DNA of 63,594 bases, the filler included, from Ministeria vibrans ATCC 50519 (taxonomy: Eukaryota; Protista; Filasterea), in NCBI GenBank assembly GCA_943704425.1. It is 8 parts of 8 records of this genome, joined end to end, with 100 filler letters (N's around TTAATTAATTAA, not from the genome) between each part and the next. Parts side by side here need not be neighbours in the genome. Positions count along the whole stretch, not along the records: positions 46,073 to 57,629 come from CALSCP010002807.1; 7 more parts are not named here. The stretch is one strand, 5' to 3'. The notes below the pieces were generated by a model. That model was not told where the DNA came from, made no database searches, and saw only the letters and a program-made list of their open reading frames with translations. A program made the translations under genes and the position numbers. Positions 1-63,594 of this stretch are shown here, in pieces. Each line of letters starts with the position of its first letter. The stretch's first letter is position 1.

Positions 1-66
<66 letters not shown>

Positions 67-170
67 AGTGATAGAGAGAAAAAAAAGATGGAGAAAGAAA
101 TAAAGTGATGGAGAGATACAAAGTAAGAGTGAGCTTGAGAAGAAGGACACGACTTTGGTGTGTAGCTTAC

Positions 171-485
171 GACAACGTTTGCTCGGGAGGATTCGGCGAG
201 CCGGCTCACCAGCGCCGCCTTGTCACAGGCAAGACACGTGTCCTTGGTGGCAGCTAGAATGGCTTTGAGGCGGTCTCGCGTGAGCGCCTGGAGACACTGG
301 ACGAGCATTGGGTTGGGCAGCTCGTCGAGCGTTGTCGGGAAAAGACGGATGATTTCCTCGCTGGCCACGTCCGTCAGCCCTTTGCACAGGTGGCTGGGTC
401 CACACACGTGTCTCATGGCATAGCAGAGGGCGTCGGAGGACACCCTTGACGCGGCTTCTCGCGCTTCACGTTTGGCCCCGAGCAT
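171..485 (-). CDS. First exon of an unidentified protein (3'-partial; gene runs off the window start)
   Basis: ATG at 485 opens 105 stop-free codons (MLGAKREAREAASRVSSDALCYAMRHVCGP...ESSRANVV) ending at a GTAAG donor at 170. It lies head-to-head with UPF3. No family recognised. Confidence 0.45.
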
Positions 486-704
486 TTCTCTTACATCTTC
501 GCTTGTTGCCTCGCGCAACGAGTGTGATAGCGTACACAGTACAAGTACAAGGCCAAGCACAACAAGAACTTTCATGTTGCGAAAGAAAGAAACTAGAAGA
601 GAAGAAGAAGAAGACAAGAACGAAACTAAAATTCAATGAAATGTGAAAATAATGTCTAATCTATCACTCAAATGACAAAATAATCAGACATATTTTTCAG
701 TTCC

Positions 705-2803
<2,099 letters not shown>

Positions 2804-2836
2804 TATATTGAACTTCAATTTAGACCGAACTGCTTT

Positions 2837-2879
<43 letters not shown>

Positions 2880-2984
2880 GAGAAACGCCCAGAGGCACAC
2901 TCGTCGTAAAAAATATGACAAAAGCAGCAAAGACCAAAAAGAAAGGCAAAAAAGACAGACAGAGAAAATAAGAACAAAGAAGAG

Positions 2985-4575
2985 CTAGAGAAGAGACTCG
3001 TTGACGTTGACGCGAGTCCCATCGAGAAGCATAACACTGGTACGGCGGCGCTTGAAAACAAGCTGTTCGTTGAGGTTGCGGACGACAAGCAGCTGCGTAC
3101 GCAGACGACGCAGACCGCGCACCCATAAGGCACGACCGCGCGACACCTAAAATGATAAACCAGCGTGCGTGTGTGTGTTAGTTGATCAATTTTGTGAGAA
3201 GTTTTTTTTTTTGAAAATGTTACGGGTGGCTCGTCGACAGGCTCTGATCCAAAGCGAGCGCGAAGAGGGATCCATGCCTTGGGCATGAGACGCAACAGGA
3301 AACCAATGACGAGCTGGAGGAAGCCCAGGACAATACAGACGAGCCATTGGATGCCGTTGAGGCCATTGCTGTTGCAGTGGAATGGGCGGTTACCAAACTC
3401 AGTCAAAAGAATCTAAACACAACGATAGAAAGAGGGGAAGAAGAAAGGAAAACGAGGGTCAGAGAGACAAGAGCATAAGATCAGTTGCGTCACGTCATTC
3501 ACGCAGAGTGTCGAACGAGAATAATAAGAAAGAGTATGTAGGTACCTGTGCCACAAACTCGCCAACGAGAATACCCACAAAGATCCAGTTGTTAAAGAAG
3601 TTCTCAAAGACATTCAGTTCATCGTGAATCTTGCGCGCATTGATCTGGTTGAAGATGGTCATGATGACAAAGGCTGTAAAGACGATGGTGTAGTGCACAG
3701 AGGGGTCTTCGCCGCCGTCCTGGTTGCGTCCGCTGGGAACATTGAAGATCTTGTCGCCCGCAAACACAAGCACAAGCATGACAATAAGTTGGAACAAACC
3801 CACGCCAACAATCATACGCATCATGCGACGCGACACCAGTGCTTTGTTGCGGCCATCTAAATGAAAAGAATAAAGATGAGAGAAGCGCGAAAGAACAAAA
3901 CGGAAGAAAGACTGGATACGAAAAAAAAATACGATGAACAAAGACAAAGAGAAAGAACAAGAACGAGAAACACAAAAAAACAGCACAACAGAAATAAATA
4001 CATAAAATAATTAAAAATCATAAAAAAACAAGACGGCATAGAATATACAAAAGATCTTACAAGGTTTGCGCTTAAGAAGTTGGTCGCTCGGGGGCTCAGT
4101 GGCAAGGGCGAGAGAGGCAAATGAGTCCATGATGAGGTTAATCCAGAGGAGCTGCACAGCGGTGATAGGAGACTCGCTGATGGCCACCGCGCCAATCATG
4201 GCAACGAGAATGGCCACAAGGTTGACGGTGAGCTGGAACTGAAGGAACTTGGCAATGCTGTCGTAAACATTGCGACCCCACTTGACCGCCTTGACAATCG
4301 ACTCAAAGTTGTCGTCCATCAAAATAATGTCTGACGCCTCCTTGGCCACGGGTGTGCCTGAGTTCATGGCAAAGCCTACATCGGCTCGCTTCAGTGCAGG
4401 TCCGTCGTTGGTGCCGTCACCCGTCACAGCCACCACCTGTCGGTTGCGGTGCAACTTTGAGGCAATCAGTCCGCTCACAAGCGTAAATTTGTCCTACAAA
4501 AGTACAAAGAAAAACAATTAACGAGCTATTAACGAGCTGTTCCCACACACACACACACAAAAAATTACAAAAGAA

Positions 4576-4610
<35 letters not shown>

Positions 4611-7484
4611 ATGTTTACCCTAGGTGAGGAGCGCGCAAGCACACGCAAGTCTTCCCAAATCTTGTCAAACTCGTCTTGACGCAAATTGCCATTGGCATCG
4701 AGCACACGACGACGGAATTCGGGTCCTTCCATCACAATGTGGTTGCCATGCGGGTTGTACAGACCGCACTAAACCAGAAAAAAAAAGAATTAGAAACAAT
4801 AGATAAATAAAACACATATACCTTGATTGAGATTGCACGGGCGGTGACAACATTGTCACCGGTGACCATGCGTACAACAATTCCAGCACGCTGACAGGCG
4901 GCAATGGCCTCGGGAACCTCAGGACGAACGGGGTCTTCAATGCCCACAATGCACATGCACGTCAGGTCCGACTCGAGCTGCTCAGGAGTCATCTTCTCAA
5001 AGTCAAGATCATCGTCATACTCACGATAGGCGAGGCAGAGCGTACGCAGAGCGTCCTCGGCAAACTTGTTGATGACAGACGAGTTGACGTTGGACTTTTC
5101 CTCGTCCGAGAAGGGACGCACAACTCCCTTCTCGCCAATGGTCGTGGTACAGAGACCCAGGATGATCTCGCTGGCACCCTTAACGTAGAGACTGACCTTG
5201 CCGGGACGGTTGGGGTCGCGCACGAGCACACTCATGCGCTTGCGAGCCGACGAGAAGGTGTTAAGACGCAGCGTCTTGACACGGTCACGGATGGGACGGT
5301 AAGGAAAGCCACCAAAGTCGCCAGTGTACGTAAGCAGGGCACACTCCGTCTTGTTGCCGGTGTGTTCGGGGAGACCGCCAGCGGTGCGCGCCGGCAAAAT
5401 TTCTGAGGTGCTGTTGACGGCAACGGCGTCGCCGAAGAGCTCCTTGGTGGTGGAATCGATGTTAGTGAAGGCGTCCTTGGCAAGGGTGTACGTGTGCCCC
5501 TCGATCCAGCACTGCATCACCGTCATTCGGTTGGTTGTGAGCGTGCCTGTCTTGTCCGAACAAATGGTCGTGGCGTTGCCCATGGTCTCACACGCGTTGA
5601 GGTGGCGCACCAGGTTGTTGTCGATGAGCATTTTCTTGACGGAGAAGGCAAGGGACAGGGTGACGGCGAGCGGGAGACCCTCGGGAATGGCGACCACAAG
5701 AATGGTAATGCCGACAATGAAGAAGCGCAAGTAGTCGTTGATGTAGCTCTTTTGCCACGACTCGCCGTCGACGGCAAACGTCTCTACGCTGAACCGGATG
5801 ACCATGACGATAAAGGCAATGACCGCCACCGCAAGACCCGCATAGCCAATTTGCACGGCGAGCTTCTCCAGCTTGCCCTGCAACACCGACTTGTTGTCAC
5901 CGCTGTCGCTCAGATCCGTCACATTCTCGTTCTTCTCTTCGTTCGCCACCAGACTCGCCGACAAATCGTCGCTCGAGCCTGCGGCGCCCGACGGACCATC
6001 GAGAGAGGTCGACTCCTCCTGCAGACGCACAGCAAGGTCTTGCATTTCCATGGCCTCGTCGTTGCTTGCAACCGCCACTCCCTTCTTGTGCGTCTTGGAA
6101 CCCTTGGTTGCCTTGCGCTCATCCTCCTTGGCCTTGTCGCGCAGACCCAGAATGAGTCCCTTGATGATGCCCGCCTGCGAGTTGAGACCCACTGCGACCA
6201 CCAACATCTTCGCTTTGCCCTCCATCACGGTCGTGCCCGAGAACAAAAAGGGCGACTCGCCCTCCTTCTTCTTCATCAAGTCCGATTCGCCAGTCATACT
6301 ATTATCAGGAACACCAAAGTCAATAAAGTCAGTGCGCAGCAAAGTCAGAAAGAGTAACAAAGACACGAAACAGAGCACCACTACTCCCAGGCGATACACC
6401 AACACGAAGCGAAGGAAACAATACATAAAATAAAATAACAATTCTCTTACGCAGCCTCGTCCATGCGCACATCCGAGTCCTCAAAGATGACACCGTCAGC
6501 CGTGAGAATGTCTCCAGTCTCAATGCGAACAATGTCGCCGACCATGACGTCGTGCGTGCTAATTTCAACAGGCTCATCGTTGCGAATGGCCTTGATCAGT
6601 TCGTCCTCCTTGACCGCGTTCAGTTTGCGGAATTGAGTCTCCTAATCCACATACAATACAAGGCACAGCATGAGACATGAAGATGCACAGTACACAGTTT
6701 TATGAACCTTTTGGTAATCGTTGACAGCGGCGACAATCGTGACGACGGCGACTGCAACGAGAATGGCAGCGCCTTCAATCCAGTCGACGTCAGGATGCTC
6801 ACCCACAGTCACACTAAAGCCAATGAGTTAAACAACTGGAATTACTCAACAGTGATCAAGTCGTACCCGAGAATGAGAGAAATAACGCCGGCAATGAGAA
6901 GGATGACCAATGTCAAATCATGGAGAGCCTCCCACATGAGCATGAGCAGGCCCTTTTGCTTCTGTTGTGTTGGAATGAAGAATGTCAAAAAAAGGAGACA
7001 ACAAAAAAAAAAAAAAAAAAAAGTCTCTCGATGTCGCGATCTCGGAAATGGCGGTTGCAGGGCGGATGAAAGGCACGATGGCATTCTCCGGCTGCGCTGA
7101 TTGCATACGCAGGGAAAAGGCGACGCGAGAGACGCCACACATCGCCAGCGTCTCCGATCGGAAGCAATTATCAGAGGTTTGATAAGGCATCGGGACACAG
7201 CGGCCAAGACGCACCATCGCGCACCACCCTGGCGGCGCCAGTACACAGGCGTCCGCAATGGAAACGCATCGATGAGTAAAACGGAAGCGAAAACGCGCTC
7301 GTATCGGGCGTGAGCGCGACAGGGGGTAGAGAAAAAAAAAAAAAAGGGGGTTCGCTTGATGTGTTGTTGATGCAAAGTGAAAAAGGACAGCGGATGGGCC
7401 AAGGACGATGGCATGGCCCATTCATCGAGAACAGGTGACTAATAGCAGGAAGGCAACAGGTGGAAAACCAGCAAGAGACGTTTT

Positions 7485-7516
<32 letters not shown>

Positions 7517-7779
7517 CCTCTTTGTGTTCTCTCTCTGACCTGCGGTGGCACAAAATTGCTGCCAAAGTAGGCGCGACGCGCGTCCAGGTCGGCCTGGTTT
7601 GCTTGATCGAGGCCCCGCTGCAGGTCGACGCCCAGGCGACGCGCAACGCCGGCAACTCCGCCCCATTCGTCGCGCAGAGCGGTTGCTCCGTCCTCCTTGG
7701 GCATTTCGACGAGATCTCTCAACGCCTCGATGGTCGCATCGAAGCGACTGCTGTCTAGACCCTCTTCGATATCAGCCAT
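2985..7779 (-). CDS. ATP2B: Plasma-membrane Ca2+-ATPase (PMCA, P2B-type), multi-exon
   Basis: [21 protein letters not shown], phosphorylation motif [32 protein letters not shown], and [10 protein letters not shown]. The last exon (2985-3146) encodes a CaM-binding-like helix [20 protein letters not shown]. Confidence 0.96.
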
Positions 7780-8092
7780 GACGACAGATACACGTTGACA
7801 GAGGAAAAAGAGTGTAGTCATTTGTCAATAGTCATGACTTGAGTTATGAGTTGATGAGTGTCAAGTGTCATCACTTATCAACGAGGGAAAATATTGGGCA
7901 ATCGTGTTGCAATCGATGCACAATTATCTCTTCATCGTGTCATTTCTTTTCATTCACTCTTGAGTCTTTGGAAGTTGAGAGACGAATGAGAGCAAAGTTT
8001 TTGTTTCATTTAACCCCTAGGTCGAGTAGGTCGTCGATTGTGCGTTCAGATACCTCCGAGTGATTTGCGAGGAAAAGAGAAAAAGAAATCTC

Positions 8093-9760
8093 TTATGGTA
8101 TACTTAAATTGTGAGACACCAATCCACGGTAGATTATAGAATCAATTTGAGAGCTGCTGAGGGCAGAGCTGTAGCGGTTTGCGACGACAAGGAAGCTCTG
8201 GGTGTTGGCAGTGAAGAAGGCAAAGTCGTTGGCGCCCGAGGTGGCGATCCGTTCACTCAGGGTGAAGAAGCGCTGAAGAGGGTCGAAACGGAAGATGAAG
8301 GAGTCGGTGTCGGATGAGCTGCCTGAGTAGCTGTTTGCAACGGCAAAGTAAGAGTAGCCGCCGTAGGAGAAAGGCTCAATGTTGCTTGCGCCGAACGTGT
8401 TGATTTCCTGGAACGACTCAAATTGGTCCGTCCGAGGATTGAACAAGAGGACCTGGCTTTTGATGGCATACGTATTGCCGTCATACATATTGGCAATGAC
8501 CGCAAACAGATCGGAGCCAATGAGAAAGGGCTGGAAGTCGCGTGCGCCTTTCGTTGCAATGTGCTGCTGGGTCTCAAAGCGTTGCGTAAGGCGATTGAAA
8601 CGGAAGATGGCTGCGTTTGTGTTGTAGCTGCTGCCATCTCGTACATTGGCAACGAAAAGATTGTGGGTACCGTTGATCTGGTAGTGGTGGACGCTCTCGG
8701 CGCCGGACGTGGTCAAGGTCTGAAACGGAGCAAAGGTGTCGGTTGAAGGATTAAAGGTGAAGATTGGCGAATCGGCGATAAAGTTGCCGGCGGACGTGAG
8801 AAGTGACACGACAGCCAAGTATTGCGTGTTTCCCATGGTGAAGAAGGTGCTGGCACGCGGCGCCACAACTGGCACGGACCGCTGTAGGTGAAACAGATTG
8901 TCGAAGGAGCTCCACTTGTAAAGGTCCACTGTCTGGTTAAAGTTGTTGCCGTTGAGTGTGTTGCAAATGGCCAGATAGTGACTGCCGCCCGCCGTGAAAT
9001 ACTCGATGTCGTTCGCGCCGCGCGTCGGAAAGGATTGCACCACCTCCGTTTCGCCCAGACCCAGCCAGCGATACAAGACGGATTGAGCTTCGTTTGAGTT
9101 TGCGGTGTTCTGGAAATTTGCCACGGCCAGAAAGTGGTTGCCGTTGATCTCAAAAGCCTCCCAGTCATGAGCGTCAGACGTGAGCAGCGACTGACTCGGC
9201 ACAAAGGTGTACGTTTCGCTGCAGGTCGCACCGACAAAGGTGTCTGCACACACACAAGTGAACGTGTCGGCGCCACTGCTGCTACACACACCATTGTTTG
9301 CGCAGGGCGACGAAGCACATGCCGAGCATGAAAGACATCCATTGAGACGGCTCTCGAGTGCCGCCAGTCTTTCCGTAGCCTATGTACAGTGACATGTTTT
9401 GAACATGTTTTTTCCTTTTTCTTTCCGCTTCCTCTCTACCTCTTGTTGAAAGGCAAGGAGCTGTCGGAGAGTGTCAGCAGTGAGCGTGACGTCTCCCACG
9501 CGAATGCTTGAGGCGGACACGGCAACGGTGTCGTTGATGGACGCGAGCGCGGACGACGACGACGAGGAGGAAGAGGAGGAGGAGGAGGAGGAGGAGGAGG
9601 AGGAGGACGAGTCCAAAGGGGTGAACAGCATGGAGTCGACGCGCACTACGATGGTTCCGTTGTCCCGTGAGAGAACCGGCGCGCCGTCGGGCCAAGCACC
9701 CTCGACAAAAGTGAGTGCAACGGTGCTCAAAGCGAAGAAGAGAGCCACCGCCGATTTCAT
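8093..9760 (-). CDS. Secreted protein (535 aa): signal peptide, cubilin-N-like/coiled-coil region, EGF domain, seven EAR/EPTP repeats
   Basis: Exons 9440-9760 and 8093-9379 with a phase-0 GT-AG intron. Hydrophobic signal MKSAVALFFALSTVALTFVEGA; EGF CASSPCANNGVC...FTCVC...FVGATC; seven repeats of F..Q.(L/I).T.GA.D.E.F.I.G..(F/Y)LA(V/I)AN. Confidence 0.85.
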
Positions 9761-9900
9761 GCGACCAGAGAGAGAGAGACCAACGAAAGAACACTGAATT
9801 TTAAAGAATATAAAAGACTCAGCATAGTAATATTATTAATCATTTACAATCCCAATCAAAATAATATTATAATTAACAAATTCACATATTTTTGTTTGCA

Positions 9901-11545
9901 ATGTTCCTGACCCGCAGTGAATACGATCGAGGAGTGAACACCTTCTCGCCCGAAGGCCGGCTGTTTCAAGTGGAGTATGCCATTGAGGCGATCAAACTTG
10001 GCTCCACTGCCATTGGCATACAGACTCCCGCTGGCGTACTGCTCGCTGTTGAAAAGAGAATCACATCACCTCTGTTGGATGCGTCGAGCATTGAAAAGGT
10101 GCCTTGCCGTCCGTCAACGCGACGAGTTTCTTTTTTTTTTTTTTTTTTTTTTCTGTTCTGGTNNNNNNNNNNAGTGCAAGAATTTGTTGAATTGTGTCGA
10201 GTGCGCGACACTTTTCCTGTTCTGGTTCACTTTTTCTCTCAGCGCACAGAGACTACACCATGCACGCGCGCATCATGGAGTGGCGTGTGGTGTTGACCTT
10301 TCTACAGCACGTAGCCGCTCTCTACTGCGTCCCATCTGTGTGATGAGTCGTTCATTCGTGGTTTGTTCGTGAAGCAGTCGCGAAACATTTCGCCCAAGCT
10401 CCTTTCCCTGTTTGACAATGTGCTTCCCAGCTCGCCCCACATGGGTTCGAGCTGGCATGTGAACGTGTGTGATAACACGTATTATTCGTGTGGGTGTTTA
10501 ATCTTCTTTTGTTGAATGTTTTTGAACATATTAGTTCGAGTGTTAATCTCGTTGTGTTATATGTTTTGTATGTTTTATGTTTTTTTTCCCCCCGAAAGCA
10601 AAGCATATTCTGCGATCAGGCTGTAACCCTCCGAATTGACTTGGGTTGTACGAGTGTGCCTTCTTATACTTTCTTCTCTTCGTTTTTTCTTTACAGGTTG
10701 TTAAAATTGACGATCATGTTATCGCTGCCATTTCCGGCTTGACTGCTGACGCGCGCACCATGATTGACCACGCACGAGTGGAAGGTATGCGAGCTACAAA
10801 AACAAAAAAAAAGAAACACATTCCCAGTGTATGTTGTGTGTTCAGTTCGTTTCTTCTTTCCTCTTTTGTAGCTGCCAGTCACTGGTTTATGTACAACGAA
10901 CAGATTGGCATTGAGTCGCTGACTCAGTCTGTCTGTGATCTGGCACTACGCTTCGGCGAAGACCGCGGCGACAACGATGACGATGACGATGGTGATGGTG
11001 TGATGAGCCGACCTTTTGGAGTTGCTCTCTTGTTAGCGGTAAAAAAAGAAAGAAAAATTGAAAAGAAAGATGAATGTGGAAAAGGATATCAAGGGTAGGT
11101 TTTTATGATGGTGCATGTCTGTGTAGGGAATTGACGAGAATGGCCCTCTCTTGTATCATGCGGACCCGTCGGGGACATTCATCCGATACGCGGCCAAGGC
11201 TATTGGATCTGGCTCGGAGGGTGCACAGACGAGTCTGCAGGATGCGTACCACGCTGAGATGACACTCGAAGAGGCTGAGGTACCCACACTTCAGTCACAC
11301 TCGACTGTCGACGGTTAAACTTTTTTTTCTCTTCTCTCTCTGTATCACTTTGTTTCTTCTTCTCTATCACTTTGTTTCTCCTACTCCTCTCTCGCGTTCT
11401 GTAGATTCTGGCGCTGACCACGCTTAAGCAAGTGATGGAGGAGAAGCTGAGCGCCACCAACATTGAGGTTGCGTCGGTGACGCGCGAACATGGCTATGTC
11501 GTCTACAAGGGCGACAAGCTCGACAAGATTATTGCCGATTTGTAG
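9901..11545 (+). CDS. PSMA5: 20S proteasome subunit alpha type-5, multi-exon
   Basis: [96 protein letters not shown]. Confidence 0.97.
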
Positions 11546-11675
11546 ACTCTATTATAAGTTTCCTTTTCTTTCTTCACAACCCGTTTCTCAACGGTTTTTT
11601 ATTATCATTTGACTTTCATGTATTCCTCTTGTTCTCCAAAAAAAAAAACTTCGAGTCTTTCGCTTCGCATTGCGC

Positions 11676-16375
<4,700 letters not shown>

Positions 16376-16526
16376 GCTGGTGTGAGGCTGGGTTGTCGAG
16401 AAACAGTCTAAAAATATGATTAATTGATTACTATCGAGATTTGGCTCCTTTGAGTGGAGTGTCCGAAACAAACTGAAAGTCTGAAGACTGAAACAGTTTG
16501 TTTTGTCCTTCCGTACTCCCACAGAC

Positions 16527-16779
16527 ATGATGATGCTCCGCCGCGTAATCTCGCCAGTCGCTGTCCAAGCGCGGGTCATGTCGACCAGCACGTCGGGCAT
16601 CCCCAGCGACCCGGAGACGCGTGAGAAACTCGCACGAATGCTGCGCGTCGATCAGAGCGGTGAACTCGGCGCAGACTACATCTATGCGGGGCAGCTACGC
16701 GTCCTGCGCGACACTGACGTTGGACCTACCATTCAACATATGTGGGACCAGGAGAAGCATCACCTAAACACCTTTAATG
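16527..16779 (+). CDS. COQ7: 5-demethoxyubiquinone hydroxylase COQ7/CLK-1, first exon (3'-partial at contig end)
   Basis: Arg/Ser-rich mitochondrial-type presequence, then [19 protein letters not shown]...[12 protein letters not shown] (di-iron ligands E and ExxH). Confidence 0.92.
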
Positions 16780-16826
16780 GTCCGATACAGAGCAGAACGC
16801 TTTTTTTTTTTTTTTTTTTTTTTTTT

Positions 16827-16926
16827 NNNNNNNNNNNNNNNNNNNNNNNNNNNNNNNNNNNNNNNNNNNNTTAATTAATTAANNNNNNNNNNNNNNNNNN
16901 NNNNNNNNNNNNNNNNNNNNNNNNNN
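16827..16926. other. Artificial contig-join linker N44-TTAATTAATTAA-N44 (one of seven; the other 12-mers are at 30951, 34688, 46017, 57674, 59420 and 61171)
   Basis: An identical 12-mer giving stops in all six frames is centred in 100-bp N blocks. Genes are truncated at these points. Confidence 0.95.
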
Positions 16927-16972
<46 letters not shown>

Positions 16973-17008
16973 GAGAGAGAGTGAGAGAGATGAGAATTAG
17001 TCTCATAC

Positions 17009-17245
17009 TTTTGACGGATGCGCAACCACCGAAACGTTTTGGCGCAGCTTTGGCTTGTCGACACGCGTCACTGTGATGGCCATGAGCGCCTCCTCCTTGG
17101 CTATTTGGGCTGCTTCAAGCTCGCGCAGAATTTCCTCTACATCCTTCTCCACAACTCCCTTTTTCGCAAGTGAATGCAGCAGCCGTGCCTCCTTGTCGGC
17201 GCCGCTAGCACCCTTGGCCTTCTTTCCTTTTCCCTTCTTGCCCAT
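17009..17245 (-). CDS. KLHDC4: Kelch domain-containing protein 4 (Kel3-like), first exon (3'-partial)
   Basis: MGKKGKGKKAKG...EKDVEEIL...KPKLRQNVSVVAHPSK resembles the KLHDC4 N-terminus (MGKKGKKEKK...EDLEALI...PSPRLNASLSVHPEK). Confidence 0.75.
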
Positions 17246-17389
17246 ATAAAAATCGAAGCACAAAGTATTAAAATAATTTTAACTTTTTATTCAGATATCA
17301 TATTGATCAGATGATAATTTCTTTTTAACATTTTATTCAGTATTCACTATAATCGTAGCTCCTTTACTTATCGCCTCGTCCCTTTTGCC

Positions 17390-18288
17390 ATGTCTGACTT
17401 GACAAAGGAAGTGCTGACAATTAGAAAACAAATCGAAAAATGCTCCGAAAACGTATGTTTTTGTCTTGGACGTTCTCATTGTCTCACTCGCGCGCGCGCT
17501 CTCTCTCTTGTGTAGGATGGAAGCCTAGCCTTGGACGTACTCAAGCGTCTTGATAAGATGGCCATCACGAAAGAGATTCTGGATGTAACGCGTCGAAACG
17601 TGTTTTTGGCATTTTTGACAGTGTTTCCGTAGAGTACGCGCGTAGGGCGATCCGTCAACGAGTTACGGAAGCGGTCAACAGTCGACACGGTTCAGAAGCA
17701 AGCAAAGGCAATGGTGAAGAAGTGGAAAGCGGTCATGGATGCCGCCACAGCTGCGCCCGCCAAGACAACAGCAGCCGCACAAGCACCGGCGAAATCCGCA
17801 GCGCCTGCACCCGCTGCAGCCCCATCACCCTCCTCAACCACCGCCCCGGTTGCATCGAAGCAACCTAAGGCAGGCAGTGGCGCGACAGTGGCAGCAGCAG
17901 TGTCGTCGTCTGGAACTGCACCAAAAATGACGGGACAGACGAATCGGGACAATATTCGAAAGAAGACCTTTGCTCTGTTGGGCGATGTCTCCGGGAATGC
18001 CGCTGAACTGGCCGCATCAATAGAGTCCGGTAAGACACTTTTGGAAGAGTGCCTTTTAGTCTCACCTGTTTGTGTGTGTTTGTGTGTATGTATATTTGTG
18101 TGCGTTTGTCAGAGTTCTTCAAAGAGTGCGGACAAAACTCAGCGGACGCACAATATGCAAAGAAAGTCCGTTCGCTCTTTCTCAATCTTCGTCAGAACCC
18201 TGAATTGCGCTCGTCTCTTCTTGAACATGTCATTTCGCCCGAACAACTTGCCAAAATGTCACCGGAGGTAAGTGAAACAGACATACCA

Positions 18289-18367
<79 letters not shown>

Positions 18368-19258
18368 NNNNNNNNNNNNNNNNNNNNNNNNNNNNNNNNN
18401 NNNNNNNNNNNNNNNNNNNNNNNNNNNNNNNNNNNNNNNNNNNNNNNNNNNNNNNNNNNNNNNNNNNNNNNNNNNNNNNNNNNNNNNNNNNNNNNNNNNN
18501 NNNNNNNNNNNNNNNNNNNNNNNNNNNNNNNNNNNNNNNNNNNNNNNNNNNNNNNNNNNNNNNNNNNNNNNNNNNNNNNNNNNNNNNNNNNNNNNNNNNN
18601 NNNNNNNNNNNNNNNNNNNNNNNNNNNNNNNNNNNNNNNNNNNNNNNNNNNNNNNNNNNNNNNNNNNNNNNNNNNNNNNNNNNNNNNNNNNNNNNNNNNN
18701 NNNNNNNNNNNNNNNNNNNNNNNNNNNNNNNNNNNNNNNNNNNNNNNNNNNNNNNNNNNNNNNNNNNNNNNNNNNNNNNNNNNNNNNNNNNNNNNNNNNN
18801 NNNNNNNNNNNNNNNNNNNNNNNNNNNNNNNNNNNNNNNNNNNNNNNNNNNNNNNNNNNNNNNNNNNNNNNNNNNNNNNNNNNNNNNNNNNNNNNNNNNN
18901 NNNNNNNNNNNNNNNNNNNNNNNNNNNNNNNNNNNNNNNNNNNNNNNNNNNNNNNNNNNNNNNNNNNNNNNNNNNNNNNNNNNNNNNNNNNNNNNNNNNN
19001 NNNNNNNNNNNNNNNNNNNNNNNNNNNNNNNNNNNNNNNNNNNNNNNNNNNNNNNNNNNNNNNNNNNNNNNNNNNNNNNNNNNNNNNNNNNNNNNNNNNN
19101 NNNNNNNNNNNNNNNNNNNNNNNNNNNNNNNNNNNNNNNNNNNNNNNNNNNNNNNNNNNNNNNNNNNNNNNNNNNNNNNNNNNNNNNNNNNNNNNNNNNN
19201 NNNNNNNNNNNNNNNNNNNNNNNNNNNNNNNNNNNGATAGATAGATAGATAGAGAGGG

Positions 19259-19345
<87 letters not shown>

Positions 19346-19952
19346 GGGAGAAAGAAACTAAGTGATAGAAAGAGAGAGAGGAGAGAAAGAAGCAAAGTGA
19401 GAGAGAGGGAAAGGAGAAAGATACAAAGTGAGAGAGGATACTAATCGAGAGAGAGAGGGGATCGATAGAATGAAACGAAGTGAGAGAGAAAGAAATTGAT
19501 GTAGAGATAGGAGGAGTGCCTCACCTAAAAAGGGGAATGTGACATAGGAAATGGCACCTGCGTCGGTGCATGATCAGATGGAGGAATTGAAGAAACAGGC
19601 TATTTTTAAGACACTTGCAAAGAGGGTAAATGCGAGAGAGCGTAGAATTTCCTTTCACCTTCTCACTCACTCACCCACTCTCTGTGCATCTCTGCTTTAG
19701 CCGCAAGATGCCATTACGACGACGCAGTTCCGGTGTGGTCGCTGCAATAAGAACCGGTGCACCTACTTCCAAATGCAGACGCGCAGTGCCGATGAGCCCA
19801 TGACAACGTACGCTCTGAAGATGTCCCGTCTCACTTTCCCCCCTCGTTTCTCCTTAACTCTTTCTTTTTTTTTTTCTTTTCTTTTCTCTTTCGCTTTTCT
19901 TTGTAGCTTTGTAACCTGTCTTGAGTGTAACAACAGCTGGAAGTTTTGTTGA
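17390..19952 (+). CDS. TCEA1: Transcription elongation factor TFIIS, multi-exon (one intron contains an N gap)
   Basis: N-terminal domain (LDVLKRL...[12 protein letters not shown]...AKAMVKKWK), central [15 protein letters not shown], and Zn ribbon FRCGRC...[29 protein letters not shown]. Confidence 0.96.
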
Positions 19953-20044
19953 GTGTGTCAAAATGAAAAAACAAAAACAAAAATAAACTTATTTTATCTA
20001 ATTCACTCGAGTGTCGACACTCGACAGTCGACACATTTTTCCCC

Positions 20045-20940
20045 ATGACTGACTACTATTGTCACCAGTGTCGAGAAGTGGTCCAGGAAAACAATGGGTG
20101 CTGTGCGGAGTGCCAGTGTGCGTTCATTGAAGAGCGCACGCCCGGTGTGAACGACGAACTTTTCGTGGCGGACGATGAGGACGACAACCACGCCGACAAC
20201 ATGCATGGCTACGAGCATGACTACGAGCATGGATATGAGGACGGATACGGCGACGATGAGGACGACGACGAGGACGACGACGACGACGACGAGGGTCCAC
20301 ACAATCTCCAGTATGATCCCCAACGCACACACTTGGGTTTGTTTTTCTCGTCTCTTAAGACACTGTTGTTCCACACGCCCCTTAGATCACCCATTGCACA
20401 GCTATTTAATGTATTGCAACAGCAAAGAAGACAGCAGGCAGATATGGGCGGAGGAGACGGAAACGAAGCGTAAGAGGGGATTTTCGTTTCATGAACCAGA
20501 TTCACCTCTAGTCCGTACAGACTGGGCGCATTCTTACAGCTGCTAGTGGGCGGAGCAGCAGGGCCACACGGGACCCTGGGCGACTATGCAATTGGCAATA
20601 TGGACGATGTTATTGCGCGTCTGAGCGAGGTCGACGGACCCACTGCCACAAAGGGACTGTCCGAGACGGCACTGCAACGTCTGCTCCAGAGCGAGTTGGA
20701 GCAGCCCGAGGACTGTGCTGTGTGCAAGGATGTGATGCCATTGGGCGAGTTTGCGACCAAGCTACCGTGTGGCCATGTCTTTCATGCGGACTGTATTGTG
20801 CCCTGGCTCAAACTCGTAATATTATAGCGTCACTCTCACGTGAAACATGACCAAGTATTGCCGTTTCGTTGTTTGTGTGTGTTTAGAATGTAACCTGTCC
20901 TGTGTGTCGCTCTCCAGCCGGTGAACGCGACAACTCCTAA
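20045..20940 (+). CDS. RING-H2 E3 ubiquitin ligase, RNF115/RNF126-like
   Basis: N-terminal zinc ribbon YYCHQC...CAEC..AFIEE, GTLGDYA.G..D.VI..L, and RING-H2 CAVCKD...LPCGHVFHADCIVPWLKL|NVTCPVCR. Confidence 0.88.
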
Positions 20941-21025
20941 GCACCGCACCACGAACAATATTCATCATTGCACAAATCAAAACGCAAACTGTACTCATGC
21001 ACACACAATCACTCTATTGATTTTT

Positions 21026-23126
<2,101 letters not shown>

Positions 23127-23246
23127 AATAAACACAGAAGAAGAAAAAAATGTTTACTCGGCGTCTTGGTCAAACTCGGTAATTCTTATTGCTTCGCAAA
23201 CTCAAATAACAAATTCTCAAAAATCAAAATTTATATTGTTATTGTG

Positions 23247-24498
23247 ATGTCGTTTGCTGCTGCTATTGCTAAACTCCGCCACAACGCCTCCAATCTCGGC
23301 GTGGGCGTCGAGGACGCACTCTTTCTTCTCGGTCTCATCTCATCCCACTTCTCACATGCCCTTTCCGCCCCCCTCCGCCATCACACTCGCCCGCACACGC
23401 CCGCACACGCGCACATACATATCTGAGACCAGTCTCTCACACCCATCTGATCGGGACCCCCCTCCCGTTGTGTAGGCGTGCTCGTTCTTTCACATGTTGT
23501 CGTTGGCTTCGCTGTGCGTCTCGCAATGGCCTTTTACCGCCACTTCCTGCGAAGTCCCGTTCGAGTTGCCAAGTACGGCAAGTGGGCTGGTAAGTCATCA
23601 ACAGTGGCGCGTAACAGGACACTCAACCAGGCGTCTCTCATTCAGTTGTGACGGGCGCGACCGACGGTATCGGTAAGGCGTTTGCAAAGGAACTGGCGCG
23701 GCAGAAGATGAACGTCTGCCTCATCAGTCGCACTCAGTCCAAGCTGGACGAGGCTGCGGCCGAGATTGGTAAGGGGGGAAGGGAACGTCTCTGTCGCATC
23801 TCTCATAATATGAACATTTTGACTTTTGTACACACACGCCAGCGTCAAAGTACAACGTGGAAACGATGACGATCGCGGCGGACTTCTCGCAAGGACGACC
23901 AATCTACGCGAATATTGCGGCCGAGCTGAACAAGATTGAAGTGGGTGTTCTCGTCAACAACGTGGGTGTGAGCTACGAGCACCCCGAGATGTTTGGCGAT
24001 GTGTCCGAGGAGCGCGTGTGGGACATCATCAACCTCAATGTGGGTGCGTGCACGGCCATGACGCGCATTGTACTGTCGCAAATGGTTGAGCGCAAGCGGG
24101 GTGCTATTGTGAACGTGGGCAGTGCCAGTGGCTTCCGTCCCATGGGCCTGCTGGGCGAGTACTCTGCCTCCAAGGCCTACTCGGACTTCTTTTCGCGCGC
24201 CCTCGCCGACGAATATGCCCCTAAAGGCATCTTCATTCAGTCGCTCATGCCCTTGCTCGTCTCGTCCAAGCTCAGCAAGATCCGCAAGGCATCCCTCACC
24301 GTCCCTGCACCCGACGCGTACGCCCGCTCTGCCATTGCCACCCTGGGCCACGACCGTCGCACCCTCGGCTACTGGTCCCACGCCCTCCAGCAATACATCG
24401 GCGACCTCGTGCCCAACCTGTTTGACTGGTATGTCTTTAACATGCACCAGGGGCTTCGCAAGCGCGCCCACAAGAAGAAGGCCCAAAAGAAAGAGTAA
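23247..24498 (+). CDS. HSD17B12: Very-long-chain 3-oxoacyl-CoA reductase (KAR / HSD17B12-like SDR)
   Basis: YGKWA|VVTGATDGIGK (Rossmann), LVNNVG.SYEHP, catalytic YSASK, and a dilysine-rich C-terminus KKAQKKE. Confidence 0.9.
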
Positions 24499-24705
24499 AT
24501 TTATAAAACGTCTTTTTTTTACGATCACGACAAGACAAATATCACAAATATAGACTATAAAGGGAGGAATGGAGGCAGGAGGACCACATGCACAAAAGAC
24601 GCAGTATGATCATAATGAGATGTGCATGTCCAAGAATCAAGATCACATCAAGATTAAAAAAAATCAATTTCTGCAATCTTCAATCAGATAATTTTTGCAT
24701 TGGCC

Positions 24706-26502
<1,797 letters not shown>

Positions 26503-26587
26503 TTGATACACCATTTTTTTTTATAATTGAATGCCTTTCAATTCAAGTGTCTCTTGACGTTTTTTTATTATTGTCAATTTTAATATT

Positions 26588-27254
26588 TTACTTGTTGCGC
26601 GTGAGAGTGCGCTGCTTCTCGGCATGCTCGACCGTCTTTTCTTCGACGTAGAGGCCCTTGCGGCGGCGTACGGCGTTCATGTGGCGCCGCGCAATGTTTT
26701 CGCTGTCCGCCTTCTCGCCATAGTGCAGCAGCTCCTCTTCCGTCGTGGGCACCCAGAAGGGGTCTTCGTCGAGGACAGCCCAGTGCGAGAAGACCAGTTG
26801 CGGCGTTGCATTGCCACTCGTGCGCTTGCGGATGTCCTCGGCAAACCCAAACGACTCGACGACAGGCATGAGCGAGCGAATCACAAAGATGTTGGTGCCC
26901 TCTCGCATCTCCTCTGAGACAATTCGTCCACCACGCGCACTAATCACCGCATAGACACGTCCCAGCACCTCCGACGTCGCCTGAATATCGCACTGATACA
27001 TGGCGACCATCAGGCGGCGAGGCTGTGCCAACAGTGCCCGTCGACACGCCTCCTTCACCGTCGACATAATCTGCCCACTTAGCGGCCCGTATCGACTGCG
27101 CTTCCGACGTGACGCCCCCGACTCAGACTGCATCTGCGACTGTGTCTGTGACTGAGATTGTGACTGAGACTGAGACTGTGATTGTTTCGACGACGAAACT
27201 CGACTTGTTCCCTACCAAAAATAATAATAAAAATAATAGAGATAATATTATCAA

Positions 27255-27302
<48 letters not shown>

Positions 27303-28247
27303 TTACATCGTCACTGTGCTGCGACAGACTGTCACCATCCACACCAACAAGGGGCTCGTCTTCGTCGTCGCGCTCAAACACAATGTCCTCTACAATAAAA
27401 CAAACGCCCAGCATGGGCTCCTCGCACAGCGGACCAGACTGGGTCGCCAGCTGAAACCCGCTCACAATGGAGTTGTCCAAATCCGCAATGCGTCGCAGTT
27501 TCGCATCGTCGTCGCCGCTCGTGACTGTGCCTTCCGTCTCGCCCTCCAATTGCGTCCACAGACTCCGCGGAGAGTGCCCGCCAATACGTGAAATCAACAT
27601 ATTAGCACCCACTCGACGTGGTCCCAGTGCCCACAGCTGCTCAAGCGTGTTCTCGGGCCACACAACAGCACCAACACTCTTGGTTGCACTCGCATGCTCG
27701 CTGGCTTCACGAAAACCCTGTGCCAGATCCTCACGCAGCTGTCTAACCGCATCAATCGTCTCATCGTCCAATGTGCGATCCACCAAACAGCGCACAACGT
27801 CCACGCGCGACTCTAGCAGTCGGCTCACCTCGCTCGGCAATGGGACAGCCCGAAGCTTCACTGCGCACTGTCGATCGGTCGTCTTGAGCGTCACAAGTCC
27901 ATCGCGCAATCGTACACTCGACTGAGACGCACCGCTGCCCAGAACCAGCTCCTTCTCGCCATCATCAACGTCATCAGCATCATCATCATCATCATCATCA
28001 TCTCCTCCATGCTTGTTATTATTGTTGTTGTCGTTGTCGTCGTCGTCTCCATCACCCTTCTGCTTGACTTTATCAGCAGCATCAACATTGCTCTTGTTTC
28101 CACGAGCCGTCCGACCACCTGCAGCCATAGCCATGACTCCCGCAAACACTTGCCGCAGCGTCACCTCGTGGGCGCCCGCACTGTTCCCATCTCCACTCCC
28201 TACTCCGCCCGCAGGCCCAGCCGTCCCGCTAACTCCACCACCGCCAG

Positions 28248-28278
<31 letters not shown>

Positions 28279-30891
28279 ACCACTACCAGTTGTGGCACCC
28301 GCTCCGTCCGTGACCAACTCACCGACACGATCGACCTGAGGAGGAGGCACAACTGTCTCTCGGAAGGGCACTATGGGCGGGGACACTTGGAGACGCACAC
28401 GCGCAAACCGCTCTCGCAAGTCACGCATGCAGCGCTCCAGGTGAATTTCGCCCGCAGTCACAATAACGTGTTCACCCGTCTCCTGCACAAGCACGCGCAC
28501 ACACGGATCGGCCTGGTTCAACAGTCGCAAGCCCTCAATGAGGCGAGGCATGTCGGACGGATTGAGTGGTTCCACGGCCACACGGACAATAGGGGGCGCG
28601 TCCACGTGGACCGCACTAAAACTGGGACAGGCCGCAGTAGAACTGAGCGTGGCGGTTTTCGTGACAAACTCCTCAAGGCCCGTCATGCCAAAGACCATGC
28701 CTGCAGGCACAGCATCGACCGACACGAGTTCACGACCCATCAGTAAGTAAAGCGCGGGCACGGTCACCTCGTAGCGGTAGCGAGCGTGCTCACTTGGGTC
28801 GTACTTGGGACCGAGAACGTGCAGCGTCTGCCCTACGCGCACGGTGCCACTGAACACACGCGCAAAAGCAACAAACACTTCGGACTTTTGGGCGGTGGTA
28901 TCGGACGCGGAACCAACAGTCGCTGTATCGTTTGACTCTAGTGGCACACCCCCATTCTCCGCCATGGCTGCAGCGGCCGCAGCGTCTTCATCACGTCTTG
29001 CCTGCAGTCGTTCGAGCGCGCGTGCACGTCGTTCCTTCAGCTCTTCCGGTGTTAACTCATCAATGCCACGCTCACCTGTGCCCGCTTTGCTCTGTGGCAG
29101 CACCTCTGCGTCAACTGCAACCATCTTGGATACAAATGCAACGGTGTGCTCGGCAGAGGAGTCACAGGCGGCAATGCCACTCTCAAGTTGACGTGTGTCC
29201 AGTGGGAATCCCTCACGTGGACGTCGCCCATACAGCAAATGACGCACGCGCGTTGCCTCAAGTGAGCTGGGAGCGGGCAGATGCTCGCACACCATGCTCA
29301 TTACTGCGTGATTCAGCGGAAGCCATGTGCTCAGTACCGCCTGCAGATGTACATTTGCTTCGCGAGACTATAAAAAAGTGGTTAGTTTTGAATACGTTTG
29401 ATGGTTTGATTTGAGATATTTGTACCTTTTCGTCGCGAGGGTTGATTTTGATACCAAGCGCAGTACAAATCTTTTGACGACGGTCCGGGTCAGGATTGAT
29501 AATGGTCGCGTCGTAGACGGCCCAGATGTTATTGAGGGCAAACTGGACAAAAAGGGGAGTCTTGCCCTTGGCCAGTGCGTCGGGCAGAATGCGCTTCGCC
29601 TTCATGTTGAGGTAATAGTTGCCCCAGAGAGTCTTGCAGAGAAGATCGGGACGCACGTGCAGTTTACGTGCATAGATGACGGCAAAGTCCTGAATGGTAA
29701 AACCCCAGCCGTGAAAAGCCGAGGCAAAGACGACGTTGCCGCGCGCCGGCTCAAAGTAAATGTCGGCATCATCGAGCTCCTCCATGGCCCAGTTGTAGTA
29801 CTCGACGCCGTCGTCGGGCGTGTCTGTGGCAGTAGGTGTTGCTGTCGTTGTACTGTTGTGCTCGTGGATCATTGCATCCTCTTCGTCCATGCGCTGTCGA
29901 GTGAAGAGAGTCGCCGAGATGGCATTGACTTGCTCGAGAATGCGTTGCAGGTGCAGATACGCTTCGCTTGGCGTCATTTGCATTTCGACAATGAGACGAT
30001 CAATCTTGTTTAACACCAAGCAGGGTCGCAGGTGTTCTTGCCATGCCTGACGCAGAACAGCATGGGTCTTTAAGAAAAAAAAAAAAAGCAGAGATTGAAT
30101 TACTATTCTTAATAATTTTTGTGCGCGTCTTTTAATTCACCTGTGGACAGACCCCCTCAACGCAGTCTACGACAACAATGGCGCCATCGCTGATACGCAC
30201 AGCTGTCGAGACTTCAGATGAAAAGTCCACGTGTCCCGGCGAGTCGATGAGGTTGACACAGTAGTCTTGGTCGTCTGGCGAAGGAAACGAAGTGTGGGGG
30301 GTTTTCATGTCAACGAGAGACTCATCACGATGTGAGTCCAAAGTCTCTCTCACGCTGTGTACATACCGCGAGACCGATAGAAAAGTGAAATGGCACTAGA
30401 CTCCATCGTGATACCACGCTCTTGCTCATCGGGGCGACTGTGAATGGGTGAAAAAAAAGAAAAGAAAAAAATGTGAAACATGTTTCATTTTTCGGCTGTT
30501 TCAGGCAGTACCTGTCGAGATAGCGGACTTTGCCAGCAAGACGCTGCGATATGACACCGTTGCTAGCAATCAGAGAGTCTGACAGTGTAGTTTTGCCTAA
30601 TAAAAAGACAGAGAGGGAGAGAGAGAGAAATTGAGCGATTGCGCAAAAGGAATCAAAGACGCGAAGAAAAGACAAGCGGTCGTTTGAGTGGGCGCACACT
30701 GAGAATGGCATGAGGCAAAGAAGCAAGTGGGGGGTGTGTGGGAAGGCATAGAGAGAGAGAGAGAGAGGGGGGACGCAAGGCATACCATGGTCGACGTGTG
30801 CAAGCACACACACATTTCGGATGAGTTCTGGATGGTTGTGCAGTCGTTCGACGTGCGATCCGTCTAATCTTGGTGGGCGTCGATGGTCCAT
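26588..30891 (-). CDS. EFL1: Elongation factor-like GTPase 1 (EFL1/Ria1), multi-exon
   Basis: [13 protein letters not shown]|[55 protein letters not shown], and the EFL1-specific C-terminus [12 protein letters not shown]...GEKAD..N.ARR.M..VRRRKGL...[11 protein letters not shown]. Confidence 0.95.
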
Positions 30892-31006
30892 CAGTGAAAC
30901 GTAACTNNNNNNNNNNNNNNNNNNNNNNNNNNNNNNNNNNNNNNNNNNNNTTAATTAATTAANNNNNNNNNNNNNNNNNNNNNNNNNNNNNNNNNNNNNN
31001 NNNNNN

Positions 31007-31116
<110 letters not shown>

Positions 31117-31518
31117 ACACACACTCACCGTTCGTTGTTTCTTTTTTCTGTGTGTTTTCAGTCTCAGTGAATGGTGTGTGTCTCTCATTTCCGCCAAGCC
31201 CTCAGACTTTGATAGCTTTGCACCTATGTGGACCGCTCCTCGTCCAAACTGGGGCTTTGGCTGTGACTGAGATACATAAAATTTTCCACCACCTTTAAGG
31301 TGGCCCTTGATTGAATGACAACGTAAATCATGTAGGGATGTATTTGCCGAAGTGAATGAGGATGTTGGGTTGTTAATGCGCTAGTCTTCTACCAAGATCA
31401 TAACCAAGTCCAAACCTCAAAATCAATGACTATTTGAAACTCATTGAAGATTTGAAGTTGCTGGAAACATTTACTCATCATTGTTTTTGCTCTCTGATTC
31501 ACCTCGTTCGCCTCTACA

Positions 31519-33653
<2,135 letters not shown>

Positions 33654-34532
33654 AAGAAGACTCTAACTTTGTCAAGCTGCAATTCGTTAAACAATCTTCG
33701 AAGTCTCTTTTTTTCAACTCGATTTGCAACCTTGTTGTTCAGGTAGTGTTGTTTGAATAAGTAGCTTTAACTAGTAAAGCCCTTTGTGGTGTCTTGCTCT
33801 CTGGTATCTGACTTAATTATCACGCGTAGACTTTTTTTTACTTAATTATCACGCGTAGACTGTGTGTTCTCTTTTCGGCTTTCCGTTGCCCTTTTGTGCT
33901 CCTTTTCCGAGGGCAGCAAATCAGAAGGTTCTTCTTTGTTGCGCTCAACGAGTCATTTGTATTTTCGGTGATTCCCAGGGTGTGCGCATTGTGTTGTTGT
34001 TTATAATAAAACTGTTGACTTCCAAAAAAACTTACAAAAAATGGATATTCCGCCAAAATATATACTCTATTCACAAAATTATGCCACATTTTTAATTAAC
34101 TTTATGTATTTCTCGCTTGACTAACAAAAAAAGAGCAGACGAGGAAGGCGACTGAAGTGAATTCGGGACCTGGTCAAATAAGCTGTATATCAATGAATAT
34201 AATTATAAATATTTCGCTGTATAAATTAAGTCGGGACTTTTGTGTATTTTTCAATTAATGTGGTGCGAAATACAACTACAATATTTGACATTAAAGAACA
34301 ATACATGTTGCGAAAAACCTACTTAAAGTGTTTCTGATACTACATATAATTAGTTCGGCTCCCACGAGAAGGCGTGAAGAGCTGAGTATAATCTATTTGT
34401 AGGAGAAAGAGTACCACTATGCGTCATGGGGCTTCATGGCGCCCCTCTATGGTGGAACTGGTTTCCTTTAAAGAAGCCTTGAAGCGAGTTTTTTTTTTTT
34501 TTTTGGAAGTCCTTTTTTTTTTTTTTTTTTTT

Positions 34533-34567
<35 letters not shown>

Positions 34568-34986
34568 GAAGTCCTAGGGCAAAAGCTTCATTGTACAAGA
34601 CAATCTAGCCATCCGAAGCGGCTGCTTCACCCCCGCATGGGCCNNNNNNNNNNNNNNNNNNNNNNNNNNNNNNNNNNNNNNNNNNNNTTAATTAATTAAN
34701 NNNNNNNNNNNNNNNNNNNNNNNNNNNNNNNNNNNNNNNNNNNAAAAACAGATTCAAAAAGAAAATTGCAAGGGCAAGGTTCATCAGAACCTTTTGAAAA
34801 AGAAAGAAAGAAAGAAAGATTAAAATGAGACGAATTGTGTGGGAAATATCGGGTTCAACCGTCAATTGACTCAATTCCATTTATTGACCCTGTTTACATG
34901 TGCGCATCAAGAGATTGGCGACAACGTTTCAACAATCCAAATTCATTTCCAAATTTCCCAAATAATTATTCATTTTCTGTGTAACG

Positions 34987-37900
34987 ATGGCAGCAAGCGC
35001 AATCGCTGCTGAAGAGTCCATCCGTCAGCCCATCGAGGCAGCGGCGACGCTCGTCACCAATGCGGGCCTGCGCGACGCATCCTTTCCCGATCTCAACGAC
35101 TGTCTTGAAGGTGCGCCCGCCAATCGCCCTTGCGCGACCATTCAGGCAGCCGCAAGGCCGCTTGGCCCTGCTCCGCTGTGTCCTCTGTCCCCGCCGCCCA
35201 TTACTTTCGTCTGCATTTTGTTTCTATTCCATTTGGAGAACGTTTTGACAACTCTCTCTTACTCTCTCTCTCTCACTCTCTCTCTTACTCTCGCCTCATT
35301 CCTCTTGACGCGCCTCCAACAACGGCAACCACTCCCACTTCCTCTGGACCCCCCCCTCCCCCCACCGCACAGCCCCCTCAAGCTCTCGTGTGCTCTTGAG
35401 CTCTCTTTCTTTCCCTTTTCAAAATCACTCACACGTTTCTCTCATCTTTTTTTTTTCGCTTCTCTCTCTCCTTCTCTCTTCTTCTTCCAGGTTCCAGCAG
35501 CCGCGGCGACACCTTCTGGAGCGGCCTCCCGTCGTACGAGCTCGCTCGGATGGTCCGTCTACCCGAAGCTCTCTTCAGCCAGTTCAATCGTACGTTTGAC
35601 GCACAAAACTCAACAGGTGTTTCGACCCTTTTTTATTCTTACTCTCTCTCTCTTTCTCTTTCTCTTTCTCTTCTCTTTGCAGATGTCGAGTGCAAGTGTT
35701 TCATGGGGCTTTTTCCAGAGATTCAACGTGCCTGGCTCACCATTGACAACCAAGTCTTCCTGTGGAACTTCCAAGACGGCTCCGACTTCTCCCTTTACGA
35801 CGAACTGGACCAAGTGATCACTTGCGCAGCGCTCGTTCGTCCTCGCCCAGGTACAGATGAGTGAAAAGAGTAGTCATCATTGTATGTGTGAGAGAGAGGA
35901 GGGAGAAAGAAACAAAGTGATAGAGAGAGAGAAACAAAGTGATAGAGAGAGAAACAAAGTGATAGAGAGAGAATGTGGTGTGTGTGTGTTTATGTGGTTT
36001 ATGGTGGTATTCATCATGTCCCTTCTTTGCTTCTCTCCTTTTAGGCGTCTTTGTCGAAGAGATCGAGTATGTACTGGTGCTCACCACGCCCGTCAAAGTC
36101 GTTCTACTTGGCGTCAGTTTTACCCCTCGCACCAGTACGACAAAAAAACATCCCTTTTCTCATCCAGTTTTATGCACGTTCTTGCGACTCAATGCCGCCC
36201 TCGTTGTGTGTTTTCGTTGTCTATTTTTATTTTAGACGCTCCCGTCTCTTCCACCGGCGATCCTTCACACGGCTATGCCGAGCTTCGATTCCACCCCACT
36301 GACCTGTCGATCGCCTCTGACAATGTCAGCATGCTCTCCATTGCGGGCACCCCCAACGGTCGCATCCTCATGGGCGGCAGCGATGGCTGTGTCTACGAAA
36401 TTGTCTACCAGAGCAGCGAGGGCTGGTTCCAACGACGCATCTCCAAAATCAACCACTCGACGGGACTCATTTCGTCGCTCATTCCGCCCCTCTTCAAGTT
36501 CTCCTCGTCGGACGCCATCAAGGAGCTCGCGTACGACCACACACGTGGCACACTTTACACTCTCTCTGATTGTGGCGTCATCTCCGTCTACGACCTCGGC
36601 TACGACGGCGTTGGCATGACACGCATCGCCACTCACGACTCAATATACTCGCAGGCGGCGCGCGCGTCCTCCCTCGACAAACGCCAGCTCGCCATGATCT
36701 CACTGCACCCAGTGCCCGTCACCGAGTCTGCTTACATTTCGCTTGTGGCCGTCACCGTCTCGGGAATTCGTCTCTTCTTCTCGACAGTGCGTGCCGACGA
36801 GCGTCGTCATGCCTTCACCGCCTCCTCCATTCGCTCCAATCCCCGCTCTCATCGCCCCGCCTGTCTCGACCTCGTCCATGTACGCCACAGTACCGTCGTT
36901 TCCGAGACAGCGCCCTCCTCCCACCCCAACAACAGCACAAACGCCCCCTCCATGTACCTACAACAACAACAACAGCAGCAGCAGCAGCAGCATGCCAGCG
37001 GATTCTCCACGCTCAACCCATCGTCCATTGGCGCTACCACCGCGTCGCAGTTGGGCCGTGTGCACACGGCACTGTACACTCGTGGCTGTCTTGTCACTGC
37101 TGACGCTCGTCTTGACGAGGAGGACATTCTCACGTGCGTCTTTCCCGACAACACCTCCATGACAACTCAGAATCGCGTGCGTGTGCTCACCGAAGGTGCA
37201 AACTTGCTCAAGATCTCCGGAAGAACTTACGCCATTGCCGAAGCGACCAGTCATCTTGCATCGCGTCTGCTGCATCACACACCCGCAGCGTTGCGCAACG
37301 AACTCCTTGCAGAGCATCTCGAGTCGCCTCGTGTCTTTCTTGTGCTCACCAACGCCGGCATTCATGTCCTCGTCAAGAATCGTCCCGTCGACGAGCTCGT
37401 TTCGCTGCTGAGCGCCGGCTCTGCCGGTGAAGACCGTCTTGCACGCTTCTTTGACTCGGATCGCTATGGCCAGGAGCAGGCCTGTGCCATGTGTCTTCTG
37501 GTCGCCTGCGGTCTTCTACCCGAGAATCCCTACACCACGTTGCCGAATGTGTCGCAATTTCAACAGGAGCACAGTGTCACCGGTACCACCGATCCGGCCG
37601 TTGCTCAAGCGGCATCGCGCGCCTTCTTTGAACGCGGTGGCAACCCTTCGTTTCCCGGTGCCGAAGCAGATGCCGCTGCGGCCGCCACTGCCTCGCGATT
37701 CACAGGTGGTGCATCGTCGTGGCACCAACAAGGGCAAATGGGCCAGGGTGGTCCTGCAGCGATCTCGTCACCCTCTTCCGCCGCCTACGTACATGGTCGT
37801 GCCGTCTCACAGGAGCTACAGTACTCTGGCGCTCACGACGGTCTCTGTCTGTTTGCTTCGCGGATTCTTGCTTCGGTCTGGTCACAACCCATTGCGGTTG

Positions 37901-40900
37901 TCTCGTCCGATTCATCCTCCTCCTCGTCGTCATCGACGTCGTTGCACTCCTCCTCTTCTTCCCCCTCGTCCTCGACGAATGCCGCCTCGGCTAACGGCTC
38001 GTCGTCGTACTCCTCAGCGTCCACGACAGCGCCCTCTCCTCGTATCCGCAGTCGTATTGCCCAGCTCACCGAGTTGCAGCATGTGCACACAGCTCTGTTG
38101 CGTCTGCGCGACTTTATCAACATGAACCAACACTATTTCGCGCACGGACCCATGCATGGCGTCGACTTGGCTCCTCGTCTTCACGTCAATCCACGCTACG
38201 TCGAACAACAACGGTTGCGCTGGAAAAAGACGGACGAAGCTCTGCGTATGGAACGCCGCTCGCTCGCGGCCATTGCCGCGCTCCTCGAACGATGCGCTGA
38301 AACTATGAGTGTGTGGCGAATGCTCTTCCGTGCGCCCTTTGCTCGTGTTGCCACGCGCATGAGCGACTCTCTTATTTCCTCGCTGTGCAAACTTTCCTTC
38401 CGCGATCTTTGCGTCTCGTCACAGGGCCGCAGTGTGACGCGCCAGCTCATTAGTGCGCTCATGCAGGCGTGCACCGCCGACGGCGTGGGCGTCGATGCCA
38501 TCTCGGCCGAACTTCGTGAGCAATGCCCCGGTCTGTTCAGTATCGAGGACACGACACTGTACCGTGCACACGAGCTGTTGATGATTGGTATTAGTGCACG
38601 ACCCGCAAGTCAGGGTATCTCTTACCTTCGCCAGGCGACCAAGCTGTTTTGTACCGTGTCGCAACGGTGCGATCTCGGTCGTGTCTGTGGTCAGATGTTG
38701 CGCGCCCGACACTACGACGGCATTGTTGATCTGGTGTTGACGTACGCTCGCGAGGTGGACCCACAAGAGTTTGCATACGCCCTTATGGAGAATCGTTCGC
38801 TCGAGGGCTCCTCCTCCTCCTCCAATGGCGGTGGTGCTGGCGTTGGGGGCAGCACTGGTCACCATGGTGATCTCACTGGTGCGTCTCGGTCGTTCGGGTC
38901 TGGCTCTGCGCCCGTGTCCGCGTCGCATCAGAGTGTTCGTGATGCTTTTGTGCGTCGCATGGAAGCCTATGTGTGTCTTACCACAGCCTTTGACGACGTC
39001 TTCCAGTTGACGGGCTTCCGCCAGCTGTACCAGCAGAGCAAGCTGATGGACGGCGCCACTCTCGACGAGCTCGCCCAACGCGACACACTCGAGGAAGACG
39101 CCCGCACACACTTGCAGACGGCTATGCTGCAGCGCGCTCTCGCCAACAACGACATGCTTTGGCACAATACCCTTTACCGTTGGTTCTGCGAACGTGGAAT
39201 GGCTCAGAAGGTGACACACACACACAAAAAAAAAAAACAAAAGGAAGCAAGTTTTTTTTTGTCCTAACAGTTTATTTCCTTTTTTTTTTTTGAACTCCCT
39301 TAAGTTGCTCGACCTGAGCACACCCTACATCGAGACGTTCCTGTCGACGCACGCAGGCATTGAAGAGAACCTCAAGTGGCAGTACCACGTCCGCCACGAG
39401 AACTTCCACAAGGCGGCCATTCTTCTGATGCAAATGGCGGAGCGCAAAACGTACACAACAAAACAAGAGATAACGCGGCGATTTAGGTTTGTGTTTTTTT
39501 TTCTTCTTTTTTGGCTTGTGAGTAGTGATGGTTTGCCCTTGTCGAGTCGCATTGAGTCTCTCTCACGTGCCATTTCCAATGCCAAAAGGTATACGGAAAG
39601 AGAGTGTGAGGAAAGTAGAACGTTTGCTGATTGATTTATTTTTTTGTGCAATACAATGGTGGTTAGTTGTGCGCCTCGTGCCCTTGGGGGAGCGAGTGGT
39701 GAGCTACTACATGATCTTGAGCAGAAGATGGAAGTGGCAAAGCTGCAACGAATGGTGTTTGAAGAGCTGTCGCGCAAAGAGTCAAATAGCACGCATGGAA
39801 GTGACGAGCAGGTGGCAATGGCGACGGCTCTGCGCGAGCTGTCGTTTGAGCTGACGGGCGTCACTCCCATGTACCAGATTGCCCAACGGTTCGCCTTGGC
39901 TGAGAGTGCACTCGCCATCTTGCACTGCAGCGGACACAACGACAAGGCACTTGTGCTTCAGTACTGGCGTGATCTCTTTGCCCAAGGTAAGACCATGCCG
40001 ACTCTATAGAGTACGTTTCTTGTATTGACACCTATTTAATTGTGTGCGTGTGTGGTGTATAGTGCGTGCACATACGTCTACCTCGCCCGAGGCGGTTGCA
40101 CAGGGTCTGGGAGGCAAGCTAACTGACTTGGGTCGCCAATTTTACCCGTCAAAGACCATTTTCCCCGTCGGTCAGGAGTCGTTTTAAAACGAATTCTCTC
40201 AATTCTGATACTCGTTTTTTGTGTGTAGATGACCTCTGTGTTGAATTGGAGCATCGCAATCTGGAGTTATTTCAGCATCTAGAGGCTGCTAGAGCGGACT
40301 GGGTACATTGATTGAGGGGACATTTACCTGTTGTCTGATTGCCCTTGTGTCTCCCTGCCTTCCTCTATGTAGGTTGTGCGGGCAATGCGCGCTGTGGGAG
40401 TGCCTATGCGTGACATCTTCAACGTGTATCACGACACTCTTTATCATTCACGCGTAAGGGATTGAGATGATTCAGACAGCATGAATTATGTGACATTTTG
40501 TATTAATTTTGAATGATTGTGTAGGAGCGAGTGTGGCAGCAGGAAGGACCGCGACTGCATGTGCTGAACGTGCTGGTGCACATTATGACCCAGTGGTTGG
40601 CCGACACTCGTGCAGTCAACACACCCGTCTACGAAAGGTACGAACGAAGGTCATTGACAAAAAGAGTGGAGCGAGAGGGCGTGTGAGGGAGAAAGAATCA
40701 GTGATGAAAAAAGGAGGGAGAAAGAAACAAGGTGATGGGGGGAGAAGAAGAGATAAAGAGAGAGCGAGAAAATGTGGGGAACAAGATTCGAATGTGAAGT
40801 GTGTGACACGTGTGATGAATGTGCAGGAACGAGTGCCGCACCTTGGTCGACACGGCTGGCTCACAGTACGTGACGGACCTGCAGAGTCGCGAGGGGGATC

Positions 40901-40953
40901 GCGTGCGCTCTCTTATGGCTCAGCTCAAGACACTGCTCGAGAGTGTCCGTTAA
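34987..40953 (+). CDS. NUP155: Nucleoporin Nup155 (Nup157/170 family), multi-exon
   Basis: N-terminal A..L......D..[37 protein letters not shown]..YQ...GWF..R..KINHS, YSGAHDGL, LL.L.TPYIE.FL, and L.SRIE.LSRA. Confidence 0.93.
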
Positions 40954-41236
40954 TCCCTCCCACAATACAAACCAGTTGTTTCTCTCGTTTTTATGAATAA
41001 ATTTATTATTAGTATTATTCGTCTTACAGTTTTGTTTGTGTTACAACCGCCTATGAAAAATTATACTCACCACACAACCTGCCACAATTCAATTCATCTC
41101 ATACCTTCCTATTGTACTCCTGAGCAAACCCAGCTCTAGAAGAAAACCGGAAGTTCGCGACGAAGCAGTATCAGTCACTCCTGCTGCTCCACAAGACGCG
41201 CACTGTGATATGTGTGTGTGTGTGGGTGTCTTTGTG

Positions 41237-41268
<32 letters not shown>

Positions 41269-41379
41269 ATATACATGTACACGCGCGTGTGTACAACTTA
41301 TTGATATATTGTAGGTGTCTGGCCGGTTGTGAGCCTGGCTGTCTCTGCAGTGCACATTTTCTAATTATCATTGATGGGT

Positions 41380-41483
41380 TCTATTCAAAATCCATCAATT
41401 TTTCAGCCCATCTATTCAAAATCCCCTATATAGCTATATCTATTCAAAATCCATCCCCCACCTATTGATTCTATTCAAAATCC
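41380..41483. repeat. Four direct copies of TCTATTCAAAATCC (14 bp) at 41380, 41411, 41439 and 41470
   Basis: Exact 14-mer with 31/28/31-bp periodicity. Confidence 0.9.
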
Positions 41484-41656
41484 CCCATCGATTCACTTTT
41501 TTAACCTTCAACTCAAACGTAAGTACGACTTCTTTGTCTTGTGGTGCAGGGTCTGTGTCACTTGTTGTGTTCGCTTGTCACTGGCTTACTCTCTGTGTCG
41601 GGATAACCTCGGACTTCAGCCTGGTCGTATGGCAAGTCCGTGGCGAACCCCTCCAG

Positions 41657-42110
41657 CTTGCCGGCGCAAGCATCCGCCCGCTGCGGCGTGTCAATGGCGT
41701 GTGATCAGCGTGTGATACTAGCAGTGTGAATGGCGGGATGGCGGAGAGAGAGATTTCTTTTTGCGCGAAGGGCGTCGTAGCTAAAAATCCGCTAAAAAAT
41801 GTTCATTTTTTATGACCCCGAATTTTCTTGCCGGCGCAGGCCCCCGCCCTCTGTGGCGCGATTGATAGTGTATGGTTAGCGTGTGATATTTGTGGTGCAA
41901 ATGGCGGGATGGCGGAGGGCGAGTATTTGGCGCAATGGCGTAAAATTAAAAAATTGCTCTGATTGGACGGATTAGTCGAATTGTTTTATCTTTGTGGAAT
42001 ATATTATTGCACGAAATTTCTTGCCGGCGCGCGCAGGCGCCCTCTGTGGTGCGTTTGATAGTATATGGTTAGCGTGTGATACTAGTGGTGCAAATGGCGG
42101 GAGAGCGGGG
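41657..42110. repeat. Three imperfect ~90-bp direct repeats (CTTGCCGGCGC...AGCGTGTGATA...AATGGCGGGA) starting at 41657, 41827 and 42020
   Basis: The conserved blocks can be read directly in all three copies; the spacers between them are AT-rich and differ. Confidence 0.85.
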
Positions 42111-42140
42111 GAGATAGAGCTACGCGCAGCGTTATCGCAT

Positions 42141-42782
42141 CTATTCTCGCATAATTGTTAACAAAAAGTTCTGCTCTTCTGACTGAAGAATGTCTGAATT
42201 CTTTCCGACGATTTTGTTTGAACTCGGCTGCGTATTGTGCTTCAAATACTCACGAATAAATCGTGCAGCCTGAAAGATACTCGCCAAACTCACGCAAAAC
42301 TACTTTCTCATCCTCTCATCCCAGACTAAGCAAGCAAATATGTCGTGCCAGTTCCCCTGTTGCAAAACCGGAAACGGAGTCTTTTGGTCAAAGAACTCGT
42401 CGTACTCCTACGGAGTATGCACACCGACGCAGCTGCGCCTTTGGACGAACTCTTCTGTGTCAGCGACGTGTGTGAGCGCCAACAACGTCCTTGTGAAGCT
42501 AAATGACACAGCACTGAAGCGGGTTTCCGAAGCCTTTGACGGGAGCCCCTTGAAAGTGACATTTAGCACTACCGTTGACTGCTGCGGTTGTTGCGGTTGT
42601 TGTTGCGACTGCTGTTCCGATTGCAGTTTGCGACGTGAGCAATTTTCCGCATTCGACGAAATTTGGTTCGTCAACAAGTCGCAGAAGTCGTGCTTTGAGG
42701 GTGTTCTTGCGTGCTGCATCAACAGTTTTTGTGTGTGTGCTGCCGTTTTTGTCAACGAATACTGCGTCAAATCAATTTCCAT
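42141..42782 (-). pseudogene. Decayed hAT-superfamily transposase fragment
   Basis: A single frame interrupted by TAG at 42408 and 42300 contains SLTKTAAHTQKLLMQH (cf. the hAT CxxH motif WTPCAAHxLxLL) and PSKASETRFSAV...TLLAL (cf. the hAT P.xTR[W/F] motif). It is adjacent to repeat arrays. Confidence 0.5.
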
Positions 42783-44127
42783 TCATCCCAGCTGGGTGAG
42801 CCCGGTCTCCGTCGGCGAACCAATGGATCATATTGCGTCTCAGCCCAGCACACAGTAGTGGAGTACTGAAAATAAAGATGGAAGCAATTTTGTAGTCAAA
42901 GTTCTTTGAGCTAGCTATAGTCACTCAAGAGTCAAGACTCAAGAGCTAACTATATTTGTGGTCATTCCAATACATGCTGCACGCTGATGAGAAGGATGCG
43001 AGAAACCTCTGCCTCCCCCCCCCCNNNNNNNNNNCCCCCCCCCCTCAAGTCAGGCAGAAGGTGCCGTGCAGCCAGATGACCATGCGATTCGTTGACCGAG
43101 GAAAGTGTTCAGGCGCGTTGCTTGCGACTGTAAAGTGCGGTGAAAAGAGTTAAGACGATCGGAGAAAAAAGAAAGACACACAGCCCAGTCAGCCCTTAAA
43201 CTTTCTTTCTTTTTCATCACCTGTCTCGGTTACACACAGTAAGCTCAAAGCATACACTTCGTTATTCAGGCTATCTGTCTGACTCGCTCGGGTAGTCCGA
43301 AAGATTTTCTTCGCTTGAAATTAGTGAAAACCGTCTGAAAATTGTGTAGCTCCCTCCACCTGGAACTCCACTGTCGCATGGGCGCTCGAGAGCTCGTTTA
43401 TGATATTTGTGAAATTGCGGGTGTGTGCATCTTTGGCTTGATATATTTGGCAATGGCGGTCGTCAGTTGCCTGACTGCCGCTGGGAATGGGGTTTATTCT
43501 TCGTTTATTTTTCGCTTATTCTTACACAAGAGCGTTCCGAGAGCGCAACTTTCATCAAAACACGTGCCCGCATTCCCGAGAATCAACGCAAACAATTTCT
43601 CCATCTCCCGCGAGTTGTTGGTGGCAGGTGAATGCGAAAATAGCGTCTTGCTTGGCGGAGGCGGCGTCGTGCGTCGTTTTTGCCCTCTTTTTCGTATCTC
43701 TCAGTTGTCTTCCAGTTGTCTTTTTATCCCAATGGAGGCCTCTATATCGCCGTGCTCTGGCCAAAGTGGCCATACGTTAATAACGTTATATCTTTATGAG
43801 CGGTGCCTGGCTGGGTATTACTTTGAAATTACTTTCTAAATAATAATAATTATTATTATAGAAAAAAAAAGACTACACCCGCTATAACTCATCACTAATA
43901 AATGTGTTCTTCTTCTTCTTCTAATAAATTTATTTATTGTTTGTTTGTTTTCATCTCGATTCTTGGAATCTTGTTCCCTTGGAAGATGTTTTCTCTCGCT
44001 TGCGTCCTTGGTTCACTTGTTTTGTATACGTAGAACGCGGAACTACTCCCCCAAGCAAGCACAAGGACAGAACTTCGACGGAACAAGGACGACGGTTAAA
44101 CGTTCGCGACTGAAATTTCACTGAAAT

Positions 44128-45426
44128 ATGTTTCAACCAATTGGTATCCCACGCTGGCTCGACACCCTTGTGGCTCTCATTGTTTTTCTATTGAATATCA
44201 CCGCAAGTGTTTTCGGTCTCGTGGTACTCGTCATCACTTCGATCGATTTTCTATCTGAAAAGTACTTTCAGTCCGCTGTTCTTGCGCACGCTTTCCCTGC
44301 TGCCTACATCCAAAGTAAGTTTTTATCTCATAACCATTGTAATAATACTAACTCTCTTTTCTTTCCTTCAGCGACCGGTCAGTCGGTAGCACAACTAAAT
44401 ACTCAACTTGAATCGGGGAGTTTAGTCTTGCCCATTGTCGCGTACTGGAGCTTCTCGCCAGCAACATACACCGACAGCTCCATCATCGGCTTCAACCCGG
44501 CCATCGCCTCAACGGATGTAACTGGCTCTGTTGTGTGCAACGAATTTAGGATGGCCGCTCTCAAAATTGTCAACGCGACCGAGAACGCACTTCTTGTGAG
44601 TCGATTCGAATTCGTTTCGGAGCCCCTTGCAAACCATGGATGGCTTGCAGCTGCCTTTGCCTCTATGGGGGTAATGCTTGTGGCGCTTGTAATTTATCTC
44701 GTATTCAAGTTCAAGAACGGATTGGATACTCCGCTTGCGGACGTTTTGTTTGCAACGTCGGCACTCATTTTCGACGGCTTCTCATTTCCTTTCTCTGTCA
44801 TCACGTATGATGACAATTGCATATTCAACAAGTTTGGCTTTTTACCAAACGAATTTTCTGGATCTTGGACTCTCGAGTCCTCAAAGAGTCTCGCTGCGTT
44901 TACTTGGCTCTGGCTCGCTTCGGGCATCATTTACATATTTGCAACGCTCGCGTTTCTTGTCCACGCTGTCGTTCATTGGGGCGACTTTTTTAACTTTGGA
45001 GATGAACAAGAAGCCAATTGCGCATTTCTGATGGATAGTCTGAAAGGCGACGATTCGTCAGCAAGTACCGAATCGGTGTTCAAGCGCTTATTTCAACGCT
45101 TCAAAACAACACTTTTGGCACCCCTTGGCATGGCGTACGTTATTGGCAGTATAACAACGTCACAAACAGACTGTCTGTGCTGTCACGGTTTTAGAGAGAA
45201 CGAACAGTGCAAACGCGGGTTTTGGAAAAAAGTGTTTTTTGTGCTTACCTTCTCGGCCACGTTGTTCGCCTCAAGCGTGGGCATTCTCTCCCTTGTTCTT
45301 GACGTGTACTGGATTGTCTTTGTCTTTCGCTTCTCGCAGACCATCCTGTCTGTAATTGCCATTGGAATCGAGTTGATTATGTCCTTTTTTGTAGCGAAGA
45401 GTCCAAAGGAAGCGAGAAATCCCTAA
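44128..45426 (+). CDS. Orphan multi-pass (about 7 TM) membrane protein; probable 57-nt in-frame intron at 44315-44371
   Basis: 432-codon ORF with about 7 hydrophobic segments and a large loop after TM1. The probable intron has a GTAAGT donor, a TACTAAC branch point and a pyrimidine tract ending in CAG. Confidence 0.65.
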   Translation: MFQPIGIPRWLDTLVALIVFLLNITASVFGLVVLVITSIDFLSEKYFQSAVLAHAFPAAYIQSKFLSHNHCNNTNSLFFPSATGQSVAQLNTQLESGSLVLPIVAYWSFSPATYTDSSIIGFNPAIASTDVTGSVVCNEFRMAALKIVNATENALLVSRFEFVSEPLANHGWLAAAFASMGVMLVALVIYLVFKFKNGLDTPLADVLFATSALIFDGFSFPFSVITYDDNCIFNKFGFLPNEFSGSWTLESSKSLAAFTWLWLASGIIYIFATLAFLVHAVVHWGDFFNFGDEQEANCAFLMDSLKGDDSSASTESVFKRLFQRFKTTLLAPLGMAYVIGSITTSQTDCLCCHGFRENEQCKRGFWKKVFFVLTFSATLFASSVGILSLVLDVYWIVFVFRFSQTILSVIAIGIELIMSFFVAKSPKEARNP

Positions 45427-46072
45427 AAGAAAAATAATAAAAATAATAATAATAATAATAATTATGAAGCAGACTGAGAAAAGAGATAATTATAAAGAAT
45501 TAAAGATCTGTGTGAAATCAAACTTTTTGAAATATCCCCCCGAGTTGTTTGAGGGCGTCGTAGTCGTTGTCGTTGTCTATAGCGCCTGGGCGAATTATTA
45601 GAAGAAGCGTTTTTTATTGATACAGTCATCCTCTGGCTGGGGACAGCTGGAGGACAGCTACCCTTATCCGCAATGTTCTATTCTTGTAACAGTCGCGCTT
45701 GTAGTACCAGCTTTCAATACCAAAGCTCTTGATTACCAGAATTATTATACCCACGCAAAACGTGCAGAGAACCGACGGGACTACTTTCAAGAAAACTTTG
45801 TGCTTCATGATTACTTAACTTGCTTTACCCCGCTGTCCACGAAGGCTCAACTTTCACTTTCCTCACACCGCGAACAAAAACCAAGAGGAAAGAAACTAAT
45901 GTGACTGAATACTCTTGTCTCGCAACGAAGGACAGGTGACGGCCAGCGCGGCATGTAAATTGGAGGGGGGGGNNNNNNNNNNNNNNNNNNNNNNNNNNNN
46001 NNNNNNNNNNNNNNNNTTAATTAATTAANNNNNNNNNNNNNNNNNNNNNNNNNNNNNNNNNNNNNNNNNNNN

Positions 46073-46103
<31 letters not shown>

Positions 46104-46420
46104 AAATCTTCTCTTGAGACTGATATGGCGAGCAGAGCGTCCACTCTGGCGTCTTCTACTTGGTCTTCTTCAAGTGGACTCCCCATTCCCAGCTTGCGCC
46201 TTGCGTTCTGTGGTCTTGCGACGTGTCACCGCAAAACCGACTTCGGTCACTCTCCTGATCGGCTCAGCGCCCTCGCTCCCCGCCCACACGCCCCACTCCT
46301 GGCGTGCACAGCCCCCTCCTGCCTACACCACGTTGGTCAAACGTCTCGCTGTCTCGGAAACACACACACACACTCTCTCTCTCTCACGTCTGATCGTATT
46401 GTTGTTCATCTCTTGTGTAG

Positions 46421-46843
46421 CTTGATATCAACCATGACAAGTCTGTCATCACTGTCGTCGGCATTGACGCCGGCTCAAAGACTCCTCGCGGCACACAAAT
46501 TCCAAAGCCACATGAGGCGGCACCACGGCGAATGACCTCCTCATCGGACAGACCCGACTCGTCCATGGAATCCGAACAGCTTTTCCGCGAGACCAAACGG
46601 AGCCATCGCGACGACGGTAACCAAAGAAAGCGCCCTCATATTTCACATAAAAACACGCTCTGATTCACGCTCACACATATACGTAGACGAAGATGAGCCC
46701 ATGTACCTGGACATTGACGAAATGAATGCCGGCGCCGGCAAGGAGCCCAGTCGCAACCGCCACAGCGGCATCTACGACAAAATGGGCAACGAAATCCCCG
46801 GTCCCATGCCTTTTGATCGTGACTACACAGGTAAATATATTAA

Positions 46844-46931
<88 letters not shown>

Positions 46932-48648
46932 TTAATAATAATAATAATTATTGTATTATATTACATGACTGTTTTGTTCATTTCTCGAAACTTTGACGAA
47001 ATAATGATAATCGTAAATAATTGATTATTAATAATACTTGTTATTATTACATTTTTCTTGTTTTGTGTTAGGGGAAGATGGGCCGAGTGCCAATGTGTCG
47101 CGCGCGACTACGCTTGAGAGCACGTCGACTGCAGCGGGTGCGGGAAAACTTCCTGTGTACAAATTGTTTGGGGCGACGGAAGACCAGTCGTCGGTCAACT
47201 CGATGTCGCTCAATATGATGGAGATGGAGGAAATGAACAACCGTCGCCCTGCTCAACGGCCGCTACAAGGCCAGACGAGCGTGATGTCGGGCGCTTCTTC
47301 GCAATTGACTGTCAACTCGCTGCGCAGTCAGAGTGGCGCATCACTCCTGTCACGTCCTATCGAGGACTGGAGCGACGACGGCGAGGGTGAGCTCGAGCAT
47401 CGGCCCTGGTTCATTGCCATTGTGACTGTCGTCCAGATCATCCTTATCATCATTATCTTCTTCAAGGGCTTCCAGCCCGTTGCCTTTTCTGAATCCGCCA
47501 CATCCGTCGCCTTCAACTTTGATGGTACCTCTTTCAATGCCACCTACGAGCGCGAGACCAACATTTGGATTGGGGCGCGCCAACGTGACCTCATTGCTCT
47601 TGGTGCCTACTTTACGCCGTGCATGGCAACCGATCCAGACATAGAGCTAAAAGTTGACGAGCAAAATGCTATTGCTGCAAATCAAACGTGCTGCTTGCGC
47701 CAGACAACGTCCCCGTCCGGCAACGGCACGGGCCTTGTCAGTCAGTGTGGCGTTCTCGACGTACCATCTTGTCTCGCTGCGCCCGGTGGAGTTGTCCTGT
47801 CGCAAAAAAGCGACTGTGGTACCACTGCCTGCGTTGACGTAGTCATGCGGCCATGTTGCTACGGTAACCTGGGCCAGTGCGAAGTGCTTACACAGAGTCG
47901 CTGTGTCACTTTGGAGGGTGTGTACCACGACCGTGCCGATGTCTTCTCGTGCGCCGACGTCGACTGTCTTTCGCAAACGTGTGCCCTCGGCCGCACACGC
48001 AGCAATCCCGTCTCGCAGTGGTGGCGCGTTTTTACCGCACCCTGGCTCCACGTCGGCATTATCCATCTTGTTGTCGTGGGCGTCTTGCAACTCTACTTTG
48101 GCTGGTTCGTCGAGGGCACCGGCGGTTTCTGGTTCACCATGGGCCTCTACCTTACGTCGTCCTTTGCCGCCTTCACCATTGCCGGTCTTTTTATGCCCTA
48201 CGCTGTCCTCGTTGGCGGTGGCCCGGCCGTCTTTGCTCTCGTGGGTGCGCGTCTTGTTCAGCTTTTTGCCGCTCAGGACCAGCGTCACTCCGTGTGCGAC
48301 GTGCTCCTCGTTCCGTTACTCCCACTTATTTTCATTGGACTCACTCTGCTCCCTTACGTCTACATGTTTGAGTGTCTCTTTGGCCTTGTCATTGGCATGT
48401 GCTTTGCCGTTGTGTTTCATCCTCACGTGGCCATGCGACGCGCCGATAGCCCCCTCTTTCGCTGCGTCACCTTGCTTGTCCTGCTTGTGTGGCTTGCCGC
48501 CATGGTCGGCCCTTACGTCGTCATGTACCTCAATGTGGTGATTCCGCGCGGCTGGTGCGGCTCAGTATGTGACTCTGTTGCCTGTGTCAATGTCATCGAT
48601 GCCGCCATGTGTTACTTTGTCGATGCCTCCACTCTCCCTTGGTTGTAA
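46421..48648 (+). CDS. RHBDF: Inactive rhomboid (iRhom, RHBDF-like); 5' end uncertain
   Basis: Exons 46421-46616, 46687-46830 and 47072-48648. Motifs HRPWF, N.WIG....LI.LGA.F.PCM, the Cys-rich iRhom homology domain (CC...RPCC.G..G.CE......C....G.YH...C..V.C....C), QWWR.F....LH.G..H. The catalytic Ser and His positions are replaced. Confidence 0.9.
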
Positions 48649-49143
48649 TGATTGTATTATTATATTCTTGGTATATTTTTCCCGTGTACCTCCGTAAAAA
48701 TATATATAAAACATTTTAATCATTCTTTTTCGCTTACAATCATTCAAAAGTACAAAAGAATCATAATAATAACGTCATTAATTTACTACTAATAATAATA
48801 ATAATTATTAATGTTATCATAATAATAATTAATATTATCATAATAATAACAATTAATATTATCATAATAATAAAATAATAATATTATTATTATTATAATT
48901 ATTTGACTCTTGATTTTCTATAATATTTTATTATTCTTACATTTTTGTTTTATTAATTGTGGCCGATTTTTTATGTTTTACGTCTTTTGAATTGAAAAAG
49001 TGGCGCAATATATCGTTCGTTAAAACTTCATTAATATAATTATTTTTATTGATTTCTTTTGTGAAAAACAATTGAGAAGTAAAAAAAATGTTTGTTTTTC
49101 GTTTGTTTTTTTCCGCACATGAATTAAGTACTGCTCAGGAGTT

Positions 49144-52100
49144 TCACACATTCACCCAGTCCTCTCCGGTAGTTTCTTCGAGATTCAATTGAATCGAACA
49201 CTCGTCAAATGTCCACGTCTCAGTGACGTTCTCGTAAAAGTCTGCGGGCACACGCACAAACCCGGCAATGTCGAAGATGCGCAAAATGGCGGCGTCGCGC
49301 AGGACGTCGCGTAGCTCGCGCGATTGGTGCGAGCCGTCAAAGAACTTGTTGCTGCGTTGCTTGAACGACGCCTGGAAGTCGGCCCAGGAAAAGGCCAGCA
49401 CACAGTCAAAGCGAAGAACACGCTCGAGAACATCGCTCGAAATCACAGTGGTGAGAGTGGGCCGAGGCAAGCGCCAACGCTCCGTCTCGCCGTACACTCG
49501 ATTTGTGTCCCGTGTCGCCACCAACGAACTGCGCAGGTCTTGAGCCAGTGACGCTAGTGTCACCGCGTGGACCTCAGTATTCACCAGTTCCTTCTCGGGC
49601 GCATCCACGGGCACGAGCTCCCCCGTCTCGTTGAGATACGTTTTGACGTCACGGTAGCCCACACTTCCCCCACACAAAAAGCGCTTCATGATCTCTTCCA
49701 CATTTATGATGCTATGGAGACTCTCGCTGTCGATGTGCGGCAGCGCCATCATTGCATACTTGCACTACGGAAATAAAAATAATTAGTACAAGAAAAATAT
49801 TATAATAATAATAATAATAATAATTGATAAAGACGTCAAAAACATAATAATAATTTCATAATAATAGTAATTATTATTATTATTATTATAAAGGCATGCG
49901 TACGCGAGAGAATCCACCGGAGAGTGCCAATGGGAGACGCATTAGTTGTTGCAAAATGAGCTGCATCGACGTGTGTTCTTCGTAGGCCTTGTTCGAGCCG
50001 TGGCGGAACGGCGTAAGATGCTCGGCAATAAAGCGACCTTTGATGTCATTGACGAGCGCCGCAATGTGCAGCTGTAACTTCACGACCGTACGCTCTTCAT
50101 CGCTCGTAATGGGCACGTTGACATACTTGTCGATGTTGTTCAGCACATGCGTGACTGTCCAGCCTTGCAGGTACACCACTTGTCCGTCTGGACAGCGTCC
50201 CTCCAGAGCTCCCGTCAGCTATATGAAAAACAAAATCAGTCACTATTAATGATTCTCTATTATTTTATTTTTAATTTCATTGCAAAAAGACAATAATAAT
50301 AATAAAAATTAATTATTAATGACCATAATAATGTTGTTGTGCCGTTGTTGTTGTTGTGCTCACCTGATAAACAAAATCGAGAGCTTGAGCGCGCTGTGCC
50401 TCGTCCGTGTCTGGATCATTGATGGTCTCCCAGGGGGCGCTTTGGCGTAGCATATAGATGTAGCGCTTCATGAGATTGAGTTGGTCGTGCGGATTTTGGT
50501 AGCCCATTGTTGCTGTTTTGGCAATGTTCTGCAAGTCCTGGCGCAAGTTGCTGTCTGGCGGCAAAAGGGAGGCCATCTGCTCGTGAAGCGCATGCACTTG
50601 TTGTGCCAGCATAATTGCCCGAAAGCCGTCTACATGGTCTCCAGTGGCAGACGCAAACATCGCGCTCTGTAGTTGAAAAATATTAGTATTATTATTATTG
50701 CTATTATTATAATTATTTTACCGCATCGTTGATTTCCGTCAGATCCTCTTCCCGGAGCTCGCTGTTAAACAACCCAATGTATGGATCCGCATAGGTAATG
50801 CGGGCGTAGTCGAGCACGGGCTGGTCGGTGAGAGACGCCGTCTGCTCAATCGCACGTTCGACGAGCGCAGCCGCGCGCCTGTCCAACTGGATGAGATCAA
50901 TTGTGGGCGAGTCGCTACCCCCACACAAATAAGTCCACCGACCAACCAATAAATTTAAAATCATGTTCATATGGTCGGTGGCAAGCCACGTCTCGTTGAG
51001 CCGCGACTCGGCGAGGTTGCGCACAAGTTGCTGGCGGAATTCCATGGCGCGCTCGTTCCCAACATGCTGTCGATTCACAATGGCGTGATTCCACGACTCC
51101 ACCGACGCAATCACATGGTATCCAAGACGAGCAAACGAACCAAAGTCCGGCGACAGGTTTTTGAGTAGACCTCGTGCCTCACGGTCGAGCGTTCGACGCA
51201 CCTGTTCCACGCGAGGCCACCAGTTGATGGCTCGCGGTCTCGAAGGTCCAGCGCCATCCCTCGCGCTCTCCGACTCCTGGAAATTTGCCTCCGCACTTGC
51301 TTGTGCTTCGAGGAGCAGACGACGTGCCGAGCGTGCGTGCATCAAAATGTTCACATCGTCATCGGTGTGATTCACTTCGTTCATGAGATGAAATGCATGG
51401 ACAGCGATGAGGGCGGCCCAGGCAAAGCGCGTGTCCTCCTCCACGTCGAGTGCTGCACTAGATGGACGAGCTGTGTTGGTCGCGGCCGGCAGTGCGTGTG
51501 ACAGCAAGTCGAGCACGGCGTCACGATGATCATGTTCGCCGAGCTCGAGGTCGTTCATAAAGTGTCCTTGAATTTTGGTGGCCATCGAGAGGACCTCGAT
51601 CTGTACTTTTGGTGTGCGCTGACCAGGCTCAAGCAGTGCAAACACTTTGGTGGCGTGATCCTTGGCGGTGGCCCACGCTTTCGTGGGATTGACTCCTGCA
51701 TCGATGTGCGCGGTGAGCTCCTCCATGAGATCATCGAGAGTGGCCGTGTACGATACTGCTGGGGCAGTGGCATCGGTCTCATCGGCATCAACGTTCACGC
51801 TGAGTGTCGTTGGCACATTGGCAACCAGCGTGCACAAGAGCCCGTGGATCATGTCGACGGGCGCCTCTTCGAATTTGTCCAAGGCAAAGTCGTGAAGTTC
51901 GTCCATCAGCGGTGACATCAGCTGAACAAGTGCAGTGGCAATGGCACGTCGTTGCTTCACCGACGGTACCGGTGTGGGCGAGGACGTAGATGTCGACGAG
52001 ACAAAAAACCTGTTGAGGCGCACTGCAACAAATTGGACAAGCAATGCTGAGGGTACGGAGTTTGTGGTGGGCGAGGGTGTCTGTGCTGCAGGTGCGGGGC

Positions 52101-53946
52101 CGCCGGTGTTCGACTTGGTGCTGCTTTCCGCCGCGCTGTTCGCCTGCTCCACCGCCTCCACCGCTGAAAGATTCTTCGAGGTCGTCTCATCAGACGACGA
52201 ATCGTGATGTGTGATCGAAGGGCGGTAGTGTGCGCGCAAAGTCGAGACCAGCTCGCCCAGCGGTGAGTCGGGCGAGTCAACAAGACCCGCCATCACAAAG
52301 TTGCAGTTGACAGTGCGTGCGAGCTTCACCGTCGCGTGGTAGGTCAGGTACGTAAGCACCGCGTGCTTGACTTGGGATTGGTAAAAGTGTGACATGGAGT
52401 GCACGGCAAGCTCAAGGGCCGGATGCGCCAGCAAATGAGAGGGTGCAGCTGCCTTGGATACCGTCTCGATGAGTTTGACGCGATCACGTGCCTCCTTAAC
52501 CATCTTCTTGGTTTCCGCATGAAGCGGCGAGACAGACTCCGAGCTGGCGCTTGACTGACCGTCGGAGTTTTGACTGCGACGAGTCGGCACCGATGTTAGG
52601 TCCGGCTCGCCATCGGGCACTTCACGACGCAATTGCTCCTCGAGCGTCTTCAGACGCTCGGTGCCGGTGCTCACCACACGTCCGTACCAGTGCGATGCAC
52701 GCTTCCATGCCTCACGACGGCTGTCAATGCACTGATGAAAGTCGCTCACGCCAATGCCATTGAAGAGGCGCGTCGCCAGCTCGAACATGCTGTCCAAGTG
52801 CATCCCCTCGGCGGCCAGCTCGAGCTTCTCATTCACGAGGTGCGTCGCAACCAGACGCTGTTCCCACTCCTGAGCGTACCACGCATGTCGATTGTTCAAC
52901 AACGTAGCATGCGCGTGTGCTGCAATAGGCGAGTAGGGCGCTTGCTCGAGGTACTCAATGGCCTGGCGGTTCGCTGAGGTCTGCATGACGACGTCGGACA
53001 CGTCGACGCCTTGGCCACGGACGTACATAAAGGCAATGCTCTGGCTGGCAACCGCTGCCATGTCAGAACGATCCGTGAGGTGAAACATGGCGCTGGCCGC
53101 CTCCAAACGCACAGCGGCCGTAGCAAAGCGCAGAAAGCGGGCGGCGATTGTCTCAGTCGAGGTCAGCGACGCGCGCATCATCTGTCGGCCTTCGGACAGG
53201 CAGCTGGCCGCAAATCGAAGGAGCGCCTGCTGTCGATCCGTCCTTCCCGGCGGCAAGGCATTGCTGTTGCTCAGCTCGGTGAAGAGATCGTCGTAGAGGT
53301 CGTTCTCGGCACGATCGAGTTTTGCGCGCCAGGTCACATCATTGACGCCGCTGTCGAAGACGCCGTTCTCGCCGGTGTCGCCGCCGTCGCCGCCGTCGTC
53401 CGAGTCCGAGTCCGAGTCTGGGAAGGGGTCAATGTAGCTAATGGCGTCCAGGTCACGGTCGGGCTCGGCAGCGGCCGCCGCCACGATGACGTCGCGGTAC
53501 GAGCGCGCCAATTCCGTGTCGACTTCGAGGGCGTCTGCATTGCCAATCATTTCGATGTAGAGCATCGCCTCGCACTCGTTCGCTCGGCGTTGCTGTGGCG
53601 AAGCACCCTCGACAAGAAGCACGTTGGAAAGGTGAAGCTGTGCGAGACCGCGCATCGCATCGATGCAATTGTGATTTTCCGCAAGAAGTTCAAGAAAAAG
53701 ATCTCGCGCTTTTCGGTAGTCTTTCTGCTCAATGGCCGCACGCGCCGCAGCGAGCTTGGGCGGCTCCGACGGGTGTCGATCATCCGTTGCAATGGGTGCT
53801 GAGGATGGCGTTGAAACCGACGAGCCTTGGCGTTCTGGCTGGGGTTGAGCGACAGTCGAGGTCGACGGTTGGGACGAAGTCGACGTCGAATTTAGCGAGG
53901 AAGCGCGTGACGGCGTCGAGGAGGGCTTTGAACCGCTGGAACCCAT
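49144..53946 (-). CDS. 1487-aa protein: N-myristoylation motif, TPR/Sel1-like repeats, helical middle, putative NEL-like (CxD) E3 ligase domain
   Basis: Exons 50722-53946, 50364-50666, 49904-50218 and 49144-49764, all phase 0 with GT-AG and AT-rich introns, join into one open frame. MGSSGSK; KDYRKARDLF...AMRGLAQL (TPR); FMYVRGQGV and LAAEGMHLDSMFELA..LFNGIGV...A.HWY (Sel1); EGRCPDG. Confidence 0.8.
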
Positions 53947-54820
53947 GGCGAAGGCGGTGTACTATCAATGACAGTGGGTTTAAAGAGAAGGGCGTGTATA
54001 GGAGGAGGGTGAGAAGGGAAATGAGGAGGGGAGAAAAAGAAAAAAAATTAATAACAAACAAAACTCAGCTTTTTTATTTTTATTATTCGTCCAAAAATCG
54101 AATGATTAAAAATGTCTCGTGAACGTTGGCACCCAGCTCTCCTGTCCCGTTTTGGGCTTCGGTAGTGAGTTCGGCTTTTGAGTTTTGACTTTCGAGGGCC
54201 CTGCGGGCTCCGGCGCATTGAGTTCGCATTGAGCCTGAGGGGCGTCGCAATGAAGTCGCAATGGCGCACTGGGGGGTCACTGGGGACTGCCGTGTACCCC
54301 TCAGGGGTCTATCAGTGCCTCCGTTCATTCTTCTCATGGGTGTATCCAGTATCAGTGGGTCTATGGGCTTCTTTGGGGATATTTTCGTCTTGAATTGATT
54401 AGTCTAAGGCGGAAGTATTGTGTCGATCTTGTTGTACTACAGCTCTCGATTCTCTATTAATTGTTATTTTCTTCGTATTTCTGTGTATTACTCCGTAGTG
54501 TCATGATCACTCTAGTCTTGACTCTTGAGTGCATGCATTCAGTATTAATTGTTGCAACAGCTTCGCATGGGTTGCTTAAAATATGATAACATTGTATATA
54601 ATTATGAATCATTGTTTCATCATTGTCACTTCGTTCGGGCAAAATATGACAAACTTCTAGAGACAAACTGATTACATCCATGAATAAGGAGGTGGAGTTA
54701 GCAAGTTGTTGATTGAAAACAAACAGGGTTATATCAAATAGAAAAAGAAAAAGTATATAAAGAAAAAGTTTTACATTAATTGTATTATTCAATATTATTT
54801 TTGTGGGTGGTTAGTGTGGT

Positions 54821-57514
54821 TCAGTCGCGTGGAGGCAGGTGATAAAACTTGCAGGTGGACGCAGCGGGACAACGAGTAAGTACCACGCTGCGACAAACAC
54901 CGGGGTAGGAGCAGTCGGGACAGTCTCGAATGCGATGCGATGTCTTTCCACAAAAGGCACAGGCGGCGAGGTTGCGCGCTGGGGGGGCGGCACCTGAAGA
55001 GGGAGCCGTGGTCGCCGGGGGAGGGCCACTGGTCGTAGCAGTCACTCGGGGATTGGAAGTACCATTACTGCGCGCAAACGCCGAGAGTCCACCACCGCCA
55101 CCAAAACGAGGCGCTACACTCGAGCTGCCCGCCAACAAGTTTGATATTTTGAACGTGCTAGTTGTGCCGAAGGCGTTGCTGTTTGTGCTGCCGGTGGTGG
55201 CAGCGGAAGCCGCCAGCGACGACAGGTTGGAGAGGTTGAGAGTGGACGAGGAAGAGGTGCTGGTGGACGGAGTGGAGGATGCTGAGAGTTGGTTGAGTGA
55301 GGGAGGAGGATACTTGGAGGGCGGTGGAGGGGCGTAGGGGTGACGTGCGGGAGGACGCTCTGCAGGGGGAAGCTGCTGGGGTGGATGTGAGTGGTAGTAA
55401 TGTTGTTGTTCCGGCTGCTGTTGGTGGTGTTGGTGGTTGTGCTGATGATGCCCAGTGTAGTAAGACGACCGTGGCGGCTGAGTGTGGTTGTGGTACTGTT
55501 GTTGTTGTTGTTGCTGTTGTTGTTGATGCGGTTCTTGTTTTTGTTGAGGGCGGTAATGGTCGGGCGGAGGTGGATGTGACAAGTGATGCGGCTGATGTGG
55601 CTGGTGTGGCTGGTGGGACTGTTGCAACTGGTCGTGGTGCAGAGGTGCGTCGGGCGGGGGAGGGAAGTGAGGATGAGCTGTATGGTGAACCGAGGGGCTC
55701 TCAAGCTCATACCAGAGAATCGTTTCGGCATGCTTGTGTAATTTTTCGGCGTGAGGATGTCGCATTTCGGCGAAGGGCGGTTCAATGGGTTCGGTGGAGA
55801 GGCGGTCGGCGAGCACAGAGCGCACGCGCTGCGCCTGCACCTCTGCCTCGACACTCGCCATCACCACTGGCCTATTATCCGTGTCCACTAGGGGCGGCAC
55901 GTCTAAGGTTTGAGGGCGCACCCACGGCACAGCAGCTTGCAGTCGCTCGGTAGTGCGTCGGAGCGCGGCTCCCTCGCGCACACTCTCGTTCTCTCGGCCG
56001 TTGCCGTTCGAAAGGGGTCGCGACGGCTTTGAATCATCCACATTAATCCAACGCGAAACAATTTCCACTTTGACCAATCTTGTGGCGGGTGCAAATGTAA
56101 CACGACGTCGCCGCTTTGCCGCCGTCGACGCGGAGCTGCTATCGGCAGAAGAAGAGAGAAGCGTGGGAGATGAGCGCCGGGGCGCATGCGCGTCCACCGA
56201 GGTAAACGACGACGACAACGACGACGACGACGACGATGATAAGGGAGCGATGGTCCTCGATGTTTTTGTAGAGATTGCAGCATCGGGGATGGGTGAGATA
56301 GTGCGAGGGCGTTTGCGCTGCGCCACGTCTCGGCCAGCGTTCGCAAGGAAGAGATTGTTGTCATCAGCATCGCTAGTGTTGATATTGTCGCCAATATCCG
56401 TAGACAGGGCGGTCGGCACACCACCGCGTGTGTTGTTGGTCTCAACGTCCACGTCCATGGAGGCGCGGTCGGCAACGGAGGCAAGTGCCCGAAACGCTTC
56501 GGGACCACTCATGGACGTGGTCTCGTCCAGCTCGGCCTCCTCGGCCGTACGCTTCAATGACTCTGCAATGCTTTCTACAGCGCAACCATCGTGCAACTGG
56601 GGCGTTCCCGGTCGCTGTTCGGCCGTCTCTTTTGCTCGCTCGAGTTCGCTCTCGTCCGTCGCCGCCACCAACTTCTTCCAGCGATCTTGCAAATCTGACG
56701 CTGTCAACGCCAACGATCGACCCATCGAGTCCGACCGCGCATTGCCTCGTTTCACTACACTTCGTACAGCCTTGATCACATCCTTCTGAGCCAGCATGTC
56801 CGCTACCGTCATCGGCAGTGCTCCCAATATCTATTAGGAAAAGAACCAACAGCAATAATTTCGTTAATGCGACGTCGCACAATCCACACACGCACACACA
56901 CACACAAGGGTAAAGAAAAGCAGGACAGAACTGGGGAGAGGCGTGCGCTGGGAGGGGTGGGGGGCGAGGGATGGGATGGGATGTTGACAGGTGCCATCCA
57001 ATCAAGTGGAGTATATCACGGTTTAACGGCCCTTGAACACCACTTCAATCATGGCAGGCAATGTGCAACCCACAGGAATACATCGTGTTCAGAGAATGAA
57101 GAGTTATAAGCTCGTTCTCCGCCTTTGTGTTTTCCTTTTTTTTTTTTTTTTTTTTTTTTTTTTCTTTGGTTCGTTCAACCAACAGAAACCGAACTCCTCC
57201 TTTCTGCGTCCGAGTCAGTTCACGAGCAACGATACGAGTACCCATGCGTTCGGCAAGGCACGTGGCGAACCGACTCTTTGTCTTGATGAAAACTGTTCTT
57301 TTTCTTCAACAGAAACTCTCTCTCAGACACACACACACACACACCGCCAGTCGGGGGAAACGTGTTCCGCACAGACTGACACGGTGCCGCAGCGCACGTG
57401 GAAGAGTGCACAACATCGATTGTCTTAACCTTAAGGCACTTTTGTGCGATCGCATCACTTCGCGCTCCTTTCAGCCACGACGCGACGACCAGCCCTGCGC
57501 CGCAATCTACAAGT
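54821..57514 (-). CDS. PPP1R10: PP1 nuclear targeting subunit PNUTS-like (5'-partial)
   Basis: Exon 57430-57514 spliced to 54821-56830 gives a TFIIS-N-like domain (LVDCGAG..V.SWL...LKILGALPMTV...ASDLQDRWKKLV). RVxF motif RRRRVTF, then VPWVRP, S.E..VQAQR...L and EP.EPP; C-terminal CCHC and CCCH fingers. Confidence 0.82.
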
Positions 57515-57815
57515 CTGCACAACACAATTACACACCACACACGCCGGCCGTCAGTAACGTCCGCATGTCATATTTCTATAAACAAAAGAAGCAAACGAGC
57601 GCCTCCTCTACATAGAAGATGCCTCGAAGNNNNNNNNNNNNNNNNNNNNNNNNNNNNNNNNNNNNNNNNNNNNTTAATTAATTAANNNNNNNNNNNNNNN
57701 NNNNNNNNNNNNNNNNNNNNNNNNNNNNNCAAGTGAGAGAAACAAGTGAGAGAAAGCGAAGGAAAACGAACACAATGATCAGAGAAATGACATTGCGCTT
57801 TTGAAAACAACACAG

Positions 57816-59325
57816 GTTTTGCTGCACACAGACGACGATGTGTCTGCCGACGACGCCGGCGCACTTGTCTCGCTCAAGTCGCAGATCTGCAGCAACATTG
57901 CACTCTACGCCTCAATGTACGACGAAGAGTCCGTTGAACATTTGCCTGCCTTTGTAGAGGCTGTCTGGGAGCTCTTGGTAAGTAGAGTGCAACAATGATA
58001 ATAATGGTATCAATTTGACCGTACATTCTTTCTGCCTCTGTCTCTGTGTTTATCTCTGTTGCTCAGGTGAACACCCCCACGACTGAAAAGTACGATTTGC
58101 TGATCAGTCATGGCATTGGCTTTCTTACAAGCGTCTCCGAACGACCCACCTACCGACATCTCTTTGAAGGAGGTCTCACTGCCATCTGTGAAAAGGTAGA
58201 GATCCCTTTCTATTGCGTTCCTCTTTGAGTATCGTCTTTTGATTATAATAATAATAATTATTTTAAAATATAATATTATTGTGACTGATTTTTCTGAACT
58301 GCTTTTGATGCTTCAGGTGATTGTGCCAAACATGATGTTAGGCGAATCGGACCAGGAGATGTTTGAAGACGATCCAGAAGAGTGGATCCGGCGTGACATG
58401 GAAGGGAGTGACGTCGACACGCGCCGTCGCGCAGCTTGTGACCTTGTGAGGGCACTTTGCCGTTTCTTCCAGAAAGAAGTACTATTCATTTTTTATTTAT
58501 CGTCACCTATTTTCCTACACATCTCTTTCTCTCCGTCTCTCTTTGTACGTTGTGCGATTTTCTTATATACTTGCTTTCTTTTCTCGGGTAGGTGAGCGAC
58601 ATCTTTACCAACTACATTTCTGCCATGGTTGGAGCATACGCGGCGGACCCGGCTGCCAACTACATTAGCAAAGAGGCTGCGCTGTATCTGATCACTTCGC
58701 TCACTGTGCGTGCCACTGTACGCACTGCGGGTGCCACTCAAATCAATCCTTTGGTGGACATTGTTGACTTTTTCACCAGTCATGTGTTGCCCGAGTTGAG
58801 TGCGGTCAATGCACAGACGAACGCAGTTGATCCCGACGCCGGCTTTGCCATTCTCAAGGGCTCCTGCATCAAATTTATTCACACCTTCCGCGCTCAGTTG
58901 CCAACAGAGGCAACACGCTCAGCACTAACTCCTTTGCTCGTCTCGCATCTGTACGCGAGCAACACGGTCGTCCACACATACGCTGCGGTTGCCCTTGAGG
59001 AGCTCTGTGCCCTTCCCGAACCCCCCGAGAACCCTACTACGACCAAGCTGCGCGCCGAAGAGATCACACCACAGCTCGAGTCTATTCTCAATGCCGTCTT
59101 CAAGGTGCTTTTTTCGCAGTCGACGCAGGCCAATGAGTTCTCCGGCGAAAACGAGTACCTCATGAAGCTCGTTATGCGCGTCATTGCCCTCTCCAAGACC
59201 GCCATCTCTCCCTACTCGGACATTCTCATTGGCTCGCTCACCGATAAGGTCTTGGCCGTTGCCACAAATCCTTCTCGTCCCGGTTTCAACCACTTCCTTT
59301 TTGAATCCATTTCCGGCATTGTCAA
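57816..59325 (+). CDS. CSE1L: Exportin-2 / CSE1, internal fragment (both ends truncated by contig edges)
   Basis: LKSQIC.NIALYA..YDEE, V..VWELL, KYDLL.S..I.FL.SV, VIVPNM....D.E.FEDDPEEWIRRD.EGSDVDTRRRAACDLV, VVHTYAA, ENEYLMK, NPS.P.FNH.LFE. Confidence 0.95.
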
Positions 59326-59555
59326 GTGAGTCAACCCTGTTATTGAGTTTTTTTTTTTTTTTTTTTTTTTGGTTTNNNNNNNNNNNNNNNNNNNNNNNNN
59401 NNNNNNNNNNNNNNNNNNNTTAATTAATTAANNNNNNNNNNNNNNNNNNNNNNNNNNNNNNNNNNNNNNNNNNNNTCTGTCTCATTTTTGTACTTGTTTT
59501 GTCTCTGTTTCACTCTGTCTCACTTTATCACTTTGTTGTCTTTTATATGAGTCAG

Positions 59556-61116
59556 GTTGGTTTGAGCATTGTGACTGGCTTTGGGTTCTGTATGCTGTTG
59601 GGACAGCCTCTCACTCCTCTGGCACAGATATCGCCATTTATTCTGCTTGGAATTGGTATAATACTCTACTACCATGAGAATCCTTTTCTCGCTCTCTCTG
59701 ATGCATGTACTAGGTCTGGATGACATGCTTGTGCTTGTGAGCTCAGTGCCGTCTGCGTCACAGTCGTCCAAGGAGTCCATAGAGGATCGCGTTGTGACAG
59801 CTGTGCGTGCGGGGGGCGCTAGCATCACCATCACATCCCTCACCAATGTCATGGCCTTTGCGTTTGGCTCTATCTCAGGTCCGTCATACTTGTCTTTATC
59901 ATTGTGTTTCTATGATTTGCTCTCTTTTCTCTCTCTCTCTTGTATTGCTCTCTGCCTCTCTTTCTCTGATTTGTTTCTCTTTGTAGGACTTCCTTCCATT
60001 CACTTTTTCTGCGTGTACATGTGTGTATGCATTTTGATGGACTACATCCTCCAAATCACACTCTTTCTTGCATTCGTACGGTCCTACCTCGACACGCACC
60101 TTTCTCTTTTAACCTCATGTGGCCGTAGATTGTTCTTGACGAGCGCCGCATTGAAGCCGGACGCGCCGACCTGTGCCCCAACTGCTATGTTGAGGGCTAT
60201 GGGCCAGGTGGGCCCAACGAAGACAATGAAAGCCGTCTTGAGCAGCAGGAGAAGCAGCAGAAAACGTCCGTGTCGATTGACACGGAGATGGTGTCGTCGG
60301 GCGCACAGTCGACAACGGTCCTTGCTTCGGGTGTGAGCAAGGCTGCGCTGGTGCGTCAACCGTCAGGCGTCGAAATGGCCGAGCGCGGACTGCTCTTTGA
60401 AGACCAGCACGAGAGCCACATCCGACGATTCATGCGCCTCTACTATGCCCCCTTCCTCATGAAGCCTCTCGTGCGCTTTCTTGTGTTTCTTCTTTTTGGC
60501 TCCTATCTTGCATTTTCCATCTGGTCTGCCACCCGTCTCGACCAAGGGTGAGCTGAGCTGTTCCAGTGAATTTCTTACTTATTCTCATTTGCGAACATCT
60601 ATTTCTTTTAGTCTCCCACTGCAGGATCTCGCTCCCGACGGCAGTTACTTGGCCGACTACATTGATGAATCGGAGCTGACGTATGACAAGCAGGTACGTG
60701 CCGCGACGCGAGTAAACTGGGAGCTAGGAATTGCATTGATTCGATTTGGGTAGATTGGCCCGCAAGTGTTGTTTTACATGCGCGACGTGGACTTTTCACT
60801 GCCGGCACAGCAGGAGCTGATTGTGCAGGAGCGGGATGCACTGGTCGCAGACGAATGGGTTGACACAAACTCGCCGTCGGTGTACTGGCTGTCGGGGCTG
60901 CTTGCGTATGCGGCTGAGCAGGGTGACATCCCTCTCACGCCCAGTGGCTACATTGTGCAGTCTGCCTTTCAGTCTGCTCTCGCCCGCTACCTTGCCTCGT
61001 CTTCCGGCTCCTACTTTACTTCCGATGTCATCTTTGATGCGTCCAGCAATGTGACCTCTGCGCGTCTTCCGATCTTTTTTGTGCCGGTCTCGGCCATTGA
61101 TGGCTCCGAAGGAAAG
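59556..61116 (+). CDS. Patched/NPC1-related sterol-sensing-domain (RND-like) membrane protein, internal fragment
   Basis: PFILLGIG|LDDMLVL (GxxxDD), G.SITITSLTN..AF..G, LP.I..FC, YILQIT.F.A...LD.RR, Y.PFL....R..V, L.DLAPDGSYL. Confidence 0.88.
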
Positions 61117-61363
61117 GTACACACAANNNNNNNNNNNNNNNNNNNNNNNNNNNNNNNNNNNNNNNNNNNNTTAATTAATTAANNNNNNNNNNNNNNNNNN
61201 NNNNNNNNNNNNNNNNNNNNNNNNNNCTTTCTTTTACTCAAAAAAAAAAAAAAAACTCAATCCTCGACAGTCTACCTGTGTTTTCATCTCAGAAGACAAA
61301 ATGACCCTGTTTCTTATTAGGTGCGTATAGATAAATATAAAAATGTCAAACTTATTTCAATCA

Positions 61364-63010
61364 TCACAAAATTGCAGTGTAGGCACGACGACGCGACTCG
61401 GAGGGGTGTTCGGTACAGAACAAGGAAGACTCGTCGGGATACGCCCGCATGGCAGTCTCGCGGAAGGAACTGGCAAGCTGCTTGAGGTCCATGACGGGAC
61501 GCTCGACGAGAGACGGGCGGCCAATGGAGGCATCATCATCGCCATCAAAATCGTCCATGTCATACCCCTCATCGTCGCCGTCATTGTCTTGTGTGTATCC
61601 ATCCGACGACGACTCCCCATTGCTTCCCAACCGCACGCGACGGTGTCGCCCTCCAACGCCCCCACGGCCAGCAGCACTGCTCCCACCTCGACCCGACCCG
61701 TACGGCGGCACCACCAACCGTCCTGTCATGCGTCGCGCACTCTCCACACTCGTTGTCGTGCTTGCACTCGACGCCCCTTCTTCATCATTCATCCGTCGTA
61801 TCACAGGCGCTCCTCCCCCCGCAAACCCTTCTTCTTCGTCCTTCCATCGGCCTCCAGACCCAATCGCCAGTGGCACCGACGTCCCCATCATCTTCGCCCC
61901 TCTCTCTCGCTCTTCTTCCTCTTCCCTTTCGCGCAATCTTCCATTCGTCTCGTCGTCGTCTTCATCCTCATCCTCATCCTCATCCTCATCGTCGTCTTCC
62001 TCTTCGTCGTTTTCTTCTTCTTCGTTGTCGTCGTCGTTTCTTCTTCTCCTGCGCTCCCCATCAAACGTTTCATCCGTATCCATTTGAAACAAATCATCTT
62101 TGAAAACAAAACAAACCCCCAAATTTAAGTCATTCGTGTGTGCATTCTTTGAGGTGTACCTTGAGACGAGTCGAGATTAAAGTGAATGCGCGGAGGAGGC
62201 TGGCTCTTGATGCGACGACGCGCATGAATAGAGTGGTGGTGGCGCGTGCGAGGAGACGCACTGGAGCGACTTTGCTGCTGCTGATGCAAGTGGGGTTGCA
62301 AGGCGCTCTTGTTGGTGGGCGTGCTGCTGTTGCTGTTATTTTGGGTTGTTGTGGCGCTGGTGGTGGTGTTGGCCAGTGCAAGGGTAATGGGTGACGGCAG
62401 TTGCTGCTGCGGCTGCTGCGGCTGCTGCTGCTGTTGTTGTTGTTGTTGCGGTGCGTTGTGTTGCAAGGGTTCTTTTTGCACAATATTTTGCCGCGTGTGT
62501 TTGAGTTGATGGTAGATGATGCAGTGGTAGACGCGCATTTTGTCAAGGTGAGCGCGGTCTTGCATGGCGCGAAACTGCTCATGCTGCAGCTGTGTGTACT
62601 GGCGAATGCGTTCTTCCATAGCTGTCTGTTCACGCTTGAGTGCGCCCGTCACGAGTGCCTGAAGCGACTCGAGTAGCTTTTCAGGATCAAAATCCGATGA
62701 GACAGTCGCGGAGGCGTCTAGTCGCTTGCTGTCAATGGATTCGTCACTTTGTTTTTTTTTTAAAAAAAAAAAAGAGACAGCAAAGGGATGGATGAGTTAC
62801 AAAAAAAGCAAGCGGGCGTAGTTACTTTGTGAGAATGTGAAAGATGGGCGAGTAGTTGCGATCGGAGCGTAGCCCTGCAATGTTCTCTTGGCCCACGGCA
62901 AGCAAGGTGTTGACGTAGCCCTTGCAGACGCGACTGCGTGCACCGGGGTCTTCAGCAGGCGGCAACATGGCAGCGACATAGATGCCACAGCACAGACAAA
63001 ACTCAACGTC
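61364..63010 (-). CDS. AKT1S1: PRAS40/AKT1S1 (Lobe)-like mTORC1 regulator, 5'-partial
   Basis: Exons 62826-63010, 62160-62728 and 61364-62097 splice in frame. Motifs CLCCG...I..L....NYS.IFHI, a coiled coil EERIRQY...Q, TOS-like LFQMD, GTSVP, DLKQLASSFR...D.SSLF and C-terminal RRRAYT (RxRxxT). Confidence 0.7.
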
Positions 63011-63535
63011 CTACAAACACACACACACACACAATACACACAATACACACAATACACAGAGTAAGAAGAAGCCAAAGGGTGCATGTCAACAGAAGGTCCC
63101 GTCTCGCACTCTCCCTCTCTCGCTCTCTTTCGCTGTTATTTGGCATGTCGCACTTTGGACGTTTACGTCAGACTCATTTTGGGAGATTGAGCGAATTTTC
63201 GTGTTCAAGACGAACCCAAACGATCGCTCGGAGAAGCAACCGCACCAAGAGAAACACTCTCCGTCGCAAGCAGCAGCGGCGAAAACGGCAGCGCAAACGT
63301 GGCGCGAGCGAGAGAGTTGTTATCGACGCGCGTTTTCCCCTCAACCCTCACACACACTCTCTCTCTCTCTCTGTCCCTCGCACACACACACACAGAGTAA
63401 GACGCATCCTTGCGATTGTGCTGCCGTGGCACCCCCCCACAGCCCACGACAGCCCGTCGCACCCACCCCATCCCAGCGTACATGCTGCATGCCCATCCAC
63501 CAACCGTATCCTTTAACGTTCCAGTCACGAGTTTC

Positions 63536-63594
<59 letters not shown>

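What the first reader, a model, noticed from the sequence alone, without database searches (positions are those of the whole stretch)
49144..53946. Spliced eukaryotic gene for a myristoylated TPR/Sel1 protein with a bacterial-effector-type NEL-like E3 ligase domain
Seen in sequence: four phase-0 exons join into a 1487-aa frame. It starts MGSSGSK (G2/S6/K7 N-myristoylation consensus) and has TPR and Sel1-like repeats. Exon 3 holds ...LTGALEGRCPDGQVVYL... (CPD at 50186-50194), and about 75 aa later EEHTSMQ-LILQQLMRLPLALSGGFSRCKY. Established: NEL E3 ligases (Shigella IpaH, Salmonella SspH/SlrP) use a catalytic CxD and pair it with a repeat substrate-binding module; SspH2 is lipid-anchored by palmitoylation. 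From memory, IpaH has ...ATESCEDRVAL... followed by DEIEVY-LAFQTMLAEKLQLSTAVKEMRF. The downstream segment here aligns without gaps as L..Q..(L/M)...L.LS.....(C/M)(K/R)(Y/F). Inference: this is a host-encoded, intron-containing, membrane-anchored NEL-like ligase in which Sel1/TPR repeats take the place of the LRRs. It could be a domesticated gene from an intracellular bacterium or an unrecognised eukaryotic E3 class. The ORF track hides it because the domain is split across introns.
Basis: partly seen in the sequence, partly recalled or inferred. Interest (0 to 1): 0.85.

Follow-up and report, generated by a model that had tools for sequence, protein, structure and literature searches.

The report
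Eukaryotic gene with NEL-like ligase domain
A spliced, expressed gene of a marine microbial eukaryote encodes a large Sel1-repeat protein whose C-terminal domain has the fold and the conserved Cys-x-Asp motif of the bacterial "NEL" ubiquitin ligases. That enzyme class was so far reported only from bacteria, and this protein's only bacterial relatives are in amoeba endosymbionts.

Summary
This gives 1487 codons starting MGSSGSK.

The protein belongs to a rare family with no Pfam or NCBIfam model: 20 hits among 1.84 billion representative proteins. Members are about 1000-1200 aa and collinear with the window protein. They occur in eukaryotic transcriptomes (EukProt) and, among 185,579 prokaryote species, in only two Paracaedibacteraceae genomes (amoeba endosymbionts).

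The family profile matches solved Sel1-repeat proteins (E 3e-19).

Sequence profiles do not detect NEL (Pfam: no hit; hhalign E 0.3). Even so, the top hhalign path aligns Cys to Cys and Asp to Asp.

Verdict: a very divergent NEL-like, probably transthiolating, E3 ligase encoded by a eukaryote. Activity, lipidation and the direction of gene transfer are untested.

The parts
49080..54038 (-). Transcribed region (mRNA) of the four-exon gene. The 3' end may reach about 49039.
   Evidence: The X7 contig of 4620 nt covers 49080-54038 without the three introns. An X16 contig reaches 49039.
50722..53946 (-). Exon 1 coding part, 1075 codons, starting at the ATG at 53946.
   Evidence: ORF list, sequence, junction 50722|50666 in the X7 contig. 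hhalign places residues 258-1072 on family profile positions 158-756 (probability 99.3, E 3.6e-20).
53926..53946 (-). MGSSGSK, an N-myristoylation consensus (Gly2, Ser6, Lys7), followed by about 55 residues rich in Ser, Thr and Pro.
   Evidence: Translation. No upstream ATG in the 5' UTR. The modification itself is inferred.
53602..53754 (-). Weak TPR-like pair (exon 1 residues 65-115).
   Evidence: Pfam TPR_16 E 0.015 and TPR_19 E 0.046, both below the curated cut-offs.
52657..53175 (-). Sel1-like repeat region (exon 1 residues about 258-430; for example SIAFMYVRGQGVDVSD).
   Evidence: It aligns to family profile positions 158-305. That part of the family profile matches solved Sel1-repeat proteins at E 3e-19 to 1e-12.
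50722..52656 (-). Middle region collinear with the family (motifs LSPDFGSFARLGYHV and ITYADPYIGLF near its end). The equivalent last ~160 residues in relative P0003 are modelled as helices.
   Evidence: hhalign, alignment A1, and residues 1-160 of the P0003 model.
50667..50721 (-). Intron 1: 55 nt, GT..AG, GC 0.15. It lies at the start of the NEL-like domain.
   Evidence: Skipped in the X7 contig.
50364..50666 (-). Exon 2, 101 codons: the first helices of the NEL-like domain.
   Evidence: The match to the family is weak but in the collinear position (profile 815-841, E 0.003).
50219..50363 (-). Intron 2: 145 nt, GT..AG, GC 0.23.
   Evidence: Skipped in contigs of X7, X16 and the polyA run X20.
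49904..50218 (-). Exon 3, 105 codons: the catalytic-loop region of the NEL-like domain.
   Evidence: hhalign to family profile 856-953, probability 99.1, E 4.7e-19, 37% identity.
50186..50194 (-). Cys-Pro-Asp (residues 1185-1187 by exon arithmetic) within LTGALEGRCPDGQ. This is the candidate catalytic CxD.
   Evidence: R, C, D, G and Q are invariant in 9 of 9 relatives. In the models the Cys sits in a loop at the N-terminal end of a helix. The top hhalign path pairs it with the Cys of NEL SCED.
49904..49981 (-). Motif EEHTSMQLILQQLMRLPLALSGGFSR, which continues as CKY at 49764-49756.
   Evidence: Family motif E-x-R-T-a-M..LL.QMLRLPL.L.GSY..VLYP. In the permissive hhalign path it aligns collinearly with NEL EIEVYLafQ.kLre.L.Ls...eMRF.
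49765..49903 (-). Intron 3: 139 nt, GT..AG, GC 0.16.
   Evidence: Skipped in contigs of X7 and X16.
49144..49764 (-). Exon 4: 206 codons plus the stop codon. It holds the C-terminal half of the NEL-like domain, including a beta-sheet insert and the family motifs NxFFD and RDAAILR..(E/D)(V/I).G(Y/F)..VP..FY.
   Evidence: phmmer found 20 relatives, the best non-self hit at E 5.6e-20. Alignment.

Best explanation
The gene encodes a 1487-residue cytosolic protein of a marine microbial eukaryote, built from three parts.

1. An N-terminal myristoylation signal followed by a disordered Ser/Thr/Pro-rich stretch. This probably tethers the protein to a membrane.
2. Sel1-like repeats and a long middle region that is helical where it could be modelled. 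These probably recruit substrates, the role that LRRs play in classical NEL effectors.
3. A C-terminal domain of about 410 residues (exons 2-4) with a very divergent NEL-type fold.

Proposed mechanism. The invariant cysteine of the loop G-x-x-G-R-C-P-D-G-Q (Cys1185) takes ubiquitin, or a ubiquitin-like protein, from a charged E2 as a thioester. It then passes it to a lysine of the recruited substrate. The neighbouring invariant aspartate (Asp1187) assists, as in IpaH, SspH and SlrP.

What is shown: the gene model and its spliced transcript form, family membership, motif conservation, Sel1 similarity at family level, and the NEL-like predicted fold of two relatives.

What is inferred: catalysis, the E2/ubiquitin substrate, lipidation and the substrate-binding role.

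The same family occurs in Paracaedibacteraceae endosymbionts with signal-peptide-like N-termini. There it is probably an exported, host-directed effector.
For: Gene model and splicing.

Family: exon 4 finds 20 relatives among 1.84 billion representative proteins. Exons 1, 3 and 4 align collinearly with relatives of about 1170 aa.

Conserved residues: R-C-x-D-G-Q, His, E-x-R-T and R-L-P are invariant in 9 relatives.

Sel1: the family profile matches solved Sel1 proteins at E 3e-19.

Fold: AF2 models have pLDDT 88.7 / pTM 0.88 (P0003) and 83.2 / 0.79 (P0006).
- The 532-residue model independently lists SlrP, SspH1 and IpaH1880 over residues 162-516.

Motif alignment: in the domain-trimmed hhalign the best local path is GTxGRCpDGQ against dATeSCEDRV.

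Bacterial context: the neighbourhood is effector-like, with an F-box protein and giant LRR proteins.

Defining NEL features (CXD nucleophile, unique helical fold) are taken from PMC9320238.
Against: - No sequence-profile similarity to NEL. Pfam PF14496 gives no hit on any exon or relative. The family profile against PDB sequences lists no NEL even at E<=10. hhalign of the family against a 20-member NEL alignment gives probability 0.2-0.3%.
- Foldseek finds nothing significant. SlrP and IpaH3 appear only at E 1.8 and 2.6.
- The models are of relatives that are 31-38% identical to the window exons, not of the window protein.
- The family has a beta-sheet insert and C-terminal motifs that were not aligned to the NEL profile.
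- The tools give no residue-level structural equivalence of the cysteines. Only the offsets are consistent.
- The window protein departs from two residues that are invariant in the nine aligned relatives (A2). It has His where they have the Arg of E-x-R-T, and Cys where they have the Val of VLYP.
Confidence: 0.6

Rival explanations
1. The domain is a true but remote relative of the NEL fold that uses its invariant Cys for a different reaction. Candidates are a deubiquitinase or other cysteine hydrolase, a deamidase, or a ligase for a ubiquitin-like or non-protein acceptor.
For: The family has an invariant His (H942 in P0004 numbering) and further invariant polar residues not seen in the NEL alignment. 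It also has a beta-sheet insert and extra C-terminal motifs. Divergence is so large that profiles fail.
Against: The Cys-x-Asp spacing and its position in the fold match the NEL catalytic loop. No solved hydrolase fold appears among the structural hits.
Confidence: 0.17
2. The resemblance to NEL is a coincidence of helical packing, and the CxD motif is unrelated. The C-terminal domain would then be a new fold or enzyme of unknown chemistry.
Against: Five different NEL structures are the top five, well separated from the next row (9.1 against 5.2). Each covers about 80-85% of the NEL domain. They are ranks 1 and 2 of 48,161 chains in an unbiased search. The best profile path pairs the two invariant cysteines and aspartates and stays collinear.
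Confidence: 0.18
3. The protein is a non-catalytic scaffold, and the conserved Cys is structural.
For: No activity data exist. Large helical repeat proteins often act as scaffolds.
Against: The motif R-C-x-D-G-Q lies in a loop at a helix N-terminus and is invariant across relatives as low as 29% identical to each other (A2). That pattern is typical of active sites.
Confidence: 0.05

Closest known systems
NEL (novel E3 ligase) effectors: Salmonella SspH2 (3g06), SspH1 (9h6w), SlrP (4puf); Shigella IpaH3 (3cvr, 3ckd), IpaH1880 (5kh1); Pfam PF14496
   Same: - C-terminal, mostly helical catalytic domain of similar size.
- An invariant Cys-x-Asp in a loop at the equivalent position.
- A collinear second motif (L..Q..L...L.L.S....RF/KY).
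- An N-terminal repeat module in front of the catalytic domain.
- Lipid anchoring is proposed here, and SspH2 is palmitoylated (established knowledge).
   Different: - No detectable sequence-profile similarity.
- Sel1-like repeats plus a middle region of about 640 residues stand in place of LRRs.
- A beta-sheet insert and extra C-terminal motifs (NxFFD, RDAAILRxLEVxGY).
- The motif is R-C-x-D-G-Q rather than S-C-E-D-R.
- The gene is encoded in a eukaryotic nucleus with introns.
- The bacterial members sit in Holosporales-type endosymbionts and have signal-peptide-like N-termini, rather than being T3SS effectors of enteric or plant pathogens.
Sel1-like repeat proteins (for example 4bwr, 6ok3, 6deh, SEL1L, Hrd3)
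   Same: The N-terminal region of the family matches these at E 3e-19 to 1e-7. Window exon 1 aligns to that region.
   Different: Known Sel1 proteins are adaptors without a fused Cys-dependent catalytic domain of this type. In the window protein the repeats are too divergent for Pfam Sel1.
HECT-like bacterial ligases (SopA, NleL) and the SidC SNL ligases
   Same: Transthiolating E3 ligases with a catalytic Cys. They are used by bacteria that live inside eukaryotic cells.

Membership tests
NEL E3 ligases (Pfam PF14496; IpaH/SspH/SlrP) | Catalytic cysteine within a conserved CxD motif | tested here: met
   The window has C-P-D at 50194-50186. Cys and Asp are invariant in 9 of 9 aligned relatives, with x = Pro or Ala. 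The top hhalign path pairs them with C and D of NEL SCED. Catalytic use is not shown.
NEL E3 ligases (Pfam PF14496; IpaH/SspH/SlrP) | The unique, mostly alpha-helical NEL fold | tested here: met
NEL E3 ligases (Pfam PF14496; IpaH/SspH/SlrP) | Sequence match to the NEL profile | tested here: not met
   PF14496 gives no hit on exons or relatives. hhalign against IpaH2.5 and against a 20-sequence NEL alignment gives probability 0.2-0.3% and E 0.2-0.3. No NEL chain is found by profile against PDB sequences.
NEL E3 ligases (Pfam PF14496; IpaH/SspH/SlrP) | N-terminal LRR substrate-binding domain (the typical architecture) | tested here: not met
   No LRR is found. Sel1-like repeats stand in its place. 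In the bacterial loci a separate giant ORF follows the gene; it carries LRRs in two of the three genomes (L004; L006/L007) and was not scanned in L005.
NEL E3 ligases (Pfam PF14496; IpaH/SspH/SlrP) | Cys-dependent ubiquitin thioester and E3 activity with a host E2 | not testable with these tools
   This needs biochemistry.
NEL E3 ligases (Pfam PF14496; IpaH/SspH/SlrP) | [quoted passage not shown] | tested here: not met
   The window gene has three spliceosomal-type introns that are removed in RNA-type contigs. It lies between eukaryotic-looking genes.
Sel1-like repeat proteins | Match to Sel1 repeat profiles or structures | tested here: met
   The family profile matches solved Sel1 proteins at E 3e-19. 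Exon 1 residues 258-430 align to that part. The window protein alone gives no Pfam Sel1 hit, and relative P0004 is below threshold (E 6e-4).
TPR proteins | Match to TPR profiles above threshold | tested here: inconclusive
   TPR_16 scores E 0.015 and 16.2 bits against a cut-off of 32.7, on residues 65-115 only.
N-myristoylated proteins | M-G-x-x-x-S/T at the true N-terminus | tested here: met
   The N-terminus is MGSSGSK. This is the first ATG of the transcript contig, and the 5' UTR holds no ATG. The modification itself cannot be tested here.
Unnamed Sel1 + NEL-like family (protists and Paracaedibacteraceae; P0002-P0013, L004, L005) | Collinear full-length similarity, including the G-x-x-G-R-C-x-D-G-Q and LRLPL motifs | tested here: met
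   Exon 1: probability 99.3, E 3.6e-20. Exon 3: probability 99.1, E 4.7e-19. Exon 4: E 5.6e-20. Exon 2: weak but in the collinear place.

The most novel reading that the evidence does not exclude
This is the first NEL-class transthiolating ubiquitin ligase encoded, spliced and expressed by a eukaryote. It belongs to a previously unrecognised, very divergent NEL branch shared between protists and Holosporales-type endosymbionts. Either a bacterial effector ligase was domesticated as a membrane-anchored host enzyme, or the NEL fold has a eukaryotic history that bacteria borrowed.
Probability: 0.5. Interest if true: 0.9.

Novelty: new variant of a known kind. Interest (0 to 1): 0.8.

Why it matters
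Reviews up to October 2026 describe NEL ligases as found only in bacteria (PMC9320238), in proteobacterial pathogens and symbionts (PMC13720258). They are treated as the textbook case of bacteria inventing their own E3 fold.

- A nuclear, intron-bearing, expressed gene with this fold and motif would overturn the "bacteria only" view.
- It would add a fourth transthiolating E3 type (beside HECT, RBR and RCR) to the eukaryotic repertoire of at least some protists.
- It gives a concrete case for studying gene flow between protists and their endosymbionts.
- It defines a new family with no Pfam or NCBIfam model. That family extends the known sequence space of NEL domains and replaces LRRs with Sel1 repeats.
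- It marks candidate effectors in Paracaedibacter symbionts of amoebae.

Tried and rejected
Searches that gave nothing useful:
- The search for homologous proteins with exon 1, whole and residues 700-1075. No hit, probably because low-complexity words filled the candidate list. This says nothing about relatives.
- ESM Atlas with exon 4 and with P0006. No usable hit; all scores were 0.83 or lower.
- Pfam and NCBIfam on exons and relatives. No family covers the C-terminal domain.
- phmmer of exons 3 and 4 against PDB sequences. Nothing relevant.
- Foldseek against the PDB for both models. Nothing significant.
- pdb_via on the 532-residue model. Foldseek's list held no NEL chain, so the result is uninformative.
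- Metagenome contig scan with the motif pattern. No confirmed relative.
- Alignment A1 was too gappy for a locus scan.
- hhalign against NEL, three ways. Not significant; only the register of the top path is suggestive.

Readings considered and rejected:
- Bacterial contamination of the assembly. The gene has introns that are removed in RNA contigs and AT-rich intron and intergenic regions like its neighbours. Exon GC is 53-59%, against 38-44% in the bacterial loci.
- The 3' exons belonging to a separate gene. One contig spans all four exons.
- CxD as a chance motif. That holds for the motif alone (three copies), but not for its invariance across the family.

Direction of transfer: the tree is unrooted, the window sequence sits on a long branch, and support is weak. 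I make no claim.

Residue numbers above 1075 are exon arithmetic only.
Full report
**Observation**

The piece 46073-57629 holds, on the minus strand, an ORF of 1077 codons (53946-50713). Three shorter ORFs follow in compatible frames.

Reading the minus strand shows three short introns with GT..AG ends:
- intron 1, 50721-50667, 55 nt
- intron 2, 50363-50219, 145 nt
- intron 3, 49903-49765, 139 nt

Their GC content is 0.15-0.23, against 0.53-0.59 in the exons. The four exons hold 1075, 101, 105 and 206 codons, all in phase 0 and without stops.

Laying public contigs on the region settles the model.
- One 4620-nt contig of run X7 lies on 49080-49764, 49904-50218, 50364-50666 and 50722-54038. It is the spliced form, with exactly these junctions, across all four exons.
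- A contig of run X16 (same organism label as the probable source genome) confirms introns 2 and 3.
- A contig of a polyA RNA-Seq marine metatranscriptome (X20) confirms intron 2.

The 92 nt of 5' UTR in the transcript contig contain no ATG, and the start context is GCCATGG. MGSSGSK is therefore the N-terminus. The runs that hold the stretch are coded, so I do not name the organism. They include alga-culture, seawater and marine samples.

**The exons were not joined**

Residue numbers beyond 1075 are arithmetic only.

**What the window protein matches on its own**

Pfam finds no NEL and no Sel1 domain in any exon. It finds only a sub-threshold TPR (E 0.015, residues 65-115). phmmer of exons 3 and 4 against PDB sequences finds no NEL even at E<=10. 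CxD occurs three times in the protein against 0.8 expected. The motif by itself therefore means nothing.

**A family exists**

phmmer with exon 4 against 1.84 billion representative proteins gave 20 hits. Among them:
- Six are proteins of 1007-1212 aa with the matching part at their C-terminus.
- Several are fragments covering the whole C-terminal domain.

The window protein is collinear with these proteins along nearly its whole length:

| Window part | Family profile positions | Result |
|---|---|---|
| Exon 1, residues 258-1072 | 158-756 | probability 99.3, E 3.6e-20 |
| Exon 2 | 815-841 | weak, E 0.003 |
| Exon 3 | 856-953 | probability 99.1, E 4.7e-19, 37% identity |
| Exon 4 | C-terminal end | E 5.6e-20 to P0002 |

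In nine relatives the residues R-C-x-D-G-Q of G-[TMS]-x-[GT]-R-C-[PA]-D-G-Q are invariant. Also invariant are a His, E-x-R-T, R-L-P and a series of C-terminal positions. The window keeps both Cys and Asp.

No Pfam or NCBIfam model covers the C-terminal domain in any member. One relative (P0007) has an inserted SAP domain.

**Who has the family**

- Two relatives (P0002, P0003) come from EukProt transcriptome assemblies.
- Another, P0007, is on a 59% GC contig.
- A scan of one genome for each of 185,579 prokaryote species with the motif pattern found two genomes only. These are Candidatus Paracaedibacter symbiosus PRA9 (full length, 73% identical to P0004) and a Paracaedibacteraceae MAG. The pattern is strict, so more divergent members would be missed.
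- The bacterial-type members have signal-peptide-like N-termini (read by eye), and their loci have 38-44% GC.
- In all three bacterial genomes the gene is followed directly, on the same strand, by a giant ORF of 2475-2614 aa. This ORF carries LRRs where it was tested. In one locus an F-box protein and transposases lie nearby. This is the usual look of eukaryote-directed effector regions in amoeba symbionts (inference).
- In a tree of the C-terminal region the bacterial-type sequences form one clade (support 89/99). The eukaryote-type ones lie outside it and are more diverse. The tree is unrooted and the window sequence sits on a long branch, so the direction of transfer is open.

**Sel1**

The family profile matches solved Sel1-repeat proteins at E 3e-19 to 1e-7, over profile positions 172-326. 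Window exon 1 residues about 258-430 align to that part. The TPR reading is weak.

**The fold of the C-terminal domain**

Two AlphaFold2 models were made from alignments that held the window exons as separate rows:
- P0003, 532 aa: pLDDT 88.7, pTM 0.88
- P0006, 392 aa, essentially the domain alone: pLDDT 83.2, pTM 0.79

The domain is mostly helical with a small beta-sheet insert. The motif Cys sits in a loop at the N-terminal end of a helix.

Foldseek finds nothing significant in the PDB. For the domain-only model, SlrP and IpaH3 show up only at E 1.8 and 2.6.

VIA-align against 48,161 PDB representatives, which does not depend on Foldseek, gives for the domain-only model:

|---|---|---|---|---|
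| 1 | SlrP 4puf_B | 6.4 | 231 | model 14-373 vs chain 470-762 |
| 2 | SspH1 9h6w_A | 6.2 | 225 | model 11-372 vs chain 416-695 |
| 15 | IpaH3 C-terminal domain 3ckd_A | 5.3 | 218 of 262 | model 10-369 vs chain 293-565 |
| 32 | IpaH1880 5kh1_A | 4.7 | 191 | model 10-324 vs chain 301-575 |

The other rows are short helical bundles (56-124 residues aligned). Nearly all lie on the first ~140 residues. Only one, a 122-residue designed protein at rank 13, has a range that spans the whole domain.

A second look at Foldseek's list for the domain-only model gives:
- then SlrP 6.3, SspH1 6.2, IpaH3 6.1 and IpaH3 C-terminal domain 5.3
- the first unrelated row scores 5.2 with 103 residues aligned

The NEL fold therefore stands clearly above everything else and is covered almost completely. 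These are the conditions under which the tool advises trusting a middling Z. The distance of the Cys from the start of the alignment is also close. It is 87 residues in the model. It is 80 in SspH2, taking its catalytic Cys as Cys580 (from established knowledge, not a tool result).

**Sequence against NEL**

I fetched IpaH2.5 from pCP301 and 20 NEL proteins of 39-62% mutual identity. hhalign is not significant with the single sequence, with the full alignments or with domain-trimmed alignments (E 0.34).

Yet the top local path in the trimmed comparison is exactly LixGTxGRCpDGQ against AxdATeSCEDRV, with Cys on Cys and Asp on Asp. With a permissive threshold it stays collinear for 258 columns. 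It leaves the beta-sheet insert unaligned. This is consistent with very remote homology but proves nothing on its own.

**Interpretation**

By the definitions in the NEL literature, the defining features are a CXD nucleophile and a unique helical fold, and the class is said to be found only in bacteria (PMC9320238; PMC13720258). Measured against these:
- The protein meets the motif and fold criteria.
- It fails the sequence-profile and LRR criteria.
- It is not bacterial.

I therefore do not file it in Pfam NEL. I describe it as a new, very divergent NEL-like family.

The most likely mechanism is transthiolation. Ubiquitin would pass from a charged E2 to Cys1185 and then to a substrate held by the Sel1 and middle regions, on a membrane if Gly2 is myristoylated. 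I give this a confidence of 0.6.

The rivals are:
- the same fold with a different Cys chemistry (0.17)
- a coincidental fold resemblance (0.18)
- a non-catalytic scaffold (0.05)

**Novelty**

No paper found in the library describes this family or a eukaryotic NEL-type ligase. If activity is confirmed, this would be the first eukaryote-encoded NEL-class ligase. It would also be a new candidate effector family of Paracaedibacter-type endosymbionts.

Noticed in passing
window 47038-48648 (+): A 536-codon ORF with a Rhomboid domain (Pfam PF01694, E 7e-14, residues 326-461). It is convergent with the NEL-like gene. The two stop codons are about 500 nt apart, separated by a 23% GC spacer.
   Followed up: partly
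window 54821-56827 (-): A 668-codon ORF upstream on the same strand, rich in Ser, Pro, Gln and His (a run of 10 Gln and His/Gln-rich stretches). Its C-terminus is Cys-rich (CAFCGKTSHRIRDCPDC...CKFYH), reminiscent of a zinc knuckle or CCCH finger. No Pfam hit at E<=0.01.
   Followed up: partly
window 46573-47072 and 48573-49072: Sharp AT-rich islands (GC 0.33 and 0.23) lie between genes of 0.53-0.64 GC. One holds a long trinucleotide repeat read as a poly-Ile run in ORF 46701-47024. The introns have the same (ATT/ATA)n character.
   Followed up: no
L004 11558-18985; L005 4641-12485; L006 13856-21394; L007 4605-12143: In all three bacterial genomes the family gene is followed within about 50-330 nt, on the same strand, by a giant ORF of 2475-2614 aa. 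This ORF carries LRR_6 repeats in L004 and in L006/L007; the L005 ORF was not scanned. Classical NEL ligases carry their LRR in the same polypeptide, so this conserved pair may be a split version of that arrangement.
   Followed up: partly
L006 21470-22843 (-) and surroundings: An F-box protein (PF00646, PF12937), a TPR protein, a PemK toxin and several transposases lie next to the family gene in a 159-kb metagenomic contig. This is an effector-island-like context.
   Followed up: no
P0007 residues 309-340 (locus L003): A GC-rich (59%) relative carries a SAP domain (PF02037, E 8e-9) inserted in the middle region. The window protein and the bacterial members lack it.
   Followed up: no
L001 196-1464 (+): In a metagenomic contig a separate 422-aa Sel1-repeat protein is encoded about 1.2 kb upstream of family member P0004.
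   Followed up: no
window 53346-53400: Contigs of the marine polyA run X20 touch this Asp/Ser/Gly-rich coding stretch for only 18-27 nt and then run on unlike it. These look like low-complexity matches from other organisms rather than alternative isoforms.
   Followed up: no
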